This document shows positions 1-38,749 of a stretch of 38,749 bases of DNA, in pieces. Under the pieces are notes generated by a model. That model did not search any database. It was not told the origin of the DNA and saw only the letters and a list, made by a program, of their open reading frames with translations. Source of the stretch: a virus (Duplodnaviria; Heunggongvirae; Uroviricota; Caudoviricetes); the IMG/VR virus record IMGVR_UViG_2579778884_000012. One strand, given 5' to 3'. How positions within the stretch are numbered: position 1 is the first letter of the stretch; the number at the start of each line of letters is the position of its first letter. The position numbers and the translations under genes are program-made.

Positions 1-1362
1 ATGTTTAAACCGGAACTCCTTTCCCCGGCGGGAACGCTGAAAAATATGCGTTACGCTTTCGCTTATGGCGCAGATGCTGTTTATGCGGGCCAGCCGCGTT
101 ACTCCCTGCGTGTGCGCAACAACGAATTCAACCACGAAAATCTTCAACTCGGCATTAACGAAGCCCACGCGCTGGGGAAAAAGTTTTATGTCGTGGTCAA
201 CATTGCACCGCACAACGCCAAGCTGAAAACCTTTATCCGTGACCTGAAACCGGTGGTGGAAATGGGGCCGGATGCGCTGATTATGTCCGATCCAGGGCTG
301 ATTATGCTGGTGCGTGAGCACTTCCCTGAAATGCCGATCCATCTCTCGGTACAGGCTAACGCCGTGAACTGGGCGACGGTGAAATTCTGGCAGCAAATGG
401 GCCTGACCCGCGTGATCCTCTCTCGCGAACTGTCACTGGAAGAGATTGAAGAGATCCGCAATCAGGTGCCGGATATGGAAATCGAAATCTTCGTTCACGG
501 CGCGCTGTGCATGGCCTACTCCGGTCGCTGCCTGCTCTCTGGCTATATCAACAAGCGCGACCCGAACCAGGGCACCTGCACCAACGCCTGCCGCTGGGAG
601 TACAACGTCCAGGAAGGGAAAGAAGATGACGTTGGCAACATCGTACACAAGTACGAGCCGATTCCGGTGCAAAATGTTGAGCCGACGCTGGGTATCGGCG
701 CGCCAACCGACAAAGTGTTTATGATCGAAGAAGCCCAGCGTCCGGGCGAGTATATGACCGCGTTTGAAGATGAGCACGGCACTTACATCATGAACTCGAA
801 AGATCTGCGCGCCATCGCCCATGTTGAACGCCTGACCAAAATGGGCGTGCATTCGCTGAAAATCGAAGGCCGTACCAAATCTTTCTACTATTGCGCACGC
901 ACCGCGCAGGTTTACCGTAAAGCTATCGATGACGCCGCTGCGGGCAAACCGTTCGATACCAGCCTGCTGGAAACTCTGGAAGGTCTGGCGCATCGTGGCT
1001 ATACCGAAGGTTTCCTGCGTCGTCATACTCACGACGATTATCAGAACTACGAATACGGTTATTCAGTTTCTGACCGCCAGCAGTTTGTTGGTGAGTTTAC
1101 CGGTGAGCGCAAGGGGGACCTCGCGGCGGTAGCGGTGAAAAATAAATTCTCCGTTGGCGACAGCCTTGAGCTAATGACGCCGCAAGGCAACATTAACTTT
1201 ACCCTTGAGCACATGGAAAACGCCAAAGGTGAAGCTATGCCGGTCGCACCAGGCGATGGTTATACTGTGTGGCTCCCGGTGCCGCAGGATCTTGAGCTAA
1301 ATTACGCGCTGCTGATGCGTAATTTCTCCGGGGAAACCACGCGTAACCCCCACGGTAAGTGA
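1..1362 (+). CDS. yegQ: U32-family peptidase-like protein YegQ (tRNA hydroxylation protein TrhP), complete 453 aa
   Basis: ORF begins at window position 1; translation MFKPELLSPAGTLKNMRYAFAYGADAVYAGQPRY... recognised as E. coli YegQ, and the 453-aa length matches. Neighbouring cyaR and the P2 att site match the known yegQ-cyaR locus. Confidence 0.85.
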   Translation: MFKPELLSPAGTLKNMRYAFAYGADAVYAGQPRYSLRVRNNEFNHENLQLGINEAHALGKKFYVVVNIAPHNAKLKTFIRDLKPVVEMGPDALIMSDPGLIMLVREHFPEMPIHLSVQANAVNWATVKFWQQMGLTRVILSRELSLEEIEEIRNQVPDMEIEIFVHGALCMAYSGRCLLSGYINKRDPNQGTCTNACRWEYNVQEGKEDDVGNIVHKYEPIPVQNVEPTLGIGAPTDKVFMIEEAQRPGEYMTAFEDEHGTYIMNSKDLRAIAHVERLTKMGVHSLKIEGRTKSFYYCARTAQVYRKAIDDAAAGKPFDTSLLETLEGLAHRGYTEGFLRRHTHDDYQNYEYGYSVSDRQQFVGEFTGERKGDLAAVAVKNKFSVGDSLELMTPQGNINFTLEHMENAKGEAMPVAPGDGYTVWLPVPQDLELNYALLMRNFSGETTRNPHGK

Positions 1363-1396
1363 TTAATTTCGATTATTTTTCCCGGATGGAAAATTC

Positions 1397-1439
1397 TTAG
1401 AAACCGATCACATACAGCTGCATTTATTAAGGTTATCAT
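1397..1439 (+). promoter_or_regulatory. Putative cyaR promoter: CRP half-site (TCACA at 1408..1412, site centred about -41.5) and -10 TATCAT (1434..1439)
   Basis: TCACA sits 6 nt after a degenerate TTAGA half-site; TATCAT ends 7 nt before the inferred +1 at 1447. This fits the known class II CRP dependence of cyaR. The upstream half-site is weak (3 of 5). Confidence 0.4.
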
Positions 1440-1446
1440 CCGTTTC

Positions 1447-1533
1447 GCTGAAAAACATAACCCATAAAATGCTAGCTGTACCAGGAACCACCTCCTTAGC
1501 CTGTGTAATCTCCCTTACACGGGCTTATTTTTT
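1447..1533 (+). ncRNA. cyaR: Hfq-dependent small RNA CyaR (RyeE), about 87 nt, ending in an intrinsic terminator
   Basis: Sequence GCTGAAAAACATAACCCATAAAATGCTAGCTGTACCAGGAACCACCTCCTTAGCCTGTGTAATCTCCCTTACACGGGCTTATTTTTT recognised from memory as CyaR. It contains the CCUCCUU anti-SD seed, a 10-bp stem (1499..1508 / 1515..1524, one U-G pair) and a T-run (1525..1533). Location next to yegQ matches K-12. Confidence 0.7.
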
Positions 1534-1534
1534 A
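1507..1534. repeat. Prophage attachment core, yegQ/cyaR-proximal copy (next to the ogr end), 28 bp
   Basis: AATCTCCCTTACACGGGCTTATTTTTTA recurs at 38077..38104 with one mismatch (G1521 vs A38091). It is the reverse complement of the P2 att core as I recall it (AAAAAATAAGCCCGTGTAAGGGAGATT). It overlaps the cyaR terminator. Confidence 0.85.
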
Positions 1535-1596
1535 CGCGTAATACAATGAAATAAAAGGATTTATTTCTGGTCACGTCCACACATTGACCACATCGA

Positions 1597-1621
1597 CAAA
1601 AAAGCCCCTCGACTGAGGGGC
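1597..1621 (-). terminator. Intrinsic terminator downstream of ogr
   Basis: On the minus strand: GC-rich stem GCCCCTC-AGTC-GAGGGGC (1604..1621) followed by TTTTTT (complement of the A-run at 1598..1603), 13 nt after the ogr stop. Confidence 0.65.
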
Positions 1622-1634
1622 TTCCTGTTTGTAA

Positions 1635-1853
1635 TTACATCCACATAATTTGCTGCCCTGACGGCAACGGGTGCGGCCTTACGGCGTGGACTTCTCCCGG
1701 CTTCACGATGTATCGCTGTACCGACTCATAAGTGATGAACGTGGCACTACAATTCACGTTCTGGCACTGATGATAACGCTCTTTTGTCGTGTCAGTGATA
1801 TAGCGGCTTGTACGCGCATGTGCGGCATGCTGGCATAAAGGACAATGAAACAT
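1635..1853 (-). CDS. ogr: Late gene transcriptional activator Ogr (zinc-finger), 72 aa
   Basis: Translation from the internal Met: MFHCPLCQHAAHARTSRYITDTTKERYHQCQNVNCSATFITYESVQRYIVKPGEVHAVRPHPLPSGQQIMWM, recognised as P2 Ogr. The track ORF 1635..1916 has a 21-codon N-terminal extension that I trimmed. Confidence 0.9.
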   Translation of the reverse strand: MFHCPLCQHAAHARTSRYITDTTKERYHQCQNVNCSATFITYESVQRYIVKPGEVHAVRPHPLPSGQQIMWM

Positions 1854-1934
1854 CGCGAGCACCTCTTCCGGTTTTGTTGATGGTGCCATATTAGTTAATT
1901 TATCCTTATAAAACAAATAGATAAAATAAAAACG

Positions 1935-3098
1935 TCACTCATCATCTTCTGTTTCGTACTCCACATCAGAAAGCCTGACCTCAAGCTCTAAGGACGTCGT
2001 GAAGCCGCTATTATTCAGAAAATGTGTCACCTTAGTGATTGTCCAGTCCTGCTCGTCTATGACGCGCTTAAAGCCTGACACCTTAACCGGTGTTTCCGTG
2101 TAAATATCTGCCCGACCGGTAGCCAGGCTGATGGAGAACTCCGCAACGCCCCGTTGCAGTTTATCCCACTTCGCCTGAGCGGCGCGCATGGCCTGCGCTT
2201 TCGTGGCATATACCGTGGTCAGGGCAAAAACATTGTCAGCCTCACCGGCCATGTATTCACCTTCGCGCGCTTCCGGCGCTTTTGGCGCTTTCTTCTGCGT
2301 GACTGGTTTCGCTTTCGGGTGCTCCAGTGCGCGCAGGTGTTTTTCTTTCTTTTTGCGTTTCAGTTTTACCTTCTGCTTTTGCGGCTTCGGGTCTTTGGTG
2401 TGAAGCCACTTTGCCGTTACGCCGGTATAGGCTCCACGGTCAGCAATCGCAAAATGGTGGCGGTCGCCGTCGCTGCGGGTTATGGTGACCTGCGGGATTT
2501 TTTTACCGCTGGCCGTCACCCCCTGCCCCGCTTTGAGAAACAACAGTTTTCCCATTTTTACCGAGACCTCACCGCCGTTGCGTTCTGCAAGACGGGTCAG
2601 GAATTTCGCATCAGACTCCTGCGACTGGTCGATGTGCGGAATTTTAATTCCGGCCAGTGACGGAGCGACACTGGCTTCCAGCCTGTTACGGGTGGCTATC
2701 GCCTCAACAATTGCACCGAGCGTGGTGTCATGCCAAGAGCCTTCACGGCGGGAATTGAGCGTCCCGCGAAAATCTGCACTCCGTGCGCGGATGGTGACCA
2801 CATCCGGTGCGCCCCGGTGTTCAACCTCATCAACGGTAAATTTCCCTTTGCATACCAGGGCAAAACCTTTCCAGCCGATATACACCGTCAGGACAGCGCC
2901 ACGAACCGGCAGCCCGACCTGCCCGTCGGCATCGTTCAGTTCAATATCAAGCTGGTCAGCCTCAAAGCCCCGGTTATCCGTCAGGGTCATACTCATCAGA
3001 CGGTCGCTGATATTGCCGGTAATATCCCTGCTGTCGAGCATCAGCATGTAATCCGGCGTCAGCGTACTGCCTGCATCAAATGTCAGCGTATCCAGCAT
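1935..3098 (-). CDS. D: Tail protein gpD, 387 aa
   Basis: Position between ogr and U; 387 aa equals P2 gpD length. Confidence 0.88.
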   Translation of the reverse strand: MLDTLTFDAGSTLTPDYMLMLDSRDITGNISDRLMSMTLTDNRGFEADQLDIELNDADGQVGLPVRGAVLTVYIGWKGFALVCKGKFTVDEVEHRGAPDVVTIRARSADFRGTLNSRREGSWHDTTLGAIVEAIATRNRLEASVAPSLAGIKIPHIDQSQESDAKFLTRLAERNGGEVSVKMGKLLFLKAGQGVTASGKKIPQVTITRSDGDRHHFAIADRGAYTGVTAKWLHTKDPKPQKQKVKLKRKKKEKHLRALEHPKAKPVTQKKAPKAPEAREGEYMAGEADNVFALTTVYATKAQAMRAAQAKWDKLQRGVAEFSISLATGRADIYTETPVKVSGFKRVIDEQDWTITKVTHFLNNSGFTTSLELEVRLSDVEYETEDDE

Positions 3099-3577
3099 TA
3101 TCCCGCCCCCGTCATACCTGTGAATCTGGTCGCCATACTGCCAGCCTTACCGATGAGCGACTCCGCCTGTTTACCGATATCGCCATAAAGCGCGGCCAGT
3201 GATTCATCAACGCGGGTGAGCGACAGCGTAAAATCAATTTTCCGGGGTGTGCCGTCTGCAAAGAAAATACTCCCTGTTTCACTCACCCTGCTGATGACAT
3301 ACATGCCGTAAATCATGCCGGTACCATCCAGCAACGGCCACGCCCGGCCTTCCTCTGCCATCAGTCTGAGCGTGGTCATCGTCAGCTTGCCGCCGGTCAG
3401 TTCGGGATAAAGCACACCGGCAAGCGTCATGTTTTCCTCACCAACGCCGAGAAACTGGTAGGCATCCCGTTTACCGATACGGGAATTTGACGGCCAGCGA
3501 TAATCTGATTCACGCTGCATGGTCTGGTGTGGCAGCGTCTGGCGCATAAAAACAAACATACCTAACGCGAGCATCAT
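3098..3577 (-). CDS. U: Tail protein gpU, 159 aa
   Basis: 159 aa equals P2 gpU; sits between T and D; start overlaps the D stop. Confidence 0.88.
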   Translation of the reverse strand: MMLALGMFVFMRQTLPHQTMQRESDYRWPSNSRIGKRDAYQFLGVGEENMTLAGVLYPELTGGKLTMTTLRLMAEEGRAWPLLDGTGMIYGMYVISRVSETGSIFFADGTPRKIDFTLSLTRVDESLAALYGDIGKQAESLIGKAGSMATRFTGMTGAG

Positions 3578-3591
3578 TTTTCGTCACCTCC

Positions 3592-6039
3592 TTAACCGTC
3601 ATGCATCATGCTGGCACGGGCGCGCGCACGTTTATCCCGCTCGTATTTTTCGAGCGCATCCTGTAACTGGCGGTCAAGCTGTGTCCCCGGTGCAGTACCA
3701 CCCGTCAGGCTGATGTGATATTCGTTTTTACTCTGGTCCACATAAGAGCGGCCAGCCGGTGCCGTGACCGGCTGATAAGCCTGATAGCCTGCATAAGAGC
3801 TGGTCGCCGGAATATAACCACCGGTGCCATACGTGGCGGCATGAGTTCTGGCGGCGGTCTGGTCAAGTGTGTCTGACTCTTTGTTGATGACCCCGAGCTT
3901 TTCCAGTACCCAGTCAATGCCGCTGCGTAATTTGTTGAACGCATTAAGCGGCAGCATCAGCGCGTCAGCCAGTGCCTGCCCGAACATGACGCCCGTGTCA
4001 CGGCAACGGTTCAGGGTGTCCTGGGTGGCTTTGACCGGTGCAATCAGGTTTTTAAACCACTGCCACGCGGCCTGTAACTTTTCGCCCAGCCAGTCAAACA
4101 CCGGCTTAAGTGGCGTGAACAGTTCTCCCACCGGAGCAAATGCCGCTTTCAGCCCTTCCACCACACCGCCAAAGAATGCGCTGACAGGCTCCCAGTATTT
4201 ACGGATAAGCAACGCCCCGGCGACAATGGCAGCCACCACGGCCACAACCGGCCAGCTAATCGCCCCGATGGCCGTCATAACGGCACTACCAACCGTCGTG
4301 AAGATTGCCCCCATTGCGCCTGCTGCCGCGATGATGGCATTGATGCCGGTGATAACCGGCCAGGCCACGAGGCCAATGGCACCGATGATGCCAGTAAGCG
4401 CCAGTGCGCCACCGGCAATGAGACCAATGGTTGACGCCAGTGATTTGTTTTTCTGTATCCAGCCGTCGAGTTTTAACACATACTTTGTGGCCGTCTGCAT
4501 GAGCTTACGCAGTGCGCCTTCCTGCTGGTCAAACAGGTCAGTCCCCACCGCCTCATAAGCGGACTGAAACTCCTTAAAGTCACCGCCGAGATTGTCCTGC
4601 ATGATATTTACCAGCTCTGCGGTCTTCCCGTCTGAGGCTTTAAACGCAGCGGTCAGTTTGTCCAGCTTTCCGGTTGAGGCGGCAGTCATCAGCACGGCGG
4701 CGGCTGAGCTGGCCTCCTCCCCGAAAATGGTTTTCATGTATTCAGCCTGCTGGGCAGTACCGAGCCGGTTTTTCTCAAAACTGGCCTGCATTTCTTTCAG
4801 AATGGTAAATACTGGTCGGGTATTCCCTTTACTGTCTGAGGTTTTCACGCCAAGCTCTTTGAGTGCATCCCATGCTTTTCCCGTTGGTGCCTGCAGGCGA
4901 CTTAACACGGCACGGCTTCCCGTCCCCGCCATTGAGCCTGTGATTTTTGCATCATGCAGCGCCCCGACCATTGCGGCGGTTTCTTCAATGCTGACACCGG
5001 CATTTTTTGCCACTGGTGCGGCATAGGTCAGCGCATCGCTCATGCCGTCAAAATCGGCGGCGGTTTTGTTCATCGTCATGGAGAGAACATCCCCGATATG
5101 AGCGACCTTATCGTTTGAAAGCTGAAAGGCGGATTTCATCCCCATCAGCAGGGCGGCGTTTTCTTCCATCGTGCGGCGGTTCGCCAGTGCCATATTCAGC
5201 GTGACCGGCGTTGCCGCCTGAATGGCATCAACATCCCCACCGGCTTTCGCAATGATAATCTGTGCACCGGCTGCATCATCCGCCGAGGCGGCAGTATTGT
5301 CACCGAGCTGGCGCGCCTGCTTGCGGAGTGCGGCCATTTCGGCGGAGTCTTTTGCCACACCTAGCACGGCCTGCAATTCTGAGTTTTTCTGCGCAAACTC
5401 ATAACCGGGCATCAGTAGCTTAACACCGGCCATCGTTCCCGCCGCCGCAATCCCCACACCGGCAGCGCCCACTGAGGCCATATTTCCGGCCAGTTCCTTT
5501 CCGGACTGATAACGCTGTTTTACTGCGTTAAGTTTTGCCTGTTGCGCACTGACACGCGCCAGCGCGTCGCGCTGACGGTTAAGCTGTGCGGTGGTTTCAC
5601 TGATACGGTTTTTCAGTCCCTGCTCATCATGTGCAAGATTGCGGGTATTAATTCCCACAGCGGCCAGTTCCCGCTGCTGGCGTTTAACGGAATCCGTCAG
5701 GCGGTTATATTTCGCCTGTAAGTCCTCCGCCGCACGCTTTGCGGATTCCAGCACTTTCGCCTGAGCACGGGTCGGACGTTCGGTGTTTTTAAACTGTGTG
5801 GCAAGGGCTTCGGCTTCCTGCCGAGCCTTTTCAAGTGCATGACCAGTCACGGCGAGCTGTGCACTGGTCTTGCGAAATCCCTCAATACGGGATGCGTGAC
5901 CGTTCAGCTCGCGCAGTGATTTTTGTGTGTCCCGGATATCCCCCGACAGCGACTTACTCGCTGTACGGATGGATTTAAACGGGCGGGATGCCTGGTCAAC
6001 AGCCCTGAGCAATACCTGTAATTTTACATTGTTACTCAT
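3592..6039 (-). CDS. T: Tail tape measure protein gpT, 815 aa
   Basis: 815 aa equals P2 gpT. Ala/Gly-rich hydrophobic central segment and coiled-coil N-terminal region typical of tape measure proteins. Confidence 0.9.
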   Translation of the reverse strand: MSNNVKLQVLLRAVDQASRPFKSIRTASKSLSGDIRDTQKSLRELNGHASRIEGFRKTSAQLAVTGHALEKARQEAEALATQFKNTERPTRAQAKVLESAKRAAEDLQAKYNRLTDSVKRQQRELAAVGINTRNLAHDEQGLKNRISETTAQLNRQRDALARVSAQQAKLNAVKQRYQSGKELAGNMASVGAAGVGIAAAGTMAGVKLLMPGYEFAQKNSELQAVLGVAKDSAEMAALRKQARQLGDNTAASADDAAGAQIIIAKAGGDVDAIQAATPVTLNMALANRRTMEENAALLMGMKSAFQLSNDKVAHIGDVLSMTMNKTAADFDGMSDALTYAAPVAKNAGVSIEETAAMVGALHDAKITGSMAGTGSRAVLSRLQAPTGKAWDALKELGVKTSDSKGNTRPVFTILKEMQASFEKNRLGTAQQAEYMKTIFGEEASSAAAVLMTAASTGKLDKLTAAFKASDGKTAELVNIMQDNLGGDFKEFQSAYEAVGTDLFDQQEGALRKLMQTATKYVLKLDGWIQKNKSLASTIGLIAGGALALTGIIGAIGLVAWPVITGINAIIAAAGAMGAIFTTVGSAVMTAIGAISWPVVAVVAAIVAGALLIRKYWEPVSAFFGGVVEGLKAAFAPVGELFTPLKPVFDWLGEKLQAAWQWFKNLIAPVKATQDTLNRCRDTGVMFGQALADALMLPLNAFNKLRSGIDWVLEKLGVINKESDTLDQTAARTHAATYGTGGYIPATSSYAGYQAYQPVTAPAGRSYVDQSKNEYHISLTGGTAPGTQLDRQLQDALEKYERDKRARARASMMHDG

Positions 6040-6459
6040 TCGTGTTTCCGCTTCGCCGGAGCGCCTTTTCGCGCCATGTGATGAGTTCGGTCAGGCTCAT
6101 GGGATACAGTTCTGATGGCGGCCAGTGAAATATCACTGCCACATCCGCCATCAGGTCATCGACCGAGAGATTTTTCGGAAACGTCACTGCACCGAGTTCG
6201 GCGACAAAAAACCGACCACCTTACCGGCCAGCGCCACAAGGTCAGGCAGTTCCAGCGCGGCGACTTCCTGCTCGGTCAGCATCGGTGCCGTCATGCGCGG
6301 CAGCACCTTAATCAGTGCATCGACTTCGGAGTTTGCAACCGCAGCCAGACTGACACCGCGCAGCGTCCCGGCATTGGGTTTCATCAGCGTGACCTTTTCG
6401 ATAACCTGCTCACCACGTTTGACCGGATTTTCCAGGGTAATGACATTTTCTTTGTTCAT
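6032..6459 (-). CDS. E+E': gpE+E' tail assembly chaperone made by -1 programmed frameshift, 142 aa
   Basis: Zero-frame codons GGT TTT TTG (6205..6213) form the T_TTT_TTG heptamer. I followed the -1 frame by hand to the first stop (TAA at 6032..6034): 85 + 57 codons = 142 aa, equal to P2 E+E'. The 3' end overlaps the T start (6039). Confidence 0.75.
6184..6459 (-). CDS. E: Tail assembly chaperone gpE, 91 aa
   Basis: 91 aa equals P2 gpE; located between FII and T; ends in GFLSPNSVQ over a T_TTT_TTG slippery site. Confidence 0.88.
   Translation of the reverse strand: MNKENVITLENPVKRGEQVIEKVTLMKPNAGTLRGVSLAAVANSEVDALIKVLPRMTAPMLTEQEVAALELPDLVALAGKVVGFLSPNSVQ
6205..6211 (-). promoter_or_regulatory. 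-1 ribosomal frameshift slippery heptamer T_TTT_TTG for E/E'
   Basis: Run of six T on the minus strand (A-run 6206..6211 on plus) in the zero-frame context GGT TTT TTG near the 3' end of E. Confidence 0.7.
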
Positions 6460-6487
6460 GGTTTTCTCACTTCTGAATCAGGGTTAA

Positions 6488-6508
6488 CCGGTCAGCCTGG
6501 CTGACCGG
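6488..6508 (-). other. Stem-loop between FII stop and E start
   Basis: CCGGTCAGC / GCTGACCGG 9-bp inverted repeat with a 3-nt loop and no following T-run. Possible RNA processing or attenuation structure; function unknown. Confidence 0.3.
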
Positions 6509-6515
6509 ATGAAAA

Positions 6516-7034
6516 TCACAGGCCGATATTGCGGCGGTGTTGCTCCAGTCGGTCGACGCCGTTCACCTTCTCAATCATGTTGATGGTGTCGATTTCGACC
6601 AGCTCCTTACCGTCCATCGTCAGCCGGAAATAGGTGCAGACCACGGAGATTTTCGACTCAGTGTCTTCTCCCTGTTTCCCCTCGCCGGTGTCGATTTCTT
6701 TCTGACGGCCACGCATGACCACCTCGACGGCCACCGTTTCGCCGGTATCGTCGCGCTGGTAAGAGCCTGCAAAACGAATCGGCACGGCATCCACACCGGT
6801 TGCGGCGTAAAGCTCCCAGATAACCGAATCCGGGAAGCCCCCGAGCGACCACTCCATTGACAGCGCATCGTCATCAAGGCCGAGGTCTACCGGTGCGCTG
6901 CCGTTCATCCCCGCACCGCGATAGTTTTCGAGCTTACGGGTCAGTTTTGGCAGCGTGACGGACTTTGCAACGCCCTGATAGCTGTAGCCGTTCAGAAAGA
7001 CGTTCATTAACTTGAGTTTGCGCGGCATTGCCAT
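6516..7034 (-). CDS. FII: Tail tube protein gpFII, 172 aa
   Basis: 172 aa equals P2 FII; lies directly after FI. Confidence 0.9.
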   Translation of the reverse strand: MAMPRKLKLMNVFLNGYSYQGVAKSVTLPKLTRKLENYRGAGMNGSAPVDLGLDDDALSMEWSLGGFPDSVIWELYAATGVDAVPIRFAGSYQRDDTGETVAVEVVMRGRQKEIDTGEGKQGEDTESKISVVCTYFRLTMDGKELVEIDTINMIEKVNGVDRLEQHRRNIGL

Positions 7035-7046
7035 CGGTCAGGCTCC

Positions 7047-8237
7047 TTAATTGCTGTTAACCGAGGTGACCAGATTTGCCAGGTATTTATCGGTAATACG
7101 CTGGCGCAGGGTCAGGTTTTCAAGAGGAGGCACCGGGGTATAGTCGTAGTCGATATACAGTTTTCCGGCCTTGAGGGTTTCCGCATCGTTGGATTCTTCG
7201 CTGAACCAGCAGGTCGCATCCACGATATAGCCGTTTGTTTTCAGCTCACGGAATTTGGCATTAATGCCGTCAACGATGTCGCGAATCAGCGTTGCGGTGA
7301 TGGGCTTATCCACCGCCCACATGTGCGCCTCAGCCATCGTGTCGGCCAGCACCTGCGCGGTGCGGGTGTAGTTTTCAAAGAGGAACAGCGGGTCATCGGA
7401 GCAGGTACGGTTACCCCAGAAGCGGAAACCGTCGCGGCGAATCAGCGTTGTGACGCCTGACTCGTTAAGCAGGTCAGCATCGGTGCCGGACTCCTGCAAA
7501 TCCCAGAATACAGAGGCGCTGATGCCGGTAACACCGTTCACCCCAACGTTGGACAGCGTTTTATGCCAGCCCTGCTCCTGGTCGATTTTAGCGCGCAGAC
7601 CCAGCGCACGGGCGGTGGCATACGCGGTGGCGGTGGTACTGGTGACCGTATCCCATGCGAGGAAATCCGGCCAGATGACCATCAGCTCACGCTGGCTGAA
7701 ATTCTGGCGGTAGGCTTTCACCTCGGAAATGGTCTTACATCCCCATGCGCTGATATACCCGAAAGCACGCAGCTTCTGACAGACTGATGCCAGTGCAACA
7801 GCCACCTCTTTGGTGTCCAGTCCCGGCACGCCGAGAATACGCGGTTTAACACCAGTTACCGACTCCGCCGCCAGCAGGGCTTTCAGTCCGGTGTACTGAC
7901 CGTTTTCGTCGGTGGTGCCGATGATATTGGAAACGGTCTGCGCGAGTTTCGTTTCCTCGTCGTCGCCGGTGCCGTCTTCCACACGCACGACAACGGTGAC
8001 CGGTTTTGACTGGTCGGCGATAGCCTGCAACGATGCCGCCAGCGTGCCTTTTTTACCGGCCTTTGCAATCGCGCTCTGCACATTGGTAATCAGCACCGGT
8101 TTATTGAGGGGGAAGGTTTCCGCATCCGCATCGCTGGCCGTGCAGACCATGCCGACAATGGCGGTGGATACGGTGGAAATGACGCGGGTGCCGTCGTTAA
8201 TCTCCAGCACCTGCACGCCATGATGATAGTCGCTCAT
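7047..8237 (-). CDS. FI: Contractile tail sheath protein gpFI, 396 aa
   Basis: 396 aa equals P2 FI; start MSDYHHGVQVLEINDGTRVISTVSTAIVGMV. Confidence 0.9.
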   Translation of the reverse strand: MSDYHHGVQVLEINDGTRVISTVSTAIVGMVCTASDADAETFPLNKPVLITNVQSAIAKAGKKGTLAASLQAIADQSKPVTVVVRVEDGTGDDEETKLAQTVSNIIGTTDENGQYTGLKALLAAESVTGVKPRILGVPGLDTKEVAVALASVCQKLRAFGYISAWGCKTISEVKAYRQNFSQRELMVIWPDFLAWDTVTSTTATAYATARALGLRAKIDQEQGWHKTLSNVGVNGVTGISASVFWDLQESGTDADLLNESGVTTLIRRDGFRFWGNRTCSDDPLFLFENYTRTAQVLADTMAEAHMWAVDKPITATLIRDIVDGINAKFRELKTNGYIVDATCWFSEESNDAETLKAGKLYIDYDYTPVPPLENLTLRQRITDKYLANLVTSVNSN

Positions 8238-8671
8238 CCGTTTAACTCCGTGGTTAATGGGTGCAACTATTTTCTGTTGGGCAGTGCATGAGACGCTATT
8301 TGACCTGGCTGGTCAGTGGATGAAACAACAGATAAAGAAAAGGCGGGCAATCAGCCCGCCCGTCCTGATTTGTACTCGCTCAGTTTCCAACTGACAATTT
8401 ACGTAGCCAAAACGCTATCAGCTCTGACAGCCAGCTTTGAGCGAGTCGAAAAAGTTCATACCTTTCTGCTGGTGAAAGTTTAACTAACAGTTCAACCTAT
8501 CAATTAATTGATGAACAGGTTGAGGCGTTTTTAATATCTCTGCGTCATCTGAGACGATTTTGCGCTACAGGATTTACGGCTTATCTGGGGGCATTCTTGA
8601 GCCCTGACTCCTCTGAAAACATAATTAGGCCATACCTGTGACCTGCTCTTCGTTGGTAAGGTTAGCGAATA

Positions 8672-9781
8672 TTAATCTGAGTCCATTTTCCCAAACTCTG
8701 TCAGGCCGAAAACGGAGCTACCAGAAACATGAGCTTGTAAGCCCGCTTCCTGCATGTCACTTAATTCAACTTCTTGGCTATCCTCTAATCCGATAGAGAA
8801 CATGGGATAGGCCCAGTTCCAATTCGGATCAGGAACCAAACTATTATTCTCTATCTTGAAAAAGCTGACCATGAGATGATGCCTTCCCTGTATCGCCTCT
8901 TCATCATTGATGTTGACCAGTACACCAAAGTGCTTGTAGCCGGCTTGTCCATTCTCGAACATTTTTATCTTGGTGCCGTTTCTGAACATCCAAAAAGAAT
9001 GATTTCCAGTGGAATCAGCGACCTGCAAGTTATCTTCGTCAATTTCCCAATTAAGATATTGTTTGATATCAGACTTTGGTTTGAGTTTTTCGTCATTACT
9101 AAACCATTGTATTGCCGGAAGTGGAAGGTGAAGACCTTCCGGCTGGGGAGGCTGACCTGCAGCAATGGAATGCATGATCTCTGTCATTGATGGAAGCCCC
9201 ATCAAATGCCATACATCATGGATATCCTTTTTAAGTATAAGAAGCCCTTTGGATACACCATCCGCGTAAGTTGACTTTAAGCGGACTAGTATGTCCTTGT
9301 TACCATCTTTGTCGAGGTCTTCAATGTTTACTGAAGAAGCCACAACCTCGTCGTCCCCTGCGTCTGGGATGATTGCCCAATACCCAATATCGTAGAATCC
9401 AGGTCTGCCAACCACCTTATCTATCAAACTCTGTCCAGAGGGCTCGAAGACCATCAGGAAACGGCTAAGGGCACCATTTGTGCTCACAGTTCTTCCGTAG
9501 ACTACAACGGAGTTTGAGGTGCTTAGATCGAGAGACTCGCTAGCCACTGAGTCAAACGCCACTGAGTCCAAATGTGTGGCAAGCTGCTGCTGGATGCACT
9601 CCCGAGCCATTTCAACTAATTTTTCGCGAACATCAGCAGATCGTATTGGCTGTGAAGTGAAATGGAAAAGCCCTACTGTAGCCGCTATGCCTATTATTCC
9701 CGAAATAACGGTACTTAGAACCTGCTCCTTTACCACTTTCACAACTTTCATCAATAGCTTCTTCAACTTCACTTCAGGCAC
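8672..9781 (-). CDS. Hypothetical membrane-anchored protein (accessory cargo at the Z/fun position), up to 369 aa
   Basis: Long AT-rich ORF between FI and G. One N-terminal hydrophobic helix (VLSTVISGIIGIAATVGLFHF) followed by about 320 aa of soluble domain with no motif I recognise. The track start is a GTG directly after an in-frame TAG; the first ATG is 10 codons in (9751), so the true start is uncertain. Confidence 0.6.
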   Translation of the reverse strand: MPEVKLKKLLMKVVKVVKEQVLSTVISGIIGIAATVGLFHFTSQPIRSADVREKLVEMARECIQQQLATHLDSVAFDSVASESLDLSTSNSVVVYGRTVSTNGALSRFLMVFEPSGQSLIDKVVGRPGFYDIGYWAIIPDAGDDEVVASSVNIEDLDKDGNKDILVRLKSTYADGVSKGLLILKKDIHDVWHLMGLPSMTEIMHSIAAGQPPQPEGLHLPLPAIQWFSNDEKLKPKSDIKQYLNWEIDEDNLQVADSTGNHSFWMFRNGTKIKMFENGQAGYKHFGVLVNINDEEAIQGRHHLMVSFFKIENNSLVPDPNWNWAYPMFSIGLEDSQEVELSDMQEAGLQAHVSGSSVFGLTEFGKMDSD

Positions 9782-9994
9782 CTAAATACTATTAAACTTG
9801 TCATGGGAAAATCCGATTATTATTGTAGAGAACAACAAAAACTGGCCTCGATTTTAGAGTTTTTCCAGTATCTATTTTCCGACTCGTTCGGCGGTAATCC
9901 ACCGTTATATTCATGAGGCCGGGGTGCACTATAATATTCAACTATATACTCTGTTTGTAGTGGCACATTAAATTTGGTGACAGATATGCATCAC

Positions 9995-10018
9995 GTCCGC
10001 TCCTAGCACAGAGCGGAC
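9995..10018 (-). other. Inverted repeat GTCCGCTC-N8-GAGCGGAC downstream of G
   Basis: 8-bp perfect stems seen directly; no clear T-run. Could be the terminator of the V-G operon or a binding site. Confidence 0.3.
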
Positions 10019-10079
10019 AGTCAGATTAGGTTTTACTCTGTGCCATAGATGAGTAATCTCACACCAGAGCTAATACGAT

Positions 10080-10658
10080 TTATTGCGGCATTTCAGGCCA
10101 TTCTATATCCGGAGCATTTTCCGGCTGAACGCGATTAAGTAGCACACGGTATTTTTTCCAGTGTGTCAGGCTTAACTTTTCTTCCTCGGTAGCCATATCT
10201 AAATCGACAGCATCCTGCAGCATGGCAATGATTTCACCTGCATATGCAATCTGCTCTTTCTTCTGAGACTCAGCCGCTCTGACAAGTGCATCACGCTCTG
10301 CATTCTCATCATTCACCCACGCATTTCCGTTCCATTTCTGATAATCCCCCTCCGGGGAAATGGCTGTCACGTCTGGAGGTAATGCGCCAAGTTCAGAAAT
10401 ATAAATGGCTGCTCCCGTTTTCGTTTCGTAGACAGTCTTTCCGCGATGATCTTCCATCAACTCCCATTTCATTTCATCTGCATTGAAAACGGCTGCATAA
10501 CCAGCAGGAATATCAGGTGGTGCAATATCTGTACTGTTTGCAGGCAGGCCAGTATACGGCGGAATATATGCATCACTTTCGCCAATAAACTCATTGGTTC
10601 CATCAAGTAAATTGAAAACGCGGATAGTTTGTGCTTCTGCACTCATTCTGAAAGCCAT
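10080..10658 (-). CDS. G: Tail fiber assembly chaperone gpG (Tfa-like), 192 aa
   Basis: Immediately downstream of the H tail fiber with its start overlapping the H stop; size and position match P2 gpG / lambda Tfa-type chaperones. Confidence 0.8.
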
Positions 10659-13276
10659 TATGCAAGCCTCACAATATAGTTAAATGCGATGTTTTTGACG
10701 GTGTTTTCGGTATTGCCAGTAGCATTTACGGTAATGGAATGCCCGTGTGAGCCAATAGCAACAGTGTGTGAATGTGCACCAATACCAACAGTATGGTTAT
10801 GTGCTCCAATGTCGACTGTATGTGCATGATTGCCTGATGAACTTGTAGTCGTAGCACCTTTATCACTTCGCGGAACACCATAATCTGCACCGCCTGATTG
10901 CACGCTCACAGCAAAACCGACGGTATGTGTATGATTGCCAGAAGTATTGGTTGATTTTGTGCCGTGGTTAAACGTACTGACTGTTTTTGTCCCGTAATCA
11001 AATGAACTGGTCGTTTTCGTTCCTAAGTCCGTATTTGACGCACTGGCGCTGTGAGTATGCGATTTAATCCCGTCCTGTTCCTGTGACAATACGGCACGCC
11101 CACTGGCGGGTTTGCCCTTGATTGTCCAGCCGCGCATATCTGGAATAACACCAGAAGGATAGGCAATAGCCAGTTTCGGATATGCTGCCTTATCAAACGT
11201 CTGTCCCTGCATGATTGCATAGCCTGCAGGCGGTGTATCTGATGGCCATGGCAGCGGAACACCTGGCGGAAATACTTCAATATTTGCCGAGCCGTCAAAT
11301 TTCACGCCGTTAATTGTCCTTGCCGTTTTCAGCTTTGTTGCTGTAGCCGCATTGCCGGACAGTTCGCCTGAAAGACCACCGCTGAATGTCTGTTTCGCCG
11401 CCCATGTCTGAGCTTCGTCGATAATTGGCACACGTCTTGTCGTGATCGTGCGGCTTCCCGGATTTCCTGAAATACGCACCATAAAAAAGCGGTAATTCGC
11501 TTTACTTACAGTGCTGCGCCATACATGCATTGAGCGCCCCGTACCGGAATCATCACTCGGACCAACTGCGATGTTTATCAGGTTGCCATCAATGACGCCC
11601 CAGTCCATACCGTCGGGAATGTTGGTCATGTTATCAAGCCGAACGGTTATCAGACTGCCCGGCACAAAGTCGTGGGTCTGCCAGTCCAGGCTGGTGAGCT
11701 TTGCCACTGCACCGCCGATACCCAGATTCAGGGGAAGTGAATACGAGGTGTAGACTTCCCGCCATTCGCTCCACGAGCTGCCGGTATAGACGCGCTCAAA
11801 CGTGCGACCTTTAAGGGTTGCACCTGTTCCGGCAGTTGTATAACGCTGCCATACGTTAACACCATCAAAGCGCCTCAACACTTCCAGAATACCGAGGACT
11901 GTCACGCCGTTTCCGTCCAGTATTGGACCGTTGGTCGCTTTACCTGTAACGCTGTAAATACCTGGTGAAGTCACATCATTCAAATCCCCGTCGTAATAAC
12001 GACTCTCTGACTGATGACCAACTCTTAACCACGGTTCCCACTGCGGATTTGATGCATCCCAGCTTGCCGCAAGGCAGCGGACGTACATATTTCCACGGCG
12101 AGTGGTATAACGTTGCGTTCTTCCATAATTCCCGCCTTCGAGGATCTCAAGCGTCCCCTGAGCAAAGCCGCCTTCCTCTGGATAATTGCGTTCATATGAA
12201 GCTATAGCCGAGCTACTGTTACGCCATAAACCAAGATGCTCGGCGGCTCCAAGCGTATTCAGGTCTATAGTCGTACTCAAAGGGCGGGTCGCTGATTGAG
12301 TGTGACGCCATACGCCCCACGGACCATCAGTGCCATTCCACTTATTGGCGAGTTTACGCATGTATACATTGCCGTCTCTTGTGGTAAAGCGTTGCGTACC
12401 TGCAAAATTGCCGGCAGCAAAAACCTCAAGCACACCGACAGCATTATCTTCCGGGAAATTTTTCTCCAGTGTTGCGTTGGTGGATGTTGCTTTAGACCAG
12501 ATACCTGAATAAGCCTTAACAGGACCAAACGTATTCAGATCAGCATCAACCGGCATTTCGCCATTGTTTTTCATAAACGTCAGGCTGGTAACGCCAACAT
12601 TGTCCAGAAAAGCTGATTTATCCTGGATATCTGCACCGTTCTGATTTTTCGCCAGACGTGAATTTGCGTTGTCATTCGCAGCCTTGACCGCTTTTGGCGT
12701 TGCCGCCAGTGACTCACTGGTGCTGTTTGTTGCACTGCTTAACTGAGTAAAACCTTTCTCTGTCAGCGTGGCGTCAGGATGGCGGCGGGACTGCTCATGC
12801 TCTGCGATTTTGTCATCGACGTAATCCTGCGTCGCCATCACTGTGCTGGCATCAATACTCAGCTCAACGGACGCCACGTTACTGAGAATAATAACCATGC
12901 GGCAGGTCTGCGCACGTCCGGAGCCTTCAGCCAGTTCTGGCTTATAGCTTTCTGCCATGTTGGATACCGCAATCAGTGTTCCGGCATCATCATACAGACC
13001 AAGCTCACGCATCCAGAAGCCGCCCACTTCTGGCGGAACAACCAGTTCAGCCACGATATAGTTTTTATTCTTGTTATCCACACTGACTTTATTCAGAGCG
13101 TGACGCCAGACTTCATGCACCAGTTTCGTCTGACCGGCATCCGGCACCGGCAATTGGCCATTACCGTCACCCACAGCCATTGCAGACAGGTTTACTTTTT
13201 TCCCGCCGGGAACAGTAGCGGCTGCCAGCTTCGCGGCTCCGGCAGTAGTGATAACGGTTTTAAATTTCGTGCTCAT
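10658..13276 (-). CDS. H: Tail fiber protein gpH, 872 aa, mosaic C-terminal half
   Basis: N-terminus [24 protein letters not shown]... recognised as the conserved gpH N-terminal domain. Middle holds three tandem ~55-aa modules; C-terminus holds His-x-His repeats ([37 protein letters not shown]). Confidence 0.88.
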
Positions 13277-13286
13277 TGTTTCTCAC

Positions 13287-13817
13287 TTATCCGGGATAAA
13301 CAGTAATAACATCACCATCACAGACCACACCGCCTGTATACAGATAGCCGGGAATGTCCTGGATAATGTTCAGACCGATAAGGTGGCGACTTGCGGGTTT
13401 GGCATCGGCAATCAGCCGTTCCATTTCCAGATACATCTCCTCCGTGATGCCGCTTTCCAGCACACCGATATCAAGGCGAAAGGTTCCGGGCGGGTCGTTT
13501 GTCTCCCACCATTCCTTTACGTTAATGAGATAGCCGAGCGGCTCCACCACACGCCGGATTGCGCCGATAGTGCCTTTATGACAGTGGATGAAATAGGCAT
13601 CGCGGATAACGGCGCGTTTTGTCGCTTCCGGCCACTTTTCATCCCACCTGTCGACCGAAAACGCCCACGCCAGCCACGGCAGCAGATTTGCCGGGCAGGT
13701 GTCCGGGTTCCACAGCTCACGAATACTGACCGGCGTTTTTTCAATTTCCGCACAGGCTTTTGCGGCGGCGACCTCAAGCGGTGATGAGCCGGTCGGCAGC
13801 AGGCGCGAATCACTCAT
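13287..13817 (-). CDS. I: Baseplate protein gpI, 176 aa
   Basis: 176 aa equals P2 gpI; between J and H. Confidence 0.88.
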   Translation of the reverse strand: MSDSRLLPTGSSPLEVAAAKACAEIEKTPVSIRELWNPDTCPANLLPWLAWAFSVDRWDEKWPEATKRAVIRDAYFIHCHKGTIGAIRRVVEPLGYLINVKEWWETNDPPGTFRLDIGVLESGITEEMYLEMERLIADAKPASRHLIGLNIIQDIPGYLYTGGVVCDGDVITVYPG

Positions 13818-14718
13818 CCGAGCCTCCGGTCACAACGCGGTATTCGGTACAGAAAGACGCCTGCGTATTGTTGAGCACGATGTCGGCCAGTGGTGCAGCC
13901 AGTTCGACACGCTGCACGCCTTCCACATGCAAAGCGGCATAAATGGCAGACAGACGGATGTCGCGCCCCAGCCGGTGCTGTGCCGTGATGTACGCTTCCA
14001 GTTTTTTCACGGCAGCAGCGCGGATGGGTTCGCTTTCGGGACCAGGGTAAAGGTAAAGCGTGGCGTTTATCTGGTATTCAACGATGGCGGCAGACTGCAC
14101 GGTCACGCGGTCGGCCACCGGCCTGACGTCCTCACCATTAAGGGCGTTACGCACCACCGCCAGCAGGTCTTCGGAAGCGACACCGTTATTTTCACGTGAC
14201 AGCACAGAGATGGTGACACAGGCCGGAGACGGACTGGTGACAGAGATATCCGCGACACGCCCGTCAGCACTGCGTCCATGATACTGATAGGCACCCACCG
14301 ACCCGGCGACGCTTAAACCTTCAAACGCCTGCTGAATACGCAGACGATAATCGGTGTCAGATTCCATCACTGCCGGTGTCGGCGGGATGGTCGAATCATC
14401 TGCCGGGGTGATAATCAGGCGCGTGGTGTTGTAATTGGCACCAATCACATCAAGGTCATTACCGGCGGCACAGGCCAGCATCACCGCCCGTGCGGCCTCA
14501 TTCACACGCTGACGCCAGATAAGCTCACGATAAGCATTTTCCTCCAGCAGTTTGACGAGAGGCTCAGATTCCAGTGTCAGGGTACGGGCGACCGCCTCCT
14601 GCTGGTCTTCCGGGTAAAGGGAAATCAGTGTCGCCTTGCGTTCGGCAAGAATGGTTTCAAAGTCCAGCTCCTCGACCACATCCGGTGCGGGTAGCTGGTT
14701 CAGGTCGATAATCGGCAT
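13810..14718 (-). CDS. J: Baseplate protein gpJ, 302 aa
   Basis: 302 aa equals P2 gpJ; overlaps the I start. Confidence 0.88.
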   Translation of the reverse strand: MPIIDLNQLPAPDVVEELDFETILAERKATLISLYPEDQQEAVARTLTLESEPLVKLLEENAYRELIWRQRVNEAARAVMLACAAGNDLDVIGANYNTTRLIITPADDSTIPPTPAVMESDTDYRLRIQQAFEGLSVAGSVGAYQYHGRSADGRVADISVTSPSPACVTISVLSRENNGVASEDLLAVVRNALNGEDVRPVADRVTVQSAAIVEYQINATLYLYPGPESEPIRAAAVKKLEAYITAQHRLGRDIRLSAIYAALHVEGVQRVELAAPLADIVLNNTQASFCTEYRVVTGGSDE

Positions 14719-14722
14719 GGTT

Positions 14723-15070
14723 TCAACTCACAGGGATGGTTAACGAAAGTGGCTGGCCGGTGTCGTTGTGCTGGCCGGTTAACGTGACCGTCATTCGCCC
14801 GTCAAAACTGCGCTCAGTGGTGACGGATGACAGGGTGACGCGGGGTTCCCATTTCAGCACCGCCATGTAACAGGCGACCTTAATCTGCAACTCAAGCGCC
14901 GGGGTCTGCGGCTGGTCAATCATTGACGCCAGCAACGAGCCGTAATCACGACGCATCACCCGTGAGCCGACCGGTGTGCGCAGGATATCGCCGATACTCT
15001 GGCTGATATGCTCAAGGTCAGTGACAGTCAGGCCATCACTGCGATTCATTCCGAGATAACGCGCTGTCAT
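14723..15070 (-). CDS. W: Baseplate wedge protein gpW (gp25-like), 115 aa
   Basis: 115 aa equals P2 gpW; between V and J. Confidence 0.88.
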   Translation of the reverse strand: MTARYLGMNRSDGLTVTDLEHISQSIGDILRTPVGSRVMRRDYGSLLASMIDQPQTPALELQIKVACYMAVLKWEPRVTLSSVTTERSFDGRMTVTLTGQHNDTGQPLSLTIPVS

Positions 15071-15702
15071 AAAGGACTCCCGGTTGTGCCGCCGCTGTCG
15101 CCGGGGTGTTTATGGGTATGCAGTACCTTACCGTTTGATGAGAGTTCACCGCCGGTGTGTTCAATGTTGCCGCGCATCGTCCCGCCCTTCTGCACTTCCA
15201 GCGTGCCGGTGATCAGCTTGTTTGTGCAGACCACCTCCGGCGTGTCCAGAGTGATGCGGGTTGATGCTTTCACCATGACCACCGGCACCGTGGCAGTAAC
15301 AGAATCAGAAGCCGTCACGCTGGCCGTTTTAATTCCGCTTACCGTAAGCGCACTGGTTTCGGGTTCATACTCAATCACCGCCCCGTCAGGGAAACGGATA
15401 TGCAGGGCATCCGCCGACGCAGACGGCGCAGGGTTATCGCCGGAATAAATCCCCGGCAGAACGAACGCCGTGTCGAGTTCACCGCCCACGGCCAGAATCA
15501 GCACCTGTTCCCCCACGGAAGGTGCCCACCATGTGCGCGAACGTCCGGCGCGATGGGTCAGCCACTGAAGCCAGTCGGTGCACATGCCGCCGGTCTGCAC
15601 ACGGCAGCGACCGGCGTTAAGGTCGGTTTCAACGATAATGCCGGTACGAATCATGTTGCGCAGTGCGCGCGCGAGTTCCTGAATATTTGCGAGAGTGTCC
15701 AT
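15067..15702 (-). CDS. V: Baseplate spike protein gpV, 211 aa
   Basis: Starting at the internal Met (MDTLANIQELARALRNMIRTGIIVETD...) gives 211 aa, equal to P2 gpV. The track ORF carries a 6-codon extension. Confidence 0.85.
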   Translation of the reverse strand: MDTLANIQELARALRNMIRTGIIVETDLNAGRCRVQTGGMCTDWLQWLTHRAGRSRTWWAPSVGEQVLILAVGGELDTAFVLPGIYSGDNPAPSASADALHIRFPDGAVIEYEPETSALTVSGIKTASVTASDSVTATVPVVMVKASTRITLDTPEVVCTNKLITGTLEVQKGGTMRGNIEHTGGELSSNGKVLHTHKHPGDSGGTTGSPL

Positions 15703-15785
15703 GCATGTGAGATTGCACAATATATAAAAGTTATGCTATCTGGATTCATTTGTAGAACCACCAGACAACATTCAAGGAGAGCGTA

Positions 15786-16562
15786 ATGGTCAGCTATAAT
15801 GTGACTAATGTGTGGGAGCTAATCGTTTTGTATCTTTTGGTCTTTGCAGTATTAGCATTTTTTAGCTTTGGTAAAAGTAACCTTATGAGGCTTATTGCAC
15901 ATTATTTCAAATTTGGATATTCAGACAAAAAATTAAAAAGACTGGACCGCGAGTGGCGCGACATTCAACTATTTAAAATACTTAACGGAATCAATGTATC
16001 AGGCATCGAAGATGTGAGAATGATACAGCAGGGGCTGATTGATGGAAAACTAAAAACATCGGATTTTTTCCTTACTCGCTTCTGGGGAGACATAACAGAA
16101 CCGCCATGCATCACAAAAACAATGAGTGCAGTCCTGGCCGGAATTCTTTATATTATCTTCGCATGTTGCATACACAACGAGCAATCTGCCATAGTAGAGG
16201 ATGCCATAGCCATACCATATAAAAATATGATGTACCATGTTTATAATGACAAGGTTCTTTTGTTCTCCGACAATAAAACAGATAAGTTCTATAAAGCTTT
16301 TAGCATTGCCGATTGCAAGAGACTGCAGAACACTTTTGTAACAGACACACTTCCTGCAATCGCCTGCAATAAGCTCTTACAGCTAAACGAGGAGGACTCC
16401 GAATGGTTAAGTCAGGAGATTAAAGATAATAACAGCCACAGAAAAACATTATTAATAATATCCCTAATCTATTTCATTTCAGGTGCGTATTTTCATGAAA
16501 GGAGATCACTCAATAACTTCCATCGAGATCGGGTAATAACATTTGAACAGATCGCTGAATAA
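15786..16562 (+). CDS. Hypothetical integral membrane protein (accessory gene at the orf30 position), 258 aa as it stands
   Basis: AT-rich ORF on the strand opposite the late genes, with a good RBS (AAGGAGAGCGTA ATG). Three predicted hydrophobic helices (about residues 12-29, 114-130, 230-245). Its last seven codons and stop lie inside the inferred IS terminal repeat. Confidence 0.65.
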   Translation: MVSYNVTNVWELIVLYLLVFAVLAFFSFGKSNLMRLIAHYFKFGYSDKKLKRLDREWRDIQLFKILNGINVSGIEDVRMIQQGLIDGKLKTSDFFLTRFWGDITEPPCITKTMSAVLAGILYIIFACCIHNEQSAIVEDAIAIPYKNMMYHVYNDKVLLFSDNKTDKFYKAFSIADCKRLQNTFVTDTLPAIACNKLLQLNEEDSEWLSQEIKDNNSHRKTLLIISLIYFISGAYFHERRSLNNFHRDRVITFEQIAE

Positions 16563-16676
16563 CATCGATGGAGATCACTTTTGACTCATTTTGTTATTCA
16601 GTGATCTCCATCAATGTTATTGGAACTTCACAGGTGTGTTGATCTGTATCTTTTGCCATTCCGGTAAAGGATACCT

Positions 16677-18218
16677 ATGCCAACAGTTCCAATTTCTATG
16701 AGAAAACTTAAAGAAATTCTTAGGCTTAAATACGGTGTTGGACTCAGCCATCGACAAATTGGTCGTAGTCTTGCAATCTCCCCTTCCGTTGTATCCAGAT
16801 ATGCTAATCGGGCGGCTCAACTTGGCATAAAGCAGTGGCCCTTACCTACAGGATGGGATGATACAAAACTAAAACATGCGTTCCTTCAGACCCAGGTTAA
16901 GATGAAGAAGCACTCTCTGCCTGACTGGGCTACAGTACACCGGGAACTGCGTAATAAATGCGTGACGCTGCAGCTACTCTGGGAAGAATACTGTGAGCGT
17001 AATCCAGGCGGTTTTTACAGCTATAACCATTACTGCCGGATGTACCGTGAATGGCTCAAAACCACTTCACCATCAATGCGTCAGGTACATAAAGCTGGCG
17101 AAAAACTTTTCGTTGATTACTGTGGACCTACCGTTGGCGTTACCGACCCTGAGACCGGAGAAATAAGAACTGCTCAGGTCATCGTAGCTGTTCTCGGGGC
17201 ATCAAGTTACACATGGGCAGAGGCCACCTGGTCTCAGCAGCTTGAAGACTGGGTGATGAGTCATGTTCGCTGCTTCCAGTGGTTGGGTGGCGTTCCTGAA
17301 CTTGTTGTTCCGGACAATCTGAAAAGCGCCACATCCAGGGCATGTAAGTATGATCCTGACGTTAACCCTACCTACCAGCAGATGCTTGAGCATTATAATG
17401 TCGCAGTTTTGCCTGCGCGGCCACGTAAACCGAAAGATAAAGCCAAAGCTGAAGTTGGCGTTCAGGTTGTTGAACGCTGGATCATGGCCCGAATCAGGCA
17501 TGAGATCTTCTACAGCCTTGCATCGCTTAATCAGCGCATTCGGGAGTTGCTGGAAAGACTGAATAACAAAATAATGCAGAAGTTGGGTTATTCACGTGCA
17601 GAACTCTTCATCCAGCTTGATAAACCCGCACTGAAGCCTCTTCCTGAAGCCAGTTACAGTTACACCCTGGTGAAGAAAGTCAGAGTTCATGCCGATTACC
17701 ACGTGGAAATCGACAAACATTACTACTCGGTTCCATGTTCGCTGTTAGGCCAGCAACTGGAAGCATGGATCTCCGGAGAACTGGTAAGACTCTTCAATCA
17801 GGGGCAGGAGGTTGCTGTGCACCCGCGCAAGCGTACTTATGGCTACAGTACCCGCAACGAGCACATGCCTGAAGCTCATCGACAGCATGCCACCTGGACG
17901 CCAGAGCGTCTTCTGGAATGGGCGGGGCACATAGGCAGTGAAACTCATAGTTATGTGCTTCATATACTGAACTCTCGTCCACATCCGGAACAAAGCTATC
18001 GCTTCTGCCTTGGACTCCTGAACCTTCATAAAAAATACAGTAAAGCCAGACTTAATGCAGCATGTGCAAGAGCTCTGAAAACAAAGGTATGGCGTCTGTC
18101 AGGTATTAAATCGATCCTGGAAAAAGGTCTGGATAAACAACCTGTTCAGGATCCAAAACCAGATCTGTTATCCACGATGGAACACGAAAACGTACGCGGC
18201 AGTGAGTATTACCACTGA
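16677..18218 (+). CDS. istA: IS21-family transposase IstA, 513 aa
   Basis: N-terminal helix-turn-helix (LSHRQIGRSLAISPSVVSRY), central DDE-type integrase-like region, followed 12 bp later by istB; typical IS21 layout. Confidence 0.85.
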   Translation: MPTVPISMRKLKEILRLKYGVGLSHRQIGRSLAISPSVVSRYANRAAQLGIKQWPLPTGWDDTKLKHAFLQTQVKMKKHSLPDWATVHRELRNKCVTLQLLWEEYCERNPGGFYSYNHYCRMYREWLKTTSPSMRQVHKAGEKLFVDYCGPTVGVTDPETGEIRTAQVIVAVLGASSYTWAEATWSQQLEDWVMSHVRCFQWLGGVPELVVPDNLKSATSRACKYDPDVNPTYQQMLEHYNVAVLPARPRKPKDKAKAEVGVQVVERWIMARIRHEIFYSLASLNQRIRELLERLNNKIMQKLGYSRAELFIQLDKPALKPLPEASYSYTLVKKVRVHADYHVEIDKHYYSVPCSLLGQQLEAWISGELVRLFNQGQEVAVHPRKRTYGYSTRNEHMPEAHRQHATWTPERLLEWAGHIGSETHSYVLHILNSRPHPEQSYRFCLGLLNLHKKYSKARLNAACARALKTKVWRLSGIKSILEKGLDKQPVQDPKPDLLSTMEHENVRGSEYYH

Positions 18219-18229
18219 TACGGGATCCA

Positions 18230-18979
18230 ATGATGAATCATCTTTACGAACAACTGACCGCACTTAAACTCACCGGCTTCCGTGATGCGCTTAAAAAGCA
18301 ACTTGCTCAACCGGGCACATACCAGGAGCTGGGCTTCGAAGAACGCCTGTCATTACTGACAGCAGAAGAACTAACCTGCCGTGAAAACAGGAAGGCAGAG
18401 CGTCTGATCAAACATGCACGGTTCAGACTTAATGCTGAGTTATCAAAGCTGGATTATCGTAACAATAGAGGGCTGGACAGGGCCCTCATCCGTTCACTCA
18501 GTCAGGGAAACTGGTTAACCCTGAAACAAAATATTTTACTGACCGGGGCCACCGGCAGCGGTAAAACGTTCCTGGCATGTGCACTTGGTCATAATGCCTG
18601 CCGACAGGGATACAAGGTCTACTATTATCGCCTTAAAGCGCTGATGGAACAGTGCTATCAGGGGCATGCTGATGGAAGATACAGCAAACTTTTGACCAGG
18701 CTGAATAATAGCGATCTGCTGCTTCTGGATGACTGGGGGCTGGAACCTCTCTCATCAGAACAGCGTAGCGACCTGCTGGAAATAGTGGATCTGATGTACC
18801 AACGAGGCTCAATCATCGTAGTGAGCCAGTTGCCGGTGGAAAACTGGTACAAAATGATCGGAGACTCCACACATGCGGATGCCATCCTAGATCGACTGGT
18901 TCATGGCAGTATCAAGATCGAACTTAAAGGAGAATCAATGCGGAAAATACAATCTCCGTTGACCGAAGGAGATCAGTGA
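18230..18979 (+). CDS. istB: IS21-family ATP-binding helper protein IstB, 249 aa
   Basis: Walker A motif GATGSGKT and Walker B LLLLDDWG; DnaC-like AAA+ fold typical of IstB. Confidence 0.88.
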   Translation: MMNHLYEQLTALKLTGFRDALKKQLAQPGTYQELGFEERLSLLTAEELTCRENRKAERLIKHARFRLNAELSKLDYRNNRGLDRALIRSLSQGNWLTLKQNILLTGATGSGKTFLACALGHNACRQGYKVYYYRLKALMEQCYQGHADGRYSKLLTRLNNSDLLLLDDWGLEPLSSEQRSDLLEIVDLMYQRGSIIVVSQLPVENWYKMIGDSTHADAILDRLVHGSIKIELKGESMRKIQSPLTEGDQ

Positions 18980-19163
18980 AGGTAATTTAAAAACGGTTCT
19001 GTGAAAGTGACACGAACCGATCTCCATCGATGTTACTCACCGATCTCCTTCACGGTAATACGCATCAGGTCTATTTATATTCCTGTCATACACAAAATTC
19101 CTTTACGCCAATAAGAAGGTTTTAGAATACAAAGCATCAAATAAAAACCACTCATAAACCTCT

Positions 19164-19198
19164 AAACATTGAGCGACCAGCACGGCCGCTCAATGTTT
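19164..19198 (-). terminator. Terminator-like hairpin downstream of S (end of the O-S late operon)
   Basis: Twelve-bp inverted repeat AAACATTGAGCG-N11-CGCTCAATGTTT, 31 nt after the S stop, followed on the minus strand by a moderately T-rich stretch. Confidence 0.5.
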
Positions 19199-19228
19199 AA
19201 TTGCGCATCAGCCTCTGCCTGGATAAAA

Positions 19229-19681
19229 CTAACGCTCAAGGTGAGCCAGGATAATCTCTTCAATCATCTGCACATCCTCACCGGTAAAGCCGAGCAGAGG
19301 ACGCGCCGGATAATCAGTTTTCTTACCGTCTTTCCGGGTTTCTTCCGACAGACCGAACTGATGCACACTGGCAATTTTCGGCGACTTCCCGCCGTAAAAC
19401 TCCATTGATGCCTGTTCCGGGCTGGCGCGGATATGCAAAAAACGACTGGTGATAAGTTTCGCAAACATTTTTCGCTTAACACGACCGGTCTTTTTTCTGG
19501 CGCTCTGCTGCTGGCGTGGCACGTAGGGTGTGCCGTCCGGGGCTTTCTGTGCCATCACCCGACGCTGCTGACTCTGACGCAGACGTTTCGCCAGTTCGGC
19601 GCTCAGTCGCCGACGCCCTGACGGTGACAGCGATTCAGTCAGTCCGGTCAGCCGGTCTTCAAAACGCTTAAACTCATTCAT
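19229..19681 (-). CDS. S: Tail completion protein gpS, 150 aa
   Basis: 150 aa equals P2 gpS; follows R. Confidence 0.88.
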   Translation of the reverse strand: MNEFKRFEDRLTGLTESLSPSGRRRLSAELAKRLRQSQQRRVMAQKAPDGTPYVPRQQQSARKKTGRVKRKMFAKLITSRFLHIRASPEQASMEFYGGKSPKIASVHQFGLSEETRKDGKKTDYPARPLLGFTGEDVQMIEEIILAHLER

Positions 19682-20141
19682 CCCACTTGCTCACCAGTTC
19701 GCCATTGATATACAGCTCCATCGGGCGGGTAACCGGCTCCGGCGGCGGAGGTTCCGGGATATTCTTCACATGTAGCGCGCCTTCCACCTCACTGACCAGC
19801 GTGCGCTCGGTCAGCATCAGGCTGATGCTGATATCAAAGCTGCTGTCATTGTTGATGTCTGCATAAAACGTGAAGCCCTTTTTCTGGCCTTCGTCGGTGG
19901 TCATGATGTCTGGCTGATTTTCCCGCAGCCACGCCAGCACCGGCACAATGAGCAGGTCAAAATCACCGGTAAAGTCGGTCACAATCACATTGAGCGTGTA
20001 ACGCTTTTCGAATGACATAGACGTCGCCAGTGTGGAGGCAATACTCCCGTTATCCACGAATATCCGCAGCATCTCGGGACTGGTTTTCAGCACCGTGACG
20101 GCGTCAGTCAGCGCCCTGCGCAGGCTGTCGGGTTTGAGCAT
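19674..20141 (-). CDS. R: Tail completion protein gpR, 155 aa
   Basis: 155 aa equals P2 gpR. Confidence 0.88.
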   Translation of the reverse strand: MLKPDSLRRALTDAVTVLKTSPEMLRIFVDNGSIASTLATSMSFEKRYTLNVIVTDFTGDFDLLIVPVLAWLRENQPDIMTTDEGQKKGFTFYADINNDSSFDISISLMLTERTLVSEVEGALHVKNIPEPPPPEPVTRPMELYINGELVSKWDE

Positions 20142-20394
20142 CGTTTTCGTCCTGACAGTGTTTAATCATTTTTACCTGGCTGGCACAGCGTGCCAGCGCG
20201 TTCTCAAGCTGCCGGATATCAGCACTTAAATCGCCGTTCGTCTGCGGGTCACTGCCCGGCATCGGGCAAAGGCTCACTTTCGGGCAGGCGTTGGCGACAA
20301 TCACTGGCGTCGGTGCAGGCCGGACGCTGGTGCAACCGGCGCACAACATCAGGCAGGTCAGCGCCGTACCAGCGGCGAAAATCTTCGTTTTCAT
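20104..20394 (-). CDS. lysC: LysC, outer-membrane spanin lipoprotein (Rz1-like), 96 aa, embedded in lysB in another frame
   Basis: Internal Met gives MKTKIFAAGTALTCLMLCAGC with a lipobox (LCAGC); Pro-rich; nested in the lysB 3' region as in P2. The track ORF 20104..20511 has a 39-codon extension. Confidence 0.75.
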   Translation of the reverse strand: MKTKIFAAGTALTCLMLCAGCTSVRPAPTPVIVANACPKVSLCPMPGSDPQTNGDLSADIRQLENALARCASQVKMIKHCQDENDAQTRQPAQGAD

Positions 20395-20674
20395 TGAGTA
20401 ACCTCGTGATGGTTTTCTCGCGCTGTGCTTCACGCTTCGCGGCGTTCTCCAGTTCCTGACGCAGTACCACCTGCGCCAGCTCGTTTTTGTCTGCTCTGGT
20501 GAGGGCAACATGAAGCTGATTTTTCAGCATGGTGATAGTCGTCTGCTGCCCGCTGGCGACGTTGTTCGCCCTGTCCAGCGAGGCGCGCAGGCTGGCATTT
20601 TTATGTTTCACCAGAAACAGCCCCGCCACCGCCAGCGATAACAACACAACCAGTACAATCATCAGCTTTGACAT
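20249..20674 (-). CDS. lysB: LysB, inner-membrane spanin (Rz-like), 141 aa
   Basis: 141 aa equals P2 LysB; N-terminal transmembrane helix then coiled coil. Confidence 0.85.
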   Translation of the reverse strand: MSKLMIVLVVLLSLAVAGLFLVKHKNASLRASLDRANNVASGQQTTITMLKNQLHVALTRADKNELAQVVLRQELENAAKREAQREKTITRLLNENEDFRRWYGADLPDVVRRLHQRPACTDASDCRQRLPESEPLPDAGQ

Positions 20675-21087
20675 GGTTCCCGCCCCTCAAAACGCTGACG
20701 GCAGGCCGTACGTATCAGCCGGAAGAACACCGACGCCACGAGGTAAATCAGCGCAGTAAAAATCCACCCGGCAGCGACCAGCGAGATAAACGTCGCCACC
20801 ATCACCACCAGAGCCGCCGCCCGTCTGCGCCACGGCACCGGCTGCAAAAACAGCGACGTGACAATCTTCACGGCCAGCGATTCCGGCGGCAGCTCCCGCC
20901 CGTAGCGTTCCAGCACATACTCCGTGGCATACACGCCGACACCACCGGCAACCACACAGATAACCGTCGCCAGAATCGCCCAGGTGGCGACAAAACTGAC
21001 GGCCACGCTCTGCGGGTAAATCAGGGACAGTGCCAGCATCAGCGCCAGCGACACGTTCAGCATCAGTGAAAGGGATAATTTCTTCAT
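20662..21087 (-). CDS. lysA: LysA lysis-timing membrane protein, 141 aa
   Basis: 141 aa equals P2 LysA; multi-pass hydrophobic protein between K and lysB. Confidence 0.85.
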   Translation of the reverse strand: MKKLSLSLMLNVSLALMLALSLIYPQSVAVSFVATWAILATVICVVAGGVGVYATEYVLERYGRELPPESLAVKIVTSLFLQPVPWRRRAAALVVMVATFISLVAAGWIFTALIYLVASVFFRLIRTACRQRFEGREPCQS

Positions 21088-21101
21088 GGTGTTTACTCCG
21101 T

Positions 21102-21599
21102 TTAAGCCGGTACGCCGCCGGCGGTACGCCAGACGGTGACCAGTTTTTCCAGTGAATGCTCACGCTGACCGTAACCGGCACCCGGCAGGGACGCCCAGAT
21201 ATTGCGACAGCGTGAAATGGCGCGCTCAATGCGTCCCGCCCGGATGTCATCCAGTGCACCGCGTTCGCGGATCAACTGAATGGCGAGCCTGTCCTGTGAC
21301 AACGGACTGAAATCCGGCAGGGCAAGCTGTTTGCGGTAGTGCGGCCAGAACAGGTAAAGCTGCTGATAGCGACCGGAGGCCGTGGATTTTTCACCGCGAC
21401 GGTTAAACACCTTCGCCGGTCGGCCATGCGCGAACGGGTGGTCACTGTAGTCGGTGAAAATTTCCGGCTTTCCGTCCAGTCCGGTGACTATCACGTCATA
21501 GCCCCGGTTTTTCGTCAGCGGATGATTCGCCGTCCCTTCGGACACGGCCAGCATGTCGAGAAAGGCGGCGATATTCTGATGCGTGTTAATTACCGGCAT
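21102..21599 (-). CDS. K: Endolysin gpK (lysozyme), 165 aa
   Basis: 165 aa equals P2 gpK; MPVINTHQNIAAFLDMLAVSEGTANHP... lambda R-like lysozyme. Confidence 0.9.
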   Translation of the reverse strand: MPVINTHQNIAAFLDMLAVSEGTANHPLTKNRGYDVIVTGLDGKPEIFTDYSDHPFAHGRPAKVFNRRGEKSTASGRYQQLYLFWPHYRKQLALPDFSPLSQDRLAIQLIRERGALDDIRAGRIERAISRCRNIWASLPGAGYGQREHSLEKLVTVWRTAGGVPA

Positions 21600-21880
21600 T
21601 ACGGTTTCCCCCTGCCCTTAAAGCGGCGCTGAATGGCAATCTCAATCACCTGATAACCGGCGATACCCAGCATGGAACCGATGCCGCACACCGCAGGCAG
21701 TGACAGGTCAGGAAACTGCACCAGAACAACACCGGCAACCATCGAGACAAAACCGCCGAGCAACATGCGCCCGATAAACAGACGCGGGGTGATGGGTTCA
21801 CCACCGGCAAGCACCTTGCCGACAACAATCAGCACCCCAATCATGAAAAGCGACAGGACGCTTTTTTCTTCTGCTGTCAT
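21599..21880 (-). CDS. Y: Holin gpY, 93 aa
   Basis: 93 aa equals P2 gpY; transmembrane helices; directly upstream of K. Confidence 0.88.
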   Translation of the reverse strand: MTAEEKSVLSLFMIGVLIVVGKVLAGGEPITPRLFIGRMLLGGFVSMVAGVVLVQFPDLSLPAVCGIGSMLGIAGYQVIEIAIQRRFKGRGKP

Positions 21881-21883
21881 GCG

Positions 21884-22087
21884 TTACTCCCACAGATTGA
21901 CAGTTTCAGCCACGGGCGCGGTCTGAACGTCGGGCAGTTCGACGGCGGTGCCGTGTGGCAGCACCGCACCCAGTTCAGCCAGTCCCGGATTTGCGGCGAG
22001 CACGGTCTCAACCACGCCCTCAGTGCGCCCGTAATACCGGACACAAATGGCGTCGAGCGTGTCACCCTGTAGCGCAAAGGTCTTCAT
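21884..22087 (-). CDS. X: Tail protein gpX (LysM-like), 67 aa
   Basis: Internal Met gives MKTFALQGDTLDAICVRYYGRTEGVVETVLAANPGLAELGAVLPHGTAVELPDVQTAPVAETVNLWE, 67 aa as in P2 gpX. Track ORF extended by 23 codons. Confidence 0.88.
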   Translation of the reverse strand: MKTFALQGDTLDAICVRYYGRTEGVVETVLAANPGLAELGAVLPHGTAVELPDVQTAPVAETVNLWE

Positions 22088-22596
22088 CAGATTTGACTCA
22101 CGATGCAGCGCGGCTTGTCCTGGATACGCGCCACCGCCCAGCGCATATCCCGCCACAGTTCATCAATGGTGCTGTCAATGCTGTCGGCCTTCTTGTCGCC
22201 TTTCGCACTGGCATCCACGCCGCGATAACGCTCATAAAGCGACGCGGTCGCCATCGCACACACGGCGCGCTCGTAGTAAAAAACTTTGATGCTTTCACCG
22301 TCGATGTCGTCCGCCGGAACGTCCGCCAGACGCGTAAAACCGGCGGCAATTTTCTGTTCGCGGTACTCGTACAGCTCCGCATTCGTCTCCGCCATGCCTG
22401 ACTTGATGGCCTCACGCAGACGGGCGGGGGCGACGGTCTGCTCAAGGCGCATACGTTCCCGGACGCGCTTCGGGTCGATATCGGGAAAAAAGAACGTGTT
22501 TTTAATCACCGGCTCGTCGCCTGCCGGTTGCGGGATGACCACCGTACCCTCACCGGACACGGGAGCCTCCTTTCGCGGAATAATCAGCGTCATCAT
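22087..22596 (-). CDS. L: Head completion protein gpL, 169 aa
   Basis: Internal Met gives MMTLIIPRKEAPVSGEGTVVIPQPAGDEPVIKNTFFFPDID..., 169 aa as in P2 gpL. Confidence 0.88.
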   Translation of the reverse strand: MMTLIIPRKEAPVSGEGTVVIPQPAGDEPVIKNTFFFPDIDPKRVRERMRLEQTVAPARLREAIKSGMAETNAELYEYREQKIAAGFTRLADVPADDIDGESIKVFYYERAVCAMATASLYERYRGVDASAKGDKKADSIDSTIDELWRDMRWAVARIQDKPRCIVSQI

Positions 22597-22695
22597 GACT
22601 ACCTCTGAAAAGTCGGGCGGTGGACGCCGGTGCAGTGTCAGGTGATTCACCCTCACTGACCGGCGTGCCGCCCTGGCGCGGGGCGCATTCGGTTG

Positions 22696-23439
22696 TTAAC
22701 TGGCTTTCTTTTTCGGGCGTCCACGTTTTGCCGGTGTCACGCTCCGGGTCTTACGCGGGGCGCGGGTGACCGCTTTGGGCTGCGGCTCCGGCTTCGGTTT
22801 CAGCTCCCGCTCCAGTCGTTCAATCTCTTTTTTGACGCCTGCCTGACAGTCGAGCTGTGTCGCACGTTGCAGGTGAGCCAGCGCACCGGCGGCATCACCA
22901 GCGTCACGCAGAAACAGACCGGTGATTTTGTGCAGCTTTGCGCGCACTTCATCAGGCATGTCAGCCGTGGCGGTCAGTTCAAGGGTCTCCGTCAGCAGGC
23001 GGATATCCACAGATTCACCGGCAGCGTGGGCACGCATGGCCGCGAGTGCGACCTCCTCGGTGAACATGTACGGCGGGGTGCGGCGGTGTTTACCCGGCAT
23101 GGTCAGACCGTACTTCAGGGCATAACGGGCAATCTCCAGCGCACCGGCAATATCGCCGGTATCCAGACGCCACAGCATGACCGTCATCAGAATGTCATCC
23201 TGTGCACCTTTGCCCTGCTCCAGCACACCGTTCACCCACGGCAACCAGAACGGCAGCAGTTCGCGCTTTTTCGCGGCCTTAAGCTCTTTTGAATAAATCG
23301 CTTTCAGTGTGCGCTGGTCTGCGGCCAGCTTGACCAGCATCTGCTCATAGACAGTTGCATGTCGCAGCGGGGCGGCTTCCCGCTGCGCGGTCATCGCTGC
23401 CGAGACCCGCATCATGTGGCGCTGTGCGGGACTCGTCAT
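22696..23439 (-). CDS. M: Terminase small (endonuclease) subunit gpM, 247 aa
   Basis: 247 aa equals P2 gpM; basic C-terminal tail. Confidence 0.88.
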   Translation of the reverse strand: MTSPAQRHMMRVSAAMTAQREAAPLRHATVYEQMLVKLAADQRTLKAIYSKELKAAKKRELLPFWLPWVNGVLEQGKGAQDDILMTVMLWRLDTGDIAGALEIARYALKYGLTMPGKHRRTPPYMFTEEVALAAMRAHAAGESVDIRLLTETLELTATADMPDEVRAKLHKITGLFLRDAGDAAGALAHLQRATQLDCQAGVKKEIERLERELKPKPEPQPKAVTRAPRKTRSVTPAKRGRPKKKAS

Positions 23440-23442
23440 CGG

Positions 23443-24516
23443 TTACGCTCCCGGCTCTGCGGTCGCCTTAGCCGGTGTGGAGAAATCACCGACCTTGATT
23501 TTTTCCACCAGACAACCGGCGGCGTAGTCTTCCACCACGTAATCAATGTTCATTGACTCGTAGTTCTCCACGCGGTCGAGTTTCGGGTTTTCCACAATCA
23601 CGCGGCGATGGCTGTCATCCATGTAGTAGATAGACAGGTTTTCCAGCTTCGTGATGAGCATCGCATCCGCCGGGAAGTACGGGACGCGTACCGCTGGCAG
23701 GTTACCGATGCGTTTCTGGCTGATGATGACGTCAGCAGCCAGCATTTCGCTGTTATCCTGCTCCCTGTTGACGATGGGGAAATACTTGTCCGCCAGTAGC
23801 TGACGCCCCACAATCACCACAAGGTCAGGGTCTTCCTGATACCACGGCTCAATCAGGTTGTTGGTCGCATCCATCACCAGTGCATCGAGGCTGGCATAAT
23901 CACCGCCCTTACCCACGCGGATGACCTCAGAGGTGGTGCTGCCTTCCTCGTCAGTGACCTTGCTCATCACGCGAGCCGGGGCTTCATTGCGGTATTTCTG
24001 CAGCCAGCCGACCGCCACATCCTGCAGCATCGGATTGCTGCTGCGGTCAGAGGTTTCGGCACGCTTCACGCCGTTAAAACCGGCCATGATGAAATCAAGG
24101 GACTGGCGTTTGATAATGGCGTTACGGATACGGAGCTGGAAATCCTGATAACGCGCCCACAGGTCCAGCGTTTTGTAGCGGATATAAAAATCGAAGTTAA
24201 TCTGGTCGCATTCGTACTTGTTTGACGCCAGCTTCGAGAAGTCCTTCGGCTGACGCTCGGTGCCACCGGCGGTGTCGGTGGTGCTGGCGATGGAGCCGGT
24301 GACACCAATACCAATTTTTTCCCCTTTCATTTCGCTGACCGGCACAATGTTGATGCGGGTCAGAAAGTCAGAGGACTCCTGCATGGTGTTCATCAGGGTC
24401 TGGGTGACCGACGGTTCAACAGTGAATTTTTTCGACACATCACCGGCATCAATGCCGTTCAGTTCGGCAACACGGGACAGGTAAGCATTAAATTTAAAGC
24501 GGGTTTCCTGGCGCAT
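23443..24516 (-). CDS. N: Major capsid protein gpN, 357 aa
   Basis: 357 aa equals P2 gpN. Confidence 0.9.
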   Translation of the reverse strand: MRQETRFKFNAYLSRVAELNGIDAGDVSKKFTVEPSVTQTLMNTMQESSDFLTRINIVPVSEMKGEKIGIGVTGSIASTTDTAGGTERQPKDFSKLASNKYECDQINFDFYIRYKTLDLWARYQDFQLRIRNAIIKRQSLDFIMAGFNGVKRAETSDRSSNPMLQDVAVGWLQKYRNEAPARVMSKVTDEEGSTTSEVIRVGKGGDYASLDALVMDATNNLIEPWYQEDPDLVVIVGRQLLADKYFPIVNREQDNSEMLAADVIISQKRIGNLPAVRVPYFPADAMLITKLENLSIYYMDDSHRRVIVENPKLDRVENYESMNIDYVVEDYAAGCLVEKIKVGDFSTPAKATAEPGA

Positions 24517-24574
24517 AGTTTTTCCTGAAATTAAGGGTTAATCGTGAAGGTTTTCCCGGACTGACTGACGCCGG

Positions 24575-25429
24575 TCAGCAGTTCGTCATCAGGCCGTCAC
24601 CGCCACCACCGGTGGCCTTGCTGCGGCGCTGCTGGGTCAGACTTTCGGTGTGGTCGAGACTGTTTTTCAGGCGGGTGAATGCCTGGCTGGTTTCATCCGC
24701 CCTGTCAGTCACCGCCTGCTTAAGTGCGGAAAAGGCGGTTTCCATCTCAGCGAGGCGCTGCTCAGTGGCGCTCAGTTTTTCCTGCACATGTTCAGCAACA
24801 GCGGTCACCGCTTCATGCACGTCATTCAGACGGGCGTCATCGCTGGCCTGTTTGCGGCCAAAAATGGATTTCACCTTTTCGGTCAGGGCGGTGAACACGG
24901 TTTCAGGCAGGTCTTCAAATTCCAGCTCAACGGGCGTTGCCACTGAAATCAGGTTTTCAGGGCTTAATTTGAAGCGGTTCAGAGGGTTGTGTTTTGCCGT
25001 GCGGCAGAATTCCAGGTATTCCGTGCCGAGGCTTGCCGGGTCATCGGTGACGGCCAGCCCCACCAGATAACATTTGCCGGTGTTGGCAAAGTTCGGCTGA
25101 ATTTCCATTGAGGTGTAGACCTTCTGCGCGGCCTTGTTCATCGCGATAAGGTCATCGGTCGGGGTGATTTTCGCAAACAGCGCCCATTTGCCTTTCAGCG
25201 CCGAATCATCGTCAATCTTTTCGGCCTTCAGTTCGACCACATCGCCATAACGCTTAAAAATACCGTCAGGCAGGATGCCGCGCAGATGTTCCAGGTTAAT
25301 GCGGCAACCATAGACTCGCGGGTCAAAGGTTTCGGCCATTTCCTGAATATCCTGCGCACTGATGACACGCCCGTCACAGGTGTCACCCTCAACGCCGATA
25401 CGAAAGAATTTTGAGACTTTTTTTGCCAT
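24575..25429 (-). CDS. O: Capsid scaffolding protein gpO, 284 aa
   Basis: Internal Met gives MAKKVSKFFRIGVEGDTCDGRVISAQDIQEMAETFDPRVYG..., 284 aa as in P2 gpO. Track ORF extended by 22 codons. Confidence 0.9.
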   Translation of the reverse strand: MAKKVSKFFRIGVEGDTCDGRVISAQDIQEMAETFDPRVYGCRINLEHLRGILPDGIFKRYGDVVELKAEKIDDDSALKGKWALFAKITPTDDLIAMNKAAQKVYTSMEIQPNFANTGKCYLVGLAVTDDPASLGTEYLEFCRTAKHNPLNRFKLSPENLISVATPVELEFEDLPETVFTALTEKVKSIFGRKQASDDARLNDVHEAVTAVAEHVQEKLSATEQRLAEMETAFSALKQAVTDRADETSQAFTRLKNSLDHTESLTQQRRSKATGGGGDGLMTNC

Positions 25430-25602
25430 TGTCAGGAGTCCTGAATAGTGATTAGAGGAGTCACATGTCGGCATCAGTTTCCCGACGATGCGCATCCTCC
25501 GCCATCAGTCCCGGATGGCTTATCACTGACACAACAGCACCTTAGCGAATCGCGGGGCGCGACTCAGTAGCCTTGCCGTGTATTCATCACGGCGAGGTAT
25601 TC

Positions 25603-27375
25603 ATGACCATCACCACAGACACCACTCTTTTACACGACCCGCGTCGTCAGGCGGCGCTGCTGTACTGGCAGGGGTTTTCCGTGCCGCAGATTGCCGCCAT
25701 GTTGCAGATGAAACGCCCGACGGTGCAGAGCTGGAAACAGCGCGACGGCTGGGACAGCGTTGCCCCCATCAGCCGTGTCGAAATGAGTCTGGAAGCGCGG
25801 CTGACCCAGCTCATTATCAAACCGCAGAAAACCGGCGGTGACTTCAAGGAAATTGACCTGCTCGGACGCCAGATTGAACGACTGGCACGGGTAAACCGCT
25901 ACAGCCAGACCGGCAACGAGGCAGACCTTAATCCGAACGTCGCTAACCGCAACAAAGGCGGGCGGCGCAAACCGAAAAAGAATTTTTTCAGTGACGAGGC
26001 TATCGAAAAGCTGGAGCAGATTTTCTTTGAGCAGTCTTTCGACTATCAGTTGCACTGGTATCGCGCCGGGCTTGAGCACCGCATCCGCGATATCCTGAAA
26101 TCCCGCCAGATTGGCGCGACATTTTATTTTTCCCGCGAGGCGCTGCTGCGCGCCCTGAAAACCGGTCATAACCAGATTTTTCTGTCGGCCAGTAAAACGC
26201 AGGCGTATGTGTTCCGTGAATACATCATCGCCTTTGCCCGTCTGGTTGACGTTGACCTGACCGGTGACCCGATTGTCCTGGGCAATAACGGCGCAAAACT
26301 GATTTTTCTCGGCACCAACTCCAACACCGCACAGAGCCATAACGGTGACCTGTACGTCGACGAGATTTTCTGGATCCCAAATTTTCAGGTTCTGCGTAAG
26401 GTGGCATCAGGTATGGCCTCACAGAGTCACCTGCGCTCGACCTATTTCTCCACCCCGTCCACACTGGCGCACGACGCCTACCCGTTCTGGTCGGGTGAAC
26501 TGTTCAACCGGGGACGCGCCAGCGCCGCCGAACGTGTGGAAATCGACGTCAGTCATAACGCCCTTGCCGGTGGGCTTCTCTGTGCGGACGGCCAGTGGCG
26601 GCAGATTGTCACCATTGAGGACGCCCTGAAAGGTGGCTGCACACTGTTCGACATTGAGCAGCTCAAACGCGAAAACAGCGCCGACGATTTTAAAAACCTG
26701 TTCATGTGTGAATTTGTTGACGACAAGGCATCGGTGTTCCCGTTCGAGGAGCTGCAACGCTGCATGGTCGACACGCTGGAAGAATGGGAAGACTATGCAC
26801 CGTTTGCCGCCAATCCGTTCGGCTCCCGCCCGGTATGGATTGGTTACGACCCGTCACACCGTGGCGACAGCGCCGGATGCGTGGTGCTGGCACCGCCGGT
26901 GGTGGCCGGTGGCAAATTCAGGATACTTGAGCGTCACCAGTGGAAAGGCATGGACTTTGCCACCCAGGCTGAATCCATCCGCAAACTCACCGAAAAATAT
27001 AACGTCGAATACATCGGTATTGATGCCACCGGCCTCGGTGTCGGCGTGTTCCAGCTCGTGCGCTCGTTCTATCCCGCCGCGCGCGATATCCGCTACACAC
27101 CGGAAATGAAAACCGCAATGGTGCTCAAGGCAAAAGACGTTATCCGCCGTGGCTGTCTGGAATATGACGTCAGCGCCACCGACATCACCAGCTCGTTTAT
27201 GGCTATCCGCAAGACCATGACCAGCAGCGGACGCAGCGCCACCTATGAGGCCAGTCGCAGCGAGGAAGCCAGCCACGCCGACCTCGCCTGGGCGACCATG
27301 CACGCCCTGTTAAATGAGCCACTCACCGCCGGTATCAGCACCCCGCTGACATCCACCATTCTGGAGTTTTACTGA
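25603..27375 (+). CDS. P: Terminase large (ATPase) subunit gpP, 590 aa
   Basis: Internal Met gives MTITTDTTLLHDPRRQAALLYWQGFSVPQIAAM..., 590 aa as in P2 gpP; divergent from O. Confidence 0.9.
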   Translation: MTITTDTTLLHDPRRQAALLYWQGFSVPQIAAMLQMKRPTVQSWKQRDGWDSVAPISRVEMSLEARLTQLIIKPQKTGGDFKEIDLLGRQIERLARVNRYSQTGNEADLNPNVANRNKGGRRKPKKNFFSDEAIEKLEQIFFEQSFDYQLHWYRAGLEHRIRDILKSRQIGATFYFSREALLRALKTGHNQIFLSASKTQAYVFREYIIAFARLVDVDLTGDPIVLGNNGAKLIFLGTNSNTAQSHNGDLYVDEIFWIPNFQVLRKVASGMASQSHLRSTYFSTPSTLAHDAYPFWSGELFNRGRASAAERVEIDVSHNALAGGLLCADGQWRQIVTIEDALKGGCTLFDIEQLKRENSADDFKNLFMCEFVDDKASVFPFEELQRCMVDTLEEWEDYAPFAANPFGSRPVWIGYDPSHRGDSAGCVVLAPPVVAGGKFRILERHQWKGMDFATQAESIRKLTEKYNVEYIGIDATGLGVGVFQLVRSFYPAARDIRYTPEMKTAMVLKAKDVIRRGCLEYDVSATDITSSFMAIRKTMTSSGRSATYEASRSEEASHADLAWATMHALLNEPLTAGISTPLTSTILEFY

Positions 27376-28409
27376 TGAGCAAGAAAAAAGGGAAAACACC
27401 GCAACCTGCGGTGAAAACAATGACCGCCAGCGCCCCGAAAATGGAGGCATTCACCTTTGGTGAGCCGGTGCCGGTACTCGACCGCCGTGACATTCTGGAT
27501 TACGTCGAGTGCATCAGTAACGGCAGATGGTATGAGCCACCGGTCAGCTTTACCGGTCTGGCAAAAAGCCTGCGTGCTGCCGTACATCACAGCTCACCGA
27601 TTTACGTCAAACGTAATATTCTGGCTTCAACGTTTATTCCGCACCCGTGGCTTTCCCAGCAGGATTTCAGCCGCTTTGTGCTGGATTTTCTGGTGTTCGG
27701 TAATGCGTTTCTGGAAAAGCGTTACAGCACCACCGGTAAGGTTATCAGGCTGGAAACCTCACCGGCAAAATATACCCGCCGTGGCGTGGAGGAGGATGTT
27801 TACTGGTGGGTGCCGTCCTTCAACGAGCCGACAGCCTTCGCGTCCGGCTCCGTGTTTCACCTGCTGGAGCCGGATATTAATCAGGAGCTGTACGGCCTGC
27901 CGGAATATCTCAGCGCCCTTAACTCTGCCTGGCTGAATGAGTCGGCCACGCTGTTCCGCCGCAAGTATTACGAAAATGGCGCACATGCTGGATACATCAT
28001 GTACGTCACCGATGCCGTGCAGGATCGCAACGATATCGAAATGCTTCGCGAAAACATGGTGAAGTCGAAAGGCCGCAATAACTTTAAAAATCTGTTTCTC
28101 TATGCCCCACAGGGGAAAGCCGACGGCATTAAAATTATCCCCCTCAGTGAAGTGGCGACGAAGGACGATTTTTTTAATATCAAAAAAGCCAGCGCCGCTG
28201 ACCTGCTGGACGCGCACCGCATCCCCTTTCAGTTGATGGGTGGCAAGCCGGAGAACGTCGGGTCGCTGGGTGATATTGAGAAAGTGGCAAAGGTCTTTGT
28301 CCGCAATGAGCTTATCCCGTTACAGGACAGGATCCGCGAGATAAACGACTGGCTCGGTCAGGAGGTCATCCGCTTTAAAAACTACTCACTTGACACTGAC
28401 AACGGCTGA
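27375..28409 (+). CDS. Q: Portal protein gpQ, 344 aa
   Basis: 344 aa equals P2 gpQ; start overlaps the P stop (ATGA). Confidence 0.9.
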   Translation: MSKKKGKTPQPAVKTMTASAPKMEAFTFGEPVPVLDRRDILDYVECISNGRWYEPPVSFTGLAKSLRAAVHHSSPIYVKRNILASTFIPHPWLSQQDFSRFVLDFLVFGNAFLEKRYSTTGKVIRLETSPAKYTRRGVEEDVYWWVPSFNEPTAFASGSVFHLLEPDINQELYGLPEYLSALNSAWLNESATLFRRKYYENGAHAGYIMYVTDAVQDRNDIEMLRENMVKSKGRNNFKNLFLYAPQGKADGIKIIPLSEVATKDDFFNIKKASAADLLDAHRIPFQLMGGKPENVGSLGDIEKVAKVFVRNELIPLQDRIREINDWLGQEVIRFKNYSLDTDNG

Positions 28410-28570
28410 ACATCGCCGCCTGCGGGCGGCTTTTTTACATCCCGTCATCACGCCCTCACCACCGCACAAAACACCCCGCAGACACACCAACGCCCCAGCA
28501 GGCCGACTAAATGCCATCACGACGCGCTGAGACGCTGAAAAAATAAAATCAGCACCACCGCCAGCGCGCA

Positions 28571-28589
28571 GTGCTTTCCCCGCCTCGCC
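28571..28589. other. cos cohesive-end site (19 nt)
   Basis: GTGCTTTCCCCGCCTCGCC is the reverse complement of the P2 cohesive end as I recall it (GGCGAGGCGGGGAAAGCAC), about 160 bp after Q as expected. Confidence 0.75.
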
Positions 28590-28827
28590 CGCCCGCTTCA
28601 TGGGGCGGTTTTAATGCAGTTGCATAGATACTATGGATCCGCACCAGTCCTGACCGCACGCAGCCTGAACGGACATCCCCGACGCATGCAAAAACATTCA
28701 CTTGTTGCATGCAACGGCTTATTTAATGACAAATCAACTTAAATTTACAAAATCCACAGGTATGGATACTTTGCGAACATGATAGGCTTACGAGAATTAT
28801 CGTGCCTGTTTTTGAACGGAGAAAGTT

Positions 28828-29769
28828 ATGCAAGGTGAAGTTGACGAACAGCAACCAAATGAGATTATTTCGGAGTTTGGATACTATCCAGTAGAAGTTA
28901 ACATTGAGACTGAACAATTTTCTTTGCGTACTTTACCCGGTCTTATTGAGAACGTGGAACGTATTAACAATGATAAAAACGTTGTTAATGGTTGGATATA
29001 CCCTGGGAATCGAAAGGTATATAACCTTAATGGTGACACATGCACAATGCCTTATAGTTACCGAGTATTCGGCATGCCCAAAACGCACACACTAAAATTA
29101 AAAAACACATCCTCGTTAGAAACTCTCAACTTTGTTGTGTGGTGCCTCTCTTTTTTCAAGGGTATAAGATTGACAACCACTGACGCTGGTTTTCTTGATG
29201 CAACCACTATCAAGCCCACTAAGTTAACCGACTTTATTCTCGTTGGATGCTCTGAAAAAGAAGTAATAGAGCTAGCACTTAACTATATAAAAGACAAACA
29301 AAAAGATGATCGCTCCATTAAAAGAATAGCTGCGGTGATACACTCCCTATTCCTGTCACATAACCCACTATACCTTTCCTTTGAGAAATTCCAGTATCTT
29401 TATATGGCTCTTGATTGCTGTTTTGCTATAGCATGGGATGAAAGGGATAAAGTCATTAAAGAGAAAAAACCATCTCATCAAAATAGAGTATATTGGATGT
29501 GCGAAAATTACGGTGTAAAAATCCCGTCATGGGCAACAGATGAATGTAATGTTTCAGTTATACGCAATGATAATTTTCATGAAGCCATTTTTAATGGGCA
29601 ACCGCTTGGTTTCTCTAGTATCAATGATTGTCAATATGGTAGCGATATATTGCTACAAATGCAGGCTCTGGTATGTCGTCTACTAGCGGCAATACTCTCT
29701 GTAAATGATCGTAAATATATCGCATCTACAATCAGCTCGATAGAGTACCATTCATTAAAATTAACTTAA
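28828..29769 (+). CDS. Hypothetical protein with C-terminal HEPN-like R-x4-H motif (accessory cargo at the old/tin position), 313 aa
   Basis: AT-rich ORF with RBS GGAGAAAGTT ATG. Residues 246-251 are R-N-D-N-F-H (CGC AAT GAT AAT TTT CAT, 29563..29580), the HEPN-type motif, about 60 residues from the C-terminus. Not P2 Old or Tin by size or sequence. Confidence 0.6.
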   Translation: MQGEVDEQQPNEIISEFGYYPVEVNIETEQFSLRTLPGLIENVERINNDKNVVNGWIYPGNRKVYNLNGDTCTMPYSYRVFGMPKTHTLKLKNTSSLETLNFVVWCLSFFKGIRLTTTDAGFLDATTIKPTKLTDFILVGCSEKEVIELALNYIKDKQKDDRSIKRIAAVIHSLFLSHNPLYLSFEKFQYLYMALDCCFAIAWDERDKVIKEKKPSHQNRVYWMCENYGVKIPSWATDECNVSVIRNDNFHEAIFNGQPLGFSSINDCQYGSDILLQMQALVCRLLAAILSVNDRKYIASTISSIEYHSLKLT

Positions 29770-30088
29770 TGCTAACGCCTCACTTCGCTCGTTGTTCAAC
29801 TCCGCCAGCCTGAAAACAAGTTTCACGACTGGCGGCGTTCTCTATCGTCTGCGTGGTGGTGGCGCAACTCTGGACTGACCGATATAGTTAAACCGCCCGT
29901 AATTATCCCAGACTATTTCGGCACACCCGACCAGCTCGTCAGGCGTCAGATTTTCGTTGACCATAATCTGCTGTAAACGGTGAACAATGGCCATCAACCT
30001 GACACTTTTGGTGTTATATGTGGTATCTCACATGAGATTACTGACCAAGGTGCATCTTGGTTGACTCATTTCATATCCATCCACACCA

Positions 30089-30769
30089 CTACATCTTTAT
30101 TGCATATTTATTAAAAGACGCCCAGTTCAATAAAAAAACATTATTCATATACCATTCAATATAATTTTTATTTTTAGATTGACTGTCAAGTAGCACACAA
30201 ACATCAACCTGTTTATCAATCAATTTTGCAATATAAACCACAAACTCAACACTCGAATATCTCTTTGTGCCTAGCAAATATAATATTTCATCTGACAAAT
30301 AATTAGACTCATGTGAAAAGACATTATCATTTAACAAAATCAACCCGCCAATCGAGTCATTTAAATCCAAAACATCCTTTGTTGCATTTATTTGCTTATT
30401 AGCTTCCTTAACTATCTTTGTTTTAATATTTTCATAAGCAAAGTTCATTATATCATTTCTAAATCGCTTTGAGTCTGGGTGTCTTTTTATCAACTCTTCT
30501 AAATGAATAGCACCATGCCAGTTTTTTGCAAGCCAACTATCAGTTTTAACCAACTCATTCAGTTTATCATTGACATTCTTGACCCTGTCAGAAAAAAGAC
30601 TTTTCATCTCCAAAATTATCTTTTTATTATCAATAAGATAATCTGCCATCTTGCGATTCTGACCATCCTTCATCCGGAACTTATGATGAATATCATCAAT
30701 AGAAATCCCTTTTTCATGCTCAACAATGAATCTCTTAACATTGTTTTCTAATTCGCTGTATTGTTTCAT
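30089..30769 (-). CDS. Hypothetical protein (accessory cargo), 226 aa, probably co-transcribed with the upstream DUF2158-like gene
   Basis: AT-rich Lys/Asn-rich ORF; start 27 bp after the small upstream gene's stop, with a GGGGGA RBS; no motif I recognise. Confidence 0.6.
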   Translation of the reverse strand: MKQYSELENNVKRFIVEHEKGISIDDIHHKFRMKDGQNRKMADYLIDNKKIILEMKSLFSDRVKNVNDKLNELVKTDSWLAKNWHGAIHLEELIKRHPDSKRFRNDIMNFAYENIKTKIVKEANKQINATKDVLDLNDSIGGLILLNDNVFSHESNYLSDEILYLLGTKRYSSVEFVVYIAKLIDKQVDVCVLLDSQSKNKNYIEWYMNNVFLLNWASFNKYAIKM

Positions 30770-30796
30770 ACTTTCCCCCGTGAATTTTATTATGAT

Positions 30797-30988
30797 TCAC
30801 TTACGTGGACGACAAAGCATACCACTTTTACTCTCTGCTATTTCCAGTAAATCAATGGAGAATGACTCCTCGTGCAAAACTCCTTCTTTATCATGCCAAA
30901 TACATTTAGCATGAGTTTCAGTAGAGTCAGATACAGTCATTTTAAATCCACCGCTTTTCAAACAAACAACATCTGCAGGCTTTAACAT
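30797..30988 (-). CDS. Small DUF2158 (YodC-like) family protein, 63 aa
   Basis: From the internal Met with RBS GGAGATAAAA ATG: MLKPADVVCLKSGGFKMTV...CIWHDKEGVLHEESFSIDLLE, matching the DUF2158 pattern (V-x-LKSGG-x-MTV ... C-x-W) as I remember it. Track ORF extended by 28 codons. Confidence 0.55.
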   Translation of the reverse strand: MLKPADVVCLKSGGFKMTVSDSTETHAKCIWHDKEGVLHEESFSIDLLEIAESKSGMLCRPRK

Positions 30989-31114
30989 TTTTATCTCCAA
31001 CATTTTTAAGTAATGCATTATAACATAATGATATTGACGTAGATTTAATGCATGCAACCATATAAAAAACAATCAATTACAGTCAAAACTACTTATACTG
31101 TATAGATGAGATCC

Positions 31115-33400
31115 TTACTCAAATTGATGCCAGAATCCCGACCACTCATCAGCGACCGGATACGTGAATTTTTTCCCGTCATAATTTACGGTCGCGCCAC
31201 GCGCCAGCGCCTCAAGCTCCCATCGCTGCGGCCTGATACCGTTCTGAGCAAGGTCAACGCGGATACGGGTGATTTGCAATCGTTCAGACCGGGTCAGTCT
31301 GGCCGATGGCGCTATTTCATGCGGTTTTAACGGGCTTCCGTTTCTTTGCTGACGGTTTGGTCTTCTCAGGCCGTGTTTTAATGCACCTCTGAGCGCCCTC
31401 ACGACCTCCGGGTCATTCCATTCGATAACACCGTCATCTACCAGATTAAGCACTGCTGCGGCGTGCTCAGAAGGTGTGGGAGCCGGTAACGAAGTATCAC
31501 CACCGGTGAGCTTTCCACAGTTATTGACAGGACTCCGAGGCGCGGCGATGCCGCTTTTTAAAGTCAAAGGCTCAACGACCGGCACTTTCGGAACAATGCG
31601 CCAGTCCGTCGTTCTGGTGATATGAATATGACGCGCGCCGAGATGCGGCGCGTAAATGCCGACCACTCTCTCGACTTCTTCCTCGTACTCGTTAACGTCA
31701 TCCGACGGGCTACGGGCGACCCTGACAGTCTGACAATCGCGCGGGACATTTGCCCCGCCCTGCGCGCTGATATACAACGCAAAATCACCACTGTCTGCAG
31801 CGGCGCGTGCAGCCTCGACGCGCTCGTCAAACTCATCAGCAATGCTGACGCCGCGAGGCAATTTGCGTAGTTCACGGTAAGCCCCCATTGTCGGCAGGCC
31901 AACCGTTTTAAATTGCGGAATGCGCCACGTTGACGCCCATGCGGTAACAGCCGCGGCAGTGTCTTTCAGCGGCCTGCCGGTATCGTTATCGAGCTGACCA
32001 TCCAGTGCATAGCCATCGATGTTTTTTGAGATGTATTTCGCGATATACCCTGCAGCACCGCCCCGGTTAAGGTGTTTTGCCTGAAAACGGTTTCGCGCAG
32101 CTCCTCTTTCGTCGCCATCCTCTTTGAGCGCGTAGCGACGCATGATTTCAATAATCTGGTTACGCTGGCGTGGATTACAAAAAAGCATCATATGCCAGTG
32201 CGGCGTTCCGTCGTGGTGTGGCTCGACGACTCGCAAACCGTAGACCTGTAAATCATTATCCTTGAATGCCGTGCGCATCAGGCTCCAGATACGGCAGAGA
32301 TAACGCTGCGCATCCTTTGGATTAAATGCCTCATCGTTCCAGCCGTGATTAAGCTGAACGGTTTTACTTTCGCCTTTTCCGACCTGACGTGTCGGGTGAT
32401 ACTTTGACGGCGCGGTCAGCGTGATAAACATCCCCACATCACCCTCTGCGGCGGCGTAACGCTCAATACCGGCAATGGTGTTCATCAGCTCCATCCGGCG
32501 AATTTCAGGATTAGAAATACTGCCCATCACCTTACTGATAAGGTCGATGCGTTCGCCGGTTTCCCTGTTTTCAAGGTCACACGATTTAAGAAACTCCAGA
32601 TTTGCCTGGCGGCGCGCACGCACATCACGAATGGCATGTTTACTGGCATAAGGAGAACGGTCTTTATTGACCTCCCCGACAGCAATCAGTAACGCCTCAT
32701 GCCAGCGCATACGCTGGCCTTTAAGCTGATGAGTCCACCACTCATCGTTAAACAGACGGGCAATGGCAGAATATGCCTGCCTCGTGGTTATCTGTCCTTT
32801 ACGGTATTTTTTCCAGTAGAGCGGGGAAATATTGAAAGCACGTGCAGCGCCAGCAACATGACCATACAGGTGAGTCTGCGCCTCATCCGTAAACAGCGAT
32901 TCTTTTTCGCCATGTGCATCAACCCATGCATCGCAGAGTTCCTCATACATCATGAAAAGCTGCGATGAGATACGGGCGGCAAACTTTTTCAGCTCCTTGT
33001 CATTCATTCCAGGCAGGCGCGCATAGTGGTCACGCTCTGCCAGAAATAGCAACGACGCGTCGGTGTTCATTTCATGGCGCTGATTCACGCGCTCAATGCG
33101 CGGCCATAAACGACGCTGAAAAGTAGATGTGAGGAAATAAAACCCGTGCACCGGGCTTTTATTGCGCCGGATGTAGTCATAGCGTGAAGTAAACAGCGAG
33201 CGCAAAAAGTAAGGCAGGCGGTTAATCGTGGATAAAACACCTTGCACCTGACGCATCTCGTCACGTGTAAGGGGTCTTTCGCGCCCGACGGCCTCGCGTG
33301 GCGCGTTCCATGCATAAGCACCGGTAAACGCCTTACCGGTGCCTGCAGCAAATGCTGACGGAGGTACGCAGGTGTATTGCTCCTGGAAAGAATGACTCAT
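31115..33400 (-). CDS. A: Replication initiation protein gpA (rolling-circle endonuclease), 761 aa
   Basis: 761 aa equals P2 gpA; position after the early small ORFs. Confidence 0.9.
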   Translation of the reverse strand: MSHSFQEQYTCVPPSAFAAGTGKAFTGAYAWNAPREAVGRERPLTRDEMRQVQGVLSTINRLPYFLRSLFTSRYDYIRRNKSPVHGFYFLTSTFQRRLWPRIERVNQRHEMNTDASLLFLAERDHYARLPGMNDKELKKFAARISSQLFMMYEELCDAWVDAHGEKESLFTDEAQTHLYGHVAGAARAFNISPLYWKKYRKGQITTRQAYSAIARLFNDEWWTHQLKGQRMRWHEALLIAVGEVNKDRSPYASKHAIRDVRARRQANLEFLKSCDLENRETGERIDLISKVMGSISNPEIRRMELMNTIAGIERYAAAEGDVGMFITLTAPSKYHPTRQVGKGESKTVQLNHGWNDEAFNPKDAQRYLCRIWSLMRTAFKDNDLQVYGLRVVEPHHDGTPHWHMMLFCNPRQRNQIIEIMRRYALKEDGDERGAARNRFQAKHLNRGGAAGYIAKYISKNIDGYALDGQLDNDTGRPLKDTAAAVTAWASTWRIPQFKTVGLPTMGAYRELRKLPRGVSIADEFDERVEAARAAADSGDFALYISAQGGANVPRDCQTVRVARSPSDDVNEYEEEVERVVGIYAPHLGARHIHITRTTDWRIVPKVPVVEPLTLKSGIAAPRSPVNNCGKLTGGDTSLPAPTPSEHAAAVLNLVDDGVIEWNDPEVVRALRGALKHGLRRPNRQQRNGSPLKPHEIAPSARLTRSERLQITRIRVDLAQNGIRPQRWELEALARGATVNYDGKKFTYPVADEWSGFWHQFE

Positions 33401-34398
33401 TCACATACACCGGCATAGACACTACTGCAAACTGACTTATCATTCACCGAAGCCAGCAAATCAAACTGTGCCCCGCCACGCGTGGTCATCGCCCAGTCAC
33501 GATAAGACTCAATTCCGTAAGCATCGACAGTAATAATATCAATGCGGCGTTCCGCACGACGCGGGTCATGAGTTGACGGGAAGAAAGTAGAATTTCCGCG
33601 TCTGGAGCATGCGGCGACAAGTCGCTCCCATTCCGCAACACGCTTAACCTCTTCCGGCCAGCGACTAAAAATTTCAGCTAATTCAGACTTTCTGGCGTGG
33701 ATGCAGGGCATACAACCGACACGACTGCATCCCTGCTGGTATAACGGATTAGGTTTAATTCCATGACGTCTTGCAAATGCAAATACCTCCTCATGCGTCC
33801 AGTTCAGAATAGGACGGTATACATGGAGCCCGGGCGTATTGTCCGCATCCTCTTCCCAGGCAGGCAGACCCGCGCGCGCAGGAGACTCCTGAGCGCGAAT
33901 CCCCTGCCAGCTAATTACCTCATCAAACTCATTAAGCGCAGGTAACACGACCTGAGTACGTACTGGCTCATGTTTAAGGTCAAAAGTGCAAAATCTGGCT
34001 TTAGTGGAAGGAAATCGCCCTTTCCACATGCACAAATCAAGAAATGGGATACCAGTAGGCTTGAGAATTTCCAGCGCACAATTGATGCGCTCTGCCGCTT
34101 CCCCCGGAGACATTCCGCACTCTTCAACCAGAGAAACAGGCCATTTCTCAGCAATAAACTTGCGCTTACCTTCAATCTGTCGGGAGAAGTCAGCTTTAAC
34201 CCGTTTAACCGGCCCGAGTCGGTTCTCCAGATAATCGAGATACTCCATTGTCTGCGGATGCTCATGCCCGGTGTCTGCAAAAACCGGCAAAAAAATGCAC
34301 ACCGCTTTCAATACCAACAAGCCATTGAGCAAGGCTATCCTTTCCGCCAGAAACAGAAATAATATTGATAGAGCTTTCAGCTCGGCAGCGGGTATCAA
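33397..34398 (-). CDS. PAPS reductase-like (adenine nucleotide alpha-hydrolase superfamily) protein, up to 333 aa
   Basis: Resembles the phosphoadenosine phosphosulfate reductase family often annotated in prophage early regions; N-terminal 40 residues hydrophobic; overlaps the A start by 4 nt (ATGA). Family assignment is by eye, from memory. Confidence 0.5.
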   Translation of the reverse strand: MIPAAELKALSILFLFLAERIALLNGLLVLKAVCIFLPVFADTGHEHPQTMEYLDYLENRLGPVKRVKADFSRQIEGKRKFIAEKWPVSLVEECGMSPGEAAERINCALEILKPTGIPFLDLCMWKGRFPSTKARFCTFDLKHEPVRTQVVLPALNEFDEVISWQGIRAQESPARAGLPAWEEDADNTPGLHVYRPILNWTHEEVFAFARRHGIKPNPLYQQGCSRVGCMPCIHARKSELAEIFSRWPEEVKRVAEWERLVAACSRRGNSTFFPSTHDPRRAERRIDIITVDAYGIESYRDWAMTTRGGAQFDLLASVNDKSVCSSVYAGVCE

Positions 34399-34401
34399 CT
34401 A

Positions 34402-34683
34402 TCATTTAGATTTCCCCGCACAGAGAAACGCAGTCAGACACTGCTGACCGAGCTGCTCAACCTGAGAGCTCAGCGCCTCAAAAGAGACAGCGTTACCGCT
34501 CAAAATATCGTGATGGATCAGACCGGAAACGAGCTGGTTTAATTTGGGGTAATAGCCGACAACATCCAGCCACTCTTTACCGGCATTCTTCCCGGTTTCA
34601 GCGGTCTTTCTCTCCTGCAAAATGAACTGAAAACGGTCATTTGTGACGACATAACGCTCGCCAATTTCAATACGAATACTCAT
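34402..34683 (-). CDS. Early-operon hypothetical protein, orf83-like position, 93 aa
   Basis: Small ORF in the cox-B-A early operon, overlapping its neighbours; call is by position only. Confidence 0.6.
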   Translation of the reverse strand: MSIRIEIGERYVVTNDRFQFILQERKTAETGKNAGKEWLDVVGYYPKLNQLVSGLIHHDILSGNAVSFEALSSQVEQLGQQCLTAFLCAGKSK

Positions 34684-34904
34684 GCCGTTCTCCGGTAATG
34701 TTTGTTTTTTGCTTCAAAGACTGACTGGCAGGAAACACAACGCGTGGCTGACGGATAAGCCGCACGACGGGCAGCAGGTATTGGCGCGTCACACTCTTCG
34801 CAAACCAGCGCAGAAACACCGCAATGCTTTACCCTTGCCGCGTTAATCTGGCGCTCCAGTAATTCAGCCTGTTGTTCCTGAATAAAATCTACGTTGTCCG
34901 GCAT
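34680..34904 (-). CDS. TraR/DksA-family C4 zinc-finger protein, orf82-like position, 74 aa
   Basis: CxxC...CxxC motif (CEECDAPIPAARRAAYPSATRCVSCQ) typical of phage TraR/DksA-like proteins. Confidence 0.7.
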   Translation of the reverse strand: MPDNVDFIQEQQAELLERQINAARVKHCGVSALVCEECDAPIPAARRAAYPSATRCVSCQSVFEAKNKHYRRTA

Positions 34905-35209
34905 TACCAGCTCCTTTTGTCGTTAAGTTTTTTAAATTCATCAGCGCAATAGCTGGCAATTTCTGTCGTTAATTTCGTCAGTTCATCCACGGAGGAGATT
35001 TGCTTGTGAAATACAGCGCGTTTAACAAGTAAATTGACCACATCAGACAGGAGATTTAATTCGTTCTGATAAATCGCGATAACAGACTCAGTTATTTCGC
35101 GTTTTTCTTTATCAAGACCAAGTTGAATAAGAGATAAATCGCCATTTTTCATAACGGCGATTTTTAAGGCGTTATTCAGTAATACAACTGAACGAGAACA
35201 GGACATCAA
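34904..35209 (-). CDS. Early-operon hypothetical protein, orf81-like position, 101 aa
   Basis: ORF with overlapping stop/start coupling to neighbours; call is by position only. Confidence 0.6.
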
Positions 35210-35463
35210 AGCACCTCCCCGCGAGACAATCCGATATTGTGAAATTTTTCCGACTCCTGACTGAGCAGCTCGACTATCTCCACGCGGGATAACTCCGCCT
35301 TTGTGATGTGGCGAATCATGGCGTCAAGATGAGAAGAAAAGCGCGTCGCTGCGTCGGCCTGTGCTTCGGTTCTGGCCTGTTGCAGCAGTAATGCGTATTT
35401 ACCGCACTGATTTTCAGAAACTGTATGCATGACTTTCTCCAGGCAAAAAGAAGCCCCGCACAA
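35206..35463 (-). CDS. Early-operon hypothetical protein, orf80-like position, up to 85 aa
   Basis: ORF immediately downstream of B; the true start may be the internal Met (MHTVSENQ...). Confidence 0.55.
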
Positions 35464-35493
35464 TTAAGTGCGTTAAAAACTCTGGTTAATTAC

Positions 35494-35994
35494 TTAATGC
35501 AGATATTGCTCTGGTTTTACCGACGTCAGAATTGTCGGTGCATACTCAAACAGGCTGAATAATTCACGTAATGCACGGAATAAGGCATCACGCCAGTAAC
35601 ATGATTCTTCATTAATTCGCCAGTATGGCTGGTTGAATTCTTTTTCAGTCAATCCGGCATGCATAAATAAAGTACGGCGCTGACTGACAGTTAAAAAGCT
35701 AATATATGCATACTCACTTGCACCGACCTGACGGCGTTTTGAGAATGCCCCACGCAGTTCATCAATTGCACAAACCAGCCGTTCACGTTCGACGTCGTTC
35801 ATTTCTTCAAAACGCATCGTTGCGTGACGCTGTTTTAACTGCGCATGGAAGCAAACCGTTAGCCGTTCGCGTTCCATCATCTGATTATAATAATCGCATG
35901 TCTCCTGCCAGCGAGGGACGGCCAGATGCTTACCAATTATCCGGCGCATAGCTGCTGGCTGTTTTTCAACGAGATTGAGCGTCATCACTGTCAT
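35494..35994 (-). CDS. B: Replication protein gpB (helicase loader-like), 166 aa
   Basis: 166 aa equals P2 gpB; between cox/orf78 and the small early ORFs. Confidence 0.88.
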   Translation of the reverse strand: MTVMTLNLVEKQPAAMRRIIGKHLAVPRWQETCDYYNQMMERERLTVCFHAQLKQRHATMRFEEMNDVERERLVCAIDELRGAFSKRRQVGASEYAYISFLTVSQRRTLFMHAGLTEKEFNQPYWRINEESCYWRDALFRALRELFSLFEYAPTILTSVKPEQYLH

Positions 35995-36161
35995 TTCCAG
36001 ACCCTCCGGCTTTTCAGAAAGGTCAGAGCCTTTTTTAACGGACTCTGTTTTTTGGTGCGGATAATGATTCCCTTACGCCCCTTACCGTGGGTGATGGTGA
36101 AGTCAATCGCCCTGGGGCTTTCGTTACGCAATAACTGAGCAATACAACGAGGCTCATTCAT
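35991..36161 (-). CDS. Small basic protein, orf78-like position, about 56 aa
   Basis: Between cox and B; I chose the internal Met (MNEPRCIAQ...) so it does not overlap cox; Lys/Arg-rich. Confidence 0.5.
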   Translation of the reverse strand: MNEPRCIAQLLRNESPRAIDFTITHGKGRKGIIIRTKKQSPLKKALTFLKSRRVWK

Positions 36162-36171
36162 ACGGTTCTCC

Positions 36172-36447
36172 TTAACGTGGTTCACCGAGACCTAACCACA
36201 TCAACCAGCCGTCACGAATCTCTTTAGGACGGCTTTCATAAGCCAGTTTTAGTCCGTTATTCCATGCCGGAAGGTATACCCAATATTCACCAGCACGCCC
36301 CGATACTGACTGAGGGTCAGTAATCTCAATAACTGGTAATTTCCCTTTCTCAATCATGCCCCTTACAGCTCTTGGAGTTTTACCAATGAGTTTTGCAAAC
36401 TCCTGATAAGGCACGGCATCAGTCACGCTTACAAGCTGTCTATTCAT
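36172..36447 (-). CDS. cox: Cox: excisionase and lytic-switch repressor, 91 aa
   Basis: MNRQLVSVTDAVPYQEFAKLIGK...GRAGEYWVYLPAWNNGLKLAYESRPKEIRDGWLMWLGLGEPR recognised as P2 Cox; 91 aa. Confidence 0.9.
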   Translation of the reverse strand: MNRQLVSVTDAVPYQEFAKLIGKTPRAVRGMIEKGKLPVIEITDPQSVSGRAGEYWVYLPAWNNGLKLAYESRPKEIRDGWLMWLGLGEPR

Positions 36448-36470
36448 CTGCTACGATTCTCCCTTAGTGC

Positions 36471-36489
36471 TTCTAATGGCTCCTAATGG
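36471..36489. promoter_or_regulatory. Tandem direct repeat CTAATGGCT x2 (10-bp period) in the cox-C divergent promoter region: candidate C repressor operator
   Basis: Two 9-bp direct repeats seen directly; P2-type C repressors bind direct repeats overlapping the early promoter. Confidence 0.4.
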
Positions 36490-36568
36490 CTAATTATTGC
36501 CTAAAAGGATAACTCCAGAAGCACAACATTTCACACTATCAGCAAGAAATTACGCAATCGGAGTAATT

Positions 36569-36868
36569 ATGTCAATAGACGTTTCGGAGAAGTTGAAGCT
36601 AATCCGTGAATCTGAAAGGTTAAACCGTAAAGAATTCAGTGAATTAACTGGTGTAGCCTACAGCTCACTTTCGAGCTATGAGAGCCGGTCAAAAAACGCT
36701 GGAGTTGAAGCCATAATGAAGGTCTTACAACATCCCAGATTTACTAAATATACTTTGTGGTTCATGACTGATCAGGTAGCTCCAGAAGCCGGGCAAATTG
36801 CGCCCGCTCTCGCACACTTTGGGCAAAACGAAACAACGTCGCCCCACTCCGGTCAAAAGACTGGTTAA
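36569..36868 (+). CDS. C: Immunity repressor C, 99 aa
   Basis: From the internal Met with RBS GGAG: MSIDVSEKLKLIRESERLNRKEFSELTGVAYSSLSSYES...FTKYTLWFMTDQVAPEAGQIAPALAHFGQNETTSPHSGQKTG; the C-terminal half is recognised as P2 C-like. 99 aa. Track ORF extended by 24 codons. Confidence 0.82.
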   Translation: MSIDVSEKLKLIRESERLNRKEFSELTGVAYSSLSSYESRSKNAGVEAIMKVLQHPRFTKYTLWFMTDQVAPEAGQIAPALAHFGQNETTSPHSGQKTG

Positions 36869-36983
36869 CAATTTATCGTGAATATATTCATCACAAGTGC
36901 CTACTATTGGTGGCTAAATTTCAGCCACCACGAAAAAAGCGATTAGTAGTAGCAAAAAAAAGTACCACTCGGAGGGTTTTCTG

Positions 36984-37997
36984 ATGGCAATCAAAAAACT
37001 CGATGATGGTCGATATGAAGTGGACATCCGCCCTACTGGACGTAACGGAAAACGCATCCGTAGGAAGTTTGATAAGAAAAGCGAAGCTGTCGCTTTCGAA
37101 AAATACACGTTGTACAACCACCACAATAAAGAATGGCTATCAAAACCAACAGACAAACGACGTCTGTCGGAACTGACACAGATCTGGTGGGATTTAAAGG
37201 GTAAACACGAAGAGCATGGGAAATCTAATCTTGGAAAAATTGAAATCTTCACAAAAATAACGAATGACCCATGCGCATTTCAAATCACGAAATCCCTTAT
37301 CAGCCAGTACTGCGCCACCCGAAGAAGTCAGGGTATTAAACCTTCGAGTATCAATCGTGATTTAACATGTATTAGCGGCATGTTTACAGCCCTGATTGAA
37401 GCGGAGTTATTCTTTGGTGAGCACCCTATCAGAGGGACAAAGAGGCTTAAGGAGGAAAAACCAGAAACAGGCTATCTCACACAGGAAGAAATTGCCTTAC
37501 TGCTTGCAGCACTTGACGGCGACAACAAAAAGATTGCGATTCTTTGCCTGAGTACAGGAGCACGTTGGGGAGAAGCAGCTCGTTTGAAAGCAGAAAATAT
37601 CATCCATAACCGCGTCACGTTTGTTAAAACGAAAACAAACAAACCACGCACCGTCCCGATCTCAGAGGCTGTTGCCAAAATGATCGCGGATAACAAACGA
37701 GGTTTTTTATTCCCTGATGCTGATTACCCTCGCTTCAGACGAACAATGAAAGCAATAAAACCGGATTTGCCAACGGGGCAAGCCACACATGCACTAAGGC
37801 ACAGCTTTGCCACTCATTTCATGATTAATGGAGGAAGTATTATCACGCTACAACGGATACTAGGTCACACGCGGATTGAGCAAACTATGGTTTACGCTCA
37901 TTTTGCGCCAGAGTACCTTCAGGACGCCATTTCTCTTAATCCGCTAAGAGGTGGTACTGAAGCCGAGAGTGTCCACACAGTGTCCACAGTAGAGTAA
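36984..37997 (+). CDS. int: Tyrosine integrase Int, 337 aa
   Basis: 337 aa equals P2 Int; C-terminal catalytic residues (HALRHSFATH ... LGHTRIEQTMVYAH); lies next to the att core. Confidence 0.9.
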   Translation: MAIKKLDDGRYEVDIRPTGRNGKRIRRKFDKKSEAVAFEKYTLYNHHNKEWLSKPTDKRRLSELTQIWWDLKGKHEEHGKSNLGKIEIFTKITNDPCAFQITKSLISQYCATRRSQGIKPSSINRDLTCISGMFTALIEAELFFGEHPIRGTKRLKEEKPETGYLTQEEIALLLAALDGDNKKIAILCLSTGARWGEAARLKAENIIHNRVTFVKTKTNKPRTVPISEAVAKMIADNKRGFLFPDADYPRFRRTMKAIKPDLPTGQATHALRHSFATHFMINGGSIITLQRILGHTRIEQTMVYAHFAPEYLQDAISLNPLRGGTEAESVHTVSTVE

Positions 37998-38076
37998 CGT
38001 TTAAGGGCTTTCAGTGGTAATTTATGCCGCTCAAACCCGCATTGTACCGTTGAAAGCCCCTACTGGTGACACCCTA

Positions 38077-38104
38077 AATCTCCCTTACACAGGCTTATTT
38101 TTTA
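38077..38104. repeat. Prophage attachment core, yegR-proximal copy (next to int), 28 bp
   Basis: AATCTCCCTTACACAGGCTTATTTTTTA; 27 of 28 identical to 1507..1534. Confidence 0.85.
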
Positions 38105-38431
38105 TGCATAAGCCCTATCCCTGGTCACCGTCTTCCATTGACCACATCGATAGAATCTCCCTTAATAGCACGATGCCTTTCACTTATCGACATCGTGCTC
38201 GCACAGGTTCCGGTTACGCACAGCCAGAACGCGCATGTTTGACGCTTACCAAAAAATGAACCTAAAGCATTGGAATATTTTTGACATCATTTTCTGATGG
38301 CTGCATAAAATAAAAATTCTGCTTTAGTTTCATCTATCTGTTTGTCATTATTACTCACATTCAATAATGGTGTTGAAGAATATCCCATCACAGATAAAAT
38401 AAATATGTGCATGGTAGTCTTGAATCTATTC

Positions 38432-38749
38432 TCACTCTCCACATTTGAATGTCAGACGAGCAACGCCATGTAATCCTGCACCTTCTGTCTTCAATTTAAC
38501 TATCTGCATTTTTTTGCCCTGAGTAACACAGAAATGGGCTGCATCATTTTTTACTATATTTTCTGCACCAGATATTCTGCCCCTGGCTAAAGAAGCTTCG
38601 GCTTCGGTGTAGTATTGGTTATCGAGTTTACGCTGAATATTACTTTTATATGCAAGACCAAATTTACCGATACTTGTCTCATCATTATGTACAGCACACC
38701 CAGACATAAGAAAAATACTAATTAATGATATAGCAGCTATCTTTTTCAT
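38432..38749 (-). CDS. yegR: Host lipoprotein (YegR-like), 105 aa, start codon at the window edge
   Basis: Signal peptide plus lipobox (MKKIAAISLISIFLMSGC). The 105-aa length and position after the cyaR-linked P2 site match E. coli yegR; the symbol is assigned from synteny and length. Confidence 0.6.
   Translation of the reverse strand: MKKIAAISLISIFLMSGCAVHNDETSIGKFGLAYKSNIQRKLDNQYYTEAEASLARGRISGAENIVKNDAAHFCVTQGKKMQIVKLKTEGAGLHGVARLTFKCGE

Follow-up and report, generated by a model that had tools for sequence, protein, structure and literature searches.

In phage P2, the slot between gpA and cos is occupied by old and tin. Old is a nuclease, combining an ABC-ATPase with a TOPRIM nuclease, and Tin is unrelated. 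In P2-like phages the cos-proximal locus between gpA and gpQ carries validated anti-phage systems, and when Rousset et al. tried 8 further systems from this hotspot, 3 gave protection against their panel (PMC9122126). Non-defence genes are carried there as well, among them a cytolethal distending toxin and, in roughly one P2-like phage out of four, a partition system (PMC9122126). The two genes analysed in the present study share the slot with old and tin and, like them, are accessory lysogenic-conversion genes, and neither Old nor Tin is homologous to their products.

Two further comparisons concern the proteins themselves. YodC (COG5475) domain genes are co-located with the UG2/DRT2 defence reverse transcriptases (Mestre et al. 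2022, PMC9226505). In that case, as in ours, a small YodC/DUF2158 domain is encoded beside an effector; however, the partner there is a reverse transcriptase and YodC is joined in one protein to other regions, one of them a WYL-like domain, whereas here DUF2158 is a stand-alone protein and its partner, ORF226, is a predicted nuclease. The nuclease types closest to ORF226 are type II/IIS restriction endonuclease domains of the PD-(D/E)xK kind (BsmI, N.BspD6I, NgoMIV, NucC and NucS; REase_DpnII-MboI and Mrr_cat). ORF226 differs from these in having no sequence-level membership in any curated family and in a long helical insertion (residues 62–134) bearing a never-varying glutamine, Q126, and has no methyltransferase gene beside it.

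A two-gene cargo between gpA and cos

The window, by which we mean the whole stretch of 38,749 nt analysed (IMG/VR record IMGVR_UViG_2579778884_000012), contains a small DUF2158 gene followed after exactly 27 nt by the ORF226 gene, between gpA and cos and thus in the gpA–gpQ hotspot of P2-like phages (Table 1). Shine–Dalgarno-like sequences, TTGGAGATAAAAATG and GGGGGAAAGTATG, stand one before each start. The GC content is 0.380 for the DUF2158 gene and 0.301 for the ORF226 gene, compared with 0.535 for gpA, 0.529 for Q and 0.510 for the whole window, and ORF226 is rich in lysine (11.9%) and asparagine (10.2%). The small protein matches Pfam DUF2158/YodC (PF09926) over residues 6–46 with 33.1 bits and an E-value of 4.7e-8, above the gathering threshold of 22.3 bits. 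The 19-nt string GGCGAGGCGGGGAAAGCAC also occurs in the cos-proximal P4 sequences of Table S2 of Rousset et al.

Table 1. Coordinates of the features discussed, numbered from the first nucleotide of the window
Feature	Position	Strand	Remarks
gpA	31115–33400	−	gpA-side flank of the pair
Swapped cassette segment	30030–31131	−	Promoter-like element + DUF2158 + ORF226
Extended −10 promoter-like element	31017–31025	−	TGTTATAAT; consensus match; 29 nt upstream of DUF2158 start; putative cassette promoter
DUF2158 gene (YodC/COG5475-like)	30797–30988	−	63 aa; ATG start, TGA stop
ORF226 gene	30089–30769	−	226 aa; ATG start, TAG stop; predicted PD-(D/E)xK nuclease
orf92-like backbone gene remnant	29842–29997	−	51 aa; GC-rich unlike its neighbours; cos-side cassette junction
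ORF313	28828–29769	+	AT-rich cargo (37% GC), convergent with the pair; phrog_5937, E 5e-199
cos	28571–28589		GGCGAGGCGGGGAAAGCAC, 19 nt, which we take to be P2 cos
Portal gene Q	27375–28409	+	Adjoins cos

An initial annotation of this DNA had described two AT-rich genes on one strand, the first DUF2158-like and the second, with its own ribosome-binding site, encoding a Lys/Asn-rich protein, as cargo at a recognized anti-phage hotspot. All of this was borne out, with GC contents of 38% and 30% set against ~53% in the flanking backbone genes, and with the defence role of the hotspot shown in PMC9122126. The annotation also held that the pair is not Old, Tin or any known defence family. In agreement with this, no PADLOC-DB v2.0.0 model, including those for Old, Tin-type, PD-T4/T7/lambda and PDC candidates, matched DUF2158, ORF226 or ORF313 at E ≤ 1, and no homology to a non-defence function was found for either protein of the pair.

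Comparison of the E. coli and Citrobacter alleles gave a dN of 0.133 for both genes and dN/dS values of 0.185 for DUF2158 and 0.087 for ORF226. Both genes are real and under purifying selection, and spurious or decaying ORFs are ruled out by dN/dS values of 0.09–0.19 together with conservation across genera. No methyltransferase is encoded between gpA and gpQ.

A third AT-rich cargo gene, ORF313, and the 51-aa orf92-like ORF had been passed over in the initial annotation. ORF313, on the cos side of the Old/Tin slot whereas the pair replaces orf91 on the gpA side, had no Pfam match. It is present without the pair in Yersinia phages, and the pair is present without ORF313 in a Citrobacter P2-like prophage (L008) and in two metagenome contigs (L035 and L036). 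Thus ORF313 is probably an independent module, and a single system made up of DUF2158, ORF226 and ORF313 is unlikely, as ORF313 is convergent with the pair, is found by itself in Yersinia phages, and gives way to another gene or to none in other carriers of the pair. The 51-aa ORF matched phrog_11386 with an E-value of 3.7e-26 over profile positions 18–69 of 69, and represents a C-terminal remnant.

Occurrence and earlier records of the pair

Of 50,697 phage records, only 2 encode DUF2158 or ORF226, and each of the 2 has both genes. The pair is carried by 27 of 5,426 complete E. coli genomes, always together, and none of these genomes or phage records has one gene without the other. This rarity rules out that the two are backbone genes. 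Gene order was examined in 26 contigs with the exact DUF2158 protein; all 26, as far as each extends, read gpA, DUF2158, ORF226, a 50–63-aa ORF, ORF313 and portal, with the ORF226 gene called at 203 aa only in one (L020) and another (L021) stopping at the DUF2158 gene. A related-locus search returned near-identical viral contigs only, and no tblastn match to ORF226 was found among PLSDB plasmids.

The locus had been termed undescribed, a claim that had to be given up, since it was sequenced in 2006 and catalogued in 2022. GenBank entry AM157369.1, entitled ‘Bacteriophage P2-EC67 proviral ORF226 and ORF313’ and annotated with ORF73, ORF226 and ORF313, covers the TO-region of P2-EC67, which is the same locus, with a DNA identity of 93% over 2.56 kb and with proteins 99% (ORF226) and 100% (DUF2158) identical with those of the window. 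In Table S5B of Rousset et al. 2022, the pair is P2-hotspot system #63 ‘DUF2158’, with 67 occurrences in 18,150 loci, and its protein sequences match the window pair with two substitutions in ORF226. Neither P2-EC67 nor system #63 differs structurally from the window locus. These records name the proteins only as ‘hypothetical protein’ or ‘DUF2158’, without fold, motif or function, and use a 73-aa start for the small gene. The sequences of the pair are absent from Table S2, in which Rousset et al. 2022 give the systems that they cloned and tested, our literature search found no paper testing the pair, and DUF2158 and COG5475 are scarcely mentioned in the literature searched.

A mobile cassette with a promoter-like element

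The limits of the exchanged DNA were seen by comparison with Yersinia phage VB-YPM-4, which carries orf91 (DUF3850/ASCH) and orf92 beside gpA, plus the same ORF313. Homology between this phage and the window runs over positions 28590–30029 at 98.7%, stops there and picks up again at 31132, so that the segment in between has been exchanged. By this alignment, the cassette stands in place of orf91 and the start of orf92 of other P2-like phages.

A second comparison shows how little travels with the two genes. In the Citrobacter prophage, homology to the window is limited to positions 30099–31081 at 77.6%, a block that comprises both genes, ~90 nt upstream of the DUF2158 gene and little else. The extended −10 element of the window is kept in the Citrobacter cassette as TGATATAAT, and the GGAG ribosome-binding site and the 63-aa start are likewise conserved. 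Together, the shared block and the conserved extended −10 delimit a ~1-kb cassette with its own promoter-like element, and this mobile accessory cassette lies in the gpA–cos hotspot of a P2-like prophage. We take the extended −10 as the putative cassette promoter. A weaker promoter match (TTGACT-18-TATGGT) is present at 31086–31057, and a promoter scan of the region found 14 matches, barely more than the shuffled expectation of 8.8±2.8. Longer versions of the small gene, with 73 or 91 aa, are annotated elsewhere, but these starts are unlikely: the ATG at 31018, upstream of the 63-aa start, shares bases with the −10 element, and in the Citrobacter copy the upstream ATG of the annotated ORF73 is not in frame.

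ORF226 belongs to a large family of predicted nucleases

ORF226 had no Pfam, NCBIfam or PADLOC match and falls in PHROG 20483 (unknown function). A word-indexed search returned close relatives only (≥64% identity), in Escherichia, Salmonella, Citrobacter and Pantoea; an exhaustive profile search retrieved 346 cluster representatives at E ≤ 1e-3, 75 of them at E ≤ 1e-10. Ten clusters were looked up, and every named member was a ‘hypothetical protein’, from Serratia, Photobacterium, Vibrio, Shewanella, Achromobacter or Candidatus Rifleibacterium. The initial annotation could not assign ORF226 to any family; this is right as far as curated families are concerned, but the protein belongs to a large family with an invariant D…ExK motif and a restriction-endonuclease-like predicted fold.

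In an alignment of 40 sequences, 19–64% identical with the window protein, the only invariant columns were D43, E54, K56, Q126 and N147. The family HMM alignment (150 sequences, mutual identity ≤50%) gave the same picture, with D43 conserved in 145/145, E54 in 147/147, K56 in 147/147 and Q126 in 145/145 of the sequences covering the respective column, and the D43-x10-E54-x-K56 triad was intact in all 141 representatives covering these columns. In the AlphaFold2 model of ORF226 (pLDDT 79.9, pTM 0.76), D43 stands at the entry to strand 44–46 and E54-x-K56 in the next strand (51–57), so that the motif lies on a β-hairpin; in the model this is the canonical position of a PD-(D/E)xK active site. 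The putative active site of ORF226 would thus consist of D43, E54 and K56, plus Q126 and N147.

Foldseek gave no significant match to the ORF226 model in the PDB (best E 0.16), no nuclease came up when PDB sequences were searched by profile, and neither protein of the pair has a sequence homologue among solved structures. Against Pfam REase_DpnII-MboI (PF18742; gathering threshold 27 bits), the window protein had no match and 7 of 40 family members matched below threshold (best E 1.1e-3; member P0027, 17.7 bits); every Pfam restriction-endonuclease match was likewise under threshold. Some relatives of 600–740 aa have an N-terminal Mrr_cat followed by an ORF226-like domain with intact motif. 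A PADLOC scan of the 40 family members gave isolated chance-level matches only. Taken together, ORF226 is very probably a nuclease of the PD-(D/E)xK (restriction-endonuclease-fold) type, mainly because a motif that never varies sits in the right structural place, with the predicted fold as supporting evidence.

The model of DUF2158, built from a shallow alignment (pLDDT 81.9), shows five strands between residues 7 and 50 and a basic, low-confidence C-terminal tail, and the protein models as an SH3/KOW-like β-barrel. Besides the present pair, whose effector is a candidate one, the UG2/DRT2 association is a second case of a YodC/DUF2158 domain next to a defence effector.

Are the two genes one system?

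The pair retains its spacing in no fewer than three P2-like backgrounds that differ in their other cargo: E. coli and Salmonella have ORF313, the Citrobacter prophage has another gene, of 250 aa, and the two metagenome contigs L035 and L036 have none. Close relatives of the nuclease gene are found in other arrangements. The Pantoea relative (64% identity, on plasmid-like contigs, between replication and transfer genes) has no DUF2158 ORF upstream, nor has the copy in L038 (67% identity); in L037, a single metagenomic contig with a copy of 76% identity beside the 3′ end of gpA, DUF2158 has a premature stop at codon 40 and the nuclease gene is intact. More distant copies are solitary: in a Serratia fonticola prophage, between a CI/S24-type repressor and a DUF4238 gene; in Shewanella, after a DUF6966 gene; in Candidatus Rifleibacterium, adjoining DUF559/MTES_1575 and a type I R-M (restriction–modification) system; and in Vibrio, as a single-gene cassette with attC-like repeats on both sides in a chromosomal integron, where the array counts 16 repeats over 12.7 kb and has GIY-YIG, DUF4145, Mrr_cat and SLATT among its other cassettes. 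Defence against T7 has been validated for DUF4238 (PMC9122126), and chromosomal integron cassette arrays are reported to be rich in, and stores of, defence genes (10.1101/2024.07.02.601686). No methyltransferase adjoins the Pantoea, Serratia or Vibrio relatives.

The pair had been proposed as one module. The two genes are indeed transferred together as a cassette, but an obligate partnership in one system is doubtful, because DUF2158 is absent or decayed beside close relatives of the nuclease. The same observations bear on the possibility of a toxin–antitoxin or addiction module, in which ORF226 would be a nuclease toxin and DUF2158 its antitoxin, stabilizing the prophage and possibly also acting in abortive infection. 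The layout, with a small upstream gene, a 27-nt gap, a larger nuclease gene and one promoter, is typical of type II operons; co-inheritance is strict in E. coli and Salmonella (27/27 genomes and 26/26 contigs); and dN is equal for the two genes. However, intact nuclease relatives of 64–76% identity occur without DUF2158 or with its premature stop, and all of the distant relatives examined are solitary, including the integron cassette. A constitutively toxic nuclease could not persist as a solitary gene, and since relatives stand alone in many genomes ORF226 cannot be constitutively lethal without DUF2158, which speaks against a classical antitoxin and favours a role as accessory or regulator. 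In addition, DUF2158 lacks the DNA-binding folds typical of type II antitoxins (HTH, RHH and AbrB). We therefore regard a toxin–antitoxin module as quite unlikely.

At the other extreme, the two genes might be unrelated neighbours, ORF226 being a solitary restriction-type nuclease, either modification-dependent or reliant on a host methylase such as Dam, and DUF2158 a hitch-hiking moron. Such a reading would fit a nuclease family that is overwhelmingly stand-alone, the weak but recurrent REase_DpnII-MboI similarities, a locus without methyltransferase and the decay of DUF2158 beside an intact nuclease gene in L037. It is at odds with the constant spacing of the pair among different cargo, with the Citrobacter homology block, in which both genes and the shared promoter region form one unit, with purifying selection on DUF2158 and with the lack of any E. 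coli genome or phage record carrying one gene alone. Achromobacter and Candidatus Rifleibacterium lie outside the Dam-methylating gammaproteobacteria, and the occurrence of relatives in both disfavours a general Dam-based logic. Together with the sub-threshold Pfam similarity, it also leaves a Dam-protected, DpnII-like GATC nuclease at low probability. Overall, we consider mere neighbourhood of the two genes unlikely.

A candidate nuclease-based defence cassette

The reading that we favour, with some reserve, is that of a nuclease-based anti-phage or anti-MGE (mobile genetic element) cassette that would be expressed from its own promoter in the lysogen, with ORF226 as effector and DUF2158 as a dispensable SH3/KOW-like adaptor or regulator. 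Transcription of the cassette would start from its extended −10 promoter and would not depend on the early operon, which is repressed, so that the cassette may be on in the lysogen. ORF226 would act as a metal-dependent PD-(D/E)xK endonuclease (D43, E54 and K56) that cuts the nucleic acid of the invader, or that of the host in an abortive mode. Self would be spared either because infection licenses the nuclease or because foreign DNA has a feature that it recognizes (a modification or its lack); one or the other seems to be needed, because there is no methyltransferase and the relatives are solitary, so that the nuclease should not be constitutively toxic. For DUF2158 an accessory part is most likely, that of an adaptor or regulator by which targeting or activation is tuned in the P2 lineage, and the protein is unlikely to be an obligatory antitoxin. 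The defence role is suggested by association, namely by the hotspot, the defence-type neighbourhoods of the relatives and the report on integron cassettes.

The cassette might instead serve the phage itself, in host DNA degradation, recombination or anti-defence, or be neutral selfish cargo. The position of the Pantoea relatives between replication and transfer genes could be taken in this sense, as anti-defence genes can be located close to the transfer origin of plasmids, and the hotspot of P2-like phages holds partition systems and a cytolethal distending toxin besides defence genes. Against this, the cassette is rare and replaceable and hence dispensable for the P2 life cycle, its promoter-like element lies outside the early operon, relatives have defence-type neighbours (a type I R-M system, DUF4238, or integron cassettes of the SLATT and Mrr types), and the strong purifying selection speaks against neutral junk. 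We hold a non-defence role to be very unlikely. A bolder version of the defence reading, which we consider improbable, is a two-component immune system in which the KOW/SH3-like DUF2158 would sense a cue from the phage or the host machinery, for instance through binding to nucleic acid or to a factor of transcription or translation, in the manner of KOW domains, and thereby license a new, methyltransferase-free family of PD-(D/E)xK nucleases. If so, DRT2-type reverse transcriptases would be a second setting in which this small sensor domain is put to use.

Nuclease effectors as prophage hotspot cargo are a known kind of system and the hotspot is a textbook one for P2; the rare cassette is a sensible defence candidate, one of many hotspot cargos already catalogued. 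What the present analysis adds is the predicted nuclease assignment and the size of the uncurated family, the SH3/KOW-like fold modelled for DUF2158, the cassette boundaries with the promoter-like element, and evidence that the small gene is dispensable to the nuclease family. D43, E54, K56 and Q126, which never vary, offer ready-made positions for point mutants, and the solitary nuclease relatives and the decayed DUF2158 copy provide a natural handle on the contribution of the small protein. If the cassette protects against phages, a named system would be added to the P2-hotspot catalogue, and a function would be given to a family that counts 346 sequence clusters or more and has no Pfam, NCBIfam or PADLOC model, and also to the widespread, unexplained YodC/DUF2158 domain.

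Neighbours of the cassette in the gpA–cos interval

The DUF2158/ORF226 pair (ORF226 being a predicted PD-(D/E)xK nuclease) shares the cargo hotspot with ORF313, which lies in convergent orientation to it. ORF313 matched PHROG 5937, and no match was obtained in Pfam, PADLOC or NCBIfam. This gene probably represents a module separate from the pair, because the Yersinia phages VB-YPM-4 and vB_YpM_46 carry it at 98.6% DNA identity with the pair absent. The GC-rich 51-aa ORF is recognizable from its profile alignment as what is left of the C-terminal part of a gene resembling P2 orf92, and it marks a recombination junction at which the cassette stands in place of orf91 and the start of orf92.

Features of the prophage outside the DUF2158/ORF226 pair
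Feature	Coordinates	Strand	Remarks
Baseplate gene V	15067-15720		
IS21-family element and adjoining AT-rich ORF	15786-18979		between tail gene S and baseplate gene V
AT-rich 258-aa ORF	15786-16562		adjoins the IS21-family element; contains hydrophobic stretches
IstA-like transposase	16677-18218		rve and Mu-transposase C-terminal domains
IstB-like ATPase ORF	18230-18979		part of the IS21-family element
Tail gene S	19229-19681		
ORF313	28828-29769	+	third AT-rich cargo gene of the hotspot, 37% GC
51-aa ORF, GC-rich	29842-29997	-	phrog_11386, positions 18-69 of 69
PAPS-reductase-domain gene, 333 aa	33397-34398	-	PF01507, E 1.3e-31

Genomic settings and domain architectures of ORF226 relatives

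In a metagenomic P2-like contig (L037), represented by a single assembly, the DUF2158 gene (540-659) is cut short at codon 40 by a premature stop, and the ORF226 homologue downstream of it (769-1458; 76% identity) is intact. Read from this one assembly, the locus is a putative natural 'DUF2158 knockout'.

In a Serratia fonticola prophage (L009, 6001-7539), a homologue with 40% identity is located directly behind a CI/S24-type repressor gene and adjoins a DUF4238 gene, for which anti-T7 defence has been validated (Rousset et al. 2022, PMC9122126); a BamHI-type restriction–modification system is 5 kb away. On the Vibrio sp. ED002 chromosome (L030, 5842-6825), a 26% identical homologue forms a single-gene cassette flanked on both sides by attC-like repeats, within an array of 16 such repeats in 12.7 kb whose other cassettes encode GIY-YIG, DUF4145, Mrr_cat, APH and SLATT_5.

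Seven relatives (P0043, P0046, P0047, P0055, P0062, P0112 and P0132) are 563-739 aa long, with the ORF226-like domain at approximately residues 337-525 and the D..ExK, Q and N residues intact; in P0083 (520 aa) the domain occupies residues 126-282. A Pfam scan of three long relatives revealed an N-terminal Mrr_cat nuclease domain in P0046 and P0062, which makes both of them proteins with two predicted nuclease domains, and gave no match for P0043. A C-terminal SEC-C motif is present in both P0062 and P0083.

Regions outside the gpA–cos interval

The PAPS-reductase-domain gene lies directly upstream of gpA, overlapping its start, inside the early replication operon. Between tail gene S and baseplate gene V, the 258-aa ORF had no family match, and the region that it forms with the IS21-family element may be a second cargo site of the prophage.

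Follow-up and report, generated by a model that had tools for sequence, protein, structure and literature searches.

Directly ahead of the replication gene A, in the early operon of a P2-type prophage, lies an open reading frame (ORF) of 333 codons whose predicted product begins with a strongly hydrophobic segment and continues as a protein of the PAPS-reductase family. The ORF belongs to a 38,749-nucleotide stretch of viral DNA (Caudoviricetes; IMG/VR record IMGVR_UViG_2579778884_000012), the whole of which is referred to here as the window. An earlier note, made from the sequence of the window, had described a PAPS-reductase-like gene of roughly 333 aa at this place and had suggested that its true start might be located further in. 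This raises the question of whether the ORF is a gene at all and, if it is part of one, what the complete protein would do. The 333-codon ORF is no independent gene but the 3' portion of one that has been broken. The locus as a whole is very probably best explained by the very recent inactivation of an accessory early-operon gene of the phage 186 orf84 (CP84) type, together with the function inferred for its intact form. The features on which this explanation is based are collected in Table 1.

Table 1. Coordinates of the broken gene, its parts and the adjoining genes in the window.
Feature	Position	Strand	Description
Whole pseudogene	33397..34405	(-)	Phage 186 orf84 orthologue, inactivated by a frameshift; PP-loop protein within the PAPS-reductase superfamily; intact form 335 aa
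333-codon ORF, TTG start	33397..34398	(-)	Codons 1-37 are the PP-loop region read out of frame
Body of the 333-codon ORF			From about codon 38 on, genuine protein body by alignment: ADTG, C139, K144, R170, CxxC, C-terminal Cys
5' fragment, original frame	34262..34405	(-)	ATG at 34405; 47 codons including SVSGGKDS; premature TGA at 34264..34262
Lesion, T7 homopolymer (A7 on the plus strand)	34289..34295	(-)	Insertion of 1 nt; intact relatives have T6
Earliest ATG in the body frame past the premature stop	34246..34248	(-)	13 nt downstream of the stop; from start-codon scan
Replication gene A	31115..33400	(-)	761 aa, Phage_GPA type; ATG overlaps the pseudogene TGA as ATGA
DUF5405 gene (P2 orf83-like)	34402..34683	(-)	Upstream of the pseudogene; Pfam DUF5405, E=6.8e-13

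The assignment to the PAPS-reductase family holds, as a profile search returned a significant match of the 333-aa product to PF01507 (PAPS_reduct; E=1.3e-31, 110.4 bits, gathering cutoff 22.5 bits), but this match does not begin until profile position 21. A fusion built across the T tract, with one extra Phe built in, also passes the cutoff and scores 122.4 bits, and its match reaches profile position 3. Two halves of one Pfam domain sit in two overlapping frames, and the PP-loop residues expected of such a protein are indeed encoded, but in the separate 47-codon ORF, outside the 333-aa frame. The extra T shifts the frame after codon 38, so that translation from the original ATG ends after 47 codons; since the PP-loop is thereby cut off from the rest of the enzyme, a full-length protein is impossible by normal decoding. 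The true start is located not further in but 7 nt upstream of the TTG and in the other frame, where it overlaps the TGA of the DUF5405 gene as ATGA (junction sequence AAATGATAG). The stop/start overlap with A, which had been described earlier, is confirmed at the opposite end (33397..33400).

The hydrophobicity reported for the first 40 or so residues is real as a property of the translation, with a GRAVY of +1.79 over the first 37 residues against -0.43 over the remainder, but it is a property of out-of-frame DNA. Because the PP-loop is encoded there in the other frame, and because removal of one T restores the protein, the hydrophobic N-terminus is a wrong-frame reading and represents no signal or membrane segment. 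The limits of the Pfam match and the GRAVY values led to the rejection of a membrane or signal N-terminus as a frame artefact. The 333 open codons, the strong PF01507 match and the hydrophobic beginning could still be read as a real protein, translated from TTG 34398 or further in and carrying a genuine hydrophobic or membrane N-terminus in front of a PAPS-reductase domain. Nevertheless, the hydrophobic codons are PP-loop-coding DNA in the wrong frame, profile positions 1-20 are missing from the match and present in the other frame, and the true ATG is the one that overlaps the stop of the upstream gene. Moreover, an SGGKDS N-terminus and a length of about 334-340 aa are found in all 76 intact viral homologues and in the 120 database homologues listed, which leaves this reading with practically no credence.

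When the window is aligned with phage P37 and E. coli C11, the lesion itself shows as a single-base gap in both of these, T6 versus T7. When one T is removed, the 335-aa protein is restored, and the repaired gene is identical to that of Yersinia phage P37 (1008/1008 nt) and differs from that of E. coli C11 by one substitution. The T7 tract and an identical int-yegR junction are common to nine complete E. coli genomes, which carry one prophage lineage at yegQ/yegR, and T6 is read where the same allele occurs elsewhere, in five further genomes and two phage genomes. Given that the difference is one base within a T6/T7 run, and that homopolymer indels are the commonest error in long-read assemblies, the extra T might be taken for a sequencing or assembly error in a gene that is intact in the organism. 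This explanation is very unlikely, since the same T7 recurs in the same prophage, at an identical site, in nine complete genomes that were obtained by different laboratories in different countries, and the same allele is read as T6 elsewhere; the T7/T6 pattern fits inheritance within one lineage and does not fit random error. The frameshift status is not new, as identical RefSeq genomes are already annotated in this way, and in E. coli 4/0 the same sequence is labelled 'phosphoadenosine phosphosulfate reductase family protein, frameshifted'. Independent disruptions occur in 4 of 80 viral homologues.

The T tract could also be thought to act as a site of programmed +1 frameshifting or as a phase-variable switch that tunes the enzyme or, via coupling, A. 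As judged from the sequence, the exact wild-type ...VHFLPVF... would be restored if tRNA-Phe slipped by +1 at the first UUU of CAU-UUU-UUU-G, and both the T6 and T7 states are found in nature. Yet the 76 intact viral homologues all lack a T run of at least six at the site, the homopolymer is missing there in the 79% allele and in phage 186, the residues H-F-L encoded by the tract fall in a variable linker, and T7 is limited to one prophage lineage. Furthermore, a run of 7 nt is short for efficient slippage. Programmed frameshifting was rejected because the homopolymer is allele-specific, and a regulatory role of the tract is considered highly improbable.

The gene that was inactivated is a known accessory gene, the intact form of which is found in some P2-type prophages as well as in Yersinia phage P37. 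The window gene shares the identity of the orf84 orthologue group and its position 5' of A with a stop/start overlap, but lacks the intact frame of about 335 aa owing to the additional T. As the earlier note had stated, nothing but small ORFs lies between B and A in canonical P2 (orf80-83), and an orf84-type gene is missing there; a comparison with the early regions of P2 and 186 supports its absence from P2 but not any novelty of this prophage, since the gene is already known as 186 orf84. It is not universal among P2-like phages: of 5426 complete E. coli genomes, 67 carry it and 1724 carry a P2-type A gene. Among the P2/186-like viral loci, A is the next gene in 25 and lies within the next two genes in 29. 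The P2-type prophage of the window also carries an ISEc12 insertion.

With regard to the intact protein, PHROG 424 ('PAPS reductase') matches residues 1-334 (E=2e-84), and a set of residues is invariant across 51 sequences at 36-53% identity, namely SGGKDS (or nearly; residues 19-24 of the intact protein), ADTG, K144, R170, C139, C231/C234 and C326/C334. From motifs, fold and genomic context, the protein would be an ATP-using PP-loop adenylating enzyme that probably holds an Fe-S cluster through C139 and C231-x-x-C234, as suggested by the alignment, and that would carry a reactive C334 on a flexible C-terminal tail. It would most likely adenylate a nucleic-acid substrate and then transfer sulfur or another group to it, as part of an early DNA-modification and anti-restriction repertoire beside DNA methyltransferases (MTases), and it would not reduce PAPS for cysteine synthesis. 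We infer that the intact family comprises nucleic-acid-modifying enzymes and not sulfate-assimilation enzymes. A more specific and only tentative proposal is that the 186-Orf84/PHROG-424 clade may consist of ATP-dependent Fe-S enzymes that modify phage nucleic acid and act against restriction alongside or together with phage DNA MTases; secondarily, in P2/186-type phages, the frame may serve as a translational 'launch pad' for A.

The alternative for the intact family is a genuine CysH/APS-type sulfonucleotide reductase, i.e., an auxiliary metabolic gene (AMG) that boosts sulfate assimilation in the host, as it is labelled in the virome literature. Among solved structures, the protein matches CysH and APS reductases best, and residues of the APS/PAPS-binding type are kept (ADTG, K144 and the R170/S174/R177 loop), which would be compatible with a sulfonucleotide substrate, as are the CxxC motif and a C-terminal Cys. 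The sequence VGCMPC aligns with IGCAPC of M. tuberculosis and IGCEPC of P. aeruginosa, both Fe-S APS reductases, and the CxxC pair of putative [4Fe-4S] ligands is present at the motif level. However, the family consensus in the alignment is vSGGkDSt, a canonical ATP-type loop, whereas the CysH loop (sSSFGIQAA) is degenerate and of the non-ATP type. The catalytic C-terminal Cys of CysH sits in ECG[LI]H, while the tail of the intact protein, with its invariant Cys residues, is C326-x-S-x-Y-G-L-C334-E335 (...C-x7-C-E). Moreover, the protein falls far under every curated CysH/APS cutoff, as shown by the scores in bits against the respective cutoffs for PRK02090 (66.8/154), TIGR02055 (55.2/235.3), TIGR00434 (45.6/165.1), TIGR02057 (41.7/254.2) and TIGR00424 (14.9/553). 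The AF2 model (pLDDT 93) has CysH/APS reductase as its nearest folds, followed by TtuA-type sulfurtransferases, but the TM-scores are only 0.4/0.6 and the model contains additions of about 55 aa and about 95 aa. A weak PDB sequence match was obtained to 21fy_C ('PptA'). Finally, E. coli hosts already possess cysH, and cys genes were never found beside the family while DNA MTases often were. A sulfonucleotide reductase is thus regarded as rather unlikely.

The neighbourhood of the family is consistent with a link to nucleic-acid modification or anti-defence, which had been raised in the earlier note and to which the motifs would also conform. Of 43 P2/186-like viral loci, 22 have a Dam-type MTase directly upstream; within this group, such adjacency is phylogenetically non-independent. 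Among 33 divergent loci, the commonest annotated neighbours are C5 (8) and N4/N6 (3) MTases, and in phiE125 the family gene is preceded by an overlapping MTase gene and followed by one of ParB-like type. In one natural fusion, a DNA MTase of PHROG 799 (E 3e-50) is linked to a PAPS-reductase-like domain, although this fusion is a single cluster representative without genomic context and could be a gene-calling artefact; nine of the ten longer family members examined contain no fused domain. No sulfate-assimilation genes were found in four phage neighbourhoods or in 76 viral loci. MTase adjacency could also reflect insertion hotspots shared by cargo genes of the early operon (PMC2920897). In the literature, no experiment was found that supports the nucleic-acid-modification or anti-defence link, nor anything relevant on 186 orf84, IbrA/IbrB or PptA, and the labels given there to clade members, sulfur AMG or moron, come from annotation only.

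The lesion may also have consequences for A. According to the phage 186 record, translation of A requires translation to the end of orf84, and by this analogy the frameshift in the window may reduce A expression; such a polar effect is an extrapolation from the database note on 186. The T7 frameshift may lower A expression and prophage replication unless re-initiation takes place at the ATG past the premature stop, which is a candidate re-initiation codon by the same analogy. In addition, a weak GGTG Shine-Dalgarno-like element is located 7 nt before the A start, so that A might be translated independently. RNA folding at the orf84-A junction gave no significant structure (z = -1.6), and a scan for consensus terminators found none just inside A comparable to tM1 of 186.

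As a feature of this window, the broken gene is of little importance and mainly documents the early decay of a P2-type prophage. Its relatives call for caution in viromics, where the family is widely scored as the sulfate-assimilation AMG 'cysH'; the ATP-type PP-loop, the missed CysH cutoffs and MTase neighbours without cys genes would rather point to nucleic-acid chemistry. If the frame does act as a launch pad, a T7-type frameshift would affect the replication competence of the prophage. Phage 186 (E. coli) and P37 (Yersinia) provide tractable systems for studying the family, and the record of orf84-A coupling in 186 makes the natural T6/T7 pairs apt for the question of translational coupling.

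Among known systems, DndC is described as sharing the SGGKDS motif and as having ATP pyrophosphatase activity together with a [4Fe-4S] cluster (PMC6435447). The intact protein shares with DndC, SspD and BrxP this adenylation loop, a nucleic-acid context and conserved Cys residues that would be suited to an Fe-S cluster, and the PADLOC defence models rank SspD first (E 8.6e-22), followed by BrxP (1e-15) and DndC (6.5e-07). It differs from them in that the matches span only the central third of the protein and in being a solitary phage gene: the DndC equivalog TIGR03183 scores 22.6 bits against a cutoff of 290.4, over residues 132-212 only, and none of the partners DndA/D/E, SspA/B/C, DUF4007, PglZ or BrxL turned up in the annotation of the window, in four phage neighbourhoods or in a Pfam census of the neighbours from 76 viral loci. 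CysH and APS reductases are the nearest solved folds to the intact family, which shares with them ADTG, the Lys residue, the residues of the Arg loop and a Cys near the C-terminus, and with APS reductases also the GCxPC motif, whereas its ATP PP-loop, its C-terminal motif, the absence of a cys-operon context, a large helical insertion (~74-128) and a C-terminal extension (~240-335) set it apart. The allele and the flanking genes are the same in Yersinia phage P37 (QIW90028.1) and E. coli WP_000634534.1, which have T6 and an intact 335-aa protein, unlike the window. Another of the closest known settings is that of phage 186, whose Orf84 (CP84; NP_052288.1) is 82% identical in amino acids to the window gene over its full length and is recorded as 'unknown function; not essential'. 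In both, the gene is the last one ahead of A in the early lytic operon, follows the DUF5405 gene and overlaps A as ATGA, with the last ~30 nt and the junction being nearly identical; however, 186 orf84 is intact and belongs to an Eganvirus backbone, whose A gene is shorter, whereas the frameshifted copy of the window resides in a P2-type (Peduovirus-like) backbone.

The ORF that the earlier note had described as a PAPS-reductase-like gene ahead of replication gene A is present with a TTG start codon, and its 333 codons score E=1.3e-31 against the Pfam profile PF01507 (PAPS_reduct). As proposed, its TGA and the start codon of A share the sequence ATGA, and only small ORFs lie in the canonical P2 B–A interval; these are orf80–orf83, with orf83 directly abutting A. 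The match starts no earlier than profile position 21, and the PP-loop that is absent from this ORF is encoded by a 47-codon ORF in another frame, whose start codon shares ATGA with the TGA of the preceding DUF5405 (P2 orf83-like) gene and whose translation ends at the TGA at 34264..34262. When the two frames are fused, the match reaches back to profile position 3. In alignment, the sole difference from close relatives is a run of seven T at 34295..34289 (-) (T7), against six (T6) in E. coli C11 and Yersinia phage P37. Deletion of one T in silico yields a 335-aa ORF whose DNA is identical to the P37 gene at 1008 of 1008 positions and differs from the C11 gene by one substitution. Therefore, the hydrophobic N-terminus is real as a composition (GRAVY +1.79 for residues 1–37 vs. 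-0.43 for the rest), but, since a single T separates the two frames, it is what the PP-loop region gives when translated in the wrong frame and not an N-terminus of the protein itself. Likewise, the suggestion of a true start further in does not hold, as the real ATG sits 7 nt upstream of the TTG. The PP-loop peptide is uncoupled from the protein body and, thus, the enzyme is lost. The feature is a very recent frameshift pseudogene of the orthologue of coliphage 186 orf84, a known gene whose lesion is already flagged in public annotation, where RefSeq labels the E. coli 4/0 copy, identical in sequence, as 'phosphoadenosine phosphosulfate reductase family protein; frameshifted'. The earlier observation is thus confirmed in part, and its interpretation supported in part.

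Coordinates of the features discussed in the window
Feature	Position	Strand	Remarks
Cargo ORF	8672..9781	-	classical P2 variable locus
Cargo ORF	15786..16562	+	orf30 position
ISEc12, IS21-family element	16677..18979 (roughly 16.6–19.0 kb)	+	RefSeq name of close copies
Cargo ORF	28828..29769	+	classical P2 variable locus
Cargo ORF	30089..30769	-	classical P2 variable locus
Cargo ORF	30797..30988	-	classical P2 variable locus
Replication gene A	31115..33400	-	761 aa; ATG within ATGA overlap
333-codon ORF	33397..34398	-	TTG start
5' fragment, 47 codons	34262..34405	-	other frame than 333-codon ORF; from ATG 34405, encodes MIVDTRCRAESSINIISVSGGKDS...

The T7 form is found at 100% identity in nine complete E. 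coli genomes, which come from several countries, and the T6 form in five other E. coli genomes and in the genomes of two different phages (four records). Because the integrase–yegR junction is 100% identical in the nine T7 genomes, these carry a single prophage lineage between yegQ and yegR, which speaks against a homopolymer error; the distribution matches one inherited mutation rather than random error of this kind. A programmed event at a conserved slippery site was rejected, since the homopolymer is not kept in homologues: at the tract site, a run of six or more T is absent from all 76 intact viral homologues, phage 186 and the 79% E. coli allele have no homopolymer there, and the H-F-L encoded at the tract lies in a variable linker. 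Elsewhere in the gene, 4 of 80 viral homologues (L052, L054, L057, and L087) have independently acquired stops or frameshifts, as expected of a dispensable gene, and the orf84-type gene decays repeatedly in prophages. E. coli Ecol_542 (NZ_CP018970.1) has the 100% identical integrase–yegR junction, yet falls outside the 67 genomes positive for an orf84-type gene; its early region may be different or deleted.

Coliphage 186 Orf84 is 82% identical to the intact form of the window protein, and its gene occupies the same slot, with a DUF5405 gene before it and A directly after; the ATGA junction is shared, and the 3' ends are almost identical. This type of gene is uncommon among P2-type prophages, occurring in 67 of 5426 complete E. 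coli genomes (14 with the window allele and 53 with the 79% allele), while a P2-type A gene occurs in 1724. Unrelated temperate phages, e.g., Burkholderia phiE125, Serratia Parlo, and Pseudomonas Riah, carry homologues with 44–59% identity in their early regions. The family (PHROG 424, E 2e-84) comprises 3066 clusters (50% identity) at E<1e-3 and 350 at E<1e-30.

The 186 record describes orf84 as being of 'unknown function; not essential. translation to end of orf84 appears necessary for translation of A protein', and annotates just inside A a terminator, tM1, that is active when A is untranslated. If A depends on orf84 being translated to its end, as in 186, the window frameshift would be polar on A. 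The first body-frame ATG after the premature stop, 34248, lies 13 nt downstream, and re-initiation there could return ribosome flow to the ATGA junction, with a product that would be inactive for want of the PP-loop. The A start is preceded at 7 nt by a weak GGTG element. A perfect 9-bp inverted repeat, CACCGGTAA-GGCG-TTACCGGTG, is located about 60–85 nt inside A (about 33320..33345, -) and extends further in the RNA fold; it lacks a T-tail and is not called by a terminator scan. P2 carries the repeat too, with a loop that differs slightly, and tM1 of 186 lies at a similar distance inside its own A gene.

ISEc12 is inserted in the late region, between the orf30-position cargo gene and gene S, and encodes IstA (513 aa; rve and Mu-transpos_C_2) and IstB (249 aa; PF01695). 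Apart from this element, which it lacks, the prophage of E. coli 4/0 is identical, with coordinates shifted by 2586 bp, and the exact junction was found in no member of the complete E. coli genome collection. This acquisition is consistent with continuing prophage decay. Five cargo ORFs, among which DUF2158 is the sole Pfam match, occupy the Z/fun position, the tin/old position beside A, and the orf30 position, and are candidate lysogenic-conversion or defence genes. In the 4/0 prophage, RefSeq annotates an IS3 transposase remnant adjoining the Z/fun-position gene.

Among 43 P2/186-like viral loci, A lies downstream of the family gene in 29 (at +1 in 25) and a Dam-type D12 methyltransferase upstream in 22 (at -1 in 16). 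At 33 divergent loci, 128 neighbours lie within two genes, and the annotated families commonest among them are C5 DNA methylases (8) and N6/N4 methylases (3). The family member of phiE125 is overlapped at its start by a DNA methyltransferase gene and is followed by a ParB-like gene. Moreover, a 560-aa family representative, P0257, fuses a DNA methyltransferase domain (PHROG 799, E 3e-50; motifs DPGCGKG and NPPF) to an Orf84-like PAPS-reductase domain, a putative fusion seen in this one sequence among ten longer members examined. The adjacency may, nevertheless, reflect shared cargo hotspots (PMC2920897). Phage homologues have been presented as sulfate-assimilation morons or AMGs by annotation alone, in studies whose authors themselves urge validation (PMC2920897, PMC9144972, PMC13369170, bioRxiv 10.64898/2026.02.18.706556). 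A search of the accessible literature found neither experimental work on the 186-Orf84 clade nor any paper about 186 orf84. The residual interest lies in an uncharacterised family, probably mislabelled as cysH.

Across 51 members (36–53% identity), the (near-)invariant residues are S19-G-G-K-D-S24, A-D44-T-G46, E48, C139, and K144, followed by R170/E173/S174/R177, R228-V-G-C231-x-P-C234, K239, C326, and C334-E335 at the extreme C-terminus. A confident AlphaFold model of the intact protein (pLDDT 93.2, pTM 0.91) adds to the PAPS-reductase core a helical insertion (~74–128) and a C-terminal extension (~240–335), of which about 15 final residues form a flexible tail. Among solved structures, CysH and APS reductases have the closest folds (TM 0.4 by query, 0.6 by target); FAD synthetase/FMN adenylyltransferase, the CysD subunit of ATP sulfurylase, and TtuA-type Fe–S sulfurtransferases come next. 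Chain C of PDB 21fy, 'PptA' (270 aa), matches the family profile weakly (E 1e-4, profile positions 184–248). Although several APS-binding-type residues are kept, a true PAPS/APS reductase is quite unlikely: every curated CysH and APS-reductase model scores two- to forty-fold under its cutoff, the SSFGIQ of CysH corresponds in the family to SGGKDS, the canonical ATP-pyrophosphatase loop, its C-terminal motif is unlike that of the reductases, and no cys gene is adjacent in the P2/186-like and divergent viral neighbourhoods examined. The favoured reading, somewhat short of an even prospect yet far better placed, is an adenylating enzyme that depends on ATP, has an Fe–S cluster and a tail cysteine, and would modify nucleic acid within an early DNA-modification module of the phage.

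As for known systems, the Fe–S ligands of APS reductases align with the family GCxPC. Among defence-system models, SspD is the top match (E 8.6e-22), and the score of 22.6 against a DndC equivalog cutoff of 290 places the intact protein outside that group; DndA/D/E, SspB/C, and BREX partners are absent from the window annotation and the viral neighbourhoods. DndC is described as carrying exactly the SGGKDS motif found in the 186-Orf84 family, together with a [4Fe–4S] cluster and ATP pyrophosphatase activity (PMC6435447). These likenesses of sequence suggest a chemistry akin to that of DndC and SspD, in a protein that does not belong to those systems.

Follow-up and report, generated by a model that had tools for sequence, protein, structure and literature searches.

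A probable fossil of a P2-type phage arm beside the cyaR attachment site of Escherichia coli

In the 38,749-nt stretch of DNA analysed here (hereafter, the window), the host sequence just outside the int-proximal junction of a P2-like prophage seems to be the remains of an earlier phage. Positions 38104–38151 (plus strand), resident host DNA that directly adjoins the attachment core, are best read as a decayed, internally deleted P2-type P arm, that is, the fossil ogr-side arm of an earlier P2-like element at the attachment (att) site in the 3' end of cyaR in an ancestor of E. coli, a reading to which we assign a probability of about 0.8. This stub is a flank of attB that is fixed in E. coli, is present with or without a phage, and is not peculiar to the strain of the window. 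An earlier note on this DNA had suggested that an older P2-like element left a scar at this site, a proposal that is supported by the empty sites, the collinearity, the long alleles, the outgroups, and the far end of the islet described below. Of the span given in that note (38105–38431), 38104–38151 is arm-derived and the remainder is not.

The window begins with yegQ (1–1362), followed by the cyaR small RNA gene (1445–1530, plus strand; Rfam RF00112, 100.7 bits), the terminator of which forms the left part of the 27-bp att core; CyaR was the only RNA family detected in the window region, either at the gathering level or at E ≤ 1. The 3' end of cyaR, already known in the literature as a P2 site, is the att site of the window prophage, P2, the remnant in strain K-12, and prophages of eight other species. 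The current P2-like prophage lies between two copies of the core, one at the cyaR/ogr-side junction (AATCTCCCTTACACGGGCTTATTTTTT, 1507–1533, plus strand) and one at the int-side junction (38077–38103, plus strand), and runs from its ogr side (ogr and D, from ~1635) to int (36984–37997). The two copies differ by one base at core position 15, which is G at 1521, the phage allele found in P2 attP, and A at 38091, the host allele found in empty sites of the same lineage; thus, strand exchange occurred to the left of core position 15. When the host flanks of the window are joined, the left up to core position 14 and the right from position 15, the product is identical at 817 of 817 positions to the unoccupied site of AVS0155. 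Three prophage ORFs (15786–18979, 28828–29769, and 30089–30769), located on the strand opposite to the structural blocks or between them, may be cargo of the moron or defence type.

The P (ogr-side) arm of the current prophage comprises an IHF-site region (1532–1565, plus strand), homologous to the P2 IHF site (AF063097, 24324–24357), and an integrase arm-type site, GGTCACGTCCACACATTGACCACATCGA (1569–1596, plus strand), which corresponds to the Int 'P arm' of P2 (AF063097, 24293–24320). Its two boxes lie at 1574–1581 and 1585–1592 and were compared with the consensus tgTGGaCa; P2-type arms carry at least two direct repeats of this consensus (PMC3448106). The int-side (P') arm contains two TGTGGACA arm-type boxes within the 3' end of int (37970–37988, minus strand). 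A perfect 8-bp inverted repeat, GGGCTTAT-N9-ATAAGCCC (38096–38120), spans the end of the int-side core and the first bases of the stub, overlapping the T-run of the cyaR terminator, and its GCCC half falls at the place from which the IHF site has disappeared.

The host copy CTGGTCACCGTCTTCCATTGACCACATCGAT (38121–38151) repeats the ogr-side arm CTGGTCACGTCCACACATTGACCACATCGAC of the prophage (1567–1597), and the stub and the phage P arm are collinear, on the same strand and on the same side of the core. A repeat search pairs 1562–1601 with 38116–38155 at 75% identity without gaps. Moreover, the 15-mer CATTGACCACATCGA occurs exactly twice in the window (1582–1596 and 38136–38150), where dinucleotide shuffles predict 0.01 occurrences; it is flanked by further matches (CTGGTCAC and TAYGCRTAA), and the first 9 nt past the core also match (host TATGCATAA, phage TACGCGTAA). 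Local alignment of the core and arm with 38105–38431 yields a score of 38 (shuffle mean 17.2, maximum 34), and global alignment of the post-core segments, with the window allele, yields a z of 5.5, matched by none of 25,730 real genomic windows. The arm-like repeat that had been noticed beside the int-side att core is therefore present on the evidence of repeat pairing, the 15-mer, and the alignment scores, and its 15 of 15 match proved to be unique to two sites in the window; its coordinates had been set one position too low (38120–38150), the host copy CTGGTCACC...ATCGAT occupying 38121–38151.

The matching phage segment is the one annotated in P2 as the integrase 'P arm' site, with a 34-bp IHF site between it and the core (AF063097). 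The stub thus resembles the P arm of P2 attP (AF063097, 24293–24357): the two are homologous, share strand and placement with respect to the core, and agree exactly in box 2 and the bases that flank it. The stub differs from the phage arm in the loss of box 1, in the deletion of the IHF region (degenerate in the long alleles), and in having no ogr terminator or ogr downstream; unlike the phage arm, it is host DNA at empty sites. Box 1 of the stub (38129–38136, plus strand) reads CGTCTTCC against CGTCCACA in the phage, with 5 of 8 positions retained and the CCA core lost, whereas box 2, TGTGGTCA (38139–38146, minus strand), matches its counterpart in the phage P arm at every position. The spacer between core and arm site measures 16 nt in the host copy versus 32 in the phage and, therefore, the IHF site is missing in the window allele, whose IHF region alone shows no significant similarity (p ~0.12). 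A functional P arm directly adjoins the 27-bp core, on its ogr side and with matching orientation, carries at least two direct tgTGGaCa repeats ~11 bp apart, and has an IHF site between core and repeats; the contiguity and orientation are conserved in the stub, box 2 is the only matching repeat, and the IHF site is absent from the window allele.

In the short allele, significant similarity hardly exceeds the Int footprint (~35 nt), so that it could be suspected to represent only Int- or IHF-binding motifs shared by both arms of any P2 att site. The long alleles found in other strains indicate otherwise. These have a 28-nt spacer, which in the IHF-site region reads GGATTGATCCCTGGTCAC against GGATTTATTTCTGGTCAC in the phage, and they occur in IMG/VR junction contigs and in at least 343 complete genomes (matches at ≥95% identity), empty sites included. 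Past the core, 47 of 65 positions of the best long allele agree with the phage arm (z 7.6), and none of 25,712 genomic windows does as well; the IHF region of this allele alone reaches p ~0.002, being partly retained and degenerate. As the homology of the long alleles runs into the IHF-site region, it cannot be reduced to a shared motif. The int-side arm, where the boxes read GTGTCCACACAGTGTCCACAG, does not contain the 15-mer, so that the match points to the P arm in particular. The distance from core to stub varies among alleles (13, 15, 16, or 28 nt), and the short allele of the window seems to derive from a long2-type allele by loss of 12 nt. A chance resemblance, or convergence on a common DNA motif, would find some footing in the short allele, whose significant part of ~35 nt coincides with a protein-binding motif, but it would have to produce a 15-mer expected 0.01 times, on the shared strand and core side and with additional flanking matches, as well as the extended homology of the long alleles, for which more than 25,000 genomic windows offer no comparable match; such a coincidence is extremely improbable.

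The arrangement yegQ–cyaR–stub–yegR without a prophage is found in strains 536, A42, 2002-3211, O157 Z903, STB20-1, PCN033, and C1, and a 75-nt probe centred on the stub detects it in 5,327 of 5,426 complete E. coli genomes (~98%), nearly always in single copy. The comparison of strains with and without a prophage that the earlier note had called for thus places the stub in unoccupied E. coli sites. A living phage bearing the stub version of the arm was not found: in the 80 of 116 IMG/VR matches that were examined, the stub was always host flank at a contig end, and in 74 of these 80 the int-side arm and core lay immediately to its left. A search of phage collections with the stub region and YegR likewise returned nothing but matches to the core and int-side arm, apart from two records into which host flank extends, ON470606 and 'Phage TP' AY639599, the latter being the K-12 remnant.

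At four of the IMG/VR junctions (L115, L125, L159, and L161) the host side starts with the phage-type ACGCGTAA instead of ATGCATAA, so that exchange or conversion sometimes passes a few bases beyond the 27-bp core. These phage-type bases just past the core could also point to recent, recurrent gene conversion from resident P2-like prophages as the source of the stub, in place of one ancient insertion. Such an origin is very improbable, because the stub is present at unoccupied sites in all lineages examined and in ~98% of genomes, and because the decayed box 1 and the deletions are common across lineages, unlike what would be expected from fresh copies of intact arms.

Outside E. coli, 80 loci from other species were compared, among which two non-coli Escherichia lineages are represented, Escherichia sp. 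E1V33 and E. albertii. In 45 of the 80, yegS lies within 250 nt of the cyaR core, and yegR and the E. coli stub are present in none. Escherichia sp. E1V33 and the right flank of the relic in E. albertii show the bare ancestral junction, with neither stub nor yegR. The P-arm sequence is, in turn, conserved in P2-like prophages located at cyaR in Scandinavium, Citrobacter, Trabulsiella, and Enterobacter. The presence of the same P arm in prophages of several genera indicates transfer from phage to host, with the E. coli lineage as the recipient. The reverse direction, in which P2-like phages would have acquired their P arm from the E. coli flank by aberrant excision, would agree with the geometry of the site, as the phage and host copies adjoin the same core, yet it is scarcely credible: the arm is conserved with its IHF site and both boxes in prophages of several genera that lack the stub, its repeats occur family-wide among P2-type phages with different cores (PMC3448106), and the host copy is the degenerate one. 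Transfer from phage to host is therefore retained as the preferred direction.

Extra DNA is present at the cyaR–yegS junction in 23 of the 80 other-species loci, which makes this junction a general insertion hot spot. Six Enterobacter loci (L006, L066, L071, L074, L079, and L081) share a cyaR–yegS insert of ~500 bp that begins GCCTTCTCT..CCAGGCAATAAG. One of them, L006 (CP169086.1), bears the label Enterobacter hormaechei B17-3, and from 4665 to 7533, the final base of the cyaR core, it shares 99% identity with E. coli K-12; ~1.5 kb of Enterobacter-like DNA (7534–9071, 90% identical to L081) comes next, and the sequence then returns to an Escherichia-like type. The record represents either an E. 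coli under the wrong label, in which the yegR islet and yegS have been replaced, or else a hybrid that crossed over precisely at the att core. An independent decayed P-arm relic lies at cyaR in a soil MAG (L062, 7534–7600), where 39 of 50 positions are identical to the arm of a Scandinavium prophage, and in E. bugandensis (L047) a hairpin resembling the ogr terminator is all that remains after the core, as another independent relic. The scars in the soil MAG and in E. bugandensis show that relic formation at cyaR recurs.

To the right of the stub, 11 nt (AATCTCCCTTA, 38154–38164, plus strand) match the core at its left end and vary among strains. This 11-mer occurs three times in the window (at 1507, 38077, and 38154), with 0 occurrences expected. 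The earlier note had interpreted it as a partial third copy of the core and placed it at 38155–38165, one position too high. The 11-mer is indeed there, but as a core copy it is weak: only the left 11 of 27 nt match, the crossover region has no counterpart, and most lineages retain 10 nt or fewer. Among the 80 IMG/VR junctions, 43 read AATCTCCCTTC, 30 read AATCCTCCTTC, and one reads as the window, while strain 536 has AATACTCCTTC at this site. Moreover, a third core copy at this position does not fit the geometry of a simple relic formed by a single deletion. A two-layer model, in which the stub and the 11-mer constitute a separate collapsed relic, was considered and rejected, as it needs a deletion ending exactly at the core edge in addition to complete decay of the remaining 16 core positions.

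The rest of the interval contains an inverted repeat, AGCACGATG-N15-CATCGTGCT (38167–38199), with an 11-bp stem in other lineages. This hairpin occupies the position of the ogr terminator in phage arms, but without a T-run, and it received no terminator call in a promoter and terminator scan whose counts were no better than those of shuffles. A 170-bp segment (38258–38427) is an indel, present in ~950 of 5,426 E. coli genomes, including the window, 536, and A42, and absent from ~4,400, including K-12. It contains the truncated start of a lipoprotein gene that lies downstream of yegR in other enterobacteria, the 5' piece of which extends over 38313–38431 (minus strand; amino acids 4–38, 40% identity). 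DNA homology of this piece reaches 38313, leaving ~37 first codons of the second gene in the window. It is followed by the islet cargo yegR (38432–38749, minus strand), which encodes 105 amino acids and is assigned to PF27694 by precomputed family, the local Pfam scan giving only a sub-threshold match to DUF333.

Overall, 38313–38749 is 72–77% identical to a chromosomal pair formed by yegR and the second lipoprotein gene in other enterobacteria, where it is flanked by a glutaminase or acetyltransferase gene and by a nitroreductase gene. This identity to a gene pair located elsewhere marks yegR and its cut-down neighbour as foreign cargo; the orphan lipoprotein gene yegR was probably brought into E. 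coli by the older element. Phage genes were not detected in the islet, as tblastn with Int and tblastx and short-word blastn searches against the whole prophage returned only the 15-mer, and YegR was not found in phage records other than those including host flank. Homologues of YegR were also considered as markers of a less-decayed relic and discarded, as none of them was accompanied by one, those with 90% and 77% identity coming from low-quality E. coli-like assemblies and those with 49–82% identity from unrelated chromosomal or IS-flanked contexts.

Beyond the window, the ancestral yegS flank resumes at CGACTTTCATCC, ~330 bp past its end, preceded by ...TCAGTGG...CCCCATTGTAAGCTCCTGGTGGTAAGCACTGAATCCCCATACCTGAACTGACTTTTTAT. 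Exactly where this flank resumes, the right end of the islet (L002, ~4380–4478) is identical to the P' arm and core at 54 of 83 positions. An 80-nt semi-global alignment anchored at the right junction scores 19, a value that 1 of 42,045 real-sequence windows attains, the similarity being modest when the core part is left out (p ~0.007). The right end of the islet thus resembles a decayed second core with its int-side arm, and we infer that the yegR islet of ~1 kb is a single old integrated element or its remainder. As in other prophage scars, the locus combines a known att site of the family, collinear homology that goes beyond a motif, and absence from relatives with the ancestral junction; the islet itself has no residual phage genes.

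The events could have proceeded as follows. An ancestor of E. coli would have acquired a P2-like element at the cyaR core, and deletions would have stripped the genes of this element and left an islet of ~1 kb, which reads from left to right P-arm stub, hairpin, truncated lipoprotein gene, yegR, AT-rich spacer, and the presumed decayed int-side arm and core near yegS. The cyaR-proximal core would have stayed intact, as it is the cyaR terminator, and later P2-like phages would recombine there, so that the older remains would always come to lie just outside the int-proximal junction. The current prophage of the window has inserted in this way, in agreement with the phage and host alleles at position 15 of its two cores, and in K-12 an intermediate ogrK–D' layer lies between the core and the stub.

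The K-12 remnant at cyaR (ogrK, yegZ/D', and a truncated core), named 'ogr-D'' (PMC3032704), had been offered as a parallel for the scar of the window. It is indeed a same-site remnant: like the stub, it represents a deletion-reduced P2-like prophage in the same att site and orientation, with its P arm joined to the cyaR core. It differs in that its arm is intact, that it retains ogr and a portion of D, and that it is specific to certain strains, whereas the stub has no gene, is decayed, and is fixed in the species. The order in K-12 is core, intact P arm, ogrK, D fragment, truncated core, and then the same stub; since the stub lies to the right of the ogrK/yegZ remnant, it constitutes an older and separate layer, and the K-12 remnant is a younger one to its left.

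A further same-site case is provided by E. albertii NBRC 107761 (L008, 7534–10905), in which cdtABC-like genes lie within a P2-like remnant at cyaR. From left to right, this relic consists of a P-arm fragment, an IS fragment, cdtABC, the P' arm, and the core, followed by the ancestral flank; its P arm is cut within box 1 beside the IS fragment, whereas the P' arm and second core are nearly intact. Like the E. coli islet, it lies at the same site and has kept both arms and cargo while losing its phage genes. However, the E. albertii relic is young, its arms being identical to P2-type arms at 82 of 92 positions, while decay has advanced much further in the E. coli islet, the cargo of which is yegR and not cdt.

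As for the present role of the stub, it most likely has none, since one of its two integrase boxes is destroyed and the IHF site is deleted in the window allele. It is unlikely that the stub is also a working element, in which the box TGTGGTCA, 36–43 bp from the core, would bind the N-terminal domain of the P2 integrase in the B arm of attB or attL and alter integration preference or excision. Such a role would account for the identity of the box to box 2 of the phage P arm and for its conservation, with its flanks CCGTCTTCCATTGACCACATCGATAGAAT, in seven of seven aligned lineages while neighbouring positions vary, but an invariance of ~30 nt among sequences that are 93–100% identical is not significant. 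Core-only, short attB substrates suffice for P2 recombination in vitro, which also speaks against it. Moreover, the core distance of 13, 15, 16, or 28 nt and the lack of an IHF site seem ill-suited to a geometry-dependent site, box 1 is destroyed, whereas P2-type arms have at least two direct repeats (PMC3448106), and a natural strain carries IS3 inserted in the box. In that insertion (L103, strain 14EC047, 1543), CATTGACCAC of the surviving arm box abuts IS3; an IS1 occupies the same intergenic region in another strain (hit H1, strain UID2404240032).

Every stub-bearing attB nevertheless places one intact arm-type box ~40 bp from the core, so that, once a phage has integrated, arm-type sites flank the core of the int-proximal junction to left and right, as in attP. 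From this arrangement it might be conjectured, as quite an unlikely outcome, that the leftover box still recruits the P2 integrase, biasing site choice towards cyaR or damping excision. If this were true, an ancient prophage scar would act as a host-encoded modulator of present-day P2 lysogeny.

A description of the stub was not found in the literature searched, which did not extend to the 1992 paper on sequencing of P2 att sites. The stub is a new example of a familiar object, the prophage scar, and reveals no new mechanism. It calls for caution in drawing prophage boundaries, given that 74 of 80 stub-bearing IMG/VR prophage contigs extend past the true junction into the flank. From left to right, the serial layers of occupancy at cyaR would comprise the current prophage, the K-12-type remnant, the arm stub, the yegR islet, and the decayed core. 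The preferred P2 site of E. coli would thus not be pristine host DNA, its flank consisting of the remains of an earlier P2-like insertion.
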